Assembly: GCA_963806185.1 (NCBI GenBank)
Contig: CAWDXE010000006.1
Coordinates: forward strand, 96,001-160,000
Source: an uncultured candidate division Zixibacteria bacterium
Lineage (GTDB): Bacteria > Zixibacteria > MSB-5A5 > GN15 > FEB-12
DNA: 64,000 nucleotides
Direction of reading: 5' to 3'
In this document: piece by piece, positions 1 to 64,000 of the stretch
Numbering within the stretch: position 1 is the first letter of the stretch
How the letters are laid out: each line of letters begins with the position of its first letter
Translations under genes and position numbers: made by a program
The notes under the pieces: model-generated
The model's database searches: none
What the model saw: only the letters and a program-made list of their open reading frames with translations
Told to the model about the DNA's origin: nothing

Positions 1-1063
1 AGTTCGGCAACGTCACCGTAACACCCGAGGAGGCGTTTACCGGTGAAACAAAGTCGCCCGCCACGAATAGTGCCTTGCCCGGCTGGCCGCCGCCCACCTG
101 CGTGACCGTGCCACCCAACTGGCGCAAATAACTTACCTGATCGTAATTCGATTCATTACCGGCGTACACGCCGAGGTTGCTCACCACCGTGTCGATATCA
201 CAATTCGGATCGACAATCTGCACGGGCAGACAAATCTGCTGCGGGCCGCACTGCCCGACTGTCCTGTTCGCCGGCATTGTTACGACCGGCGCTGTGCCGT
301 AGTTCGCCACAACTTTGAATGCCTTGCACTCATTAGTCGATGACAACTCAATTCGCTGGGTCGGATTACACGCCGAGTTTGGCGACTGATACTTGCTGGG
401 TTTGGGCTCGCCACGGAACTTGATGCGAATGCTGTACTGCCCCGTCGCGACCGGCATGGCAAATGTTACGCACGCATTCCCGTTGGCGTCGGTGGTCGCC
501 GAGTCCTGGGCAAGCTGGCCGACGTCTGCGCCGCAATTCCCCGTGTTCACGAAAAACAGGACGCGCCGGTTCGCCAATGGCGCCCGGTTGCCGCCCCCGC
601 AATTCTCCGCCAAATTCGCACAGACTTCCAGCGGTCGCCCCGCGCAGACGGAATCCGGAAGGCCGGTCGTAAAGGCAAGCAACACGTTGCAGTCAGTGAA
701 GGTCGCTGTAGCCGTCAGTCCGGAACTCAAGCCCAGGGCGTCCACATAGAGAGTCTTGTTGACCGCGTCATCCGGAACGATCCAGATTGCCGAGATGCTC
801 CCCTCACCGTCTGCCGTCACCGTCCACGGTTCATAAAACTGGGCATTCTCCGGCTCCGGAAGACCTACCTGTAGATGAACCTGCAATTGGACCGATTCGT
901 TAGCCCAGTATCCGGCGCCTTCGATGTAAACCGTGTCGCCGGGGGCATAATCTAGCGTGTCAGTACTGACAATCGCCGAGAGCGTGGCCGCTTGTGCTGC
1001 TGTGCACAGCAAAACGGCGCCAACTAGGACTGCGAGACCTCGAAACAAATTGTACGTTCCCAT
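1..1063 (-). CDS. Large secreted Cys-containing beta-rich (Ig-like) protein, N-terminal part; runs off the window edge
   Basis: Not in the ORF track. Manual translation from ATG 1063 is open to the window edge: MGTYNLFRGLAVLVGAVLLCTAAQA (signal peptide) then ATLSAIVSTDTLDYAPGDTVYIEGAGY. Confidence 0.8.
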   Translation of the reverse strand, partial: MGTYNLFRGLAVLVGAVLLCTAAQAATLSAIVSTDTLDYAPGDTVYIEGAGYWANESVQLQVHLQVGLPEPENAQFYEPWTVTADGEGSISAIWIVPDDAVNKTLYVDALGLSSGLTATATFTDCNVLLAFTTGLPDSVCAGRPLEVCANLAENCGGGNRAPLANRRVLFFVNTGNCGADVGQLAQDSATTDANGNACVTFAMPVATGQYSIRIKFRGEPKPSKYQSPNSACNPTQRIELSSTNECKAFKVVANYGTAPVVTMPANRTVGQCGPQQICLPVQIVDPNCDIDTVVSNLGVYAGNESNYDQVSYLRQLGGTVTQVGGGQPGKALFVAGDFVSPVNASSGVTVTLPN

Positions 1064-1091
1064 GACGCGAGGACCCTATCTATCGATGAAG

Positions 1092-1108
1092 TGCAATGTT
1101 TTTGCCGA
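1092..1108 (-). promoter_or_regulatory. Possible sigma-54 -24/-12 promoter
   Basis: Minus strand TCGGCAAAAACATTGCA is GG-N10-GC, about 30 nt upstream of ATG 1063. Confidence 0.35.
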
Positions 1109-1456
1109 TAGCAAACAGGGTACGCCATAGAAGAGCAGCAGCAGTCTGCCACGCTAAGAGATGGTTGGTGATGCAGTTTGGAAATTGCAACCCGTGAGCA
1201 CTTGACCATGCACTCTTCCTACAGCTACCCAATATCGCCTAAACCCAAAGCCCGGCACCCGGTATCGACTGACTAGGTCGTGTGCCTCACCCGAATACGA
1301 ATTCAGCTAAAACCGGAACCGGCGTGACCAACTAAAAGATATGAAACCGCGAGTGTATGTCAAGGGAAAATGACCGCTATAGATGTAGTGATATGGCAAC
1401 AGATGCCCCGGATACGTCGCTTACCGGAACATCTGGGTCCTGTGGAAGAGACCACC

Positions 1457-2332
1457 TCAGCTGGTTTTGGAATTGCGCGAGCGGTTTCGCTCCAGCTTTA
1501 CCAGGAACTCCCCCGCCTCTCGCTTCGACAACCCCTGTTGCACCAACGAATCAACTGTCTCCGAAAAACCCTCGAGGTACTTGGTCAGCACCTTGACCTC
1601 CGGACCCGAAAACGAGATTGCCTTCAGCGTGTAGTCCTCAAAGGCCTCATAGGCAACCGGTGCCACCGTCCGAACCATTTTGGCCATCACCTCGGCATAC
1701 TCACGGATCTCCTGCTGGGCGTGGAGGTCAAGACGTAAGTGCAAAAAATGAAAGAGGTTATGAAGATCAATCTTCCAGTACCACTCGGTGTAGAGAGATA
1801 GCGGCAGATTGATCCTCGCCAGCTCCCTCGCCAGCCCCGCTTCCACAAACTTCGAATACTCCTGGTACAACTCCCGCTGCGTCGTCTGGGCATGCATCAG
1901 AAACTGGTCCTTGAGCTCGTTGGGCACTTCTTCCTCGGACCTCCCCTGATGATTGGTCACGGATTGATAACGAATATCATCCCGCTTCGGCAGATAGAAC
2001 TCTTCTTTCATGACCGAGTACCGGCCCGAGTATTCGTTGACATTGGCTGAACGGTGGCGGATCCACTGACGGGCCACGAAAATGGGCAGTTTGACGTGAA
2101 ACTTGAACTCGACCATCTCAAACGGGGTCGTGTGCTGATGGCGCATGAGATAGCGAATCAGCCCGCGATCCTCGTGCACTTTCTTGGTCCCCTCACCGTA
2201 TGACACTCGCGCCGCCTGCACAATAGCATCATCGGAACCAAGGTAGTCGATCAGCCGGACAAAGCCGTGATCCAGAACCTTGAACTCCTTGTCGAGCAAT
2301 GCGTCGGCTTCAGTATTCTTTGCGTGGCCCAT
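1457..2332 (-). CDS. thyX: FAD-dependent thymidylate synthase
   Basis: RHRSANVNEYSGRY signature, HTTPFE, ARVSY, HAQQEIR. Confidence 0.96.
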   Translation of the reverse strand: MGHAKNTEADALLDKEFKVLDHGFVRLIDYLGSDDAIVQAARVSYGEGTKKVHEDRGLIRYLMRHQHTTPFEMVEFKFHVKLPIFVARQWIRHRSANVNEYSGRYSVMKEEFYLPKRDDIRYQSVTNHQGRSEEEVPNELKDQFLMHAQTTQRELYQEYSKFVEAGLARELARINLPLSLYTEWYWKIDLHNLFHFLHLRLDLHAQQEIREYAEVMAKMVRTVAPVAYEAFEDYTLKAISFSGPEVKVLTKYLEGFSETVDSLVQQGLSKREAGEFLVKLERNRSRNSKTS

Positions 2333-2513
2333 GAAAATTCCCTCCGATGACGGCGCTCAATATAGGCCCATGCCCAAAGGGCGACAACAGAATTGTTACC
2401 CGCCAATTGCTTTCGTGACCGTCCTGAATTACCTTCCGCCTAAGACACAATAACTACTAATTGCCCGGCCACTCTTGCTGCCGCCGGCCGGGATTTGGTC
2501 AAGGAGAAGCAGC

Positions 2514-4025
2514 ATGACTGCCCAACAAGCTTATCAAGAACTCATTAAAGAAGTCAAAGAGATTTCCATCCTTGGGTCATGCGCCTCGGTCCTCGGATGG
2601 GACGAACGCACCTACATGCCCCGTCAGGGCGCCGAACACCGCTCCAACCAGCTCGGCCTGATCGCCCGGCTGAGCCACGAACGGTTCACCTCGTCAAAAA
2701 TCGGCGACCTGCTCGCCAAGAGCGAAAGCGACGGCCTCAAAGCGGGTGATACGCCCGAGGCCGCCAACCTGCGCGAAATCCGCCACCAGTACGACAAAGC
2801 CACCAAGCTGCCGTCCGATCTGGTCGAAGAAATGACCAAAACCACCTCGCTCGCCCAGGGTAAATGGGCTGAGGCCCGCGCCAAATCCGACTTCAAAGCC
2901 TTCCAGCCCTGGCTTGAGAAGATCGTCGCCATCGAACAGAAAGTCGCCGACGCCTACGGCTGGAAGGGCGAACGGTACAACGCCCTGCTCGACAACTATG
3001 AACCGGGCGCGACCGTCGACGACATCGCTTCCGTTTTCGAGAAACTCCGCGGCGAACTGGTGACGCTGCTGCAGAAAATCAAGAATGCGCCGAAAAAGCC
3101 CGATGTCAGCATCATTGAGCGCGAGTACAACATCGAGATGCAGCGTGTCTTTGGTGAATCGGTTGCCGAGGCGATGGGTTTTGACTTCGCCGCCGGCCGC
3201 TTGGACATCACCACCCACCCCTTCTGCTCCGGCTTCGGCCCCGGTGATACTCGCATCACCACGCGCTACAATCCGAGACGATTGAACGACGCCCTCTTTG
3301 GCATCATGCACGAGGCCGGCCACGCCCTGTACGAAATGGGGATACAAAAAGCGGAGTATTTCGGCGAGCCAATGGGCGAGGCTGCCTCGCTCGGCATCCA
3401 TGAATCGCAATCGCGCATGTGGGAAAACCAGGTCGGCCGCTCAAAAGAGTTCTGGGTCTACTTCCTCCCGCAGGCCAAGCGGATTTTCCGCCCGTCGCTC
3501 GACAACGTTTCACTCGATGCCTTCTACGGCGCGGTCAACTACGTGACTCCGTCGTACATCCGTGTCGAGGCCGACGAGGCCACCTACAACCTGCACATAC
3601 TCCTGCGTTTTGAAATCGAGCGCGCCATGTTGACCGGCGATCTCAAACCGGCCGACGTTGCGCATGAGTGGAACAGCCGCTTCGAGAAGTATTTCGGGCT
3701 TAAGGTCGACAACGACGCCAACGGCTGCTTGCAGGACGTTCACTGGTCGGCCGGCTATATCGGCTATTTCCCGACCTACACCTTGGGCAATCTGTATTCC
3801 GCGCAGTTCTTTGCGAAAGCCAGACAGGACATGCCGAATCTGGGCAAACAGTTCGAGCAGGGCAATTATGCCGAGTTGTTAGCCTGGCTGCGGAAGAACA
3901 TCCATATGCACGGCCAGCGTTACCGCGCCACCGATCTGGTAAAGCGAGTGACCGGCCAGCCCTTGTCAGCGCAGCCGTTGGTCGACTATATGAACAAGAA
4001 GTACGGCGAGATCTACGGCTTCTAG
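2514..4025 (+). CDS. Carboxypeptidase Taq family (M32) metallopeptidase
   Basis: HPF, HEAGH, HESQS, IRVEADE, QDVHW, GYFPTY motifs; AAGGAG before ATG 2514. Confidence 0.95.
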   Translation: MTAQQAYQELIKEVKEISILGSCASVLGWDERTYMPRQGAEHRSNQLGLIARLSHERFTSSKIGDLLAKSESDGLKAGDTPEAANLREIRHQYDKATKLPSDLVEEMTKTTSLAQGKWAEARAKSDFKAFQPWLEKIVAIEQKVADAYGWKGERYNALLDNYEPGATVDDIASVFEKLRGELVTLLQKIKNAPKKPDVSIIEREYNIEMQRVFGESVAEAMGFDFAAGRLDITTHPFCSGFGPGDTRITTRYNPRRLNDALFGIMHEAGHALYEMGIQKAEYFGEPMGEAASLGIHESQSRMWENQVGRSKEFWVYFLPQAKRIFRPSLDNVSLDAFYGAVNYVTPSYIRVEADEATYNLHILLRFEIERAMLTGDLKPADVAHEWNSRFEKYFGLKVDNDANGCLQDVHWSAGYIGYFPTYTLGNLYSAQFFAKARQDMPNLGKQFEQGNYAELLAWLRKNIHMHGQRYRATDLVKRVTGQPLSAQPLVDYMNKKYGEIYGF

Positions 4026-4048
4026 ACTTGTCGTCCGAAAGAGTATCG

Positions 4049-4646
4049 GTAGCCCACCGTCTTGCGGTGGGCTGAATGTCCCATCAGACTCCCGTGCCAA
4101 ACGCCTGTGCGGTCAGGCCCCCGTGCCTGACCGCACTCTTCTGAGTTGCTTCGGGTCCTGCGGCGATTCCTATCGCCGTGTGACCCGAAGCATCACCATA
4201 CCGGCCCTCACCCCAACCCTCTCCCTGAAGGGAGAGGGGGTATGAGAGGAAATCTGTAGGGCAAAAGTATTTTCAATTTATCAAGCGTTTTGCCAAGGAG
4301 GTGTTGCAACAGGCCCTTTACCTATTTCGAACGTGAGACCTGACGCCCCGCAATTCACCGACTACTCATTGCGAGAACCTCGCGGAGCCGAAGGGGCCGA
4401 CGTCAATCCTGAATCATTCTCGTGCTTCCGCGATCTCGACGATCTCCGCAATCTTACCTGACACGTCATTGCGAGCCGCTCCTTAGCGGCGTGGCAATCT
4501 TTCAGTTCGCTTCCTGTAAGTCGAAACCGCTTCGGTTTCGACCTGACCCACGGGCCTTCGCCATCGAGTAACGTCATGCTGAGCGGAGTCGAAGCATGAT
4601 CCGTATGCAAATCCTACCCTTGATCCCCGCCTTCACGGGTATGACA
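4049..4646. repeat. Intergenic mosaic of palindromic REP-like repeats from several families
   Basis: GTAGCCCACCG..CGGTGGGCT (4049); CGGTCAGGCCCCCGTGCCTGACCG (4110); CCCTCACCCCAACCCTCTCCC (4205); CGTCATTGCGAG..GCAATCT (4464); CGTCATGCTGAGCGGAGTCGAAGCATG (4572). Each type recurs elsewhere in the window. Confidence 0.85.
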
Positions 4647-4867
4647 ATTCTGTATGGTCAGCATTTCTTGCCTTGGGGCGGCATCGATATCCGGTAATGC
4701 CCTGCGCTCCCCCCTCCGATTGCCGCGCATCCCGACCCGGCCGGCCTTTGCGACGTCGTCCCCCAATTTCTCTTGCAATATGGATGCTATGTACCGATAT
4801 TATCCACGTGGCGGTCACGGCCACAACAACCAGATCAACGCTAAACCTCTGAACCGGGAGTATTTCA

Positions 4868-7543
4868 GTGGCTCTATCCAGTGGTGCCAAGCTAGGTCCC
4901 TACATCATCGAATCAACCGCCGGCGCCGGCGGCATGGGCGAAGTCTACAAAGCCAAAGACAGCCGACTTGATCGCACCGTTGCGATCAAGGTTCTCTCGG
5001 TGCAAGTGGCCGGCAATCAGGATCTCCGCCTCCGTTTCGAACGCGAGGCCAAGGCCATCTCAAGCCTCAACCACCCCAACATCTGCACCCTTTTCGACAT
5101 CGGTCATCAGGACGGTGTCGACTATCTGGTCATGGAGTATCTGGAAGGCGAAACGCTCGCCTCACGTCTCCTGCGTGGCCCGTTATCTGTCCCCGACTTG
5201 CTGAATATTGCCGTGCAGATTGCCGACGGCCTTGACAAGGCCCACCGCCAGGGACTGATCCACCGCGATCTCAAACCGGGCAACATCATGCTCACCAAGT
5301 CCGGCGCCAAACTTCTCGACTTCGGCCTGGCCAAACTGCAGGAATCAGGTGGACTCGTCCACGGTCAGAGTGGTATCACCCGCACCACCACGCCTCTCAC
5401 CGGAGAGGGCGCGATCATCGGCACCCTCCAGTATATGGCCCCCGAACAACTCGAAGGGAAAGAGGTGGATGCCCGCACCGACATCTTCGCCTTCGGCGCC
5501 ATTCTTTACGAAATGGCCACCGGCCGCCGCGCCTTTGACGGCGGCAGTCAGGCCAGCCTCATCGCCTCCATCATCAAGGAACAGCCGCGCGCTATCGCCG
5601 AGTTACAGCCCATGTCCCCTCCCATGCTTGAACGGGTCATCCGCCAGTGCCTGGAAAAGGATCCCGACCATCGCTGGCACACGGCCGGCGATCTCAAGCG
5701 ATCACTGCTCTGGATTAACGAAGGTGGCTCACAGGTCGGCGTGCCGTTGCAGGTCTCTGTTCGCCGCAAATCGCGAGAACGGATGCTCTGGGCCGCAACA
5801 GGTGTATTGGGATTGGCTGCACTCGCCCTGGGCGCGAAGATCTTGTTGCAGGCTAAGCCGGAGCTGAGGGTCGCCCGCTTCTCCATTACCCAGGAGCCTC
5901 GCTATTCCGGCACCACTTGGCCGATGATTTCACCAGACGGCAAGTACGTCGCCTTCCAGGCACAGGACAGCGCCAGAGTGTTTAAGATCTGGGTCCGTCC
6001 CATGAACTCACTCCAGGCGATTCCTCTGGAGGGTACTGATGGCGCCAATCGCCCCTTCTGGTCGCCCGACAGCAAGTTCCTGGCCTTTTTCGATAACCGC
6101 AATCAACTCCGACGAATCCCCGCCACCGGTGGGCCGACCCTTTTGATCTGCGAGGCGCCGCACGCCTCGGATGGTACATGGGGAAGTGACGGCATTATTA
6201 TCTTTGACGGCAACGCCGCCGATTCGCTCCGACAAGTCCCGGCCGCAGGCGGGCCGGTGACCCAGGCATCGTTCATCAACCGCGCGGTCGGCGAAACCGG
6301 TCACGCCTGGCCCTGGTTTCTCCCTGACGGCAAGCACTACTTGTTTAATACCTTTGCGTCCATCCCCGGCACCGGCCAGCAGTCGTACCTGATGTCCGGA
6401 ACTCTCGGATCCAGGGAGAGCAAGAAACTCGCGACAGTGGAATCACGCGTCGTCTATTCGACTGCCGGCTATATCCTCTATATGAAAGATCGCATCCTGG
6501 TAGCACAGCCGTTCAACGCTGATAAACAGGAAATCACCGGCGACCCGATACCCCTCACAAACGAGGTAACCAGTCTCGACGAGCGCGCTCTCTTCAGTGT
6601 TTCCAACGACGGTCAACTGCTGTACCAGCGCGGCACCGCGATAAGCGAGCGACGCATGGTCTGGGTCGACCGTACGGGCAAGGAGCTCTCCGAGGAAATG
6701 CCCCCGTCAGGTTTTGAAAACGTCGCTCTGTCTCCCGACGGCAAACGCATTGCCTATGAACTCACGAGCAACAACGGCAACCAGACCGACATCTGGGTCC
6801 GCGATCTCCAGCGCCAGATTTCTTCGCGTCTGACGTTCAACGAGGCAGCCGACGTCTGGCCGGTGTGGAGTGCCGACAATTCCCGGGTTTATTTTGGCTC
6901 CGACCGAAAGGACAATCTGGGCAAGTGGAGTATCTTCAGCCGACTAGCCAACGGTACTGGATCCGATGAAGAACTGCCGAGATCCGATTCGACTCCCTTC
7001 ATCACGCAAAGCGCCTATCCTGACGGTTCCGCACTCGTGGTCATGTCGGTGCCAATTACGCGCGTCTTCGATATCTGGAAACTCGAACTTCGTTCCGGCA
7101 AGATGGAACCGTTGCTGAATTCTGAATTCAGCGAGCGCTGGGCCTCCATCTCACCCAACAGTCAGTATATTGCCTATAGCAGTAACGAGTCCGGTCGGGC
7201 TCAGGTGTATATTCAACAACTCGGCGCCGGCGGCGGCAAATGGCAGATAACGTCTGTGAACACCCGCATGGCGCAATGGCGCGCTGACGGCCGGGAGTTG
7301 TATTGCGTGTCGGCGGATGGCAACCTGATGGCTACACCGATAAGTTATGAAGGCGGCCTGCAAATTGGTCAGCCGACCGTGCTGTTTCGAAAGCCATTCT
7401 ACTTTGACATCACCTACACGAATTCAAGCTATCAGGTCACGCGCGACGGTCAGCGCTTTCTCTGCGTGACACAGCCCGAGCAGAACTCCTCCGTTGAGCT
7501 GATACTCGTGCAAAACTGGGCCGAGGAACTCGTGGGCCGCTGA
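4868..7543 (+). CDS. Hanks-type Ser/Thr kinase with hydrophobic segment and C-terminal TolB/PD40-like beta-propeller repeats
   Basis: GAGGMGEVY, VAIK, HRDLKPGN, DFGLAK, YMAPEQ; repeated SPDG/PDG motifs. Confidence 0.93.
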   Translation: MALSSGAKLGPYIIESTAGAGGMGEVYKAKDSRLDRTVAIKVLSVQVAGNQDLRLRFEREAKAISSLNHPNICTLFDIGHQDGVDYLVMEYLEGETLASRLLRGPLSVPDLLNIAVQIADGLDKAHRQGLIHRDLKPGNIMLTKSGAKLLDFGLAKLQESGGLVHGQSGITRTTTPLTGEGAIIGTLQYMAPEQLEGKEVDARTDIFAFGAILYEMATGRRAFDGGSQASLIASIIKEQPRAIAELQPMSPPMLERVIRQCLEKDPDHRWHTAGDLKRSLLWINEGGSQVGVPLQVSVRRKSRERMLWAATGVLGLAALALGAKILLQAKPELRVARFSITQEPRYSGTTWPMISPDGKYVAFQAQDSARVFKIWVRPMNSLQAIPLEGTDGANRPFWSPDSKFLAFFDNRNQLRRIPATGGPTLLICEAPHASDGTWGSDGIIIFDGNAADSLRQVPAAGGPVTQASFINRAVGETGHAWPWFLPDGKHYLFNTFASIPGTGQQSYLMSGTLGSRESKKLATVESRVVYSTAGYILYMKDRILVAQPFNADKQEITGDPIPLTNEVTSLDERALFSVSNDGQLLYQRGTAISERRMVWVDRTGKELSEEMPPSGFENVALSPDGKRIAYELTSNNGNQTDIWVRDLQRQISSRLTFNEAADVWPVWSADNSRVYFGSDRKDNLGKWSIFSRLANGTGSDEELPRSDSTPFITQSAYPDGSALVVMSVPITRVFDIWKLELRSGKMEPLLNSEFSERWASISPNSQYIAYSSNESGRAQVYIQQLGAGGGKWQITSVNTRMAQWRADGRELYCVSADGNLMATPISYEGGLQIGQPTVLFRKPFYFDITYTNSSYQVTRDGQRFLCVTQPEQNSSVELILVQNWAEELVGR

Positions 7544-7584
7544 CCCCAGGGCAGAGTCGACTCCTCTCCTCGCCGATATAACGT

Positions 7585-7775
7585 GCGGTCAGGCCCCCGT
7601 GCCTGACCGAGAGTCGTCATGTTGAAGTCGCTTCTTAGCGCGCTTCAGCATCTCGGTGTTCACCACACTCCCGACAAACTCCAAGTGGCTGGCGTACGTC
7701 TCGTGCGCCAGCCGGCGGCTATCCTCAACTCCACTTACTTTCCATCCTGCGGTCGGGTCTTGTGCCCGATCGCAT
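7585..7775. repeat. REP-like palindrome cluster
   Basis: CGGTCAGGCCCCCGTGCCTGACCG, CGTCATGTTGAAG..CTTCAGCATCTC, TGGCTGGCGTACGTCTCGTGCGCCAGCC (7686). Confidence 0.8.
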
Positions 7776-7778
7776 TTT

Positions 7779-8927
7779 TCATTTATGCCGTGAGTGAGGT
7801 CGATAGGCCCATCTAACATCTCGAATGCGATCATCCTTGATCATGATCTCTGGCCCGGCAACTGATGAGTCCGTGAATATAAAACGACAAAGTTCATTCC
7901 CGCGACGGGATATTAGCGTGTCTCCGTCGATGAGCAGTAAAGTCCCTATCCGGCCGAGAATTATACGATTGTTGTCGGTATTGATGAAGACTGTCGAGTC
8001 TGAGACGATGTCCTCTCCTCTGGAGACTCGATGCACCCAGTCCATGTCCGGACCACTATAGGAAACTGTGCCAACTATGTAGCGCCCCTCTGGTCGAAGA
8101 TGCGTAACGTCTCCGGGAACAAGCACCGAGTTCCATGTCCGTCGGTGTCGGTCAAAAATCAGCACCTCCCTTTCCATGTATCCGCCCTTTTCCGGGATGG
8201 AGAAGATCGCGAGATAATCCTTTTCATGGGCGAATAGAAACCACCCTTCAGCATTTCTCATTCTAACAATTGAATCTGGAACGGGGAATGCCGTCACATC
8301 AATGCCCGTGTCAATCCATGCAATATCCGGAGTACCAGAGAAAATCGAGCCTACACTTACACCAAAAAACGAACCGACCTCGCTCTGCGTACCCGTGAAT
8401 CTGATTTCTCCAGCCGCCGGTTCTCCTACAGAATCGAGTTCGGTGCAGAGTGAGGGAGATACTCGGAGTATCTTGTATTGCGAAAGTCCTTTTCCGACGA
8501 GACAATTCAGGGCATACTGGCCAAGCGGCCTCCCGGCATCATTTTGCCACAGTTGGAGTAGGTGAACGGTCGAAGGAACTCGATATGTTGCAACAACAGA
8601 GCACGTTGCCATGTCGACAACGGTGATCGGCCGACCATACGACTCCACAATCGTCAAGGTTCCCAAATCTGGCTGAAGACGGAGATTGTTGATTTCATTG
8701 GGCGTGTGATCGAGCTTCCACACGGTGTCAATGATTTCGGTCGAATCCAATCGCAGAATCGATATTGTCGCATGATACTCATGCTGCCCATGACTTGAAT
8801 GCGATTCACAGCACCAATCCTCAGAGATGAGCAATAGCGGGTTATTTTCGGCACTCAAGAGGTGTGTGGAAATCAGCATGATGAAGAAGCTTGTTGCGAT
8901 CAGTCTCAATATCCGTGCGAATCGCAT
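7779..8927 (-). CDS. Hypothetical secreted protein, beta-rich
   Basis: Long ORF; GGGAGGA RBS before ATG 8927; signal-peptide-like N-terminus; AT-richer than neighbours. Confidence 0.7.
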   Translation of the reverse strand: MRFARILRLIATSFFIMLISTHLLSAENNPLLLISEDWCCESHSSHGQHEYHATISILRLDSTEIIDTVWKLDHTPNEINNLRLQPDLGTLTIVESYGRPITVVDMATCSVVATYRVPSTVHLLQLWQNDAGRPLGQYALNCLVGKGLSQYKILRVSPSLCTELDSVGEPAAGEIRFTGTQSEVGSFFGVSVGSIFSGTPDIAWIDTGIDVTAFPVPDSIVRMRNAEGWFLFAHEKDYLAIFSIPEKGGYMEREVLIFDRHRRTWNSVLVPGDVTHLRPEGRYIVGTVSYSGPDMDWVHRVSRGEDIVSDSTVFINTDNNRIILGRIGTLLLIDGDTLISRRGNELCRFIFTDSSVAGPEIMIKDDRIRDVRWAYRPHSRHK

Positions 8928-9006
8928 AATGATTCCTCCCTGTCGGCTAATATTGCTGCACACCGGGCCGTGAACAATTCAAAAAACTCACTGTTCAGTC
9001 GCTCAG

Positions 9007-9080
9007 CGTTATGCTGAGCGGAGCCGAAACACGATCAGAGTGCGAGTCCTACCCTGGATACCCGCTTTCGCGGGTATGAC
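9007..9080. repeat. Paired CGTC-type repeat module
   Basis: CGTTATGCTGAGCGGAGCCGAAAC..TCCTACCCTGGATACCCGCTTTCGCGGGTATGAC; same module at 4572-4645 and 11652-11725. Confidence 0.8.
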
Positions 9081-9373
9081 AATCCTGTGAATTTCACAAT
9101 CTCTGTACCGCCCTTTTCCCCGGCGCAACTCGCCGCACTCCCCCACAACCCACTGCGCTCAACCGGGTTGCCGTCAACTTCGACAATTGCGGACTTGCCT
9201 CGTAATCATTCACCGTACGATTTATTCCGATTTTCGCAACATTGCGCGTCGCACGGCGTATCTTCATGCCGAATGATCATCGATAGCATGTCTACCATAT
9301 TCGCGGACATTCGAATCCTGATTGACTCCTCACAAGGGACGGAGTATGGTGTGTGCTATCAACGGGAGGTTTT

Positions 9374-11362
9374 ATGCAACACGCTGACGGGATTCCATTG
9401 ATGTACCTGGTGTGGGCGGCCATCGCCTTCGTGGTGATTGTGCTTATTCTACCCTCGCTGCGGGTCATCGGCCAGACCGAAGTAGGCCTGGTGTCAAAAC
9501 GCTTCTCACGCAAACGGCTGTCCGAAGGCAATCCGATCGCCTTTCACGGTGAGGCCGGCTTCCAGGCCAACCTGCTGATGCCGGGCATTCGCTTCAAATT
9601 CTGGCTGCTCTACAGCGTGCGGAAATACCCATGGGTGCAGGTGCCCGCCGGCGAAATCGGCGTCGTCATCTCGCAAATCGGCGAACCATTACCGGTCGGC
9701 GCGAAATCTGCCGTCTACAAATCGGTCTTCGGGAATTTCTCTGACGTCAAAACGTTTGTTGAGAACGGCGGTCAAAAAGGAGTCCAGCGCCCTGTGCTCC
9801 CTCCGGGCACCCTCGTGCCGATACATCCGGTCGCCTTTCTCGTGATCACCAAGCAGCGCGTGCACGGCCGCCCCGTCGATCCGACCATTCTCAGCATTTT
9901 GAATCGGACCGAGACAGGGTTGTCCGTAAAATCGTTCGGTATTCATCCGGAACAGCTCGAAGTAGTGCGGATTGAACCAAAACCGTACGCCGACTCAGGC
10001 GCGCTGGTCGATGTCGTCGGCGTTGTGACAACTTTTGACGGTCCGCCTTTGGAAGCGGGCGACATTGCCTGCCGCCTGGGCGGCTTCGAGGACCTGGCTG
10101 CTATGGAAGCAGCCGGGAAGAGCGACGCTGAGATCATCGAGTACATCCTGCGTAGCAAGAACAACGTCCACAACAATTTCCAGGACTACCAGCAGTTTTT
10201 GGATAATGGCGGCAAGATCGGTTTGCAGCACGACGTCCTCTTGTACGGCGCCTACAACCTGAATCCATTCCTCGTGAAGGTGGAGCTGGTGCCGATGCTG
10301 ATCGTGCAACAGGGCCAGGTGGCCGTGATCAAATCATATGTCGGACTGGCGACCCAGGATACGTCGGGCGCGTCCTTCAAGTACGGTTCCCTCGTTCGCC
10401 CCGGACATCGCGGCGTCTGGCAGGAACCTCTGCGCACCGGCAAGTTTGCCATCAACCCGCGCATCTACAATGCCGAGATTGTGCCGACTGCCATCCTTAC
10501 GCTCAACTGGGCCGATGCTACTTCCAAAGCTCACAACCTGGATAGAGAACTGAAGCAGATTGTTGCCAAGTCACGCGAAGGTTTCGTCTTCAACATCGAT
10601 CTGCAGGTGCAGATCCATGTCCCGGATACACTGGCGCCGCGCGTCATTTCGATGGTCGGTACGATGCAGAATCTGGCTAACGAGGTCCTGCAGGCGGCGG
10701 TCGGCAATCACTTCCGCGACAAACTGCAGAGTATGCCGGCGGTGATGTTCATCGAAACCCGTCAGGAAGTTCAGAACAAGGCGCTCGAACTTATCACCGA
10801 TAAGCTGAGTGTCTACCAGGTGGAAACCAAGGGCGTGTATATTCAGGACGTCGTCTTCCCGGCGGAACTGGTGAAGGTGCTCACGTCACGAGAAATCGCC
10901 AATCAGGAGATTGCGACCTATCGAAAGGAAAAGTCGGCCGAGGACGAACGCATCGAGATGGAAAAAGCACGCGGTACGGCTGATATGCAGAAAGAACTCG
11001 CTGCCTCCAAGGTCGGCGTGGATATTCAGCGCAACAACGCCGAGGCGCGCAAGGCTGTCGCTGACGGTGAGTCGACCTACCTTGAGCGTGTCGGTAACGC
11101 GAAGGGCGCAGAGCCGCGCTCAGTCGGTTTGGCGAATGCCGAGGCCTACGCCAAGCAGGTTCAGGCGCTGGGCATGCAGGGAACGATGCTGGTCAATATT
11201 GCCAACGCTCTCGCCAAGAGCCAGCAACCGTTTATGCCCGGCATCCTGGTGACCGGCGGCGGTGGCTCAATCGAGGCGTTAGCCGCGGCGCTGACTGGTA
11301 AGTTCGCCGGGAACGGCGGCCCGACGACTACCGAACCCGCGACACCCTCAACGTCGAATTGA
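9374..11362 (+). CDS. SPFH/band 7 (flotillin-like) membrane protein
   Basis: N-terminal TM, repeated G(Q/H)(K/R)GV..PG segments, SREGF motif, Ala/Glu-rich coiled-coil tail; GGGAGG RBS. Confidence 0.85.
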   Translation: MQHADGIPLMYLVWAAIAFVVIVLILPSLRVIGQTEVGLVSKRFSRKRLSEGNPIAFHGEAGFQANLLMPGIRFKFWLLYSVRKYPWVQVPAGEIGVVISQIGEPLPVGAKSAVYKSVFGNFSDVKTFVENGGQKGVQRPVLPPGTLVPIHPVAFLVITKQRVHGRPVDPTILSILNRTETGLSVKSFGIHPEQLEVVRIEPKPYADSGALVDVVGVVTTFDGPPLEAGDIACRLGGFEDLAAMEAAGKSDAEIIEYILRSKNNVHNNFQDYQQFLDNGGKIGLQHDVLLYGAYNLNPFLVKVELVPMLIVQQGQVAVIKSYVGLATQDTSGASFKYGSLVRPGHRGVWQEPLRTGKFAINPRIYNAEIVPTAILTLNWADATSKAHNLDRELKQIVAKSREGFVFNIDLQVQIHVPDTLAPRVISMVGTMQNLANEVLQAAVGNHFRDKLQSMPAVMFIETRQEVQNKALELITDKLSVYQVETKGVYIQDVVFPAELVKVLTSREIANQEIATYRKEKSAEDERIEMEKARGTADMQKELAASKVGVDIQRNNAEARKAVADGESTYLERVGNAKGAEPRSVGLANAEAYAKQVQALGMQGTMLVNIANALAKSQQPFMPGILVTGGGGSIEALAAALTGKFAGNGGPTTTEPATPSTSN

Positions 11363-11396
11363 TTGACCAAATCGGTTGATTTAAACATCTTGGATG

Positions 11397-11795
11397 TGCG
11401 GTCAGGCCCCCGTGCCTGACCGCATTCCTTTTGTCAGCGTCTGAATCGTAGGGCAGCATCGATGTCCGCCGCTAGGCGGACGGATGCTGCCGATAAGATC
11501 TCGTGATATCAACAAGACGGCAGCACCCGCTCGAAGACTCGCATCGGTGCTGCCTTACGGTACGCGCCAAAGACCCCCATCATCGTCATTGCGAGCCGCT
11601 TCTTAGCGGCGTGGCAATCTTTCAGCTTCTCTGCTCATCATTGTCGCGCAGCGTCATGCTGAGCGGAGTCGAAGCATGATCGGTAAGTGTATCCTACCCT
11701 GGATATCCGCTTCTGCGGGTATGACATTTTTGTGCAGTGAGCATCTTAGTCGCGGGTCAGCTTCGGTGCCCGCTTCTTGGCGGCGTGGCAACTTA
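11397..11795. repeat. REP-like palindrome mosaic
   Basis: GTCAGGCCCCCGTGCCTGAC; GTAGGGCAGCATC..GATGCTGCC; GGCAGCACCCGCTCGAAGACTCGCATCGGTGCTGCC (also near 26797); CGTC-type units at 11584 and 11652. Confidence 0.85.
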
Positions 11796-11809
11796 TCGGT
11801 TACCGTCGT

Positions 11810-11989
11810 TCACGATTCTAACGTTACTTCACTTTTCACTAGCCTCCAACCATTAGCTCCCCGAGCAACTAACTTCAGACAAGCTTGCCCCTCCAGGGGA
11901 CCTTGCCAATGGTATGTCGAAACGAGCGCCCACGCGCTGTCATGCGAAAAGGCTATGCGAGTGAAGCTGATCAGAACCGGTAACACCAC
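11810..11989 (-). pseudogene. Probable 3' remnant of a hypothetical protein gene
   Basis: 59 codons VVLPVLISFTRIAFSHDSAWALVSTYHWQGPLEGQACLKLVARGANGWRLVKSEVTLES*, with an in-frame TAA just upstream; lies beside the RAYT left repeat. Confidence 0.35.
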
Positions 11990-12018
11990 TTACCCACGAT
12001 CATCGCGTTTTCCGTTCT

Positions 12019-12729
12019 CCGTACCCCACCTACCAGGTGGGTTCGCTCGAGACCGCTTTTCCCTTCACCCATCACTTGCGACTCTCCCCAACGCACCGTT
12101 CCTCGCGTGATCCAGCCTCGATGTTCCAGCCATCCGGCACCAACATCCCCGGATTCGCCAAGCCTGCATACCACCGGCAACTCGACCACGACCACCGCGT
12201 CGACTCATCGACCAGCCCGGCACGCACCGGGTTATTATGACAGTACTGGATCGCCGCGACCACCGCTTCGTCGCTGCGAAGATTCCGATCGAAACACCGC
12301 CGCTGCCAGATCGCTGTCCGCTCCTGCCCATCGCGTACCACGTGAAACGGGGTGCGATGCCTATGCTCGCGGCCATCCAGTAGAACACTAATGGCGCGCC
12401 CGCTTAGCCGCTTAATCTCCCCGATAGTTCGTCCCAAATCCACCTCCACAGGCGGCACCACCACCAGATGCACGTGATCCGGCATGTACACCCAGGCAAG
12501 AAGGCGAAGACCACTTTGATGCCGCACCGTCTCGATCGCGTCAGAGACCGCCTGACGGGTGGTATTGTTGGTCAAGAGCGGCGTGCGCCGATGAATACAG
12601 AAGGTGATGAATCGGGCCCGGCCGTCATGATCATAATGCTTAAGCCGCATACCGCCTCAGATGAACGAGCGGTGGTTGCCGCTCGGGGAAAAGCACAGAA
12701 GCCGAACCCACCTGTTAGGTGGGGTACGG
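12019..12729 (-). mobile_element. RAYT element: transposase flanked by inverted 27-bp REP hairpins
   Basis: 12019-12045 CCGTACCCCACCTACCAGGTGGGTTCG versus reverse complement of 12703-12729 CCGTACCCCACCTAACAGGTGGGTTCG (1 mismatch). Confidence 0.85.
12072..12650 (-). CDS. rayT: REP-associated tyrosine (Y1 HUH) transposase
   Basis: FITFC, MPDHVHL (HUH), WQRRCFDRNLR, YCHNNPVRAGLV, WSWSS. Confidence 0.9.
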   Translation of the reverse strand: MRLKHYDHDGRARFITFCIHRRTPLLTNNTTRQAVSDAIETVRHQSGLRLLAWVYMPDHVHLVVVPPVEVDLGRTIGEIKRLSGRAISVLLDGREHRHRTPFHVVRDGQERTAIWQRRCFDRNLRSDEAVVAAIQYCHNNPVRAGLVDESTRWSWSSCRWYAGLANPGMLVPDGWNIEAGSREERCVGESRK

Positions 12730-12796
12730 TTCCTACGCTCTCGTCGGGAACATAGCGAATGTCATCCACGGTGGCAAGAGGGGATAATAAGGGGCG

Positions 12797-13066
12797 TTAC
12801 CGGTTCAGCTCACCATCAATTACCTGCAACCTTGCCTTGAAGTATTTCGCTTCGGCAAACAGGCAATTATCACCGCTTACTCGGAGGGCGTTGATGGCAC
12901 GATCAACGAAATTATGCTGATAAATACCCAGCCCAATGAGAGCTTGAGTTCGACAAATATCGAATTCAGGACCAAGGTCCGATTCGCCCACGCTCAATTC
13001 ATCGAGCAGACGAATCGCTTCCTGAAAGTCCCGACGATTGAGTAGTTGACGAATTTCCTGTATCAT
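12797..13066 (-). CDS. Short TPR-like helical protein, probably a truncated N-terminal fragment
   Basis: MIQEIRQLLNRRDFQEAIRLLDEL..LFAEAKYFKARL helical-repeat pattern; stops about 70 nt from the RAYT right repeat. Confidence 0.5.
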   Translation of the reverse strand: MIQEIRQLLNRRDFQEAIRLLDELSVGESDLGPEFDICRTQALIGLGIYQHNFVDRAINALRVSGDNCLFAEAKYFKARLQVIDGELNR

Positions 13067-13367
13067 TTGACGGTACAGCGTTCCTTCCTTCGATCCTGTC
13101 TCGGCCGGTGAACATGTTGAGGCCAAACCACAAACAGATGCATTTCCAGGAATTGTCCAAACGAGTTGAGCCTTTTGGTATCGACGGAGATTTGTCTATA
13201 ACAAACGGATCATCATCCGTCTCCCCACCCATCCCGACTGACGGCCGATACGTACTCCGATAATCCAGGGCCGATACCGACGGTACCACCAGCAACGCGA
13301 AAACCGCCACCATTCCTATGGCTATCCACCGCGTCGCCGTTTGCCAGAGTGCTCGCATTCGCTTCAT
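12999..13367 (-). CDS. Small secreted protein / peptide-precursor-like, 122 aa
   Basis: AAAGGA RBS, signal peptide ending VSA, acidic GGETDDDPF segment, low-complexity tail; overlaps the downstream ORF. Confidence 0.6.
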   Translation of the reverse strand: MKRMRALWQTATRWIAIGMVAVFALLVVPSVSALDYRSTYRPSVGMGGETDDDPFVIDKSPSIPKGSTRLDNSWKCICLWFGLNMFTGRDRIEGRNAVPSNDTGNSSTTQSSGLSGSDSSAR

Positions 13368-13903
13368 ATTCCTTTCACTCCTGATACCTAATATCAACCC
13401 CGCGACGTCTGCATCGCCGCTCATCGTTACAATCGTTTGCTATCGTCTCTATCGTGCAATAGACAAGTTATCTCTGATGAGTGGGTCGGCAAGAACCAGT
13501 GCATCAGTCTGCACTGTTACTGGAAGATTACGGCTTGAGAACGCGTGAGCCGGAATCTCCACGAGTCCCCGCCGGCCACCTGTCATGTATGAGTAGACTA
13601 CGACCACCTGCTATAATGTGTCAAGGGAAAAACGCAGAAAAGACTCTAAAAGTGGAAATAGTTATCTCTGACTGATGGTATCAGTGATGAAGCGACATGA
13701 CACTGTGTGACAACAATCCGTCACTGCCAATTTTATCGTGAAGCATTACAATCGGTTGGCCATTTCTTGCCACTTCCGTCGCCTCTTTGCTTCTCCCCGC
13801 TACACCCACCCCGCCGTTTTAACCTTGCTTCCCTCTCCCCCGCTTGTTACGCTATCCCCACACCGCGCCACTGCTTGGCCGGCCTGAAACGGTAAGAGGA
13901 ACC

Positions 13904-15247
13904 ATGACCATCAACCCGTCTATTTTCAAAGCGTATGATATCCGGGGCACCTACCCCGAACAACTCGCCGAGGAACAAGCCTACGCCATCGGCGCCGCCA
14001 TCGCCACCTATCTCAAACCCAAAGCCATCGCCGTCGGCCGCGACATGCGCATCTCCTCCGGCCCGCTCTTCGACGCCGTCGCGCGCGGCATCAATGACTG
14101 CGGCGTCGACGTGATCGATCTCGGCCTCGTCTCCACCGACGGCCTTTACTTCGCCGTCGGCAAATTCGGCTACGACGGCGGCATTATGATCACCGCCAGT
14201 CACAATCCGAAACAGTACAACGGATTCAAGGTCTGCCGCAAAAATGCCGAACCGCTCTCCGGCTCTGAAGGACTCGACGAAATCCTCAAATCGATTCAGG
14301 AAAACCGCCACATCACCAAGGCCGGCACGCGCGGCGCCATTGTCCGCAAAGACATTTCCGAAGCGTACGCCGATCATTGCCTGTCGTTTATTGACCGCAG
14401 CAAAATCCGGCCGTATTCGATTGTCATCGACGCCGGCAATGGTATGGCGGGCGCCACTCTCCCCCCCGTGCTCGATCAACTGCCCATCACCGTCCATCGG
14501 CTCTATTTCGATCTCGACGGCTCTTTTCCGAATCATCCCGCTTCACCAATCGAACTTGAAAACCTGGTCGACCTGCAGAAGAAAATCGCCGAGACCAAAG
14601 CCGATTTCGGCGTGGCGTTTGACGGCGACGCAGATCGGATGTTTCTCCTCGACAAATTCGGCACTCAGCTCGGCGGCGATATGGTGACGGCACTTGTATC
14701 CAAATCCCTTTTGACCAAACACCCGGGCGAAACCATCCTCTACAACCTGATCTGCTCGCACGCCGTCCCGGAACTGGTCCAGCGCATGGGCGGCAAGCCG
14801 ATCCGCACTCGCGTTGGCCACGCCCTGATCAAACCGCTCATGAAGAAATACAACGCCATCTTCGGCGGCGAACATTCCGGCCATTTCTATTTTCGCGACT
14901 TCTGGTTCGCCGACTCCGGTCTGATCGCATTTTTGGTTTGCCTCGAGCTGATCTCGATGGAGAACCGCCCCCTGCACGAAATGGTCAAGCAGATCGACCC
15001 GTATGTCCGCTCCGGCGAAATCAACAGCCGCGTCGAATCGATTGCCGAAACCATCAACCGCGTGAAGGCGAACTTCAAGGACGGCAAACTGGACGAGATC
15101 GACGGCGTCACGATCGAGTATCCCGATTTCTGGTTCAACTTGCGGCCGTCCAACACCGAGCCGCTCCTGCGGCTCAACGCCGAGGCCAACAACAAGACCA
15201 CGCTGGATCAGACGGTTGACCGTCTTTTGAAAATCATTCGGGGGTGA
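13904..15247 (+). CDS. Phosphomannomutase/phosphoglucomutase
   Basis: FKAYDIRG, ITASHNP, FDGDADR, GGEHSGH, RPSNTEP. Confidence 0.95.
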   Translation: MTINPSIFKAYDIRGTYPEQLAEEQAYAIGAAIATYLKPKAIAVGRDMRISSGPLFDAVARGINDCGVDVIDLGLVSTDGLYFAVGKFGYDGGIMITASHNPKQYNGFKVCRKNAEPLSGSEGLDEILKSIQENRHITKAGTRGAIVRKDISEAYADHCLSFIDRSKIRPYSIVIDAGNGMAGATLPPVLDQLPITVHRLYFDLDGSFPNHPASPIELENLVDLQKKIAETKADFGVAFDGDADRMFLLDKFGTQLGGDMVTALVSKSLLTKHPGETILYNLICSHAVPELVQRMGGKPIRTRVGHALIKPLMKKYNAIFGGEHSGHFYFRDFWFADSGLIAFLVCLELISMENRPLHEMVKQIDPYVRSGEINSRVESIAETINRVKANFKDGKLDEIDGVTIEYPDFWFNLRPSNTEPLLRLNAEANNKTTLDQTVDRLLKIIRG

Positions 15248-15253
15248 ACAGCC

Positions 15254-16003
15254 ATGGCACGAGCGTCAATTCTGGTTGTCGATGATGACGAGCTGCTGCT
15301 CGAACTGCTGGTTGATACGCTGACGGCTGTCGGCTACGACGCGGTCGGGGCGCCCGGCGGCATCGAGGCGCTCGACGTCCTTCAGGATCGGAAGTTTGAC
15401 CTGATGATCACCGACATCAAGATGCCGAATATCGACGGCCTGCAGTTGCTCAAGCGGGTGAAACGCCATTACCCCGCTATGCCGGTACTCTTCATCACCG
15501 GCGTCGCTTCGCCCGAGATAATCGGTCATACCGAAGCTGACGGTTTCCTCGCCAAGCCGTTCCGTATCCAGGCCATTGAAGAATTAATCGAATCGGCCCT
15601 GCACCAGAAGCCGGTTTCAGCCGAACACCAGCGCCGGATTCTACTGGTCGGGATGGATCGAAGTTTCGGCGATGTGTTAAGTGAAGGATTGAACTGCCGG
15701 CATTACCTGCCGTTCCCGCATCAGACGCTGAAAGAGGCACTTCACGATCTGGAAAACGGTTCGTTCGACGCGGTCATCGCCGACACCGAGCATTCGCACA
15801 CCGGCGTGAGCGACATGGTCGAACAGATCCGTTCGCTTGGCCCGCGTATTCCGCTCGTATTGGTGGGACAGTCTTTCCCGAATGAAGTGATTGATCGGTA
15901 TCGCGACCGCTTCAACGTTTCGGCTTTTCTGGAGAAACCGTTCAAGGTCGGCCAGGTGATCGACGTGTTGGACCGCCTGACCTCGTCGGTCTCGAGCAAC
16001 TGA
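15254..16003 (+). CDS. Response regulator with two receiver domains (second degenerate), no output domain
   Basis: ILVVDDD..ITDIKMPNIDG..LAKPF; second domain ILLVGMD..VIAD..LEKPF. Confidence 0.85.
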   Translation: MARASILVVDDDELLLELLVDTLTAVGYDAVGAPGGIEALDVLQDRKFDLMITDIKMPNIDGLQLLKRVKRHYPAMPVLFITGVASPEIIGHTEADGFLAKPFRIQAIEELIESALHQKPVSAEHQRRILLVGMDRSFGDVLSEGLNCRHYLPFPHQTLKEALHDLENGSFDAVIADTEHSHTGVSDMVEQIRSLGPRIPLVLVGQSFPNEVIDRYRDRFNVSAFLEKPFKVGQVIDVLDRLTSSVSSN

Positions 16004-16043
16004 TTTCCATTATTGATCATTGTACTATGCGGCAATACACACA

Positions 16044-16410
16044 GTGGCCGGCGTACGTCTCGTGCGCCGGCTCCTTGCCTTTACCCCACTATCATCCCCG
16101 CCACCCCAAATGTCATCCCCGCCTTGAGCGGGGACCCAGTCCTGCATCTCTGCGCGATCTTCTCATACGCCGATTCTTCCTTTGTTTTCAATATTCGCCA
16201 CCCTCCCCCATCGTCATTCCGGCCCCTTGGTCCGGAACCCATGGGTCGAATTATCAGACGTGGTGTCAGGCCCCCGCGCCCGGCACCGATTCCACTCATT
16301 GCGAGGAGCGCAGCGACGAAGCAACCTCATGACAATCGACGTCCTGTGCGCGGCAGGCGTCCTCGCCTGCCCGATCGATGCAGGGGCAGGTCAAGAGCCC
16401 TGCCGCCCAC
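16044..16410. repeat. REP-like palindrome mosaic
   Basis: GGCCGGCGTACGTCTCGTGCGCCGG, GTCATCCCCGCCTTGAGCGGGGACCC (16112), TCATTGCGAGGAGCGCAGCGACGAAGCAACC and others. Confidence 0.8.
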
Positions 16411-17312
16411 GAGGGTCAGTCATCCGGGAAGGTATCTCTCCACTCCCCATTCCCCCGACAGGTTTGATGTGCACCCCACCTGCAGTCGAATAGATGCCCG
16501 CCATCAGAACGAAGTTAAAATCCGTGCATCTCAATTCAACCCTGATTGATCCCGAATCTGCCTGCTTTACAAATACCAACAGCGAATCCAGGTAGGTCCC
16601 GTCTGGTCTGAGACTACCCTGCGAGCTTCTCGGAACAAGCGCAATTACAGCATCCGAACCCTGCGCCTCCAGCGTCGGATTTGGACATGCACCGCTCTTC
16701 TTCGGCTGGTATGAAACCGACAGCCAGGCTGTCGTGTCGTCAACTTGCTTCATCACCGCCAGTATTGGAGTCCCTACGGAGGAGTCTATCTTCGGGAATT
16801 CTCCGGGACGAATGTTCCCCCGTATTTTTCCTTTCTCCAACTCCGGCTCATACCGGAAGACGAGTCGCGGATCACCATCCCACACTTCCAGCGAATCGGC
16901 GGTCAATACGAAATATCGCATGGTCGCCCAATGTACTCCGTCGCAGTTTATTGTTACCGTCAGGGCACTGGTGTCGGGCGTGGGAAAGCGCAGAGATGCT
17001 GTTTCCCGCATATAGCGTGTACTGTCAACTGTAAGCGGCTTGGGTGCGATCGGCAACATGACGATTGAACTGTCACCCTGAATTGCCACTTGTGCGTTGG
17101 CACAACTAATTCTCGATTCTGAGACAAATATGTTCACCTCGGCTGTCTTGGCCCCAAAATCGTAGTTGATCACCTTCACTTGCACGTCGTATTGAGGCGG
17201 AGGTGGTTTTGGTACTCTCGCACCAGCGAGCGGCGCCATAGCGATTCCCAGTAGAGCAGCTATCAACATTATTGCAACTGGCTTTGCCACTGATAAAAAA
17301 AACCGCTCGCAT
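16391..17312 (-). CDS. Hypothetical secreted protein with two similar beta-rich (Ig-like) modules; start probably frameshifted at an A8 run
   Basis: Open frame to 17428; signal-like MLIAALLGIAMAPLAGA; two segments each with a Cys pair, QG and D(T/S)..L/I.V...C pattern. Confidence 0.6.
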
Positions 17313-17573
17313 CCGATTGTGGCCGCCCTTCCGGCAGCCAGTTGCTCGAGAACTGATCTCGACCATGCGATCCCCTCCTGCTGAAATACTTGATCCGGAC
17401 TAGCGGGAGCCTGGAAGCAGGCTCGCATTCCGATTCAGCTCCATCGCCGATACACAGATCTGCCTGAATTCTTCCCACCGTTCCACCCTGGATGTACACG
17501 AACGTGTACCGCTGCGCCCATCTTGGCAAAGGCTGCTGCAATTGTCAAGCGGGAAATCCCTCCCATAAATCAA

Positions 17574-17597
17574 GAGCCCCGCATCACTGCGGGGCTC
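17574..17597 (-). terminator. Intrinsic terminator-like hairpin
   Basis: GAGCCCCGCA-TCAC-TGCGGGGCTC downstream of stop 17629. Confidence 0.65.
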
Positions 17598-17628
17598 CTG
17601 TCTTTGCTTCGCTGAGAGAAGGCGATGC

Positions 17629-20272
17629 TTACTTAACGAGCATCATCTTCTTCACGTTGGAGAACTCGCCGGACGTGAGCTTATAGAAGTACACGCCGCT
17701 AGCTACTGAGCTGGCATCCCACTCAACTGAGAAGAAGCCCGCTTCTTGAGCCGTACCGTTGAAGGTGGTGACAGACTGCCCCTGGATGTTGTAAATCGTC
17801 AGGGAGTAGTCGCCGGCCTTCGGCAGAGCGAACTCAATTGTCGTGCTCGGGTTGAACGGGTTCGGATAGTTCTGCGACAGCGCGTACGCGCGCGGAACCA
17901 GTTTCGCCGCAACCGGCTGGCCGAGAACGGTCGCCATTTCGATGGAGACCATTTCGCCGGACACTTCAAGGAAGTTACCGGTGAAGCCAGTCATGCTGCC
18001 GTGTTCGAAATCGGGATGGATGATGATCCGAGTGATATTGGCACTCTGATCATACTCATAGCCCATCACCGCACTAGTCAGATTCTTAGGCGTCTGGTTG
18101 CCGGCAACCACGACAGCCACGGCACCCATCTCGGCATCAACCGAGTAGACACCACCGTCGTTGCTCCAGATAGCGTTGGCTACGCTGACCTTATCGTACG
18201 GAGCGGCATCGCCCACGACGACACGGATCAAGTAGACCAGGTCGGCCACTGAAAGCGGGATACCGTCAGCATTGACGTCGGAAGCTGCAATCGCACCCTG
18301 CGTCGCATAAGTCGGCGGGATGCAAAGCGGGCAATCCGGCGGGAACGCGGCCAGACCCTTGATGAAGTACTGGGTGAACATAACGGCGTCAGCGATTTCG
18401 TAGCCCAGGCCGTTCAAGGTTGATATCACCACGAGCGTCGATCGAGTCGGCGCAGATGACGTCGACACCACCGTTGAGGAAGTCGATCCAAGCGAACCGG
18501 TTTACCCTTCGCCGGATACATCACACTCAGGCGATGTCGGACCGGTGTAAGACGGCATCGGAGCGCTGAAATCAGTGATATCGACGTAGGTGTCGCCACC
18601 GGCGTCGCCGTAGTAGTCAAACACATTCTTCGCGAGGAAGAGAGTGTCACCACCTACGACTCGAAAGCGTATTATCTCCGCAGTCCATCCAGAAGAACTT
18701 CACGGGCAGCAGCTGGCATTCATACGTCCGATCGTTCGAAACGAGGAACTTAAGAACGGCCAGTTGGAAGGGTCAACAAGCGGATCGCCGACCATATAGC
18801 AATCAGGATGATTCGCACCGTTGTTTGTTTCAGCCATAGCGACGATGCGAACAAGACCGCTCGGGCAGCCATTGCCGCAATTGCCGTTCGGACCAAAGCG
18901 ATACGTGAAATATTCCCAGCCGCAATCCTTGATGAACTGACCCTCTTTGACCTCGGTCAAACTCAACCCAGTCGCATCATAGGCGATGAGGAAGTCGAAA
19001 CCGCCAATCGGGTAGTTCTCGTACGTCGTGGCCAGCAGTGGTTATGTCAATGGTTGTAAATTGACCCTGGAAGACACCCTTACCGTCCGGTCCATGCTGT
19101 TTCTGTATGGTGATCTGGAACGGTACCACCTTTACATTGAAGCAGCAAGTATCCGAGTTCGAAGGATTGTACGTCGGACAAATCGACGTACCGTCCGACA
19201 CCTTCACACAGATCTGGAACGTGCCGGTATAAGCGCAATCTTCACGGTCGCCCAAGTGACTTCACCGGTAACGGGATTGACATTCACCGTACCCGGAGCC
19301 GTTGTGCTCACGAGACTGTAGATCAACTGGCCGAGCGGACCGTCGTCAGTAGCACGATACGGTATCTTGAGCATGTCACCCCAGCCGAATCGTCTTGGCT
19401 GGATCCACCGTCGGGCACGCTAACACCGGTGCGTTGTTCGTCACATTGATGTTGAACGTTACGGTGTCTTTTGCTCCGCAGGCGTCGGCGGCCACGATCT
19501 TAACCGGGTTGACACATACGTCTGCGATCGTCGTAACCCACGAAATGTTGCCATTCGTGGCGTTGACAGTCAAAGCAGTCGGGCCACTCAGCTTGCTGTA
19601 GCTGATGGTCTCGCAGCCATTGAGGGTATCGGGATCGGTAGCATGCGCATTCCCGGTGTAGACAAGCCCAAAATGGAGCGTGGCATCGGGTATGGAAGCC
19701 AGAATCGGCGCATTGTTTGTTACCGTCACGGTACCTGTTGTCACCGCCACCGGCAGAATGCTGGCATTGGCGGCGTTGACAAACTGAGTGGTAATCGGTC
19801 CAAGCGGGCACCCGCAAGCCGTCGAATATTCGAACGTCCCGCCGGCTAACGCCACCGAGCCACCACAGTTATTGCTGGTTTTGAACTTGATCTGGCCAAC
19901 TACCGTGGACCCAATTTTCAGGGACGAATCGGTAGACTGTAGCCGCATAGCAGCAATTCGGATCGTATCCGGGGAGACATGGTTGACACGTGAATAATCG
20001 ATCACGCGATCATCCAAAGCCGTAAACCCCGGCGCCCACTGGAAGGTTAGGGAATCAAAGAACGCGCCGCCGGCCCCGGTTACTTCCAGCACTATTTCCA
20101 CAGCGCTGACCGAGTCTGCCGAGACCACCGCTGTCACATCGAGAAGACCCCGATCACAGCGTAGCGAATTCTTCGACTGGACCGTCACCTGATTAGCGAA
20201 CGATACCGATACCGAAAAAACCACTATAAAGGAGATCAGCAGCAAAGAATATAAGGTTCTTTTTTGCATCAT
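17629..20272 (-). CDS. Large secreted modular protein (cohesin-like, Ig-like, dockerin-like, FlgD/T9SS-type CTD), split by several frameshifts
   Basis: Fragments 19376-20272, 18977-19255, 18700-18966 and 17629-18471 join logically. Signal peptide; NNAP repeats; PIGGFDFLIAYD; DVNADGIPLSVADLVYLI; LSQNYPNPFNPST..ASGVYFYKL..KKMMLVK; AAGGAG RBS. Confidence 0.8.
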
Positions 20273-20945
20273 TTAATGCTCCTTTAACAACTCTAAAGAA
20301 CTTTACCTTTTAGGCTATTCACTCAGCCACCACTCTGAAATTACTAACCTAATCTAAAGCCGATGTTTTCCAAAATGGACTGGGCATCGGCGCCCACCAA
20401 TCTCGCTCCAAAGGAACCGGTCAGAACGCGGTGGTAGATTCGCGTGAGAAGTGCGATCTCTGGTTCGAAATTGTTTGGTGATTTAATGAGAGGTTAAAAA
20501 CCGTCCAGGTGTTTTCCACCGGATAGTTTTGCAAGTCTCTTGAAAACCTGGAGGATCAGAGCTTTAATCGACGTAACGCTAAGTTTTAGTTACCGTTACT
20601 AAAGGTGCTGAGGATCCAAAACAGAAGCGTCTTAAACACAACTATTTCCCTAGACGAGCAGATAATACCAACAAACCTTCATTTTGTCAAGACTTTTTTC
20701 ACTTTCCATCCCCATCTGCCGTTGTTCTACAATGTGTAGTAATAATCGCGCCCCCTCCAACCTCACTCAGAACGATACGCCGAACTCTCCCCACGTCGCC
20801 AAATTCGCGCCAAAAACCCCCGCCTCATCTCCGTCCCAAGAGCAAATTCAGCCCCCCCTGTGCTCCCCCCACGGAGCCTGTCCCACCCCGGCCCCGCCAC
20901 ACTCTCGAAGATCCCGAGTCCCAATCCCCTGCACAACCACATCGG

Positions 20946-21307
20946 CTGTGAAAACAATCACATGTCATCCCTCTTTCGCCTGGCTGGCCGGAATCACTCG
21001 CGAATACAACCGGGCATGGTTCATTAGTGAATTGTTTCACATATATGGCCAATGGCCCACCTCCTTCAGGCATTTGACCCCGGCTACTAATTCCCGGCCG
21101 CGGCCATGTCCAATCAGGGTCCATAGCGCGCCATCAAGCTAGCCCCAATTTCCTAATAAGTGAATTTATTCACAAAGCTAGCCCGCCCCATGCTCCCTGC
21201 CATCTCAATCAGGCGGAGCATGCTTGTGATATAATTCACAAATGATTCGCCGCAAGCTGCGCCCAATTTCCCCAAGCCATTACTCTGTCAGGTGAATTCA
21301 ACCACAA
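20946..21307. promoter_or_regulatory. Array of five Rex/CRP-like palindromes (TTGTGAA-N4-TTCACAA type)
   Basis: 20946 CTGTGAAAACAATCACAT; 21025 TAGTGAATTGTTTCACAT; 21158 AAGTGAATTTATTCACAA; 21224 TTGTGATATAATTCACAA; 21290 AGGTGAATTCAACCACAA. Confidence 0.65.
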
Positions 21308-21352
21308 GTGAGCAGGCGCGGCAACCGCCCTTGGCGACCGATCAGTCATGCC

Positions 21353-22627
21353 CTAGAACGAATAGACCAGCCCCGCAGAAACCAGATAAACCCGGTTGTC
21401 CTGTCCGCGATCAGCGTACCAGTCCCATTCGGCCGATGTCAGCATGTCAAAGGACAACCGCCGCCCGATCTCCAGATCGCCTATCGCCGAAAACCGCAGG
21501 ACCGTATAATCGGCCTGAAATTCGTCTTCTGTTTTGACATTGCGCCTCGCCCAGACAGCCTCAATTGATCCAAAAAGCCCGGCTGCCTGCTGGTAGTCGA
21601 GCTTCGCCTTCCCTCCCAGTTCGAGGTAGTCCCCGGCCGCCAATTGCTCGGTCCCCTTTTCGTCCAGCCAGTCTATTGCCGGCCCGACGCCCAACTCCAA
21701 ACCGTCCCAAATCGGCCCCACCAGAGTGGCTGATTGCAGTCGCGTATAGTCGCTGCTGAAGGTCTCAGAGTCTCCAAAATTGGCCAACTCCAACTGGAGC
21801 TCCTCAGTCGTCTCCAGCCGGCCGCTCCAGACATGACGACACCGCGAGTCAAGATCGAAGCGCGTGTAGTCACCCCGCCCCTCAATCTCCTGTAGATTCC
21901 GCCGCTCCAGCCGGGCTGATACGTCGAGGTCGGTCTCGCCAAGCTCGCCCAGATAGGTAGTGGAGAGGCCGTAGCTGTCATAATTCAGGTCCGACGAATC
22001 GGCGACGCTTCGGTGGAGGAAGAATAGCTCACTACTGAGGATCGAGAGGCCTGCAAACGTTTGCATAACTCCCAGCGACCCGCCCCACCTATGGTAGCTG
22101 TAGACGTAGTCCGAAGACTGGTCGAACGACACGAAATCCGTCCTGAGCTGCCCGGTCAGCGAGAAGCTGCCCGACACGGGGTAGCCCAGTTTGACTCGCG
22201 AATCCCCGAGGAAATACTCATCTCCCGGCTTGGTCGAGTCGCGATAACGTATCTGCCTCGAGAGATCGGTAGTCCAACTCAGTTTGGCCCTCCGCCAGGA
22301 CGGCCGAATTTCCGATCGAAATTTTACACGCAATAGCTCGGGAGTCTGCTCCAGCGAGCCGCGAAGGTCATACCGGCCGGGCCGGTCTCTCCACCGTGCT
22401 TCGAGCATCGCCCTGAAATCATCCAGATAGGTTGTCTTGATGGTGGTGGCGACGGCCAGTGAATCGGCCGTAGAGCTGGTTAGCGAATCGTGGAAGAAAT
22501 CCTGCGAAAAGAAATCGTACCCCATCCCGGCACGAAAACGCCAACCGGAGGTTTGACCGTACAGATCGCTACCTCCGGCGGCAACTAGCGTCACAAGGAA
22601 GAAGAACAGACGGAAAAATCGAAACAA
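21353..22627 (-). CDS. Putative outer-membrane beta-barrel protein
   Basis: Signal peptide, alternating amphipathic strands, C-terminal GLVYSF. Confidence 0.75.
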   Translation of the reverse strand: MFRFFRLFFFLVTLVAAGGSDLYGQTSGWRFRAGMGYDFFSQDFFHDSLTSSTADSLAVATTIKTTYLDDFRAMLEARWRDRPGRYDLRGSLEQTPELLRVKFRSEIRPSWRRAKLSWTTDLSRQIRYRDSTKPGDEYFLGDSRVKLGYPVSGSFSLTGQLRTDFVSFDQSSDYVYSYHRWGGSLGVMQTFAGLSILSSELFFLHRSVADSSDLNYDSYGLSTTYLGELGETDLDVSARLERRNLQEIEGRGDYTRFDLDSRCRHVWSGRLETTEELQLELANFGDSETFSSDYTRLQSATLVGPIWDGLELGVGPAIDWLDEKGTEQLAAGDYLELGGKAKLDYQQAAGLFGSIEAVWARRNVKTEDEFQADYTVLRFSAIGDLEIGRRLSFDMLTSAEWDWYADRGQDNRVYLVSAGLVYSF

Positions 22628-22654
22628 TCGGCGATGGCCCCACTCAGCGATTGA

Positions 22655-23703
22655 TTAATGCGTGGCGCCAATATAATCGTCCACTTTGTCAATCGCAAGG
22701 TGAGCCGCTTGGAGCGAGGCTTCCGCCCCGGAGAGGTTGCCTGCCTCTATCTCCATTTTTGCCTTAGCCAACAACTCTCTGGCCTGGTCCAAAAGGGCCC
22801 GGGCTTGAGTGCCCGTATCGCCGGTAAGGCTTGTCACCGGCTCCGCCAGTCGATCCACGTCGCCCTTCAGCGCCTCGTAACGCTGACTGACCCGTGAAAG
22901 ATCACTGGCAGCCGTCCCTCCGCATTCGCGAATCGCCTTTTGGGCCAGGTCCCGTGCCGTTTGGAGTGCCTTGAGGGCCTGCGCCGCCTTACCGGCGGTG
23001 TTGAGCTCCTGAGCCAATTGAAGGTTCTTTTCAGCTTGCTCAGCAGCCGTCTTTCCAGCCTCGGAACTGCAGGCCTTGGCGGCGTCAGTCCCCCTGGCTA
23101 CCAGGTCGATCACTGTCGCCTCGCGGCGAATATACTGTTCCCGAATACGGTCAGCCCCCCTGGCCGCATCGAGAATGGTCCCTGCCGTTCGCTCCACCTG
23201 GTCGGCCAGCTTTATGGCCGGTCGATATTTCTCGCTTCGATAAAACTCCCACGCCCGATCCAGCGAATTGCGAGCGACCTGATACAGACTCTGCAGACGC
23301 GGTAGCTCTGCGTCCGCTATAGCCTGCTGAGCCAACTCCAATTGCTCCTCAGCTCGTTCCAGTCGCCGCTGCACTGTCCCTTCCTGATTCTCGCTTTGCT
23401 TGCTATTCGTCAGGGCGGTTCTAAGCAGTTTCCGAGCTTCGAGTGAGAGCTTCTTGGCAACGCCATACGCGCCCCGGTTAAAGGCCTCCCAGGCCTTGGC
23501 CTGAAGGTCGGTGGAACGGGCCAGAACGTCGAGCGCTATCGGATCGTTGGCGTCCCGAATAATCGGCGTGGCATAGTCGATCAACTGATCTGTCTGCTCC
23601 AGAATCACCCGGGCACCATTATCGCCGCTTTGCGCAAATGATGCTCCCGTCATCAATAGGAGCACGGATCCAAGAAGCACAAAAAATGTCGGTCGCCACA
23701 TAT
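22655..23703 (-). CDS. Secreted alpha-helical repeat protein
   Basis: Signal peptide ending SFA; repeated Ala-rich helical hairpins; GAGGA RBS; exact start uncertain (track gives 23707). Confidence 0.75.
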
Positions 23704-23732
23704 TCACAGCACAATCCTCTTACGGAGAGTAT

Positions 23733-23838
23733 AACAAGCCCTGTGCCGATCAGATCGGCAACAATAACCTATTATCAAACAATATCTTAAACCAGAAAAA
23801 CAGATCAAGCACAAGTGCGGCCTGTACCGGCGGGTACA
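23733..23838 (-). promoter_or_regulatory. Putative sigma-54 promoter with AT-rich IHF-like stretch and TGT-N10-ACA activator site
   Basis: TCGGCACAGGGCTTGTT at 23749-23733 (GG-N10-GT); AT-rich 23760-23800; TGTACCGGCGGGTACA at 23823-23838. Confidence 0.5.
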
Positions 23839-23872
23839 ACCTCACCGTCCCTTGCCGCACAACGGCCACGAC

Positions 23873-25201
23873 TTACCCCTTGATATCGTGAACTTTCATC
23901 CGGCTGTAGAGCCGGCGCCGGGTGATCCGCAGCAGCTTGGCCGCCTCCGTCTTGTTGCCACCAGCCCGCTCCAATGCTCCCAGAATCAACTGCTTTTCGG
24001 TCGCTTCCAGCCCCCTTTCACCCATGGGAGCATCATCAAGATCAAGCGGAGCATCATCGATTTCAAGTGAAAAGTCCTCGACCGACAGCGGCTCTCCGCC
24101 GGACAAAATGGCCGCCCGCTCCAGGACGTTTCGGAGTTCGCGGATATTCCCCGGCCAGTCGTATGCTGTCAATAGCTCGGTCACCGGCTCAGCCAGTTGC
24201 CAATGGGCAAATCCCTGACGCTGCAACATGTGCTCTGCCAACGCCACTACGTCGTTTACCCGCTCCGCCAGAGTCGGAATAGCAATAGGAAACACATTCA
24301 GTCGGAAATACAAATCCTCCCGAAATCCCCCGCGCTTGATCTCGTCCTTAAGATTCCGATTGGTCGCCGAAATGATGCGTACGTCTATGTCGACACTGTC
24401 AATCCCGCCCACCCGGACCAATTGCCGCTCCTCGATCACCCGAAGCAACTTCGATTGCATTCCGGGCGACATCTCGCCGATTTCGTCCAGGAATATCGTT
24501 CCCTTCTCCGCCAGCTCGAACCGCCCCCGTTTGCGCGCCTGCGCCCCGGTAAACGCTCCCTTTTCATGGCCGAAAAGTTCCGATTCCAATAGCGTCTCGG
24601 TGAGGGCCGCGCAATTGATCGCAATGAAGGCATTCTCCTTACGCCGGGAATGCTGATGAATCATCCGCGCCACCAGTTCCTTCCCGGTCCCCGACTTCCC
24701 GGTGATCAGCACCGAGGCATCCGTCGGCGCAACCTGATGAATCAGCTTCTTCACCTTCTCCGCGGCCGCCGACCGGCCGACAAACTCAGAGAGCAGCGAG
24801 GCCTCAGCCTGCTTTTCCAGATGCTCGACCATCGCCGCCTGGCGCTGTTGGGAGATCAGCCGATTGACCAGCAGGGCGAGTTCTTCGAGCGAAAACGGTT
24901 TGATCAGGTAGTCGGCCGCCCCCCGTTTCATCGCCTTTACCGCGCTTTCCACCGTCCCGTAAGCGGTCATGATGATCACCTCGGTGCCGGTTCGTTCGAG
25001 CGCCTTGTCGAGTATCGTCATGCCGGAGACATTCGGCATGGAAAGGTCGGTCACCACCACATCATATGAGTGCGTCTCGAGCATCTTCATGGCCACCTGC
25101 GGATCGGTGGCCGTGCTCACCCGATGCCCGGCATCTTCCAGCTCGCCGCACACGAGGGCGGTCATTTTCGGTTCATCGTCGACTACCAGTATCCGCGCCA
25201 T
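23873..25201 (-). CDS. NtrC-family sigma-54-dependent response regulator
   Basis: Receiver domain, GKSGTGKE, ESELFGHEKGAFTGA, FLDEIGE, WPGNIREL, Fis-type HTH. Confidence 0.96.
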   Translation of the reverse strand: MARILVVDDEPKMTALVCGELEDAGHRVSTATDPQVAMKMLETHSYDVVVTDLSMPNVSGMTILDKALERTGTEVIIMTAYGTVESAVKAMKRGAADYLIKPFSLEELALLVNRLISQQRQAAMVEHLEKQAEASLLSEFVGRSAAAEKVKKLIHQVAPTDASVLITGKSGTGKELVARMIHQHSRRKENAFIAINCAALTETLLESELFGHEKGAFTGAQARKRGRFELAEKGTIFLDEIGEMSPGMQSKLLRVIEERQLVRVGGIDSVDIDVRIISATNRNLKDEIKRGGFREDLYFRLNVFPIAIPTLAERVNDVVALAEHMLQRQGFAHWQLAEPVTELLTAYDWPGNIRELRNVLERAAILSGGEPLSVEDFSLEIDDAPLDLDDAPMGERGLEATEKQLILGALERAGGNKTEAAKLLRITRRRLYSRMKVHDIKG

Positions 25202-25203
25202 AG

Positions 25204-26533
25204 TCAGTGCATCGCTTTCTTGGGCAAATGGATGATCATGCGAGTTGACGAACCGGGACGACTGTCGACCGTCAGCTTGCCTCGCATTTCTTCAATGAGT
25301 CGTTTACTTAAGTACAGGCCCAGCCCGGAACCGGTTTGCTTGGTCGTATAGAACGGGGCAAAGATCCGCTTGGCTTCCTTCGCCGTCATGCCCGGCCCGT
25401 AGTCGATCACTACTATTTGTACTTCGTGCTGACGGTCGGTCACGTCCAGGCCCACTTTGATCGGCCGCTCCGCCGCCTGGCAAGCTTCCGCTCCGTTTAC
25501 CAGTAAATTCAATATAACCTGCCGCAACGCCCGGGGAAATCCCTCCATTGACAGCGCCGGTACCGGTGCTTCCTCCACCCACTGCGCCTGCTGGCCGGCG
25601 TACCGGGTGAGGAAGTGTTTCCGAATGGTGCTCACCATCTCCGCCAGATCATACGTTTCAGGCGTCTCGGTGGCAATCAGCGATTGCTCCGCTCGGGCAA
25701 AATTCAGATACCCGGTCACCAGCGCGTTAAGTCGGTCGGTCTCTTCAACGATATACTTCGCTTCCTCGGCCTGGTGCTTCTTGAAGAGGCGTTCGGCCGA
25801 CGCCCGGATGATGCCGAGCGGGTTCTTGACTTCATGCGCGACGACCGCCACCATCCGCCCCATGAACGAGTGCGTCTCGCCCATATACAATCGCTGTTCG
25901 ATCTGATTGAGGCGGCGCTGCAGGAGGAGGAATACCGCCCCAAGCATCAGCCCGCCCAGCATCGAGATCCCGGTCGCATACCAGAGGTTTTTTCGCAGGG
26001 CGGCCAGCGACGCGAAGTAGTCGACATTTGCTTCCACCCCCAGCACCGCCGCCACCGATCTATTCCGGTCGGTGATCGGTGCGAAGGCCGACTTCAGGAC
26101 GACCTCCCCCACCTGATACGATGGTGTGGCGATGGTCGCATGACTGGTGCCAAAGAACAGGGAGTCGATATATTTCCCGTTGAATGAGGCAAGAAAGTAC
26201 ACACTGTCGACTTCGACCTGCGTAGTGGCGAGGTAGTGAGAACCGTCGTCCAGAATGAACACCTCGGACAGCGAGTCCGACAACCGCAGCCGCTCCAGCC
26301 GACCGATGACCGAGGCGTACACCTCCAGATCATTGGCTCTGAGCTTGTCCAGCTCTTCCGTCTGGATACCGTCTGCTCCCACCTGCGCCAGCGCCGATAG
26401 ACCGCCGCGACAACTGGTTGTCGAGCATCACTTCGGTTTTCCGGTAGTAGAGCCACCAGGAGAGATTGACCAGGGCGATCAGGACGAGAGTAAAGACGGC
26501 GATGACAATCAGCCGGACGGAGGTAGTTCGCAT
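25204..26533 (-). CDS. Sensor histidine kinase (2 TM), one frameshift near 26400
   Basis: HEVKNPL, NLLVNG, DYGPG, FYTTK..GSGLGL; first TM in ORF 26330-26533 joins the main frame at LSRR/LSALAQVG. Confidence 0.9.
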
Positions 26534-26589
26534 GCCGCAAAGAAGCGGTTCTCAGTTCGGCTTGGCAACAAGAGTTGTTGGGGGGGATG

Positions 26590-26912
26590 TGCCGTCAGGC
26601 CCCCGTGCCTGACGGAATCCGTTGCGTCAGGTCCTGCGGCGATTCTTGTCGCCGTGTGACCTGACGCCTCACCCTACTCGCCCTCACCCCAACCCTCTCC
26701 CGGAGGGAGAGCAAGCAAGAGGGAATCTGTAGGGCAGCATCGATGCCCGCCGAGGGCGGGCAGATGCTGCCGGGGGGCCCATGAATTCCGAAAGATGGCA
26801 GCACCCGCTCGAAGACTCGCATCGGTGCTGCCCTACGTGATGGGTTCATTCCAATGGCCGGCGTACGTCTCGTGCGTCGGCGGGTGTGCCGTCAGGCCCC
26901 CGTGCCTGACGG
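26590..26912. repeat. REP-like palindrome mosaic
   Basis: Two GTCAGGCCCCCGTGCCTGAC copies, CCCTCACCCCAACCCTCTCCC (26681), GTAGGGCAGCATCG pair, GGCCGGCGTACGTCTCGTGCG (26855). Confidence 0.85.
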
Positions 26913-28556
26913 TGGAGGAATGGGCAGCGTGTCGGGCCGAACTACATGCTGCCAAAGCCAAGAATCAAACCATCTCACAATGTCACTACTGAAACGATGT
27001 GGATAAATGACTAAAAACAGTGGTACCCAATGAGGATGCTTCTTCAACATTGCAGGCACAGTAATTCCACCGCATTCCTCAGCCATTTCCTGCAATTCCT
27101 GCCAGTCCATGGTGTATGGCGGTATGATGGTCGAGTTGTACCCAGTCGGTGTTCGCCACAACAGATATTGCCATGATTCATTAGGGTCGACTCGATGAAG
27201 CATAAGGTACGTGTAGAGCGGCCATTGCAGCTTCAGCTCACGTTTCCAGTTCATTCTTACGGCAAGATGCAATAGAGCTTCAGGAGTATAAGCGCTACCT
27301 TCGAAATTCTCGCTGATCTTCCCGTCAGCCAATCCGAGTTGAGAGAGCACGACAGACTCGCCGCTATAGTAAGGGGACGCCAAAGGGCATTTTGACCCCG
27401 GTTTGTTCGACGTGATTACAGCATCAAGGACACTCATAATTATTTGTTCGGGAGCTGGTGTAGAGTCTACCGTGCGAAGATACCAATAAGCCGCAACATA
27501 CGACGAGACAGCGCCCTCCCCCCATAAAGACATTTCTCTCAGATGCGAGCGAAGGAACCTTTGTATCATTCCATCAATTTCTTCACTGCAATGTTCAAGT
27601 GATCTGTTCCAGATACCGAAAGCACTCAGAACACCAACCAGGAAGGTCACGCGCAATGTATAGAATGGCTGATCGGGGAGTGCATTGCCCTCCAATAAGT
27701 GATCTCTCTTTCCAATCTCTTCGATTAGATTTTCAAAAGACTCAAGTACATACTGCTCTACTAATCGAAATGTGGAAGTCCAGTACTTCTGGGGGAGTTG
27801 ATGTTGCTCAATGACCGCAGATATATAGGCCAAAAAGAACACCCACACTTGTATCTTGGCACAGTGGTTGTTCTTCTCCTCGTACGAGGCTGAAGCAACA
27901 GCTGTAATTAAGGCTGAACTAGCTATGGCGCGAAAGAAACTTGCTTTGGAGGGGCTTTTTTCCCTTTCATTGAGAAAGGGCATCGAGTAACTCAACAGCC
28001 GTTCGAACTTTTCAGGGGAAGGTTCATTATTTCCCTCCTCGAGGTAGAGTTCGCCCAATATTCGGAAATCGCGCAATTCGCTCGGAAGAAGCGACCGCGA
28101 TAGCGCCAGAGTCATCGCCAAGAGTTTTCCTCGGGAAATGAGCTCAACCTGTCGCTCGGGAAAGCCCTTGTCGCGAAGACCACTATTAAAATTATTAATA
28201 GAGACTTGTATTTCTTCCTCGATGTCTGCGTTTACAACTAGGTAAGACCGATGCCAGCGAGCGCTCGCGAGACCAGGGTAGTTCACCTTCAGCATCACAA
28301 GATCCAACAGTTGTGATTCTGCTTCCCTCCAATCGTTTCTCGAAAATCGCTTGTTACTCGTGCTCTTGAGTTGGTACGCATGAATCTCGCCATCTGGGCT
28401 GACGCTAATCACGTCCTTGCCCTCCTCGAGGCCGGTATGCCGCGTGGAGTGAACAATTTCGTGTCCCTCGTTGATGAGCATGGCGCAGAAGGGCAACTGG
28501 TAACTTCGCTCTGTCGCACTATCCAACCAATTTTCGAGAAGCCTCTCTATCATCAA
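26892..28556 (-). CDS. Protein with N-terminal Mrr-like PD-(D/E)xK nuclease domain and long helical C-terminal region
   Basis: ERSYQ..GKDVISV..HAYQLK fits the E..D..QxK pattern; AT-richer than host genes. Confidence 0.65.
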   Translation of the reverse strand: MMIERLLENWLDSATERSYQLPFCAMLINEGHEIVHSTRHTGLEEGKDVISVSPDGEIHAYQLKSTSNKRFSRNDWREAESQLLDLVMLKVNYPGLASARWHRSYLVVNADIEEEIQVSINNFNSGLRDKGFPERQVELISRGKLLAMTLALSRSLLPSELRDFRILGELYLEEGNNEPSPEKFERLLSYSMPFLNEREKSPSKASFFRAIASSALITAVASASYEEKNNHCAKIQVWVFFLAYISAVIEQHQLPQKYWTSTFRLVEQYVLESFENLIEEIGKRDHLLEGNALPDQPFYTLRVTFLVGVLSAFGIWNRSLEHCSEEIDGMIQRFLRSHLREMSLWGEGAVSSYVAAYWYLRTVDSTPAPEQIIMSVLDAVITSNKPGSKCPLASPYYSGESVVLSQLGLADGKISENFEGSAYTPEALLHLAVRMNWKRELKLQWPLYTYLMLHRVDPNESWQYLLWRTPTGYNSTIIPPYTMDWQELQEMAEECGGITVPAMLKKHPHWVPLFLVIYPHRFSSDIVRWFDSWLWQHVVRPDTLPIPPPSGTGA

Positions 28557-29113
28557 AGTCCCTTCGTTTTTTGGCTATAAGTGCCTCGAATTGCTTCTTA
28601 ATCTCCGGATCACTTTCAGACTCCACCATAATCTGCCTAAATCGTTCAGCCATTTGTGGCGCTGCTACTATTGTCGGCAGCTTGATTTTCCCGCTGCGAT
28701 CGAAGTCCATTTCGACATTCTCTAGCATATCGAGGAAATCGCGAGGTCCAAAACTCTCCCGACGAAATTGAAGGTCCTGCCCTTCTCATCGAGAAACTGC
28801 GAAATAGAAGAGAAGAAAGTGCGCTGCTGTTGTTCCGCTACCTGTTTCGCAATACTGTCGACAAGCTCCATCAACTTGGGTTGACCTCCTGCAATCAACT
28901 CGGACGGAGCGAAGGAGATTTGTCCGGACAATTTCATTAATGTGGGCTTTCATCGACTGCGCCGTCTGCCCGGATGACGCGCATCTTGTTCGCTTCAAAT
29001 GCCTTCGATTCAGAGATGCCCAAAACTGATATGAATGTTCTCGCCCGCGTATAGATGAGCTTGTCGATGGAGCGGAGGACGACTTCCTTTGACTTGGGGT
29101 AGTCTGGCAACAC
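28519..29113 (-). CDS. Hypothetical protein of about 195 aa split by about 3 frameshifts, overlapping the nuclease start
   Basis: GTG 29113 MLPDYPKSKEVV.. / VIRADGAVDESP / MKLSGQISF..RTFF.. / FLDMLENVEMDFD..REASRKLVG*. Confidence 0.6.
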
Positions 29114-29122
29114 GGCTTTACC

Positions 29123-29956
29123 CTACATCCTCTCCACGCACCCCGCGATCAGGTCACGAATTTCGGTTCGGTGCGCGAGGCTGTCCCGATCACATCCTGC
29201 AACGAGCACGGATGCATGTTGTCGGCCAGCCCCATATCGGTAATAATCGAGAACGCCAGATATCTTGCTCCTCTGATGATGCGCCGCGATCACCTCCGGC
29301 ACCGTCGACATCCCGACCGCGTCGCCGCCGATCGTCCGGAAAAACCGGTACTCCGCCGCCGTCTCCAGCGTCGGGCCGGTCAGCCCCACATACACGCCGG
29401 TCTGCAAGCGGCAAGTTTCTGCTCCAGCGCCACCTGCTTGGCGATCTCCTGATACTTGTGGTTGTAGACCTCGTACATGTCGGGGAAACGGTCGCCCCAC
29501 TTGTCGTCGTTCGGGCCGATCAGCGGATTGCCGGGAAAGAAATTGATGTGGTCCTTGATCAGCATGACGTCGCCCGCCTTGAAATTCGGGTTCATCCCGC
29601 CGGCGGCGTTGGACACAATCAGCGTCTCCATGCCGAGCATCTTCATCACCCGCACCGGAAACGCGATCTGCTGGAACGAATACCCCTCATAATAGTGGAA
29701 CCGCCCCTGCATGCAGACCACCGGTTTCCCCTTCAGGTGGCCGAACAAGAGCCGTCCGGCGTGCGACTCGACTGTCGACACCGGGAAATGCGGAATCTTG
29801 TCGTACGACACCGTGCCGGTCATCTGGATACCGTCGACCAGCGACCCGAGCCCGGTGCCGAGGATGATGCCGATCTGCGGTTTGAGTTTGATCTGCGATT
29901 GAATGTACGCTGGTGGCTTCGCCAAGCTGTTTGTGAATTTCTGCCCACGTCTGCAT
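29123..29956 (-). CDS. punA: Purine nucleoside phosphorylase (trimeric family), several frameshifts
   Basis: [50 protein letters not shown] across three frames. Confidence 0.9.
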
Positions 29957-30050
29957 GTCTGTCTCCATTTGGGTATGTGTAATTATGTTTGTCGTTTACT
30001 CCTACGCTCACCAGTAAATGGTGGGGCACGGGAACTATGCGCCTCACCGG

Positions 30051-30222
30051 CCCTCACCCCAACCCTCTCCCAGAGGGGAGGGGGAGGAAGATGCGCTCGT
30101 GGCGCACGGGACGTACGCCACGCACGGAATGCACTCCGCCCACCAATCATGTTCGGCGTTTGCCGTGGCCGGCGTACGTCTCGTGCGCCGGCTTGTAAGT
30201 CAGGCTCCCTGCGAGCCTGACG
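30051..30222. repeat. REP-like palindrome cluster
   Basis: CCCTCACCCCAACCCTCTCCC..GGGAGGGG; two inverted GGCGTACGTC(T/C)CGTGCGCC copies; GTCAGGCTCCCTGCGAGCCTGAC. Confidence 0.8.
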
Positions 30223-30961
30223 ATTGGTCCTTCGTGAAAATGAAATTCGCCGTGCAAGGAAGCATCCGCTGCAAGAACGTCAGGCGGCGAAGCACAAAAT
30301 AATACACTGTCTCCACCGGCCCCCGCTTCACCAGCGACGGATAGTAATCCACCCGGCAGTTCAAACCGGCCTGGCGCGCCATGCGGACGATGTCACCCGG
30401 TACCAGCACATCCTCGGGTACCGACGATCGCTTCTTTATCACCCGTCGATAGGCCAGCGGATACAGCACCTTAGGAGACGTCGGTTCATAAAACCAGCAG
30501 GCCGCGCCGGTCGGCTTCAGGATGCGGGCCATCTCGCGCAATGTCTGGGCGTGCGCCACAAAATGGTGTGCCGCCGCATAACAGAAGATCAGATCAACCG
30601 ACGCATCGGCCTCTTCAGTGGCATACCCCTTCGCGGCATAAGCCCGGTCGATCTTCACTTTCCAGATATGTTCCCATTTATTCACCGAGGCTACCGCGTC
30701 CGGGCTGATATCGGTGGCCACGACAATCGCGTCGGGGTGAAGGCGTTTCACGAAACACGACGCCCACCCTTGACCTGCGCCCAGCTCCAGAATCCGGCCC
30801 GTCAGGCGAAGTTCTGAGGCGTATCGACGAAGGCAGTCGAGCAGGATCTCCGCATCGGCAACTTTGGATATGACGTTCTCCACCGACTCAGACGTCGGCT
30901 TCTCCGCCGGCGAGTTACGCCAGAAAGCCAGTTCCCGGGCCTGCTTTTCCTCGATGCTCAC
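30200..30961 (-). CDS. Class I SAM-dependent methyltransferase
   Basis: ILELGAGQG, ATDIS, DLIF, ARILKPTG. Confidence 0.85.
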   Translation of the reverse strand: MSIEEKQARELAFWRNSPAEKPTSESVENVISKVADAEILLDCLRRYASELRLTGRILELGAGQGWASCFVKRLHPDAIVVATDISPDAVASVNKWEHIWKVKIDRAYAAKGYATEEADASVDLIFCYAAAHHFVAHAQTLREMARILKPTGAACWFYEPTSPKVLYPLAYRRVIKKRSSVPEDVLVPGDIVRMARQAGLNCRVDYYPSLVKRGPVETVYYFVLRRLTFLQRMLPCTANFIFTKDQSSGSQGA

Positions 30962-30985
30962 GCTCGCTTCTCTCTCATCAAAGGT

Positions 30986-31450
30986 CTATGCTCCCCCGCC
31001 CGCGCGCCGCATGGTAATAAACCGATTCACGTGGCGCAAAGCTTCTTTGTTCTCCGGCCAGTAGAGCATGTCAATCGCCTCGCCCAGCGAGCACCAGCGG
31101 TAATCGTCATGCTCGCGCGGGTCGATCGTGATCGCCGATTCCGGCCGTACCTCGGCCATGTAGACGCGCTCGACAATTTCCTTAACATCCCAGTGATACC
31201 TGTCGCGGAAATCGTCATCAAGCGGAAAAGAGTACGAGTATTCGACATCGACGACCGACACGCCTCGGACGCCCGTTTCCTCGCTCAGTTCCCGATTGGC
31301 CGCCGCGATTGGCGTCTCTCCCCCTTCTACGCCGCCGGAGACACCCTGCCAGAAACAGTCCTTGCCCGAATTGCGATGCAACAGCAGATACTCGATCCCC
31401 CGCTCGTTGATTCGATAGACGAAGACCATGACTTGTATGGGCTGGCGCAT
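30986..31450 (-). CDS. NUDIX hydrolase (NudB-like)
   Basis: WQGVSGGVEGGETPIAAANRELSEETG Nudix box; EHDDYRW. Confidence 0.9.
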   Translation of the reverse strand: MRQPIQVMVFVYRINERGIEYLLLHRNSGKDCFWQGVSGGVEGGETPIAAANRELSEETGVRGVSVVDVEYSYSFPLDDDFRDRYHWDVKEIVERVYMAEVRPESAITIDPREHDDYRWCSLGEAIDMLYWPENKEALRHVNRFITMRRAGGGA

Positions 31451-31464
31451 ACCTGATCATCCGC

Positions 31465-32220
31465 TCATTTCGGTTTCCGGCCGATTAGCCACATCCACAG
31501 GCAATTGGTGTCGATCGGTTCTTCTTTGACCGAGCCAAACCCCTCGATCTCCTCAAACCCAACCTGCTCGAACATGCCGGCCAGTTCGTGGAATGAGTAC
31601 ATCCGCAGGGACACCTCATGCGTCACCTCGCGGCCATCTTTCTTGATGAACGTCCATGGCCCGTGATTGCGCGAGGTGCGGTAATCGAATTGCCTTGAAT
31701 GCAGCAGCAGAAGATCCCCGTGCCGTTCCCAGTCTCTCGTCGTGTAGTGTTTCAGAATCCAGTCGCGATTGACGATTTGCACCATGAGCCTGCCACCCGG
31801 CTTCAGTGCGGCGTAGAGTCGTTTCAAAACCAGCACATTGTCGGCCTCGCGTTCGAAATAACCCAGCGAGGTTCCGAGATTCGCCGCACCGTCGAAGCGA
31901 TTGGCGAAAGCAAGGCGGCGCATGTCGCCCCTCTGCGTGGCAATGCGCACTCCGGCTTTCGCCGCTTTGGCGTTGAGTCGTTCCAGGTACGACGAGGTGA
32001 GATCAACGCCGGTCACCCGGATCCCCAGCTTTGCCAGCGGGATGGAAATGCGGCCAATGCCGCAGGGACAGTCGAGGAAACTCATCCCCTTCTTGAGCCG
32101 CAGCTTCGCCATGATGTAGCGCGCCTCGGCACTTGCCTTGCGAGCGCTCTGCAGTTCCAGGACGTCATGAAAGTCCTCAAAGAAATCATTGAACCATTTC
32201 TTCTCCGGTGCCATACACAC
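31465..32220 (-). CDS. Class I SAM-dependent methyltransferase
   Basis: LDCPCGIGR, VTGVD, GDMR, LKPGG. Confidence 0.88.
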   Translation of the reverse strand: MCMAPEKKWFNDFFEDFHDVLELQSARKASAEARYIMAKLRLKKGMSFLDCPCGIGRISIPLAKLGIRVTGVDLTSSYLERLNAKAAKAGVRIATQRGDMRRLAFANRFDGAANLGTSLGYFEREADNVLVLKRLYAALKPGGRLMVQIVNRDWILKHYTTRDWERHGDLLLLHSRQFDYRTSRNHGPWTFIKKDGREVTHEVSLRMYSFHELAGMFEQVGFEEIEGFGSVKEEPIDTNCLWMWLIGRKPK

Positions 32221-32243
32221 GCTCCTTCCAAGCCCCCTTCACC

Positions 32244-32636
32244 TTACCCTCGGCTTGCAAACGCCACCACGTGACAGTCGGGATCCATCACGTACGCCGC
32301 GTTATCGCCCCAGCCGCGCAATTGCAGCGGGCTCAACTCAGTGGCGCCCGCATTCAACGCCCGTGTCACATACGCCTGCGGATCGTCAACCGTCAGATAC
32401 AGCTCCGCGCGCGGAATTCCCTCCGCCCGCTCCGGATCCGGCAGCTTGTCGCCCAACAGCTTTTTGATGCCGGAACTGGGCATCAAACCGAGTGTCGAGT
32501 TGTCAGTCAGCGCAAATTCGGTCATCCCGGGCACATGAAGCGTCGGCTCGGCCGCCAGCACCGCGCGGTAAAAATCAGCACTGACCTGCTGATCGCGAAC
32601 ATAGAGTATGAAAAGCGAGGCCTTCACCGTTGTCAT
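32244..32636 (-). CDS. VOC/glyoxalase family protein
   Basis: ILYVRD..FY, ELYLTVDD, WGD..YVMDPD. Confidence 0.85.
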   Translation of the reverse strand: MTTVKASLFILYVRDQQVSADFYRAVLAAEPTLHVPGMTEFALTDNSTLGLMPSSGIKKLLGDKLPDPERAEGIPRAELYLTVDDPQAYVTRALNAGATELSPLQLRGWGDNAAYVMDPDCHVVAFASRG

Positions 32637-32711
32637 AGAATACGCTCAAGATAGACATGACTGTCCGGTCGGAAAAGCGAATTTGCAGTCCCGGCACTTG
32701 GACTCAGTGCA

Positions 32712-35192
32712 CTATTGAATCACCACCAATTTGCCGGTCTGGTTGCCCGTGGCCGATTCAACCACCCAGTAATAGATCCCCGACACCGCTAACTGGTAAT
32801 TCTTCGTGATCAGATCCCAGGCATCGTGTGTCGAATTGGGATCATCCGGCGCGTACTCGTGAATGATCTCCCGCACCAGGTCGCCGTCGAGACTGAGTAT
32901 CGAAATCTTGCATCGCGCCGGCAAATTGCCGAAATGAATCCGCCGCCCCCGGTCGATATACAATGACTGGTCGTGATTCTCGTACCCCTTCAGTTCGTAG
33001 TCACCGTCGTACCGATACGGGTTGGGCCAGACATACACCGACGCCTTTTCCCCGGCGACCTCCGCACTTGACGGTATCGCCCACGCCGACGTGATCGTCT
33101 CCTGAAGGCGGCTCTCTTGCGCGGTGATACCCGCCGTGGCAAAGCCGAAATCAAAGGCGGTCACGGCTGCCCAGTATTGAACGGTCGGCAAAAGCTTGTC
33201 GATGATGTATTCGTACTCATAATATTTGGCCAGTCGTTTGCCGTTCACCACAATCACGTCATCATCCGTCCATTGCAGCGTGTCGTCGCTCGGTTTGACC
33301 GCGTCGGGGTAGACTTTGTGCACTTTGTCCGGGGCCAGAGGGGCGTTGTTCCCCTGCGGCAGAAAGCAGAGATATTCGCCGTTGATGACCAGTGGGTGTT
33401 CCCGGTCGTAAAGGCTCGGGTCAAAGTCCGGATCGAGATAGTACTCTCGCAATTGCGCCAGTGAATACGGATCGTTGGTCGGCCGCCAGTCCCAGCTTCC
33501 GTCCGGCGCTCCGGTCAGCCGATAGCGCACCCAGTCTTCACGATCGAAGGACGTCAGCAGCGAAAAACTCGACGGCCGCTCATCGAGTCCGAGAAAAACA
33601 TTGTACCCTTCGAAATCTCGTACGCGCGTAAGCGGATCGATGGACGTCTCCGAACGAAACCCGTTCCAGCGAATCGCCAGTTGCTCCAGCGATGGAATCA
33701 CGCGCATATCGGGCGGCGACGGTGGGCCATCGGCCCGCCAGTCCGGCACGCCGTCACCACGTACCCAGACCGTGTCGCCGTTGCACAACTCGAAGGTGCC
33801 GGAGTACCCATCACCGTCCGTATCATACCCGGGATTGTCATACACCCGACCTGCCCACACGGCGTTGGCGGCCAGATGGGAAAAATCGTACCGACTGTAC
33901 AACCAGTCCGGCTGCTGCGGATTGAATCGACTATACAACATCGGATCGATGATCACACTGTCACCGGCAACGATGGCATAAATGATGGTCCCCTTCGCGC
34001 CGGGGGGAAGATCAAATCCGCCCAGCGACGTGGTGGCCGTCGCCGGATATCCCGACGCGAGCCGGTCGGCCTCCGGCGGCGGCGGAAACCAGCCGTCAAC
34101 GTACCGATCCTTGGCCGCAAATATCTGATCGTAGTCGATCTCCGGATGGCTGAGAAAATAGTAAAGTTCGCCCGCCGTCTCCGGACCGTACTCGTGAAAC
34201 TGTCGGTATGGATCCTCCGGCGTCGCCCGCTTGCGGGGGCTGTAGTACATGTACCCCGGCAACCAGGCCTCCCAATTATAGTTCGGCGTCATTTTCTCCA
34301 CCGGGGCCGCAATGAATCGAAAACCGGCCGCCGCCCGCGCGGAGTATTTCGACCAGCGCTTTACCGTCGGCCGCGGATCCGCCACCATCGCGTAGGCCAG
34401 ATTAATCGTATCCTCTGACAGACAGTTGGCTCGCGGATAGGTGGGCAGGTAGCCGGTGTAGAACTTATCGAATTCCAGATCCAGCTCACCCAACTCGGTG
34501 ATATGGATGACCGGATTGTTGAAACTGAGACCGACGTAAATGTCGTTCAAGGGATGGTCGGTCACATTCTCCAACTGGCATTCGACCAGGACGAAATCAT
34601 CTGACCCCTTGCCGGCCCACGCCATCGATCGTTGGTAAATCCGAAGCCCGATCGGCGTATGAAACGGCGTGAGCACGGTATCAAGATATTCGCATCGAAT
34701 GTCTAGATCCGAACGAGCCGTCGACGAATAAATGCCCGTCCGCGCTCGCTCGGCACTCGAATAGCGGAAAGGCTGAACACCGTAAAACAAAGGCTGCCAG
34801 TCGAACATACAATTCAGCGTATCATAACCCGCTATTGCCCCGATCCACATGTATGAATCCAACAGGAATACATGACCGCTGTTGGCGGGATACGTGCATC
34901 GCTGGATCGGGTCATTACTCAACGGATCGATCACCGGCATCGCCTGACCAAAAATGTCCCAGCTGTACGGCAAACCAAAGCGACCGCTGTTGCTGACCGA
35001 GAGCTGTATGTTCCCCTGATTGTGGGCGGTTTCGTTAGTGGCAATATCGGCCTGCGCCGCCGCGCGCACCGAGGGTATTCGCTGCTGGATGAGCTTGGAG
35101 GGAACAGTGTCCGTCGTCTGCCCGACAGCCGACCCCGGGCGCCATGTCAGGAGGAGGAGCGTCCCAAGAAGGAAAACTAGAGGAACCCGCAC
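32712..35192 (-). CDS. Large secreted protein with FN3-like region and VYVWPNPY-type C-terminal sorting-like domain
   Basis: Signal peptide; PPSPP..DFEGYNVF; YWAAVTAFD; VYVWPNPY..WDLIT..SGIYYWVVES..GKLVVIQ. Confidence 0.8.
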   Translation of the reverse strand: MRVPLVFLLGTLLLLTWRPGSAVGQTTDTVPSKLIQQRIPSVRAAAQADIATNETAHNQGNIQLSVSNSGRFGLPYSWDIFGQAMPVIDPLSNDPIQRCTYPANSGHVFLLDSYMWIGAIAGYDTLNCMFDWQPLFYGVQPFRYSSAERARTGIYSSTARSDLDIRCEYLDTVLTPFHTPIGLRIYQRSMAWAGKGSDDFVLVECQLENVTDHPLNDIYVGLSFNNPVIHITELGELDLEFDKFYTGYLPTYPRANCLSEDTINLAYAMVADPRPTVKRWSKYSARAAAGFRFIAAPVEKMTPNYNWEAWLPGYMYYSPRKRATPEDPYRQFHEYGPETAGELYYFLSHPEIDYDQIFAAKDRYVDGWFPPPPEADRLASGYPATATTSLGGFDLPPGAKGTIIYAIVAGDSVIIDPMLYSRFNPQQPDWLYSRYDFSHLAANAVWAGRVYDNPGYDTDGDGYSGTFELCNGDTVWVRGDGVPDWRADGPPSPPDMRVIPSLEQLAIRWNGFRSETSIDPLTRVRDFEGYNVFLGLDERPSSFSLLTSFDREDWVRYRLTGAPDGSWDWRPTNDPYSLAQLREYYLDPDFDPSLYDREHPLVINGEYLCFLPQGNNAPLAPDKVHKVYPDAVKPSDDTLQWTDDDVIVVNGKRLAKYYEYEYIIDKLLPTVQYWAAVTAFDFGFATAGITAQESRLQETITSAWAIPSSAEVAGEKASVYVWPNPYRYDGDYELKGYENHDQSLYIDRGRRIHFGNLPARCKISILSLDGDLVREIIHEYAPDDPNSTHDAWDLITKNYQLAVSGIYYWVVESATGNQTGKLVVIQ

Positions 35193-35354
35193 GAAGTCGC
35201 CTGTGGACCTTTCGCCAAAAGTATACTTGGCTATGAATATACTCAGTGAAACCGGTTACTTCAAGACCGACTCTTCCCGGTCCCAGCTGCCCGAGCGTCA
35301 TTGCCAAGGAGAAAGTGTTCGAACCCGCTTGTCTATCACTCGGCGGATCTTCGA

Positions 35355-35382
35355 TTGACAAAACCGCCAAAATGCGTACTTT
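35355..35382 (+). promoter_or_regulatory. Possible sigma-70 promoter for the M6 protease gene
   Basis: TTGACA-16-TACTTT. Confidence 0.35.
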
Positions 35383-35569
35383 ATGGCATACCATACTGCT
35401 GATCCAACGGTTACCTCAGCAACCGCCGGCGAAAGCTAAGAGCACCATGATTTTGCCAAGCGTGCCGACCACGACGGCGGCCGGGAAAGTCCCGCCCGCG
35501 AGTGGTCAACAGTCCGAATTTTCCGACATACGAATATATTGACGCCGTAACTTCTGGAATGGATACACT

Positions 35570-38500
35570 ATGATACCGTACGCACGCATTACCATTTTGA
35601 CGCTGGCCCTGTCTGTCCTACTGGCGGTCAGCCTGCTGGCCGTTGCCCCGACCGATGAGGCGCGCGAGCGCTGGAAAGCTGAGGGCACCTACGACAAGCA
35701 GATTCAGAACTGGACCGACTTTAAGGCCGCTGGCGGATGCCAACCAAATGAGAATACCCCCTTCCCCGAAGGACGAGTCAGCACCCGCACCGCTCTCGAT
35801 GCCAACGCGGTTGATACCTTGAAAGTGCTGGTCATTCTGGTCGATTTCCCCGACTGCAAGTACGACCAATCAACCTACGCCATTCCGGGCGGCGGCACCC
35901 TTACCATGAACGCGGTGGGCACGACTGCAAAATTCGACTCCCTTCTCTTCTCCGTCGCCACCGTGCCGACCGGCTCTATGACTGATTTCTACTGGGAGAC
36001 TTCGTATCAGCGAATTCTGATCCAGGGTACGTCCGTGGGCTGGTACACCATGCCGCAGAACTACTCGTACTATGTCGGTACGAACGACGGCTTGACGATG
36101 GGTTCGACTCTGGCCGGCCAGGCGATTCTCGCCGCCGATGCCGGCGGCGTGGACTTCACGCAATACGACAATGACGATGACGAAACGGTCGAAGGGGTGA
36201 TCATCATTCACGCTGGACCGGGCGCCGAAACGGGCGCCTATGGCATCTGGTCGCACAAATCGAACCCGCAAGGAGCCGGCCTCCCCGACGGCATGCTGGT
36301 CGCATCTTATACCCTGAACCCGGAAGAGTACGGAAGCGGACTGTCGACTGTGGGCGTTTACTGCCATGAGTGGGGACACGTCATGGGATTGCCCGATCTG
36401 TACGATATCAACGAGACCAACAGCCCGAATAACGACGGACTGGGTGACTGGTCTTTGATGGCCGGCGGAAGCTGGAACGACAATGGCCGTCACCCGGCCC
36501 ATTTAGACGCCTGGTGCAAGACCCAACTCGGCCTCGCCAGCATCACCTGGCTGAGCGCCAACCAGAAACAGGTCGAAGTTCCGGCGATTCAATACAATCC
36601 CGTGGTGTATGGCTTGCGGAATACCACGGTCAGCACGTCGCAATACTGGCTGATCGAGAACCGGCGCAAGGTTGGTTTTGACGCCTACATCCCGTGGCAC
36701 GGCCTCATGATCTACCACATAGACAATTCGGTTGGCACCAACGACAATCCCGACCGGCTGCATGTCGGACTTGAGCAGGCAGACGGCATGTTCAGCCTGG
36801 AACAGGTGGGCGGTAGTGACGTCGGAGACCCCTGGCCGGGCTCGGCGAATAAGCGCAATTTCAACGATCGGACTGTCCCCAATTCCCGCACCAACATCGC
36901 CGGCGCGGTCACCCAGGTCGGCGTCTGGAACATTTCCAATTCCGACTCGCTCATGTACGCTGACATGGATATCCGCTGGTCGCGCCCATATGTCGAATTT
37001 TTCGGCAGCGACTCGATTGCGATTTCCGACGCCGCCGGCGGCGACAACGACGGCCTCTACGAACAGGGTGAAACCGTCACGTTCAATTGCCGCATTCGAA
37101 ACACCATGCTGTCCGTCGGCATGGCGCGCATGCACCTGTCGTGCGACAATCCGAACCTGACCATACTCAACAACGACGGCTTGTCATCGGCCGTATTAAC
37201 CAGCAACACCAACGTCACGCTGGCCACACCGATGCAGATTCAAATTCCGGCCAATTTCCAGTCACGCAAAGTCAACTTCACCTTGCAAGTGTCGATCGAT
37301 TCGACCATCTCGCCCGGCAATGACTCCACCTTCTCGCACACTTTCACCTTTGCACGATCTTTCGGCGCGCCGCAGATTCTGGTCGTCGACGACGACAATG
37401 GCCAGTTGCGCAGCGGGGTCGGGTATGAGAAGCGAATTAAGGACGCCCTCGACCGCCTTGGCTTCCCCTATGTCGTCTGGACCAAGCTGACGCAGGGCTC
37501 GCCTACACCGTCGACCATGTTCCAGTACCTGTCGGTGGTTTGGTATACGGGACCAAGTTCGCAGGATGGCGGCGACTACGGCGGTGTGCTGACTGTCGCC
37601 GATGTCACGGCGATGAAAGCCCACCTCGACGCCGGCGGCAGCCTGTTGCTCAGCAGCAATACCGGCGCCGATCAATTAAACACACTCGATCCGTCCTTCC
37701 TGACCAACTACCTGCATTGCACTGTCGACGGACACATCCCGGTTGACGAATTCGCGCAGGAATACCATGGTGTCACCGGCAGTTCCATTGGCGACGGACT
37801 CAAGATCCAGTTCGGCAGCAGTGAACCGGTCTACTATATGGGGGCTCTGCTGGATACGATTAATGGCGGACAGTTTGAATTCTACGGCCAAGGCGAGATG
37901 GGCGGCACCGTCTACGGCTACATCGGCGTCAGCTATCTGGGCACCTATCGCACCCTCTTCCTGACTGTCCCGATCGAATCGACCAATGACGGTCTCATCG
38001 CTCAGGGGTGGGCGCCGCGCGATAGCCTGCTCATGCGGGCGCTCAACTTCTATCAGGGCTCACCCGTCGTGCCAGCAATTTCCTATCTCCGCGTGCAGGG
38101 CGAAGGCGACATCAACCATGTCGTGACCAACTCACCGACTCTGCAATGGAGCTACGTCCACTGGCTCGGCATCACGCCCCAGCAATACGAACTGGAGGTC
38201 GGCACCGATAACGAATGGTCGACCGCCGAAATGTGGGATCCGGCGACCGTTCCAACCGGAGACTCCAGCGTCGCATACGGTGGCGCGCCGCTTGCCGACG
38301 GGCAAACCTACTACGTCCGCGTCCGCGCTCATGACGGCAGTGACTGGACTACCTGGTTTGTCTTTGCCATGAGACTCAACTCCGCCCCGGGTGCGGCCGC
38401 GCCGCTCGATCCGGTCAACGGTGCCATTAGCGCCACCGGAAACCTGACCACCACCAATGCTGCCGACGCCGAGAGCGACGGACTGGCATACCAATTCCAG

Positions 38501-39208
38501 GTCTACGCCGACAGCGCGGGAACTTCGCTCCTGCGCTCGTCGAGTGACGTATCCGAAACGCCTTCCACCACCGGATGGATCATTATACCGGCCCTCCCCG
38601 ATGACAATGTCTACTGGTGGCGTGTACGTGCGTACGACGGAACCGAGTATTCGTCCTGGTCGACCCTCGAAAAATTCGTCCTGAATGCCTCGTCACAGGC
38701 GCCGTCGGCTTTCACGCTGACCACGCCGCCCGAGCCGTCGAATCTGCCGGTCTTCGATCTCAAGCCGACGTTCAGTTGGTCGACCGCCACCGATACCGAT
38801 CCGGGTGATACCGTGCGCTACCGGTTGGAGATCGACGACAACAGCGGCCTGACGACACCGACCACTGTCGACTCGCTGCTGATCACCTCACACGAGGTCG
38901 CCGATTCGCTGGCTTTTGGAACGCAATACTGGTGGCGTGTTACCGCGTACGACAAGTCCGGGCTATCCACTCAGGCGGCCGTCAAGAACTTCTGGACCTG
39001 GCAGCTTGGTGATGTTGATCACTCGCACGGCACCGACATCGGTGACCTGACCGTGCTCATCAACAATCTGTTCATCACCTTTGAACCGATCAATCCCCCG
39101 TTGGTCGCCGACATGACCGGTGACTGCCAGGTGGATATCGGCGACCTGACTGCGCTTATCAATAACTTGTTCATCACGTTTGGACCTTTGGGTATCGGCT
39201 GCCAGTAA
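35570..39208 (+). CDS. M6-family (immune inhibitor A-like) metalloprotease with FN3-like repeats and C-terminal dockerin-like domain
   Basis: LVILVDFPD, IIHAGPG, HEWGHVMGLPDLYD, WSLMAGGSW; YWWRV repeats; GDVDHSHGTDIGDL..ADMTGDCQVDIGDL. Confidence 0.92.
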   Translation: MIPYARITILTLALSVLLAVSLLAVAPTDEARERWKAEGTYDKQIQNWTDFKAAGGCQPNENTPFPEGRVSTRTALDANAVDTLKVLVILVDFPDCKYDQSTYAIPGGGTLTMNAVGTTAKFDSLLFSVATVPTGSMTDFYWETSYQRILIQGTSVGWYTMPQNYSYYVGTNDGLTMGSTLAGQAILAADAGGVDFTQYDNDDDETVEGVIIIHAGPGAETGAYGIWSHKSNPQGAGLPDGMLVASYTLNPEEYGSGLSTVGVYCHEWGHVMGLPDLYDINETNSPNNDGLGDWSLMAGGSWNDNGRHPAHLDAWCKTQLGLASITWLSANQKQVEVPAIQYNPVVYGLRNTTVSTSQYWLIENRRKVGFDAYIPWHGLMIYHIDNSVGTNDNPDRLHVGLEQADGMFSLEQVGGSDVGDPWPGSANKRNFNDRTVPNSRTNIAGAVTQVGVWNISNSDSLMYADMDIRWSRPYVEFFGSDSIAISDAAGGDNDGLYEQGETVTFNCRIRNTMLSVGMARMHLSCDNPNLTILNNDGLSSAVLTSNTNVTLATPMQIQIPANFQSRKVNFTLQVSIDSTISPGNDSTFSHTFTFARSFGAPQILVVDDDNGQLRSGVGYEKRIKDALDRLGFPYVVWTKLTQGSPTPSTMFQYLSVVWYTGPSSQDGGDYGGVLTVADVTAMKAHLDAGGSLLLSSNTGADQLNTLDPSFLTNYLHCTVDGHIPVDEFAQEYHGVTGSSIGDGLKIQFGSSEPVYYMGALLDTINGGQFEFYGQGEMGGTVYGYIGVSYLGTYRTLFLTVPIESTNDGLIAQGWAPRDSLLMRALNFYQGSPVVPAISYLRVQGEGDINHVVTNSPTLQWSYVHWLGITPQQYELEVGTDNEWSTAEMWDPATVPTGDSSVAYGGAPLADGQTYYVRVRAHDGSDWTTWFVFAMRLNSAPGAAAPLDPVNGAISATGNLTTTNAADAESDGLAYQFQVYADSAGTSLLRSSSDVSETPSTTGWIIIPALPDDNVYWWRVRAYDGTEYSSWSTLEKFVLNASSQAPSAFTLTTPPEPSNLPVFDLKPTFSWSTATDTDPGDTVRYRLEIDDNSGLTTPTTVDSLLITSHEVADSLAFGTQYWWRVTAYDKSGLSTQAAVKNFWTWQLGDVDHSHGTDIGDLTVLINNLFITFEPINPPLVADMTGDCQVDIGDLTALINNLFITFGPLGIGCQ

Positions 39209-39254
39209 TCTCGGTCGCTGCCGGCAGTCTCAGTCGCTATCCGCACCCTTCTTG

Positions 39255-39352
39255 CGTCATCCTGAACCTTTTCTAAAAAGTTCAGGATCTCAGTGTTCGG
39301 CAAACCCGCGTGCCTGCCATCGCGAGGCGCGCTTCGCGCCGTGGCGATCTCG
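39255..39352. repeat. CGTC-type palindromes between convergent protease genes
   Basis: CGTCATCCTGAAC..GTTCAGGATCTC; GCCATCGCGAGG..CGTGGCGATCTC. Confidence 0.7.
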
Positions 39353-39414
39353 CAGTTCCATTCTTCCCGTTGATGACGATTACCGATTGTCATATGTGGC
39401 ACGCAAGTGTCGGC

Positions 39415-41238
39415 TCATGGTACCTCGAAGTGAAAACAAGGAATCACCGGCGGCGGTCCTTCGAGAAACAGGAAATTCACCATATACGTAAGGTCCCCAG
39501 AGGCCTCAACCTGCCCGTCGCAGTTGCAGTCGCCAAGGAGTGGCGTCGGGAAAGGCGGCTCAAAAGAGATGAACATGTAGTCTATCAACCGGGTGAGGTC
39601 GTTGATGTCAATGCCTCCGCTGTTGTCGGCATCGCCGCGTGCAATCGAGAGGACAGCCCGAAAGGCGTCGACGCGGCCGTGACCGTACTCCAAGTTGGGC
39701 GAACCTGTCCCCAGCGGAACCGCCGAGTGATCAAGAATATCGCATACCTCTGTTCGAGATAAACTCTCGGATCGGGAAAGTATCAGAGCGGCGGCGCCCG
39801 CTACGACTGGGCAGGCGGCAGAAGTGCCCCCAAACAGGCAATCGTAGTTGATGTCATTAGGGGAGTCGCAGTTCCATGTTCGCGGGTATGTCGGGTTATA
39901 TCCGAGCGAGTCCATCTGATCGAGAGTCCACACGTCGCCATAATGCCCGGCCATACCGCTGGGCGCCATGATATCCAGATTCATCCCGTATTGACTATAG
40001 TACCAACGCGTATCGCTTGAAGTGAGTGCACCTACGGCGTAGCAACTTAGTCTGAACGATGGATAGCAGATGAAAGAAGCCTCAAAATTGCCGCTCGCGA
40101 AGATAATGGGACAACCCTTTCCGTCGCGTCCGAACAATGCAGCCCGGTCGAGCGCATCATCGACATCTGCGTACAGATCATCACCGGTTATGTAGGCCCA
40201 ACTATTCGAGAGAATATCAGCGCCGTTCTCATATGCCCAGGCAATCGCACTGGCGACATGGTCGTGAGTCACTCCCTGTCCGTCATCCCCAAATATTTTC
40301 ACGGGAAGTATCTTGATGGCGGGTGACATTGAAATGACTCCTGAAGTTACCCCTAGTCCAGCCAAACTGTCAGTAGTATGACTTGCTGCAATAATACCTG
40401 AGCACGCCATCCCATGGTTTCTCCATGGCCCCGGTGCGGGATTGGTGTCATAAGGAGTGACGGAGAAGTCTCGACCGTTGAGGATTCTTACTTGTGGAAG
40501 GTCCTCGTGAATAGTAACTCCCTCATCTATCACTGCCACAACAATAGTATCAAGTACCCCGCTAAAATCCCATACAGTCTGCGAATTGAATTGCCCGATC
40601 ACTTTCTTGACATGCCACTGGTGGCTCTGATAGTGATCAAATAGCTTGTAAGAACACAAGACTGGCCTCAAACCAAATATCGGGTGCGAATAGCGTATTC
40701 CGGGCAAGGCGTGAAGATCATTAGCTAGGGTCAATAGGCGTCGCGTCTGCGGATTCAGGTTGCGAGCCACGAATACGTTTGGCAGGTACTCGAGTTCGCG
40801 CACGGTGTCTGCTCCATATATGTGGAGGATCGAAGAGAGACTGTCGCGCGAAATATTCGCTTCGAACGCTATGACAAGTTCATCTCCGACCGGTGCGGGC
40901 AGTGAATCATTGATGTAGTAGTATGGTTCAGCGACCTCAATGCCGCTCGTGCGATTCAAGGTGTCCAGAAATTCATACAAACCACCCCCCGGTGCGATAG
41001 CTACGGACACGAAGCCATCCAACGCGTCCCCGTCCGCAATTATGGAATCAAGTCGCGGCACGGATTCGATCACCCACTCCTGCGGAACTTCGGTATCAAA
41101 CTTGAGACAAACCTTAGCTGTGTCGACCCGCAGATTGATCTGCCCGCTCCCGCCGTAGTAATACTCCGCTTGTGCCGATGGAGATGCCACCAGCACGAGC
41201 AGCGTCATCAGTGCACATGCAATGACGCGCCTCTGCAT
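39415..41238 (-). CDS. S8 subtilisin-like serine protease with C-terminal dockerin-like domain
   Basis: VAVIDEG, NHGMACSG, ASGN, GTSAACP; GDADNSGGIDINDL..GDCNCDGQVEASGDL; AAGGAGG RBS. Confidence 0.93.
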   Translation of the reverse strand: MQRRVIACALMTLLVLVASPSAQAEYYYGGSGQINLRVDTAKVCLKFDTEVPQEWVIESVPRLDSIIADGDALDGFVSVAIAPGGGLYEFLDTLNRTSGIEVAEPYYYINDSLPAPVGDELVIAFEANISRDSLSSILHIYGADTVRELEYLPNVFVARNLNPQTRRLLTLANDLHALPGIRYSHPIFGLRPVLCSYKLFDHYQSHQWHVKKVIGQFNSQTVWDFSGVLDTIVVAVIDEGVTIHEDLPQVRILNGRDFSVTPYDTNPAPGPWRNHGMACSGIIAASHTTDSLAGLGVTSGVISMSPAIKILPVKIFGDDGQGVTHDHVASAIAWAYENGADILSNSWAYITGDDLYADVDDALDRAALFGRDGKGCPIIFASGNFEASFICYPSFRLSCYAVGALTSSDTRWYYSQYGMNLDIMAPSGMAGHYGDVWTLDQMDSLGYNPTYPRTWNCDSPNDINYDCLFGGTSAACPVVAGAAALILSRSESLSRTEVCDILDHSAVPLGTGSPNLEYGHGRVDAFRAVLSIARGDADNSGGIDINDLTRLIDYMFISFEPPFPTPLLGDCNCDGQVEASGDLTYMVNFLFLEGPPPVIPCFHFEVP

Positions 41239-41259
41239 AACTCCTCCTTTGTTGAAGAA

Positions 41260-42339
41260 CTACCTTCCCGCCTGACACGTGATATCGTAAAAGAGAGCCT
41301 GCACATTGAAGTTGCAGTAGCCGGTAATCGTCCGGCTACGCACGTCGAAAACAACAAGATCGTTGCCAATGATCGACCGTACCCCTACTAGCGTCTTGCC
41401 ATCCGGCGTAATTGCCATCGAGCCGATCGGCATCTGATACTTCAACGGATCCTCCGGCCCACCGGCAAGGCCCAAAGTGCTGACTTCGCTGACGGAATTG
41501 GATGGCACGTCATAGATGTAAAAGGCCGAGGGCGCCAGATCACTGATCATGCTTCCCTCGTTGGTGAAAAACACCGTCTTGCTATCCGGTGCAACTACAA
41601 TGCCACCTGGGCCGGGGGTTAAGTCCTGCCGATAAATCAGCGAGTCAGCCGCAACGTCATAAACTCCAAAAGAATAACCGAAGGAATTCCAACATGAGTA
41701 CAAGTACCAGAGTTTTTCATCGCGGGATGGTACGATTCGTGTAAGTGCGCCGGGCATCGCCGGGATGGTCTTTCGCTCTACATGAATGGTCCGCCCGATA
41801 GTTGCGCACATGATTTCGTTATGAGGTGTCCCCCAGATTAAGCAGTAGAACGTTCTGCTATCGCTGGAGAATATGCCGGCAGACACATTCAGCGTATCAT
41901 CAGAGAACCGCACGCAATAGCTGGGAAGACTCATGATCGTCAATCCGAGCAAGCTCCGATTGAGCAACGCAAGTAGCTTTCCATTGGGTGAACTTGCGGT
42001 TTCCTGAGTCGGATTATGCAGAGTGCGGACAAACTGCCCCGACTCGGTCGTGAACACCATCAACGAATCACCCAGGGACACATACAGAAAGCGGCCATCG
42101 GCAGAGACATTCGAGCGAAGCGACGCAGGCAGGCTATCGCTCACCGTATCTATCGCGCAGGTGGAGGGTGCGAGGCGAAGCACTCGACGACTGCTTAACC
42201 CATCTAACCCATAGAAGTCGTACGATACCGGTTTAGGATTCGGCCCGATCGGGTCATCACACCCCGCCAACCAGACGGCGACCACCACCCAACAGAGCGG
42301 GATCGCGGTCCGTGATAGCTTTCGCCACTTTGATGTCAT
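41260..42339 (-). CDS. Beta-propeller (YncE-like) lipoprotein
   Basis: Lipobox LAGC; repeated SADGR/SPNGK/SSDSR/APDSK/TPDGK blades; GGGAGG RBS. Confidence 0.8.
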   Translation of the reverse strand: MTSKWRKLSRTAIPLCWVVVAVWLAGCDDPIGPNPKPVSYDFYGLDGLSSRRVLRLAPSTCAIDTVSDSLPASLRSNVSADGRFLYVSLGDSLMVFTTESGQFVRTLHNPTQETASSPNGKLLALLNRSLLGLTIMSLPSYCVRFSDDTLNVSAGIFSSDSRTFYCLIWGTPHNEIMCATIGRTIHVERKTIPAMPGALTRIVPSRDEKLWYLYSCWNSFGYSFGVYDVAADSLIYRQDLTPGPGGIVVAPDSKTVFFTNEGSMISDLAPSAFYIYDVPSNSVSEVSTLGLAGGPEDPLKYQMPIGSMAITPDGKTLVGVRSIIGNDLVVFDVRSRTITGYCNFNVQALFYDITCQAGR

Positions 42340-42554
42340 GAAACCTCCCCATCGTCGCGAAGACGATGACCACTACATCATCTAATGCGTGCCCACTCTC
42401 TTGTCAAGTGATATTTTGTGGACAGCCCGGTCGATCACTGACAGAATCTGTCAGTAGATGTGCCGATGTGAACCCTGTACGCAAGGCGCATCTCCGCCAT
42501 TACCTTGTGACATAATATGATGGAGATTTCTAGATTAGTTTTCAGGCGTGGACT

Positions 42555-42716
42555 CCGTACCCCATCCAACGGATGGGTTCTATTTCTCTGGCTTTCCCCT
42601 CACGATGTTCGATGGACTGAGATTGCCACGAGTCTCGTCGCCGACGGCTCCAGTTCAGAGGACTATGCAAAGGGAAAACCGGAGAAAGAAAAACCCACCT
42701 GATAGGTGGGCTACGG
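42555..42716. repeat. REPIN-like element: two inverted REPs of the RAYT-flank family
   Basis: CCGTACCCCATCCAACGGATGGGTTC .. AACCCACCTGATAGGTGGGCTACGG, with further complementary inner arms. Confidence 0.7.
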
Positions 42717-42915
42717 AACCGAGATCCTGAATCATCGGAATGATTCAGGATGACGACATGGTGGAGGTTCAGGATAACGAGATGGTGGAGGTTTAGGATG
42801 ACAATTCATAAAGACGCCAAAAGTGCGACTCTGTCCGCTCCGTTTTTTTCTTGTAGCTATTCAACTTTCCGTCGGCGATATTTCTGGACGACCAACGACG
42901 CAAGGAAGGGTGAGC

Positions 42916-43272
42916 ATGGTCCGTTATTTTGCCGCCATTGGATTGGCGATGGGGATTGCGACGCTGGGGTGTTCGAAGGAAGAACCGGCCCCGAAATCAT
43001 CGACCGAACAAACCGAAGCCAACAGCCTTACCGTCAAACTGCCCATCGAACAGGTGATGACCGAGTTCACGGACAGCCTTATGTCATTTCCGGGAGTAGT
43101 CGGTGTGGGCGTCGGCGACTCCGCCGGCAAGCCGTGTATCGCCGTGCTGGTCGTGGAAAAAACGACTGATCTTGAAGCGCAGGTGCCCAAACAATTGGGC
43201 GGCTATCCGGTCCGTATCGACGAGACGGGGGATTTCCGGCCCGACGATGATTCCATTCCGCCCGGCGACTGA
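42916..43272 (+). CDS. Small lipoprotein, protease-propeptide-like domain
   Basis: Lipobox TLGC; LMSFPGVVGVGVG..IAVLV..VPKQLGGYPVRIDETG. Confidence 0.7.
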   Translation: MVRYFAAIGLAMGIATLGCSKEEPAPKSSTEQTEANSLTVKLPIEQVMTEFTDSLMSFPGVVGVGVGDSAGKPCIAVLVVEKTTDLEAQVPKQLGGYPVRIDETGDFRPDDDSIPPGD

Positions 43273-43274
43273 GC

Positions 43275-44702
43275 CTACAGGTGGAAATACTCTTCGAAGG
43301 AATACCTGAACCCCTGCGGTGTAAACTCGCCGCTCTCCGTGTCCTGCACGTACGTCTGGCTAAAATCACCCGCGACAATCTTCCGAATCATCGCCACAAA
43401 CGTGTCAATCTCCGCCGTCGTGTTGTACAACCCGAACGACATCCGGATCGCCCCCGGCACGTGCGAACGGTCGCGGGCGAGAATCTCCAGCTCCAGTCGC
43501 TTGGCCTCATCGTCCGTCAGATTCAATAAATTACGAATGTACGTGTGGGCACAGAAACAACCCGATCGCACCCCAATGGCTCCCTCGTACCCGAGAATCG
43601 CCGCCACCAGCGAGTGTGGCAGATTGCCCACGTTCATCGAAATCACCCCCAGCCGGTTGATCGCCTGCGCCGGATCGGTTTCTCCGTAAACCGTAACCTC
43701 GGGGATCTTCCGCAATTGCTCCAATGCATGCGCTGTCAGCTCGCGCTCATGCTCGATTATCTGTTTCCACCCCAGCGCCTGAAACATCAGGATCGCCTTC
43801 CCCAGCGCCACTACCCCCACGATGTCGGGCGTGCCGGCTTCTTCCTTATCCGGAAGATCAGTCCAGTACGCTTCTTCAATCGTTACGATATCGACCACCC
43901 CGCCGCCGACTGTATCCGGTTCGCCGATTTCGAATATCCGCTTGTCACCCACCAGCACCCCGACGCCAAACGGCGCGTACATCTTGTGCGCGGAGAAAAC
44001 GAGAAAATCGATGCGATGCAATGGATCGTGCGGCTTCATGTCGATGGGACGGTGCGGCACCAGTTGCGCCCCGTCGACCACAAACCGCGCTCCCAGCTTG
44101 TGGGTGTGTTCGGCAAAGTAATCAAGATCGTTGATGTACCCGGTCACATTCGACGCACCCGTGATCGCCACCACTTTGATGCGTGAACCGAACTTGGCGA
44201 TCTTCGCCTGAAAATCCTCGCGGCTGATCGTCCCGTCAGCGTTCAACCCGACATGCTCGACCCGTCCCACTCGCCGCCAGGGAAGTTCATTGGAATGATG
44301 TTCCATGAGCGTCGTCAGGATGATGCTCTCCCGCCCCGGGCGCAGCCGATTGGCCAGCTTGTTGATGGCGTCGGTGGTGTTTTTCGTGAAGATGACCACT
44401 TGCTGATGCAGATCGGCCCCGACAAACTTCGCCACCAGGTCGCGCGACTCTTCGTACGCCCAACTCGAAAGCTGCGATTTGAAACCCGTGCCGCGATGTA
44501 CATTGGAATACCATTTCAGAAACGACGACACCGCATCGGAGATCGGTGCAAAGGTCGGCGTCGACGCGGCGTTATCGAAATTGACATACGTCTTCGGTCC
44601 GTGCATGGTCGGCACGACCGTGTGAGCCCCCACCATCAGGTCGGGCAGCCGATCGATCGTTATGTCACCGCTCTGGGCGGTCGCGGCGGTCTTGGACGAC
44701 AT
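43275..44702 (-). CDS. Class V PLP-dependent enzyme, cysteine desulfurase (SufS-like)
   Basis: FDNAAST, HRG, EHHSN, VDGAQ, SAHKMY, RSGCFCA. Confidence 0.9.
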   Translation of the reverse strand: MSSKTAATAQSGDITIDRLPDLMVGAHTVVPTMHGPKTYVNFDNAASTPTFAPISDAVSSFLKWYSNVHRGTGFKSQLSSWAYEESRDLVAKFVGADLHQQVVIFTKNTTDAINKLANRLRPGRESIILTTLMEHHSNELPWRRVGRVEHVGLNADGTISREDFQAKIAKFGSRIKVVAITGASNVTGYINDLDYFAEHTHKLGARFVVDGAQLVPHRPIDMKPHDPLHRIDFLVFSAHKMYAPFGVGVLVGDKRIFEIGEPDTVGGGVVDIVTIEEAYWTDLPDKEEAGTPDIVGVVALGKAILMFQALGWKQIIEHERELTAHALEQLRKIPEVTVYGETDPAQAINRLGVISMNVGNLPHSLVAAILGYEGAIGVRSGCFCAHTYIRNLLNLTDDEAKRLELEILARDRSHVPGAIRMSFGLYNTTAEIDTFVAMIRKIVAGDFSQTYVQDTESGEFTPQGFRYSFEEYFHL

Positions 44703-44765
44703 AAGAATACTCCCGTCGTGTGCCGACATCGCGGTCACGATGCATGTACCAAAGTAGAGGCGATG

Positions 44766-45977
44766 TCAGGATTTTTCCAGAAATTCCAGATACTGCGACG
44801 CCCACATCTCCCGGTGATGATACCGGGTCGCGTGCGTATGATACGATTTCCCCAGACTGTCACCGTCGATCTTGCCCGATTTCAAGTCGAGAATCAGCTC
44901 CGTTAAGTGGCGCGGATTATCGGTTGCAAACGCCAGCGCACCGCCCGCCCGCTCAAGTTCCCGTACCGCTTCACCGTCGCGCGATCCAAACAGAATCGGG
45001 CGGCCGGAAGCCATGTACTCAAACAACTTACAGGGAAACGTACCGCGCGTTATGGGCACTTCGCGAAGACTCTCTATGAGAACGTCACTGGCCTTCAAAA
45101 AGTGAGGAATGGTCTCCAGCGGCTGTGAGCCAACGAAGCGGACATTTTCCAGACCGTACTCCGCTACCATCTGCTCAAGCTTCGCCCGCTTCTCACCCTC
45201 GCCGACAAACACGAACAGGATATCCGGGCGATCAGTCAGGTGGCGCGCCGATTCAACCAGCGTCTCCAGTTTGTGCGCCCAGCCGAGTGTCCCGGCGTAC
45301 AGGATAAGATACTTGCCGTGCCACCCGAATTTGGTGCGAATACCGTTGTAATCCGCCGTCGAAAACTCCGGAGCAAACCCGGATTTGATCGTCTCCACGC
45401 GCGTCGGTTCAATGCCAAGCTGTCTGATATAGTCGGCGATACCGTCGGTGGCCGCAACAATCTTCTCCGCCTTGCGGTAGAGCGAATGCATCATCCACTT
45501 GAGCGAACGGGTGAAGACGGACTTGTTGAGATTGCCGAAATCCTCGCTTGATTCCGGCTGAAGATCGCGAATCTCAATGACAAACCGGGCACCCCGGAAC
45601 TTGCTCAATAGCCACCCGATCACCGGCGTATTCACCGGTGGCGTGGAGGCCAGCACCAGGTCAACTTTTCCTTTGATCCGAAACGCGTTCAGAAGGGCGG
45701 TAAAAAAGAACACGGCGAATCCGATCATCCGCCGAGTAGGGTGACGATTCGAGGCCGGTAGGACCCAGCTTCGGAATACCCGTACCCCTTCCATCTCCTC
45801 GTAATAGAACAGCTTACCACGATACTTCTCGGGTACTATGCCATCCGGGTAGTTCGGCATAGCCGTGAGTACTGACACCTGATGGCCTTGCCGCACGAAG
45901 AAACGGGCAAATTCATATAGCCGCCGAACCGCTCCGCGTTCTGGCGGAAAATGTTGTGTGACAATCAGTATGTGCAT
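44766..45977 (-). CDS. GT4 glycosyltransferase (WbuB-like)
   Basis: TQHFPPE, PNYP.G, YAGTLG, PCKLFEYMASGRP. Confidence 0.9.
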   Translation of the reverse strand: MHILIVTQHFPPERGAVRRLYEFARFFVRQGHQVSVLTAMPNYPDGIVPEKYRGKLFYYEEMEGVRVFRSWVLPASNRHPTRRMIGFAVFFFTALLNAFRIKGKVDLVLASTPPVNTPVIGWLLSKFRGARFVIEIRDLQPESSEDFGNLNKSVFTRSLKWMMHSLYRKAEKIVAATDGIADYIRQLGIEPTRVETIKSGFAPEFSTADYNGIRTKFGWHGKYLILYAGTLGWAHKLETLVESARHLTDRPDILFVFVGEGEKRAKLEQMVAEYGLENVRFVGSQPLETIPHFLKASDVLIESLREVPITRGTFPCKLFEYMASGRPILFGSRDGEAVRELERAGGALAFATDNPRHLTELILDLKSGKIDGDSLGKSYHTHATRYHHREMWASQYLEFLEKS

Positions 45978-46174
45978 ACAATGTCAAGAATTGTACCTCT
46001 TTTTGCCCCTGCAAGCAATAATTTTGTTCGCGCCTCCGGCTTTTTTTGACCGCCGTTCCCAATTAACTTGACAAAGCCCCTCGTGATTTTTTTCATTTGC
46101 GCCAGTGCTATTGCGGAATTTGTACACTACATTTGTGTATAAAGGACCAAAGACATCTTAGGAGGTTGTTGTTC

Positions 46175-46687
46175 ATGAGACTTGCCAAACTCTCTCTCAT
46201 CATCCTGGCCTTGGCGGCGATTCTTGCCTCGATTGCCATCGCCCAGGAAAAGCCGAAGGCCACCATCGTTGGCCCGGAAAAATGCAAAATGTGCCATAAG
46301 GCTGAATTCACTGCGTGGTCTGCCACCAAGCATGCCAAGGCCTTCGACGCGCTGAAGCCCGAAGAACAAGCCAAGGCCGAATGCGTCGGCTGCCACGTTA
46401 CTGGTAAGACGGCCGAAGGCGTTGCGGTGAACGGCGTGACTTGCGAAGCCTGCCACGGCGCCGGCTCGGAGTACAAGAAGCCGACTATCATGTCAGCGGC
46501 CAAATGGAAAGCCGAACCTGACAAGTACAAAAAGATGGCTCTGGAAGCCGGCCTCGTTATGCCGACTGAAGCCACCTGCAAGAACTGCCATAAGGCTGAA
46601 GGAAACGCGAACTTCAAGGAACGCGATTTCAAGGCCCTGATGAGCCAGGTTCACGCGGTCAAGGCGGAAGCCCCGGCCACGAAGTAA
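46175..46687 (+). CDS. Periplasmic tetraheme c-type cytochrome (c554-like)
   Basis: Signal peptide; CKMCH, CVGCH, CEACHG, CKNCH; AGGAGG RBS. Confidence 0.92.
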   Translation: MRLAKLSLIILALAAILASIAIAQEKPKATIVGPEKCKMCHKAEFTAWSATKHAKAFDALKPEEQAKAECVGCHVTGKTAEGVAVNGVTCEACHGAGSEYKKPTIMSAAKWKAEPDKYKKMALEAGLVMPTEATCKNCHKAEGNANFKERDFKALMSQVHAVKAEAPATK

Positions 46688-46715
46688 GACGAACTGACAA
46701 GTTGAAATAGCACGC

Positions 46716-46747
46716 AGCGGCTCGCGCAAGCGAGCCGCTCTTATTTT
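46716..46747 (+). terminator. Intrinsic terminator
   Basis: AGCGGCTCGC-GCAA-GCGAGCCGCT followed by CTTATTTT. Confidence 0.8.
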
Positions 46748-46857
46748 GCCGACTGTGGTCGGTGATATCGTCTTCCGGCTGTGTTGCAATCATTGACCCA
46801 CATAATGTATATTTACCGCAACGCCATGTCACCCGACACACAGGAGGATTGCCCGCT

Positions 46858-47271
46858 ATGGCCGAACTGAAAACCAGAGCCACGACCGCCAGTGTCGCGA
46901 AATTTCTTGCCGCCATTACCGATGAGGGCCGCCGCAAGGACGGCCGGAAGATCGCCGTCATGATGGAAAAGATCACGCGCGCCAAACCGAAAATGTGGGG
47001 GCCGAGTATCGTCGGATTCGGCGAGTATAAATATACCTACGCCGACGGGCGTGAACTGGATTGGCCAATGGTCGGCTTCTCACCGCGCAAGCAGGCCATT
47101 TCCATCTACCTGATGGGTGGATTGCAGCATCAGGCCAAATGGCTCAAAAAGCTGGGCAAGCACAAGACCGGCAAAGGGTGCCTGTACGTCAATCGGCTCG
47201 CCGACATTGATTTCGAGGTCCTGACAGCGATGGTGAAAGCATCGGTGGCAAAGATGAAAGCGCGTTTGTGA
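46858..47271 (+). CDS. DUF1801 (YdhG-like) protein
   Basis: KMWGPSIVGFGEY.Y, GFSPRK, LGKHKTGKGCLY; AGGAGG RBS. Confidence 0.85.
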   Translation: MAELKTRATTASVAKFLAAITDEGRRKDGRKIAVMMEKITRAKPKMWGPSIVGFGEYKYTYADGRELDWPMVGFSPRKQAISIYLMGGLQHQAKWLKKLGKHKTGKGCLYVNRLADIDFEVLTAMVKASVAKMKARL

Positions 47272-47389
47272 TTTACGTTTGGATAACCTGCAAACATCAA
47301 CACCGCAAAGCCACCGCACTATGGCATTTTCCTGCGGCAGCCGACAACCGACCATTATCTCGTTGATGAACGCCGATTGAGATGAAACC

Positions 47390-47875
47390 TCAGGCGTAAT
47401 TGGTCATCATCTCCGATATCATGCGCATGTGACCCGCCTCGAATTTCGCCAACTGCTCGAACATCTTCTTCCCCTCGGTCTGATCCATGATCTTCGCCTG
47501 ACCGTCAAACAGGTCATGCGCTTCCTTCTCGAGCTGATAGGCAAGATCGAGAATCTGCTTCACCGTCGTCGTCTTCGCCAATTGGCTGAGCAAATCACGA
47601 TGCACGGCCGACATATCCTCCGTGATCTCCGGCAGCCCGGGCATTTTGAGAATGTCCGCCGTACTGATCCACTTCTCACTTCGGTTCAGCGAATCGTACT
47701 GACGTTCCAGCACGTGAAAATGGTCCTTCTCTTCATGCGCCAGCTTCTCCAGTATGGTCTTGAACGCGGCCGACTGACTCTTCTTAGCCGCCGCGACATA
47801 GAAGACATAACTCGCTACCTCGGACTTAATTCCCGCTGTGAGAGCATCCAGAATCTGTCGACTAACCGGGGTCAT
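47390..47875 (-). CDS. Ferritin-like/rubrerythrin family protein
   Basis: E..FY..LAHEEKDH and E..F..LAKFEAGH diiron-type motifs. Confidence 0.85.
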   Translation of the reverse strand: MTPVSRQILDALTAGIKSEVASYVFYVAAAKKSQSAAFKTILEKLAHEEKDHFHVLERQYDSLNRSEKWISTADILKMPGLPEITEDMSAVHRDLLSQLAKTTTVKQILDLAYQLEKEAHDLFDGQAKIMDQTEGKKMFEQLAKFEAGHMRMISEMMTNYA

Positions 47876-48140
47876 ATCTGCTTCCTCTATGATCAAATGC
47901 CAAATCTTCTATCTCTTACCGGCCGCCCGGCAAACACCACCAACTAAGTTATCTTTTTCACAAGCGATGTCAACAGAATTGTGGCGCTCAATCTTCGACG
48001 CCGCTGCTTTCCCTTGCGTCCGTTCGGCTCATGTGCTAATATGTCTCTATTAGGTCAAAGTGACCAACCCTGCGCTCATTCAAGCCGGGGACTAAACGTC
48101 TAATGCCATCCTCCAGGCGTGTGCATGCTCCGGGAATGGT

Positions 48141-50417
48141 ATGCCGCAGATCAGAGTTCGGATCCGATTCAGTTGTCGCAGCAGATGCGTGCTCGCGCTG
48201 GTGTATGCGCTTTTATGGCTCACGGCGCCGACGAGTACATATGCCCAATCCTGCTGTGAAAGCGCCACCGGCAACCTCGATTGTGAAGAGATGTCCATTC
48301 CCGACATCGCCGACCTCACCATCCTCGTCGATCACCTCTTCCTCACCTTCACCCCGCTCTGCTGTGAGGCCGAGGGGAATGTCGATGGCAGCGCCGACGG
48401 CGTGATTGACATCGCCGATCTCCAGGCCCTGATCGAGAATCTCTTTATCAGTTTTGCGGAGACCTCGCCGTGCGATATGGAACGCGTCGTAACCGACTCG
48501 ACCCGGCTGGCGATCGTCCGTATCGTTGCCCCGGTCGCAGACTCATTACTGCGTCACAGTCTCCACTTTGGTGAAGACCTGCGCGATTTTCTTTCCACCA
48601 TCCCCCGATTCGAAGCGACCGGGTACGACACGGCCACACAGAGCGTATGGGGAAGGTTCGTCGACGGCACGCTTTATGTCGCCGTCGACAATTTTGCGCC
48701 TTCCACTGACAGCGGTATGTCGACGCTCATATCATCTGCCTCGACGCCTCCGCGCGTGTCATCACCGCCAGGAATGGCATCCATCGCGAAACGTACAAAC
48801 ACTGCTCCCGCCGGCCTGCCCTGGTCGACCTCCGTGCGCTCACTGGTCACGCTCGACAGCACTTTTCGGCCCGGCAATGAGGCGATTGAGACTATGCTCC
48901 AGGCCAACGGCTACACCGTTGTTTCGCGCGATGCGTCCGTCGACGGACTGCTTCACGTGGGGGGCGATGGCGTTTTCTATTTTATGACTCACGGCGGCCA
49001 CGCACACTTGCGCTATGGTCGGGAGACCTTTGCCCTGGAGACCACGACACTCTGTACGGAGTCAACCGTTGCCGTCTATCACACGGGGCTGGAAACAGGT
49101 TCCCTGGCGATCATGCAGGTGATGGATCGCGCGCGCCTTACTTCTCAGCTGCGCTTAGCCATCACCACCGATTTCGTGATTGCCCACTGGAATGACTTCG
49201 CCCCCAACGCGATGGTCTTCATCAACACCGGCGGCATTCTCGCTCCGCAGGGTTTGTCCCTTCGGGAGATTCTTTTCGAAAAGAAAGCGTCCGCGTGTTT
49301 CGGTTGGACCGGCCCGATCGGTGCTGATGCCGCCAATTTCGTCGCCTCATTCTTGTTTGATCGCCTGCTCGGCGCCAACGAAATCGAACCAAAAGAAACT
49401 CCGGCCCAACGTGCCTTCGACTATCAGCACATCTATCAGGATCTCGTCTCACGCGCTTTGCATCAATACACCCCCGGCGACAAAACTCCGGGTACGACAA
49501 CATTTCAGGTTGATGCCGGCCCCGGCGATTTCGGCCTGCTCACACCAAGCATCCGCCGGCTATCGATCGACGCTCATGACGTCATGTCAGTGACCGGCTT
49601 CTGCGGAGACAATCCCGGCGCCGCAGGACGCCTGCTCGTGAATGACACATCGCTCCCGGTGTTGTCGTGGGAACCGGGTCTCATTCGCGTGCAACTGCCC
49701 GACTCCGGCCTTGGCGCCGTTGGCCCGGTCGCCATCGAGATCGATCCCCGCTCAAACGGCGGCGCAACACCCGCCATTCGTCGAAGCAACATTGTTCACC
49801 TCACCGCGTGGGAAGGCTCTATGACCTACACCCATACCGATCTCGGCACTCTCAAGTACACGATCGATTCAGACATCCGCCTTCGCGCCGATCTGCATCC
49901 GTACCGCGACGAACCGCATACCGTTCCCCTTCTTCCACCTGTCGACGTCGTTGGATCGCTGGCCACAAGCGCCGACATATCCGCCGCCGGCACACACACG
50001 ATGACCACGGGAGATTCTTCGATCACCATCAAATGGTCGGGCGGCTGCACGGTGCCGGCCGCTGCAATCGAATCGGCTGACGGTCAGTTTGTTGCCGGTG
50101 TGTTTGATGCACAGAACTACTTGCTGAACTTGCGACTTTCCATGAATGGCGCCGATAGTTGCATCACCGCCACCACCCTGCTTAATTCCGGCGATTCAAC
50201 GCACCGCTTCCTCACCGCCACAATCGATTCCACTATATATGATGATAAACCAGGTCTGATTTTTCACCTGCCCTTGGAAGTTAATTGGGATATTCAGTCC
50301 GGAATTCGCCAAAGCATTGTTCCGTCACTCGTTGACCCATCGAAATCCATGAGCATCAGGCTCCAGTGGAACACGCTTTCAGCCCAGTACCCTCCGCACC
50401 CTGACGCTCCCCGGTAG
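48141..50417 (+). CDS. Secreted protein with N-terminal dockerin-like domain and central IPT/TIG-like segment
   Basis: CC..GNLDC..IPDIADLTILVDHLF..GNVDGSADGVIDIADL; VLSWEPGLIRVQLP. Confidence 0.75.
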   Translation: MPQIRVRIRFSCRSRCVLALVYALLWLTAPTSTYAQSCCESATGNLDCEEMSIPDIADLTILVDHLFLTFTPLCCEAEGNVDGSADGVIDIADLQALIENLFISFAETSPCDMERVVTDSTRLAIVRIVAPVADSLLRHSLHFGEDLRDFLSTIPRFEATGYDTATQSVWGRFVDGTLYVAVDNFAPSTDSGMSTLISSASTPPRVSSPPGMASIAKRTNTAPAGLPWSTSVRSLVTLDSTFRPGNEAIETMLQANGYTVVSRDASVDGLLHVGGDGVFYFMTHGGHAHLRYGRETFALETTTLCTESTVAVYHTGLETGSLAIMQVMDRARLTSQLRLAITTDFVIAHWNDFAPNAMVFINTGGILAPQGLSLREILFEKKASACFGWTGPIGADAANFVASFLFDRLLGANEIEPKETPAQRAFDYQHIYQDLVSRALHQYTPGDKTPGTTTFQVDAGPGDFGLLTPSIRRLSIDAHDVMSVTGFCGDNPGAAGRLLVNDTSLPVLSWEPGLIRVQLPDSGLGAVGPVAIEIDPRSNGGATPAIRRSNIVHLTAWEGSMTYTHTDLGTLKYTIDSDIRLRADLHPYRDEPHTVPLLPPVDVVGSLATSADISAAGTHTMTTGDSSITIKWSGGCTVPAAAIESADGQFVAGVFDAQNYLLNLRLSMNGADSCITATTLLNSGDSTHRFLTATIDSTIYDDKPGLIFHLPLEVNWDIQSGIRQSIVPSLVDPSKSMSIRLQWNTLSAQYPPHPDAPR

Positions 50418-50462
50418 CATATTCCGCTTGCCAGCCGGTACGCCGGCAATCATACTCCATAT

Positions 50463-51159
50463 ATGCCAACGGATTTAGCAGCGAACCTTCTGCGAGATTG
50501 AACGTCAAATCACCGACGCCTGCGTTACGGCCCGTCGTAACCGCGACGCGGTCACCATCATCGCCATCACCAAGACTCACCCCGCGACCGTCATCACCGA
50601 CGCCGTTAATTTGGGATTGCCCGATATCGGCGAAAGCCGCGTGCAGGAAGCGGAAGAAAAGTTCGCGCAGATCGGCCACATCGGCCGGTATCATCTGGTC
50701 GGGCATCTGCAGAGCAACAAGGTGAAAAAGGCGGTGCAGCTATTCGATGTCATCCATTCGGTCGATTCGCTCAAGCTGGCCGAAGAGATCAGCAAGCGCG
50801 CCGCTGAACAAGACAAGACGATAGACTGCCTCATCGAAGTCAACACTTCAGAAGAGCCGCAAAAGCACGGTGTCCAGCCGACCGAGGCGGTCGCCCTCAT
50901 CCGCGAGATTTTCCCCCTCCCACATCTCCGGCTGGTTGGATTAATGACCGTCGGCCCCCTGACTGACAATGCCGATCGGATTCGGGATGCTTTCCGGATG
51001 CTCCGGCACCTGCTCTTCCACGGCCAGGACATTGCCGGACCGCAATTTAGCGAACTTTCCATGGGTATGTCGGGCGACTTTGACCTGGCTATTCAGGAAG
51101 GCGCCACCATGATCCGTCTCGGTACCGCCCTTTTCGGCGCTCGCGAACCGCAAGTCTGA
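50463..51159 (+). CDS. yggS: PLP homeostasis protein, one frameshift near 50490
   Basis: IAITKTH, GESRVQE, HLVGHLQSNKVK, LVGLMT, LSMGMSGD, IRLGTALFG; ATG 50463 is one base out of frame. Confidence 0.9.
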
Positions 51160-51302
51160 CACTCCCCGATTCACGCTAAGAACCGATCTTTTTTGGAGTT
51201 GGCGGTTAACTTTGCCCGTCCCCTGTTCGATAACTAGAGGGTAGCGGCCGATTGAGCTGATTAGTGTTTGCACAGCCAGAGCGCCGGAAAACCAGGGAGT
51301 CT

Positions 51303-52346
51303 ATGCCCGCAACCAGTGAGACGCGTATGGAGCTAACACCCAACGATATCCGTAATCTTGAGTTCGCGAATTCCCTTCGCGGCTACGACAAGGACGCCGT
51401 CGATACCTTCAAAGAGCAGGTCGCTCGGGCGCTTGAAACCGTCAAGCAGGAAAATGTCAAATTGAACATGGAACTGGAATCCCTGCGGATCCAGGTCGCC
51501 GGCATCAAACAATTCGAGGACACCATTAAGAGCGCGGCCATCGATTCCCGCCGCAACGCCGACATGCTGTTGGCAAACGCCCGCAAGGAGGCCGAGCAGC
51601 TTGTCACCGCGGCGAAAGCCGAAGCTGAGAAACTGATGGCTTCGCGCAGCGACCGCATGCATGACATCGAACAGCGCCTCCAGAATCTAGATCTGGTCAG
51701 AAAATCCTATGTCGCCAAACTGCGCGGCATGATACAGTCGCACATGGAACTGGTCAACGAGATCGCTCGCGAGTCGGCGACGCCCATGACGACGCAATTA
51801 CGAGAGCATCGCCGCGAAGATAACATCGACATTACCGAATCTACCGAGGTCCGCCGCGCCATGCGCGAGACCGTCGCCACTCAGCCGTCAACGTCCGATG
51901 CGCCGGTACTCGAGGAAGCCAACGCCGCCGGCAATATCATTGCCGCCGTCCACCAGGCGACGGAAGAAATCCAGTCGCTTACCAAGACGTTGCGGGGCGA
52001 GGATGATCCGTCGGTCGATCCCGAACTGGCCGCCGCTCTGGAGAACTACAACAAAGTAGCACAGTCGCAAGGCGCCGATGGCACCAAGAAGCGGGCCAAA
52101 GACACCCAGCCGATTCCGATCTCTGAAAATGCCCTGGGTCGCGTGACGACTATCAACAACGAGCAGGTCCTTGAGGAACCGGATCACGCGCATCCGACAG
52201 AAGAACACGACAGTCAGACCGAACACAACTCGATCAATATCGATCAACCGATAGCCGCCAATCCGGTGGCCGACAGTCTGGCGCGCGAACTCGACGAGGT
52301 CGCGGCCAAGTTCGAAGAGGAAATGGACAAAGCGGACAAGGTCTGA
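51303..52346 (+). CDS. divIVA: DivIVA-domain protein with long acidic C-terminal extension
   Basis: LTPNDIRNLEF..LRGYDKDAVD; coiled coil; follows yggS. Confidence 0.85.
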   Translation: MPATSETRMELTPNDIRNLEFANSLRGYDKDAVDTFKEQVARALETVKQENVKLNMELESLRIQVAGIKQFEDTIKSAAIDSRRNADMLLANARKEAEQLVTAAKAEAEKLMASRSDRMHDIEQRLQNLDLVRKSYVAKLRGMIQSHMELVNEIARESATPMTTQLREHRREDNIDITESTEVRRAMRETVATQPSTSDAPVLEEANAAGNIIAAVHQATEEIQSLTKTLRGEDDPSVDPELAAALENYNKVAQSQGADGTKKRAKDTQPIPISENALGRVTTINNEQVLEEPDHAHPTEEHDSQTEHNSINIDQPIAANPVADSLARELDEVAAKFEEEMDKADKV

Positions 52347-52367
52347 GCCACACATTGCAGAACACAC

Positions 52368-52404
52368 AAAGCCGCCCGGCCTGCACCCGGCGGCTTTCTT
52401 ATTT
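52368..52404 (+). terminator. Terminator-like hairpin
   Basis: AAAGCCGCC..GGCGGCTTT then CTTATTT. Confidence 0.55.
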
Positions 52405-52423
52405 GCACGCCAGTCGACACTTT

Positions 52424-52926
52424 GTCATCGTGAATCATTCCCCGCTTCGTCATCCTGAATCATCCTCCCGCCTCGTCATCCTGAATCATTCCTATGATTC
52501 AGGATCTCAATGTTCACCGAATCGCCAAACAAGTCATCCCCGCCCTCCCATTTGTCATTCCCGCGAAAGCGGGAATCCAGGGTAGGGATTAGCCGGTCCG
52601 TGACCTCGTCGGTGATGCTGTAGAGACTCTGCAAACACCCCACCGCGTAGACGGTGGGGTCCGGATGGAGGACGAGGCTGGCGCACGAGGCGTACGCCAG
52701 CCATGGGATGAAGAGAGCTGAGAGATTGCCACGGCGCGAAACGCGCCTCGCAATGACTGCGACGAGATAATGGAGCGAGCAGGGAAAGTACGTGATAAAC
52801 GAAAGTGTTAAGATTGCTTCGTCGCGTTGGGAAACGCTCCTCGCAATGAGTATTGATGCGGTACGTCGCACTGCCCAGGACCTGACTCTACGAAGATGGC
52901 CGGCGCACGAGACGTACGCCGGCCAC
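52424..52926. repeat. REP-like palindrome mosaic
   Basis: GTCATCCTGAATCA units, GTCATTCCCGCGAAAGCGGGAATCC, ACCCCACCG..CGGTGGGGT, two GGCGCACGAG.CGTACGCC copies, two GATTGC..CTCGCAATGA copies. Confidence 0.85.
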
Positions 52927-52948
52927 CGAAATCAATCGCTCTTCATCC

Positions 52949-54568
52949 TCACCCCATAAACGGATACCGGAAATCCTTCGGTGGTACGAAGTTCTCCTTG
53001 ATCGACCGCGGCGACGTCCATCTCAGCATATTCTGAATGCCGCCCGCCTTGTCGTTGGTGCCGCTGGCTCGTCCGCCGCCAAACGGCTGCTGCCCCACTA
53101 CTGCGCCGGTCGGCTTATCGTTGATATAGAAATTTCCCGCCGCATTGCGCAAAGTCCGCTCGGCCAGCGCAATCGCCGACCGGTCGGTCGCAAACACCGC
53201 GCCGGTCAAAGCGTAGGGTGACGTTTGATCGCACAGGTGCAGAGTCTTGGCGAATTCGTCGTCTTCATAGATGAACATCGTCATCACCGGGCCGAAGATC
53301 TCTTCTTCCAGCGTTTTGTAGTGCGGATTGCTGGTGACGATAACAGTCGGTTTGATGAAGAAGCCGTTAGTTTTGTCGTATTCGCCGCCGATCAGAATCT
53401 CGGCGTCTTTCTGCGTTTTGGTGTAATCGATATACGCCGTGATCGATTTGAAAGCGCTCTCGTCGATCACCGCATTGATGAAGTTGCCGAAATCCTCCGG
53501 ATCACCCATCTTCATCGCCGACACCTGCGCCACGATTTTCTCTTTCAGAGCCGGCCAGAGCGACTTGGGCAGATAGGCGCGCGACGCCGCACTGCATTTC
53601 TGACCCTGGTATTCAAATGCGCCACGCGTGATCGCAGTCGCTAATGCGTCGACCTCCGCGCTCGGATGCGCCACGATGAAATCCTTGCCCCCAGTCTCGC
53701 CGACAATACGCGGATACGATTTGTAGACGGCGATATTCTCGCCGATCGTCTTCCACATCGACTGGAACACGCCGGTCGAGCCGGTGAAATGAATTCCGGC
53801 CAGCATCTTGTTTTTCAGCACGACGTCGCTCACCGAGCCGCCGCGCGCGAAGATCAGATTGATCACGCCGGCAGGAAGTCCCGCCTCGCGCAGAATCTTC
53901 ATGATGAAGTACGACGTGTACGCGACGGTCGACGCCGGTTTCCAGACCGCCACGTTGCCGAGCATGGCCGGCGCGGTCGGCAGGTTGCCGTTGATCGAAA
54001 CGAAATTGAACGGCGACACGCAGAAGACGTACCCTTCGAGCGGACGGTGATCCATCCGGTTCCAGAGAAGCGGACTGCTGTCGGGCTGAACCTTGTAGAT
54101 TTCCTGCATGAAGAAGGCGTTGAACCGCCAGAAATCGGCCAGTTCGCAGACCGCGTCGATTTCGGCCTGAAAAATATTCTTGGAATGCGCCAGCATGGCG
54201 GCGGCGTTCATGACATAGCGATACGGTCCGGCGAGCAGGTCGGCCGCTTTGAGGAAGATGGCGGCGCGATGTTCCCACGGCATGGCGGCCCAGGCGTTTT
54301 GCGCCTCGACGGCGGCGTCGATCGCCATCTGAGCTTCTTTGGGGCCGCCCTGATAATAGTGACCGAGAATCAGCTTATGGTTGTGGGGCGAGCGGATTTC
54401 GATTTTGTCGCCGGTGCGGATTTCTTTGCCGCCGATGATCATCGGGATATCGATCGGAGTGGCTTTGAGTTGGGCGAGCGCTTTTTCTATCCCCTGACGC
54501 TCGACACTGCCGGGCGCGTAGTTGAGCACCGGTTCATTTTTGGGTGTCGGGACGTGAAAAATTCCCAT
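52949..54568 (-). CDS. pruA: 1-pyrroline-5-carboxylate dehydrogenase
   Basis: NEPVLNYAPGS, PFNF, HFTGST, GETGGKDF, YQGQKCSA, EEIFGP, QPFGGGRASGTNDKAG. Confidence 0.95.
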   Translation of the reverse strand: MGIFHVPTPKNEPVLNYAPGSVERQGIEKALAQLKATPIDIPMIIGGKEIRTGDKIEIRSPHNHKLILGHYYQGGPKEAQMAIDAAVEAQNAWAAMPWEHRAAIFLKAADLLAGPYRYVMNAAAMLAHSKNIFQAEIDAVCELADFWRFNAFFMQEIYKVQPDSSPLLWNRMDHRPLEGYVFCVSPFNFVSINGNLPTAPAMLGNVAVWKPASTVAYTSYFIMKILREAGLPAGVINLIFARGGSVSDVVLKNKMLAGIHFTGSTGVFQSMWKTIGENIAVYKSYPRIVGETGGKDFIVAHPSAEVDALATAITRGAFEYQGQKCSAASRAYLPKSLWPALKEKIVAQVSAMKMGDPEDFGNFINAVIDESAFKSITAYIDYTKTQKDAEILIGGEYDKTNGFFIKPTVIVTSNPHYKTLEEEIFGPVMTMFIYEDDEFAKTLHLCDQTSPYALTGAVFATDRSAIALAERTLRNAAGNFYINDKPTGAVVGQQPFGGGRASGTNDKAGGIQNMLRWTSPRSIKENFVPPKDFRYPFMG

Positions 54569-54713
54569 GACGGACTGCTTTCTGAAATATGGTTAAACGA
54601 CAACGTCTAATTTTGGGGCAATGTAGCAAAGGGGACCGAGAGGGGCAAGGGGGGAATGGAAAGGGCGGGGAAGTGGTTGCGTTTTAGGCTGTTAAGGGAA
54701 ATAGGCGAGTAGA

Positions 54714-54882
54714 GTCATCGCGAGGCTCGCTTCGCGCCGTGGCGATCTTTCAGTTCATTCAATGGCTGGCGTACGTCCCGTGCGCCAGCACCGTTCACCA
54801 TTCGTACCCCACCGTCTATGCGGTGGGGTATCTGAAAGCCTGGCCCACTGAAGATACCCCACCGTAAATCGGTGGGGTACGG
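54714..54882. repeat. REP cluster including an inverted GTAC-type pair
   Basis: CGTACCCCACCG..CGGTGGGGTATC (54803) and GATACCCCACCG..CGGTGGGGTACG (to 54881). Confidence 0.8.
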
Positions 54883-55081
54883 AGTAGAGCGGTTATCGGA
54901 AACAGATTTTGAGGTGTGCTAGCGGGTGGTTGAAGTGGAGAGAGTAAAATGAACCAGCGTGATTTGAAAATGTGATATTTTGACCCATACATTCGGTGTA
55001 TCGTTCGACTTCAACTTGTCGGCGGAATGTATGATCTGTAATTCCGAAAATGTCTTTCCATTGCACCTTCGCCCTTCCCAC

Positions 55082-55202
55082 AACGTCACCCCCGCCTTCC
55101 CCACAACGTCACCCCCGCCTTCCCCAAAACGTCACCCCCGCCTCCCCCAAAACGTCACCCCCGCCTCCCCCAAAACGTCACCCCCGCCTTGAGCGGGGGC
55201 CC
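55082..55202 (+). repeat. 23-bp tandem repeat: 4 half-units plus a complete hairpin
   Basis: AACGTCACCCCCGCCTYCCCCAM at 55082, 55105, 55128, 55151; unit at 55174 continues CTTGAGCGGGGGCCC. Confidence 0.95.
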
Positions 55203-55529
55203 ATCAGGATCGTAACGCGATGTACTACGTTTACGTCATGACGAATCGCCGTCACGGCACGCTCTATGTCGGCATGACCAACGACCTGATCAAGCGGGTG
55301 GGTCAGCACAAGCAGAACATGGCCGACGGATTCACCAGCAAGTGGGGCCTCCATACGCTTGTATATTTCGAGATGATCGAGCACGCGTACGAGGCTATTC
55401 AGCGCGAGAAGCGATTCAAGAAGTGGAATCGTAGCTGGAAAGTGCAGCTCATTGATGAAAACAACCCCGACTGGGCGGACTTGTACCCAGAGATTTTGGG
55501 AATGGGCCCCCGGTCAAGCCGGGGGTGAC
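55177..55529 (+). mobile_element. Putative GIY-YIG mini-element bounded by inverted 26-bp hairpins
   Basis: Left GTCACCCCCGCCTTGAGCGGGGGCCC; right end reverse complement GTCACCCCCGGCTTGACCGGGGGCCC. Confidence 0.7.
55220..55528 (+). CDS. Small stand-alone GIY-YIG nuclease
   Basis: YYVYVM..LYVGMTNDL..R..H; AIQREKRFKKWNRSWK..NPDW. Confidence 0.92.
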   Translation: MYYVYVMTNRRHGTLYVGMTNDLIKRVGQHKQNMADGFTSKWGLHTLVYFEMIEHAYEAIQREKRFKKWNRSWKVQLIDENNPDWADLYPEILGMGPRSSRG

Positions 55530-55611
55530 ATTGGGGCGGCATCGTTCCGTCAGGTCCTGCGCCGAGTCTGCGAGGCGTGTGACCAGACGGTCTTTCGATA
55601 ATCACGCCCCC

Positions 55612-56671
55612 TCACCCCTCCGCCACCACCCTCGCATATAACTGCGTCAGCGTTCCCCCATACCTCTCCCACGTGAATTCGCGCGCGCGATGCGTGCCGG
55701 CGGCGATCAGGGCGTGGCGATACGGTTGATCATCGAGCAGGCGGCGGAGCGCCTCGGTGCTCGCTGAGGGTTCGTCGGGTGACACCAACACACCCGCGTC
55801 GCCGGCCACCTCGGCACAACTGCTTCGGTCCGACGTTATCACCGGCGAGCCAGCCGCCATCGCCTCCAACACCGGCATGCCAAACCCCTCCTCCCACGAC
55901 GGCAACAAGGTCGCGGTTGCGTGTTGGTATAGCGCAGTCAGGTCGGCCTGCGCCAGACGCGAAAAGCGGATAAGCCGCTCGGACGGAAAACGGGCCAAAT
56001 CGCGCACCGCGATATCGTCGTACCCAAACCCCGGTTCCCCTACGATCACCAGCGACAGATTTTTCAGCGGCATGACGGCATCGACAATATGCCCAAGATT
56101 CTTTCGGTTTTCGATTCGCCCCACAAACAGCACGTACGACTGCGACAAGACCGGTCGGACCGGTGCGCTGATGTCGGCGTCGGTCGGAATCGACGGGATA
56201 CTCACCCCCAGCGGGATCGCCACACATTTGTCGGGGGCGACCAGATCAAGTTCGAGCAATTTGCGGCGGGTCCATTCGCTGTCGGCGATAATCAGGTCGG
56301 AACGGAAGATATCGTTGCGCATGCGCACTTCCAGCTTCTTCTGGAACGGCGCAGGCTGGTACGGATTCGGGATAGAGCGACCAGACATCGTGCGTGGTGT
56401 AGATGACTTTCTCGCTTCGCACGGACGGGAGGCGATGGCACAGGGCATGGACAATATCGTAACGGGGTGACCGGAAGCGGCTCAACAGGCCGGTTTGTTG
56501 GACGGGGATGTTTTGCACTTTCACGTTGTTCGGATCGCCGCGACGATAGAGGGCGGTAGGGCGCAGATCAGGGTGTGAGGCGGCCATCCGCAGAGTGTGA
56601 TGGCAGACCTGCGCGATGCCGCCGTAGGGCGAGACGGCGAGTGAGGTGACCTCGAAGGCGATGTTGAGCAT
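55612..56671 (-). CDS. GT4 glycosyltransferase, one frameshift at about 56370
   Basis: TTHDVW; FVGRIENRKNL; EGFGMPVLEAMAAG; removing one base of the GGG at 56369-56371 joins the frames. Confidence 0.88.
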
Positions 56672-56749
56672 CGATCAAACAAAGGCCAATGAGGGTGGAA
56701 ATGTCAAGGGAATCGAAAGAGGCTGCTTGCCCTCACCGCAGACCTACAT

Positions 56750-56955
56750 GTCAGCAAGTCTTGTAGGACAGGATCCCCGCTTCTTAGCGGGTGATCCTGA
56801 CGTCCTATTCTCAAGCGTCAGGTCACACGCCTCGCGGACTCGGCGCACGACTTGACGCAACGCAGGCGTGGCGCACGGGACGTACGCCACGCACGGAGGA
56901 TTCACGTCGGGCTGAGCCTTCGACTTCGTCATGGACAAACTCCGTCGAGGCCGGT
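56750..56955. repeat. REP-like palindrome cluster
   Basis: GTAGGACAGGATC..GATCCTGAC; GCGTCAGGTCACACG..; GCGTGGCGCACGGGACGTACGCCACGC. Confidence 0.7.
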
Positions 56956-57015
56956 CGTCGCCGCAGGAAAGAATCCCCTGGTTGCGTTCTCTCCCCTGCC
57001 TTCCTACTTTGTCGC

Positions 57016-57766
57016 ATGACTGATTCTGTCGCCATCAATTGCGATCTGGTCTGGGGACATGAAAATGCCCGCACTCGCCGCAAATGCAGGACGGATTGTC
57101 GTCGTGGTCGACACGCTCAGTTTCTCCACGCTCGTCGCATTCGCCACGATTAAGGGGGCCAAGATCTACCCGGCGGGCACGCGCGATGATGCAGCGAAGG
57201 TGAGCATCGAAACCGGCGCCGAGCTGGCCGTACGGCGGAAAGAGGTTCCAGAAAAGGGGCGGTACTCGCTTTCGCCGCTGACCTATGTCGAGGCCACTCC
57301 GGACACCAGGGTGGCGATTTTTTCCCCGAACGGCGGCATGGCGACACTTTGCGCCAGAAGTGCCCCACACGTCTTCGCCGGAGCGCTGGTCAACGCCGGC
57401 GCGGTGGCACGCCGAATCAACCAACTTGTGACGGACTTTTCGGCCGGTGTAACCGTAGTCGCCTGTGGCGAACGAGTGGAACGGTCGGGTGAGACCGGCG
57501 ACCACCGTGAGGCGGTCGAGGATTATCTGGGGGCGGGAGCGATTCTGGCCGGAATTGATTTACCCAAGTCGCCGGCCGCGGCTGACTGCGCGAGGGCTTA
57601 TCTGGTCAACCGGGCGAACATCCGTTCATTGTTGGTGGGGAGTTTTAGCGGTCAGGAGTTTGCCGGGACCGGCTTTTTTGCCGATGTCGAGTTTGCGGCG
57701 CGAGTGGACTTGATCGATTCCGTGCCCGAACTTCGACCCGGCCCACACCCTTGGTACGCTGCCTGA
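57016..57766 (+). CDS. 2-phosphosulfolactate phosphatase (ComB-like), probable frameshift near 57070
   Basis: VVVVDTLSFST, SLSP, SPNG, GALVNA, ACGER, AVEDYLGAGAI; upstream LVWG segment is one base out of frame. Confidence 0.8.
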
Positions 57767-57913
57767 TCTGCTCGGGGAACTCAAGGCACTAGTACCCCAC
57801 CGGAACGGTGGGTTCAGCCTTCAATGGCTACCTTGTTCGTCGACAACCGCGTGGCCGATTGCGCGGAGCCGGATTTTCAGCACAAAAAAACCGGCCAGCA
57901 GCCGGAAAAAAAA

Positions 57914-57986
57914 TGACCCCAACGGGAGTCGAACCCGTGTTACCGCCGTGAAAGGGCGATGTCCTAGGCCACTAGACGATGGGGTC
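57914..57986 (-). tRNA. tRNA-Glu(TTC), CCA not encoded
   Basis: GACCCCATCGTCTAGTGGCCTAGGACATCGCCCTTTCACGGCGGTAACACGGGTTCGACTCCCGTTGGGGTCA folds as a cloverleaf; anticodon loop CTTTCAC. Confidence 0.96.
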
Positions 57987-58088
57987 GCAGTAGCTTCCTG
58001 AGAGCCCGATAGTATAAAGATTTCCACCCCGGTGTCAAGAGGTAATGGACCGTCTTACAACCTCAAAGTTGACCCAAGACCAGCTGGT

Positions 58089-58508
58089 TTAGTCAATGGC
58101 CGGGACCATCAGAATTGGGATTGTGGCCCGGTGAAGCAGGGCCGACGACACACTCCCCAGCACCCAGTCGGCCAGAAGACGGTGGCCGTGGCCGGACATG
58201 GCGATCAGATCGAACCCTCCCTTGTCAACCAGAGCCAGAATCTCTTTCACCGGGTCGCCACAGGCCAATACGGCCGTAGCATCGAAGCCGTCCTTCCGCA
58301 AATCATCCTGACACTTCTGCAGGTAAGCCCGGTCCTGCTGCATTTCCGGGGACTCCCCAAGATTGCGCTGGTTCCGAGCCATGAAACCGTCAGCCACATG
58401 AATCAAGGTCAGCTTCGACTGGGCCAAACGGGCGAGCGGTCGGATATGGGTCAGCACGGCCCGGTCGACCGGGCTGTTGTCCAGAGTTATGAGAATATTC
58501 TTATACAT
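58089..58508 (-). CDS. Universal stress protein
   Basis: YKNILITLD, GDP..EI, DLIAMSGHGH..LGSVS. Confidence 0.92.
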   Translation of the reverse strand: MYKNILITLDNSPVDRAVLTHIRPLARLAQSKLTLIHVADGFMARNQRNLGESPEMQQDRAYLQKCQDDLRKDGFDATAVLACGDPVKEILALVDKGGFDLIAMSGHGHRLLADWVLGSVSSALLHRATIPILMVPAID

Positions 58509-58532
58509 AGAATCTTCCTGAGACCGATTGGT

Positions 58533-59933
58533 TTACGACAGCCACCCGACAAACGTCTGGAATAGTAAGAACCCGTTTAGACAGATAATGATCCCGGCGA
58601 CCACCCAGGCTAACCCCGAGAGCCAGCCGGGATTGACGAATGACCCCATCATCCGTTTGTCTCCTGTGAACTTGATCAACGGCACAATGGCGAAACTCAG
58701 TTGAAGGGAGAGGATGACCTGGCTCAAAATGAGCAGTTCGCCGACACCCTGATCGCCGAAGAGGGCGGCGACAATGACCGCCGGGACAATCGCCACCATC
58801 CGGGTCAGGAGCCGTCGCACCCAGGGGCGAAGTCGGATATTCAGGAAACCCTCCATAACAATCTGTCCGGCCATGGTTCCGGTCAGGGTCGAGTTCTGAC
58901 CCGAGGCGAGCAGGGCGATCGCGAACAGGGCGCTGGCCAGCGGAACGCCGAGAGCCGGGGTGAGGAGCATGTAAGCGTCATTAATGTCCGCCACATCCTG
59001 ATGACCGGTGGTGTGAAAAGCGACCGCGCTTAACACCAAAATGGCGGCATTGATGAAAAAGGCCAGCAGCAGGGCAAAAGTGGAATCGATAGTGGCGAAC
59101 TTGACCGCCATCTTCTTCCCCTTGTCGGTACGATCATACGCCCGGGTCTGGACAATACTCGAATGAAGATAAAGATTGTGGGGCATCACCGTGGCGCCGA
59201 GAATGCCGATCGCGATATAGAGCATGGCGGTGTCGGTGGCGATCCGGGTCTGCGGAATCAGACCAATCAACACGTCGCGGATCACCGGCTGGAACATGAG
59301 CAGTTCGTAGGCGAAGCAGCCGCCGATGAGCACAATCAGCCCAATGACCAGCGATTCGATATACCGGAAGGCCTTGTGCTGGAGGTAGAGCACGACCAGA
59401 ACGTCGGCGGCGGTCAGGACCACCCCGACCACCAGGGGTATGTGAAAGAGCAGATTCAGGGCGATAGCCGAGCCGAGCACCTCCGCCAGATCGCAGGCGG
59501 CGATGGCGATTTCGCACAGAATCCATTGGAAAATGACCGCCGGTTTGGAGTAGTGGTCACGGCAGGCCTGGGCCAGATCCCGTTCGGCGACGACCCCCAG
59601 TTTGAGGGCGAGGTGCTGAAGTAGGATGGCCATGAAGTTTGAGATCAGGATCACCGAAAGCAGGGCATAGCCGAATTGGGCCCCTCCGGCCAAGTCGGTA
59701 GCCCAGTTGCCAGGGTCCATGTAGCCGACAGCGACGATAAAACCGGGGCCGCCGAAAGCGAGGAGCTTTCGCCAAAACTTGGCGTTGGCATCGACCGGAA
59801 TGGAGGCGTGAGCCTCCGGCAGCGACGGGGTCTGGACCTCACTGTGCCAGCCGGTTTGAGCCGCCCGTTTCGGCGGGGGATCGGCCGCGATCGGGGATTC
59901 CTCGGGCTCGTTATGCGGTTCTTTCTCGGTCAA
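58533..59933 (-). CDS. mntH: Nramp-family divalent metal (Mn2+) transporter
   Basis: YMDPGN, GATVMPHNLYLHS, multiple TM segments. Confidence 0.95.
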   Translation of the reverse strand: MTEKEPHNEPEESPIAADPPPKRAAQTGWHSEVQTPSLPEAHASIPVDANAKFWRKLLAFGGPGFIVAVGYMDPGNWATDLAGGAQFGYALLSVILISNFMAILLQHLALKLGVVAERDLAQACRDHYSKPAVIFQWILCEIAIAACDLAEVLGSAIALNLLFHIPLVVGVVLTAADVLVVLYLQHKAFRYIESLVIGLIVLIGGCFAYELLMFQPVIRDVLIGLIPQTRIATDTAMLYIAIGILGATVMPHNLYLHSSIVQTRAYDRTDKGKKMAVKFATIDSTFALLLAFFINAAILVLSAVAFHTTGHQDVADINDAYMLLTPALGVPLASALFAIALLASGQNSTLTGTMAGQIVMEGFLNIRLRPWVRRLLTRMVAIVPAVIVAALFGDQGVGELLILSQVILSLQLSFAIVPLIKFTGDKRMMGSFVNPGWLSGLAWVVAGIIICLNGFLLFQTFVGWLS

Positions 59934-60322
59934 TGTATCCTCGCTAAGTCTACTTTCAGGGTTGAGTCAGATCGACATCGGGCCGCTGTGCGGTGCCGCG
60001 ATCGACCTGTCCAGTGAGTATAACCTGCCGCCGCGATTGGTTCAAGTTTGATTACACAGTTGCGTGTGGCGGGGTAGGCAAGACAACCAAACATGGACAT
60101 CAACGGGTGGCGTTCGGTCGATCAAAACTGGAGTCTCAGAGTCCGCGATGGGGCGCAAATCCAAGCGGACGCCTTTCCCCCGGTTATGTGATGCGAAGTC
60201 GAGCGGGAAAACGGCACAATCGCTCAGGGTGAACCGCTCGCCGAACTGTACAATCTATACACTATGTATGTACATTCTTTTTGACATAAGCTATCAGATT
60301 ACACAGTAAGTTGTATAAGATG

Positions 60323-60352
60323 TTGACAAAGCGTTTAGCTTAGATATATCAT
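60323..60352 (+). promoter_or_regulatory. Possible sigma-70 promoter
   Basis: TTGACA-18-TATCAT in an AT-rich stretch upstream of the regulator gene. Confidence 0.4.
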
Positions 60353-60532
60353 TGTACAGTCAGTGTCAGCGGGGATGATCGATTCTTCGACCGGGAATCA
60401 GGGGAATACGATGGTTATCCTCTGCGAGTCGCAGGGACGCGACCCGGTCGGCAACTGTCACGCGGGCTCGCTTGAGTGTTCGAAGCGAGCCCGTTGTTGC
60501 TGTCGGAAAACTCAGGGACGGATCGACAAGTC

Positions 60533-61867
60533 ATGTTGCCCCAGGTTCTGATTTACAATGCGACCGCCACGATCGGCCGAGTTCTGTCCGCCTTTTTGGC
60601 CCGTCATCAGGTTCACGCAGTCTACGTTTCGAAGCCCGACGAGACGCTCTCGCGGCTCACTCCCGGCCAGTTTTCGATCCTTTTGCTCGACCTGAATTTT
60701 GGGGACGAGCGCAATCCGTTTGACTATCTGGAGGCGGTTTTTGACCGCGATCCGGACATTGTGGTGATCGCCATGCCTGGCCGTCCGCAGTACGAAACGG
60801 CGATGGGGATGATGGAAGCGGGGGCGTTTGCCTTCATTCCGAAGCCGCTCAACGAGCACCTGATTTGGGTGACGGTCAACAAAGGGTTGGAGCATTACCG
60901 GCTCCGGCAGGTCCGTCGGCGGATGGAAGAGGGGCTTCAGGTCAGCCGATACGGGGAGTTTTTGGGGGTCAGTTTGGCGGTTCGGGGGGCGGTTGAAACG
61001 GCTCGAGCGGCGGCCGGGGTGGCCAGTCCGGTGCTGATCAGCGGTGAGCCGGGGGTCGGAAAAACCCATTTGGCGCACCTGATTCATGAGTGGTCGGGGC
61101 GGCGGCCGGTGGTGCGGGTCCGGGTTTCGACGGTCGCACCGGACCGGCTGGAGCGGGAATTTTTCGGCCAGGTCCGTACGACGACCAGCAAAGCGGTCCA
61201 ATTCGACCCGGGTTTGTTTTACCGGGCGGAAGGTGGGACACTGATTATAGATGAGGTCGAGCGCCTGCCGTTGGCTTTTCAGGGGAAGCTGGCGCAGGCG
61301 CTCGAGGACGGCAGGGTGTTGCCGGAGGGGGCAACACAGCCGTACCCGATTGCCGTGCGGGTGGTCGGTTTGACGACGGCTGATCTTCGCGAAGAGGTCG
61401 GGGCGGGGCGGTTTCGCGAGGATCTCTATTTCCGGCTGGCGACCGTGCCGATCGCCCTTCCGCCGTTGCGGGAGCGTCGGGAGGATATCGCCCTGCTTTT
61501 GAGGCAGGTGATGACTCAGTTGGGGCGGACGTTTGAGGAGTTGAGCCAGGAGCTGGTCACGCAGTTGCTGGTGGCGCGCTGGCCGGGGAATGTGCGACAG
61601 GTGGAATCGACCCTGGCGCGGATGGCGGCATTGAAACCGTCGGGTGTGCTGGAGGTGGTCGATTTGCCGGCAGACTTCGACGAGCCGGTGGGGGTAGCGC
61701 CGAGGGTGGAGTTGCGCCTGACGGATGCGTCGCGGCGGAGTGCGGCGATATACACAATTCAACATGCGTTAGCGCAGGCGCGCGGGAACCGCACGCGGGC
61801 GGCAAAGCTGCTTGGAATACCGAGACATACGTTATTATATCGTATGAAGAAGTTGGGGATGCGGTAG
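60533..61867 (+). CDS. Atypical NtrC-like REC-AAA+-Fis HTH regulator lacking GAFTGA
   Basis: GEPGVGKT, IIDEVE, FREDLYFRL, WPGNVRQ, GNRTRAAKLLGI; loop reads FFGQVRTTTSKA. Confidence 0.85.
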   Translation: MLPQVLIYNATATIGRVLSAFLARHQVHAVYVSKPDETLSRLTPGQFSILLLDLNFGDERNPFDYLEAVFDRDPDIVVIAMPGRPQYETAMGMMEAGAFAFIPKPLNEHLIWVTVNKGLEHYRLRQVRRRMEEGLQVSRYGEFLGVSLAVRGAVETARAAAGVASPVLISGEPGVGKTHLAHLIHEWSGRRPVVRVRVSTVAPDRLEREFFGQVRTTTSKAVQFDPGLFYRAEGGTLIIDEVERLPLAFQGKLAQALEDGRVLPEGATQPYPIAVRVVGLTTADLREEVGAGRFREDLYFRLATVPIALPPLRERREDIALLLRQVMTQLGRTFEELSQELVTQLLVARWPGNVRQVESTLARMAALKPSGVLEVVDLPADFDEPVGVAPRVELRLTDASRRSAAIYTIQHALAQARGNRTRAAKLLGIPRHTLLYRMKKLGMR

Positions 61868-61934
61868 GGGGGGGAAAAGGCGGCCTTTAGGGCCCAGGCC
61901 TTGTCAATCACAACGGCATGGGAGTTAACGACTA

Positions 61935-62513
61935 CTATTCACCTACTAAGTCGAAATGCCCCAGAATTGGCTCCAAACGGCAGGGAGCACCATCTATTAT
62001 TACCGAGCTATCAAGTAATACTGTGACTTCTTGACCTGAAGTTCCCGATGAGGGTGTCCAATCGAAAGGCAGCAGGGTGTCTGAGAAAACAGCGGTACTC
62101 CAAATTTCAATCACAGGTCGACCGGAACGGCGCACGGCGCTTCCAACCAACCTCACGTCCTGCCCGTTGTACAGAACCCGTATGTACTGCGGCAGGATGT
62201 CGAGCTTCGTAGCTCTGCTCTCCGGATAGGCGACGAACGTCACCTCCAGCGAATAGGATTTCTCTCCGTTCCGGTGTGACGGCCTGCTGACAGCAACCAA
62301 AAAGCACACCTTAGGGCTCGGGATAACTCTGCTCAGCACTGCCACCGTGCTATCGGTTGCCTCAAGCCATACGATATCTTCCCGTCTTCGGTCATAGATG
62401 TACGGATCCATTGTTGCCATATTGGGCCGAGCACAGCCAACGTTGGAGACAACAACACCCAATATGATTGTTGCACCCGCAAGCAGCTTACCCAGATGAT
62501 CTTGAAGTGACAT
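61935..62513 (-). CDS. Hypothetical protein, possible lipoprotein
   Basis: Hydrophobic N-terminus ending NVGC; AT-richer codons. Confidence 0.55.
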   Translation of the reverse strand: MSLQDHLGKLLAGATIILGVVVSNVGCARPNMATMDPYIYDRRREDIVWLEATDSTVAVLSRVIPSPKVCFLVAVSRPSHRNGEKSYSLEVTFVAYPESRATKLDILPQYIRVLYNGQDVRLVGSAVRRSGRPVIEIWSTAVFSDTLLPFDWTPSSGTSGQEVTVLLDSSVIIDGAPCRLEPILGHFDLVGE

Positions 62514-62703
62514 ACTTCTGCAGCAGCGTAATCTGAAGCTTTCCCTTTTACAACATCGCTCGTCCCATCCGCTCTGTCAATAGGCGAGGGGGCTGGGCTT
62601 CTCGATCGATGGAAGCGGTCTGGTCTGTTGGAATGCATTCGTCAATGGCTGCCTCTCGTTCGCGCACAGAGCGTGTGCGAGCGGTCAAGAAAAGAGAACT
62701 GAG

Positions 62704-63345
62704 AGATCGCCACGGCCCGAAGCGGGCCTCGCGATGACAGGTGAGTGGATTTGGTGCACCAAGGCGTGGCGCACGAGACGTACGCCAGCCACTGACAGTA
62801 ATTGTCAGAAATTGGCAGTGGGCGGGTGGTGAGTGTCAGATTGTGTCAGGGGAAGGGGTGAGTGAGGCGACGAGGAGGAGAAGAGGGGGCTGGCGCACGA
62901 GACGTACGCCAGCCAGTGTCAGAAAATGTCAGAAATTGGCAGTGAGCGGGTGGTGAGTGTCAGATTGTGTCAGGGGGAGGGTGCGTGAGGCGACGAGGAG
63001 GAGAAGAGGGGGCTGGCGCACGAGACGTACGCCAGCCACTAGATCTACCCTGCAAACTGAAAGATCGCCACGGCCCGAAGCGGGCCTCGCGATGACATTT
63101 CTTAGGGGGCGGGATCCGCGGAGACAGTGACGAAGGATTCTCACGATAAGAGTGGATCGGTGCGGGACGAGGGATTTGAGGTTGCTTCGTCGCTACGCTC
63201 CTCGCAATGAGTGGTGGGAGGGGTAGTGCCGCACTGTGTCAAGCGCGCGCACTGCGATGACAGGTGCTTGGGGCGGGCAACGCGATGACAGCTCAGTGGA
63301 TTGAGTGTACCTAGGTGTGGCGCACGAGAACGTACGCCACGCACA
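62704..63345. repeat. REP mosaic with about 124-bp tandem duplication flanked by identical 36-bp direct repeats
   Basis: TGGCGCACGAGACGTACGCCAGCC at 62767, 62891, 63014; AGATCGCCACGGCCCGAAGCGGGCCTCGCGATGACA at 62704 and 63062. Confidence 0.9.
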
Positions 63346-63358
63346 GTGACTAGCGTCT

Positions 63359-63802
63359 CTATTTCGAGGTCAGCTTTTCCGGCGTCTTTTCGTCGGACAA
63401 CAATTCCTTGTGGGTCGCGCCCCGTTCCATCTTCTGCTTCTCCAGCGACCACACGGTCTCGACACCGTCGATGACATACTTCTGTACGTCGATCGTCCGC
63501 GCGCCCCGATCGTAGAGGCCGGTCACGGTGATCTTGAAGTCGGTCCGTCCGCCACCCTTCACCAGGTCGACCGAGTGGTCGTTGCGAAGGAAACGGATAA
63601 AGGTACCGTCGGTGAGCTTCACCCCGTAATCGTGGCCGAACGTGTCGCACTGCGCGTGCATGGCGAAGGCTTTCTGCATTTCGCAGGCGATACAGGTATA
63701 GGTGCCGGTGATGGTCCGTGTGCGATTGGCCGTCTGGCCGAGGACGCTGGCGGCGGCGATCAACAGCATAGCTGCGATCACCAGTAATTGGCGCTGTTTC
63801 AT
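63359..63802 (-). CDS. Small secreted protein with CxxC..HxxC..H motif
   Basis: Signal peptide MKQRQLLVIAAMLLIAAASVLG; TCIACEM..HAQC..GHDYG; GGAG RBS. Confidence 0.75.
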   Translation of the reverse strand: MKQRQLLVIAAMLLIAAASVLGQTANRTRTITGTYTCIACEMQKAFAMHAQCDTFGHDYGVKLTDGTFIRFLRNDHSVDLVKGGGRTDFKITVTGLYDRGARTIDVQKYVIDGVETVWSLEKQKMERGATHKELLSDEKTPEKLTSK

Positions 63803-64000
63803 AGGCGGCGACTCCGTAAGATATGAGGTTGTTCGTTGATATGGACTTCGTGAATCTACGATCATCTCGTTAGCGAGGCAAGCAGAATCCGATTGAAAAA
63901 TCTACTTGTGATGGGGCGGGGGTCGGGGGGTAATCGGGGTATCGTCGTGTTTTGTAAGTAGTTGGTAATAAGTGGATTAAACGGCCAACGGGGGAACGGA

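Follow-up and report, generated by a model that had tools for sequence, protein, structure and literature searches.

A gene for a predicted capsid-fold protein overlapping a predicted nuclease gene in a Zixibacteria genome: a candidate anti-phage pair

What does a small protein predicted to resemble part of a viral capsid do beside a predicted nuclease, encoded by two overlapping genes amid the housekeeping genes of a Zixibacteria bacterium? The pair lies in a window of 64,000 nucleotides, the whole stretch of DNA analysed here, and an original prediction made from its letters had read it as a candidate defence system in which a small protein, possibly a truncated capsid mimic or sensor, is coupled to an Mrr-like nuclease. 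We refer to the small gene as A and the large one as B. The reading that we prefer, and hold at a little less than even confidence, is that B is an anti-phage nuclease switched on via A acting as a domesticated capsid decoy; both the trigger and the defensive role are inferred.

Gene arrangement and assembly quality

Gene B (26892..28553, minus strand) encodes 553 amino acids comprising an N-terminal PD-(D/E)xK nuclease domain and a helical C-terminal domain. Its reading frame is open from 26892 to 28556 and homologs begin at the ATG at 28553, so the large open gene previously described is present with 553 rather than 554 residues. Gene A (28519..29113, minus strand), for a protein of about 198 residues with a predicted truncated HK97 (capsid/encapsulin) fold, was delineated with a profile of 36 intact homologs and falls into three frame pieces matching profile positions 2–58, 56–123, and 110–198. 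It starts at the GTG at 29113, 9 nt downstream of the purine nucleoside phosphorylase (PNP) stop. The frameshifts reported earlier are present but number two instead of about three: one at approximately 28944..28950 in an A/C base run and one at approximately 28758..28760 in a G run (both minus strand). Adding one base per break to the 595 nt yields 198 codons and a stop, which matches the family length and slightly exceeds the earlier estimate of about 195 codons. All four sequence segments quoted in the original prediction are found in the translations.

This assembly is indel-rich. The rpoB gene, whole in both of two relatives, is split here into 11 pieces, and the PNP gene (29123..29943, minus strand; PF01048, and tblastn with relatives), a host gene directly upstream of and outside the pair, carries two compensating frame changes and is whole in all seven relatives examined by tblastn. 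Because of these two cases, the breaks in gene A are probably sequencing indels; relatives carry an intact gene A of about 198 residues. The frameshifted copy in the window could nonetheless be a real pseudogene.

A and B share a dual-coding overlap (28519..28553, minus strand) in which the conserved C-terminal tail of A and the first 12 codons of B are read from the same bases; the overlap proposed earlier thus exists, with 35 nt instead of 38. An identical overlap and NTG start occur in 40/40 loci having the junction. Purine-rich sequence mostly precedes this start, and upstream of it stops often close the B frame; on these grounds, fusion of A and B by programmed frameshifting was rejected.

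The island holding the pair is AT-richer, as had been claimed, with a GC content of 48.4% compared to 56.4% genome-wide. Downstream of B lies a REP-like palindromic repeat cluster (26582..26912, unstranded; repeat families D1–D3, inverted repeats I2–I4) into which the last codons of B extend, and three of the cluster's motifs have 10, 3, and 9 exact copies in the genome. The minus strand between 26500 and 30300 showed no sigma-70-like promoter, and our guess is that the pair is transcribed by read-through from the PNP operon.

Protein B, a predicted nuclease

The N-terminal domain of B (residues 1–156; 28086..28553, minus strand), defined by fold and conservation, contains E15, H39, E43, D47, Q61, and K63, conserved in 95–96 of 96 homologs, and the EEGKD...YQLK pattern quoted previously is present in it (E43, G45, K46, D47, Q61, K63). 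It has a restriction-endonuclease alpha/beta core, aligning with FokI at Z 10.9 (141 aligned residues, rmsd 3.8), AF1548 at Z 10.5, BspD6I at Z 10.2, and MspJI at Z 9.5, and with the Avs4 nuclease domain at Z 7.5, while Foldseek places MspJI top for B (E 0.009). The conserved catalytic D and QxK are retained almost without exception (E15 and D47 in 95/96 homologs each, Q61 and K63 in 96/96). The Mrr-like PD-(D/E)xK assignment therefore holds on the FokI match and the Q61/K63 conservation, and B is predicted to be a PD-(D/E)xK nuclease with a full set of active-site residues. PF04471 is below detection in 33/33 B homologs with Pfam, and is carried by 12% of one ESM Atlas cluster.

Beyond residue 156 the B model is all-helical except for short strands. 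The structure matches of this C-terminal domain (about residues 157–540; 26934..28085, minus strand) are weak, to helical repeats (designed ones, Z at most 10.2) and to alpha/alpha barrels (an epimerase barrel, Z 8.7), values below the bar for helical folds. Searches with Pfam, PADLOC, and NCBIfam revealed no P-loop STAND NTPase in B; no SRA or DNA-recognition domain was detected in it, and the operon has no cognate methyltransferase.

Protein A, a predicted truncated capsid fold

The model of an A homolog (pLDDT 86) consists of a helix, a hairpin, an extended strand, a 34-residue helix, and an alpha/beta part, and its last 30 residues form one helix with the conserved tail at the end. When this model was exhaustively aligned to 48,161 structure chains, ranks 1–26 were all encapsulins or phage capsids, the two best being encapsulins; the best Z of 6.7 (150 aligned residues, rmsd 4.0), compared to 4.6 for the first non-HK97 row, falls within the range which the aligner calls common. 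The HK97-fold shells compared were the Family 1 encapsulins of P. furiosus (2e0z), D. quercicolus (9i8e), and T. maritima (7k5w), and the phage capsids HK97 (1ohg) and 80alpha (6b0x), to which 135–159 residues in the approximate model range 1–177 align at Z 4.6–6.7. The fold core, namely E-loop hairpin, P-domain with spine helix, and A-domain, is recognisable at these modest Z values for the N-terminal two thirds only. The C-terminal A-domain and P-domain strands of the complete fold are absent and the alignments mostly end near residue 200 of 265–310. A, unlike these shells, is only 198 residues long, spans no more of the fold than its first two thirds (12–209 of 278 in 9i8e, for example), and ends in a long helix and conserved tail. 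We thus predict from the model that A represents the N-terminal two thirds of an HK97 fold, in agreement with the original suggestion of a truncated HK97-like protein.

Other searches supplied weak leads. PHROGs lists a major head protein top for A (2/36 members, E 0.005), BFVD yields T7 gp10B (E 0.084) and P22 coat (TM 0.48), and ESM Atlas features point to capsid clusters at 0.81; the ESM Atlas search also matched a viral YonB family (TM 0.61), the identity of which was not found in the literature searched. Foldseek against the PDB placed no capsid above noise for A (best capsid rows at E 7), and no link between A and capsids was seen by sequence in Pfam (36 members) or the PDB, including no capsid or encapsulin family of the PF04454 or PF05065 type at E 0.1 among the families listed for the 36 members. 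No longer fusion form of A (351–2000 residues) occurs among 7,995 candidates, which is weak evidence. A prophage capsid remnant was considered and rejected on the lack of head genes among the neighbours scanned, the fixed length of A, and its fixed partner.

Predicted A–B complex

A 1:1 complex of A and B is predicted with a score of 0.72 (0.72, 0.73, 0.69) compared to 0.00 for the best of three controls, judged against a mark that 116/157 solved pairs and 2/215 mismatched pairs reach. Contact agreement between runs is at least 92% and partner pLDDT at least 80. In the model, A binds B through a hairpin at the E-loop position (A residues 35–51) and through its conserved tail (190–198), with the closest pairs of invariant residues being A G42 with B G471, and A L196/V197 with B W444/W484. 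The predicted A-binding patch of B comprises about residues 411–487 including W444, G471, and W484 (27093..27323, minus strand; mapped from homolog L018). Taken as a whole, the interface shows no higher conservation than the remainder of the two proteins (p 0.26 and 0.09). Because the contacts lie at B residues 388–519, and not at the first 12, the idea that the 35-nt overlap gave rise to the predicted complex artificially was rejected.

A is modelled without any contact to the nuclease domain of B, and its long spine helix and partial A-domain are left free. The coupling of A to the nuclease that was originally proposed is hence supported by the predicted complex, while its gating in the sense of direct control over the active site is not, since the model shows no contact there.

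Linkage and distribution

The linkage between homologs of the two genes is near-absolute. A is upstream of B in 40/41 B loci, two of those 40 being cut by contig ends, and B is directly downstream in all nine loci found with the A profile, eight of which are outside the 41. Across 32 loci, and with the overlap left out, the pairwise identities of A are correlated with those of B (Spearman 0.55), a measure of congruence which shared descent alone would also yield. The tree of A intermingles phyla. The pair was detected in 5/285 genomes of its own phylum, in none of 107 others of its own family, and in 5/401 and 1/400 genomes of two other samples. It is rare and patchy, and travels together across phyla.

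The A family is large, with 2,464 clusters at 50% identity, yet has no name; lengths in the best 150 of these clusters are about 196–199 residues. Natural half-losses occur in both directions: a whole A accompanies a broken B in 3/41 loci (L008, L039, L041), and an IS21-like element at one locus (L012) removes A and leaves B whole. One query for A had no match in plasmids or phages (phage set of 50,697 records); one viral contig was matched, in which A sits right after a KAP-NTPase/TatD operon of defence type. Searched by itself with a single-sequence pattern, B gave no match in viral contigs.

Genomic context

Neighbours of the homologs include type IIG and type I restriction-modification (RM) systems, CBASS, Pycsar, SIR2-Argonaute, and Cas10, although at many loci, as at the one in the window, no such neighbour is present. 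Strict PADLOC matches were obtained for 22/218 neighbours compared to 3/124 control genes (p 0.009), by a rule set post hoc and with control genes drawn from two other genomes. The difference is not significant per locus (15/40 vs 3/20, p 0.08) and disappears when Poribacteria are removed (7/29 vs 3/20, p 0.5). Enrichment in defence islands is thus seen per gene but not per locus without Poribacteria, and is moderate and driven by lineage. The window itself is not a defence island, as the neighbours of the pair are housekeeping genes (PNP, a two-component pair, methyltransferases, NUDIX, and glyoxalase). A Pfam scan at E 1e-9 of 103 neighbours of the homologs and 13 neighbours in the window detected no portal, terminase, protease, or scaffold family, nor was a cargo family seen among the 103.

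In line with the original statement, the pair matched no named system in the libraries searched: PADLOC-DB 2.0.0 (2023) gives no family for B at E 1 and matches 0/36 A members at E 0.001, Pfam and NCBIfam have no family for the pair, and the PDB by sequence returned nothing usable. No description of the pair was found in the literature searched. It is likely an undescribed anti-phage system.

Comparison with known systems

The 198-residue A is not the full-length shell protein of encapsulin Families 1–3, and differs from prophage major capsid proteins in having no head module among the neighbours scanned. Family 4 (A-domain) encapsulins are described as truncated HK97 folds found within conserved operons of two components, alongside enzymes, being PF08967 proteins of ~100 residues with the A-domain only, found in Euryarchaeota and Bacteroidetes and encoded downstream of metabolic enzymes (PMC8346489). 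A, in contrast, has 198 residues, retains the hairpin and spine helix, and is encoded upstream of a nuclease; PF08967 has no match in any of the 36 A members. The nuclease domain of B shares fold and D...QxK motif with Mrr/MspJI/FokI-type endonucleases, from which B is set apart by having no detected SRA or DNA-recognition domain or operon methyltransferase, and by PF04471 below detection.

Sensing of capsids by nuclease-bearing defences has precedent. Avs8A (PD-lambda-4A) is an Mrr-family nuclease triggered by an HK97-fold capsid protein (PMC12236752), and capsid protein induces an Avs7 tetramer (PMC13581612). Avs proteins are large NTPases of the STAND/P-loop kind, whose TPR-type sensor wraps around the capsid protein of the phage, whereas B has no NTPase domain and has its own capsid-fold partner. 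CapRel(SJ46), Lit, and Tai are likewise keyed to virion structural proteins, but read short capsid motifs or block tails, and none is reported with an HK97-fold subunit in the sources drawn on here.

Proposed mechanism and alternatives

We posit, as a possibility that falls somewhat below an even balance, that a phage capsid protein was domesticated, shortened to two thirds, and joined to a nuclease, and that phage head assembly recruits this decoy and thereby assembles the active enzyme. A would be held on the C-terminal domain of B by its hairpin and tail with the capsid-type surfaces free, as predicted in the model, and, lacking the C-terminal third, would be unable to form a closed shell alone. 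While a tailed phage assembles its head, the free surfaces of A may bind its major capsid subunits or scaffold, and this would gather several A–B units so that their FokI/Mrr-type domains pair up; the paired domains would then cut phage and host DNA and abort the infection. In this way the shell protein of the pathogen itself would have been turned into a bacterial 'integrated decoy'.

In type II toxin-antitoxin operons the small gene typically comes first and the two genes overlap in translation, and the E-loop is the element contacting neighbours in HK97-type capsids. The pair has this layout, a two-gene operon with the small gene first and a predicted protein–protein complex, and A is modelled to bind B through a hairpin at just that capsid contact position, which together with the three loci having a broken B and whole A fits a model in which A silences B until its E-loop is pulled into a growing shell, or until A is removed by prohead protease or host shut-off, leaving free B to cut DNA. 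We regard this release as unlikely, as the modelled A makes no contact with the nuclease domain and as B persists whole at L012 after loss of A, the latter being weak evidence because the IS21-like element also removes the ribosome-binding site of B. To a similar degree we doubt a version of the anti-phage nuclease in which the capsid fold is no more than a structural relic: A would be an accessory or folding partner, and the helical domain of B would read another trigger, be it modified DNA, the ends of DNA, or some different phage protein. Few of the invariant residues of A fall on the spine helix, nearly all being found at the N-terminus, in the tail, or where A meets B, and invariant residues of B outside the interface (N229, R301, W344-G-E346, P518/R520) could make a second binding site; a variable exposed surface is however also expected of a phage-facing bait, and the length and entire truncated fold of A are kept over the 2,464 clusters (lengths from the best 150), beyond what a tail-and-hairpin adaptor needs.

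The pair may not serve defence at all, being instead a selfish module that works by addiction, or a small compartment of encapsulin type in which a nuclease needed for some cellular task is stored or controlled. The encapsulin matches of A, the many loci without defence neighbours, and the operons of truncated HK97 folds with enzymes in Family 4 are all in line with this, yet the very patchy spread across phyla and repeated siting beside RM, CBASS, Pycsar, and Argonaute genes speak against it, as does the modelled position of B (540 residues) at the E-loop and not in the inner N-terminal helix pocket described for encapsulin cargo (PMC8346489), and we consider it improbable. Least probable, by our estimate, is that A enters phage procapsids and stalls or deforms them while B, tethered to it, cuts DNA where packaging takes place and the cell survives. 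Tail-assembly inhibition by Tai is a precedent for assembly interference (PMC11364771), and A would act as a chain terminator, since the fold's C-terminal third is missing from it, but A was never found without B (9/9), suggesting no benefit from A alone.

To our knowledge, the receptors of known capsid-sensing defences (Avs7/8/10, CapRel, Lit) are unrelated to capsids. Should the decoy reading be true, the pair would add a third cellular use of the HK97 viral fold to those in encapsulins and in gene transfer agents, and would directly parallel decoy-based immunity on the bacterial side. It would embody a new sensing principle with self-assembly as the detector, broad over tailed phages and hard to escape, and defence proteins with a capsid fold possibly form a wider class, of which this would be the member best defined. 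The decoy idea is cheap to test because the genes total 2.2 kb, the predicted interface gives exact residues, and intact copies are carried by cultured, non-pathogenic strains including Massilia (L013), Luteimonas (L027), and Algoriphagus (L016).

Linkage and distribution of the gene pair

The small gene A (GTG at 29113 to stop at 28519, minus strand) and gene B, which encodes a predicted nuclease (open frame 26892–28556, minus strand), constitute a real, conserved and unnamed two-protein module in which, according to structure models, a capsid-derived subunit would bind the nuclease. Among 7,999 candidates scored, 75 were B homologs of about 540 aa (29–40% identity), and a genome scan placed B at 41 loci in about ten phyla by record title. 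The directly upstream gene has the same tail at 40 of these loci (two of the 40 cut by contig ends), all 40 sharing an NTG start and an A/B overlap of 35 nt rather than the 38 nt originally noted. The exception, L012 (1–540), carries a transposase, which we read as probably IS21-like, inserted exactly at the B start codon, with gene A removed and the B frame whole. In the reverse direction, the A profile recovered nine loci outside the window genome (one of the nine duplicating L002), comprising one viral contig, four genomes of the same phylum and four of another phylum, and B directly follows A in all nine. The expectation that homologs always co-occur is thereby largely borne out from both sides. 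B is broken at 3 of the 41 loci (L008, L039 and L041).

At the 90% level, 697 of 4,905 candidate proteins matched the A profile, and at the level of 50% identity there were 2,464 matching representatives; of the matches listed, almost all are 194–200 aa long. Prevalence is low and spread is patchy: the pair occurs in 5/285 genomes of its own phylum, counting the window genome, in 0/107 other genomes of its own family, and in 5/401 and 1/400 genomes of two further samples, each counting the seed genome. Well-supported clades in the tree of A mix members of different phyla. Pairwise identities of A and B are correlated (Spearman 0.55, 32 loci; 0.55 also with one Poribacteria member kept), which shows co-inheritance, not co-evolution by contact.

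Predicted protein structures

The model of B is confident (pLDDT 91, pTM 0.79), and its residues 1–156 match restriction-endonuclease folds, including FokI (Z 10.9, 141 aligned, rmsd 3.8), AF1548 (Z 10.5), BspD6I (Z 10.2), MspJI (Z 9.5) and Avs4 (Z 7.5); MspJI is also the top Foldseek match (E 0.009). E15, D47, Q61 and K63 are present in 95–96 of 96 sequences, alongside invariant H39, E43 and G45. These matches and the near-invariant D47, Q61 and K63 support the Mrr-like PD-(D/E)xK domain originally predicted. Beyond residue 156 the model is helical; helical repeats and alpha/alpha barrels are its sole matches, with scores that the aligner rates as common. No Pfam, PADLOC or NCBIfam family matched B, nor did any family match its homologs (0/33) in a follow-up family scan.

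Protein A was modelled from its intact homolog at L018 (pLDDT 86). After an N-terminal helix, the chain forms a hairpin (44–58), an extended segment and a helix of 34 residues; a small alpha/beta part follows, and a long helix closes the C-terminus. Compared with 48,161 PDB representatives, ranks 1–26 were all encapsulins or phage capsid proteins, led by the encapsulins of P. furiosus (Z 6.7, 150 aligned, rmsd 4.0) and D. quercicolus (Z 6.4), and the first unrelated row stood at Z 4.6. The case for an HK97-type fold is this unbroken run of one fold, the Z values alone being modest. The proposed capsid likeness of A is thus upheld in the fold comparison, but neither Foldseek against the PDB nor sequence searches with A found a capsid link. 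Weak leads in agreement come from BFVD (T7 gp10B and P22 coat), from PHROGs, where 2/36 A members match a major head family, and from the ESM Atlas, with capsid clusters at 0.81. Since the alignments extend over roughly the first 200 residues of targets that are 265–310 residues long, A would lack the C-terminal third of the fold; from element order and aligned ranges, its hairpin may correspond to the E-loop and its long helix to the spine helix. Look-alikes in the ESM Atlas include an Actinomycetota cluster (182 members, TM 0.78) and a mixed bacterial/archaeal cluster (66 members, TM 0.77). The nearest viral model there, a cluster labelled YonB (149 members, TM 0.61), may point to the capsid lineage from which A originated.

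The predicted complex

Folded with alignments, the L018 pair scored 0.72 (runs 0.72, 0.73 and 0.69) against 0.00 for the best control, passing a mark that 116 of 157 solved complexes attain, as do 2 of 215 mismatched pairs; with self-made alignments these counts apply only roughly. At least 92% of contacts agreed between runs, with partner pLDDT of at least 80. Sequence relatives of the two proteins are absent from the PDB, so the pass is unlikely to reflect memorised structures. The suggested complex prediction favours binding. The predicted interface sets A 35–51 and 190–198 against B 388–487 and 519, its best-placed contacts pairing invariant residues (A G42 with B G471; A L196/V197 with B W444/W484). 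B residues 1–156 lie outside it, so A would leave the active site unblocked; an artefact of the 35-nt overlap was rejected for the same reason. Taken overall, interface residues show no higher conservation than the remaining ones (p 0.26 for B, 0.09 for A). This adds no support, but would be expected were the contact largely backbone pairing between strands. A residues 1–9, also outside the interface, include invariant L2 and P3 and more than 90% conserved D4 and K9 (alignment A2), apparently a second functional surface.

Genomic context and neighbouring defence genes

Of the 428 ORFs called around the 41 loci, the scan took in 218 that lie within 4.5 kb and encode at least 140 aa, after removal of most duplicate clusters; 124 genes from 20 evenly spaced windows of two genomes served as control. 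PADLOC matches at E 1e-8 were more frequent among neighbours (38/218 vs 11/124, p 0.036), as they were under a strict, hand-counted rule adopted later (coverage of 60% or more of the profile and a score of 80 bits or more; 22/218 vs 3/124, p 0.009). The anticipated defence-island enrichment therefore holds per gene but not per locus (strict rule, 15/40 vs 3/20, p 0.08; 7/29, p 0.5, once Poribacteria-type loci are removed). Among the genes nearby are type IIG and type I RM, CBASS, Pycsar, SIR2-Argonaute, ApeA-like, Abi_alpha and GmrSD genes, as well as integrases and transposases; in 103 neighbours, families for portal, terminase or encapsulin cargo were absent. One control window (L064, 797–3280) holds a full-length TIR-NLR match of 571 bits.

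On viral contig L042 (3213–12644, IMG/VR), a four-gene operon running from a KAP-NTPase to a TatD gene, which we take to be Qat, directly precedes the pair, and two unknown genes follow; this is a defence cluster on a probable prophage. In five Poribacteria loci (L003, L011, L017, L025 and L038; about 2550–7400) a type IIG restriction-modification gene of about 1600 aa directly precedes the pair and the downstream slot varies (Argonaute-SIR2, ApeA-like, Pycsar, purL), an arrangement that marks a defence hotspot.

Proposed mode of action and known systems

We consider a defence role likely, and the pair is probably anti-phage; within that reading and its variants, triggering through the capsid fold is somewhat favoured. 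FokI, MspJI and Avs nucleases must pair or tetramerise for cutting, and the hairpin at the E-loop position is the element by which capsid subunits contact one another. We posit that A–B units would cluster, allowing B nuclease domains to pair and cut, because these related nucleases have that need, because A would leave the active site free, and because its spine helix and partial A-domain would stay exposed. The main rival is that A gives up its hold on B, since the hairpin holding B is the very element that capsid subunits use on each other. Clustering remains preferred. For Avs nucleases, the need to pair or tetramerise is supported by work on Avs7 (PMC13581612).

Avs8A is an Mrr-type nuclease switched on by an HK97-fold capsid protein (PMC12236752), as proposed for the pair, which is however not an Avs because it lacks a STAND NTPase. 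Family 4 encapsulins share the truncated fold and two-gene layout, but the pair fails their length and domain definition (PMC8346489). No description of such a pair was found in the literature searched, including keyword-matched passages in two reviews and an HK97 evolution paper (PMC8987985, PMC13434031, PMC13669383), with subscription papers sparsely covered; the family may appear without a name in the supplements of large prediction catalogues. As far as these searches reach, the architecture is categorically new.

The copy in the window

Homologs start at the ATG at 28553, giving B 553 aa instead of the 554 originally noted, and A starts 9 nt, not 10, after the stop of the purine nucleoside phosphorylase gene (PNP; 29123–29943, minus strand). 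Gene A is indeed in pieces, but its three frame pieces match positions 2–58, 56–123 and 110–198 of the intact-homolog profile, and there are therefore two breaks, not about three, both within short base runs. The assembly has many indel errors: rpoB (G000:C4:315388-319144) is in 11 pieces and whole in 2/2 relatives, and PNP has two compensating frame changes and is whole in 7/7 relatives examined. Other split genes of this genome are therefore suspect, and gene A is probably intact. The N-terminal membrane part of a histidine kinase (25204–26533) lies in a separate frame.

The island is AT-richer, as originally noted (48.4% GC vs 56.4% for the genome), and the pair is a lone insert, with PNP on one side and a REP-like repeat cluster, then a two-component operon, on the other. 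REP-like palindromic repeats lie on both sides of the region (26582–26912 and 30050–30192), three motifs having 10, 3 and 9 exact genome copies, and the last codons of B (low pLDDT) extend into one such repeat.
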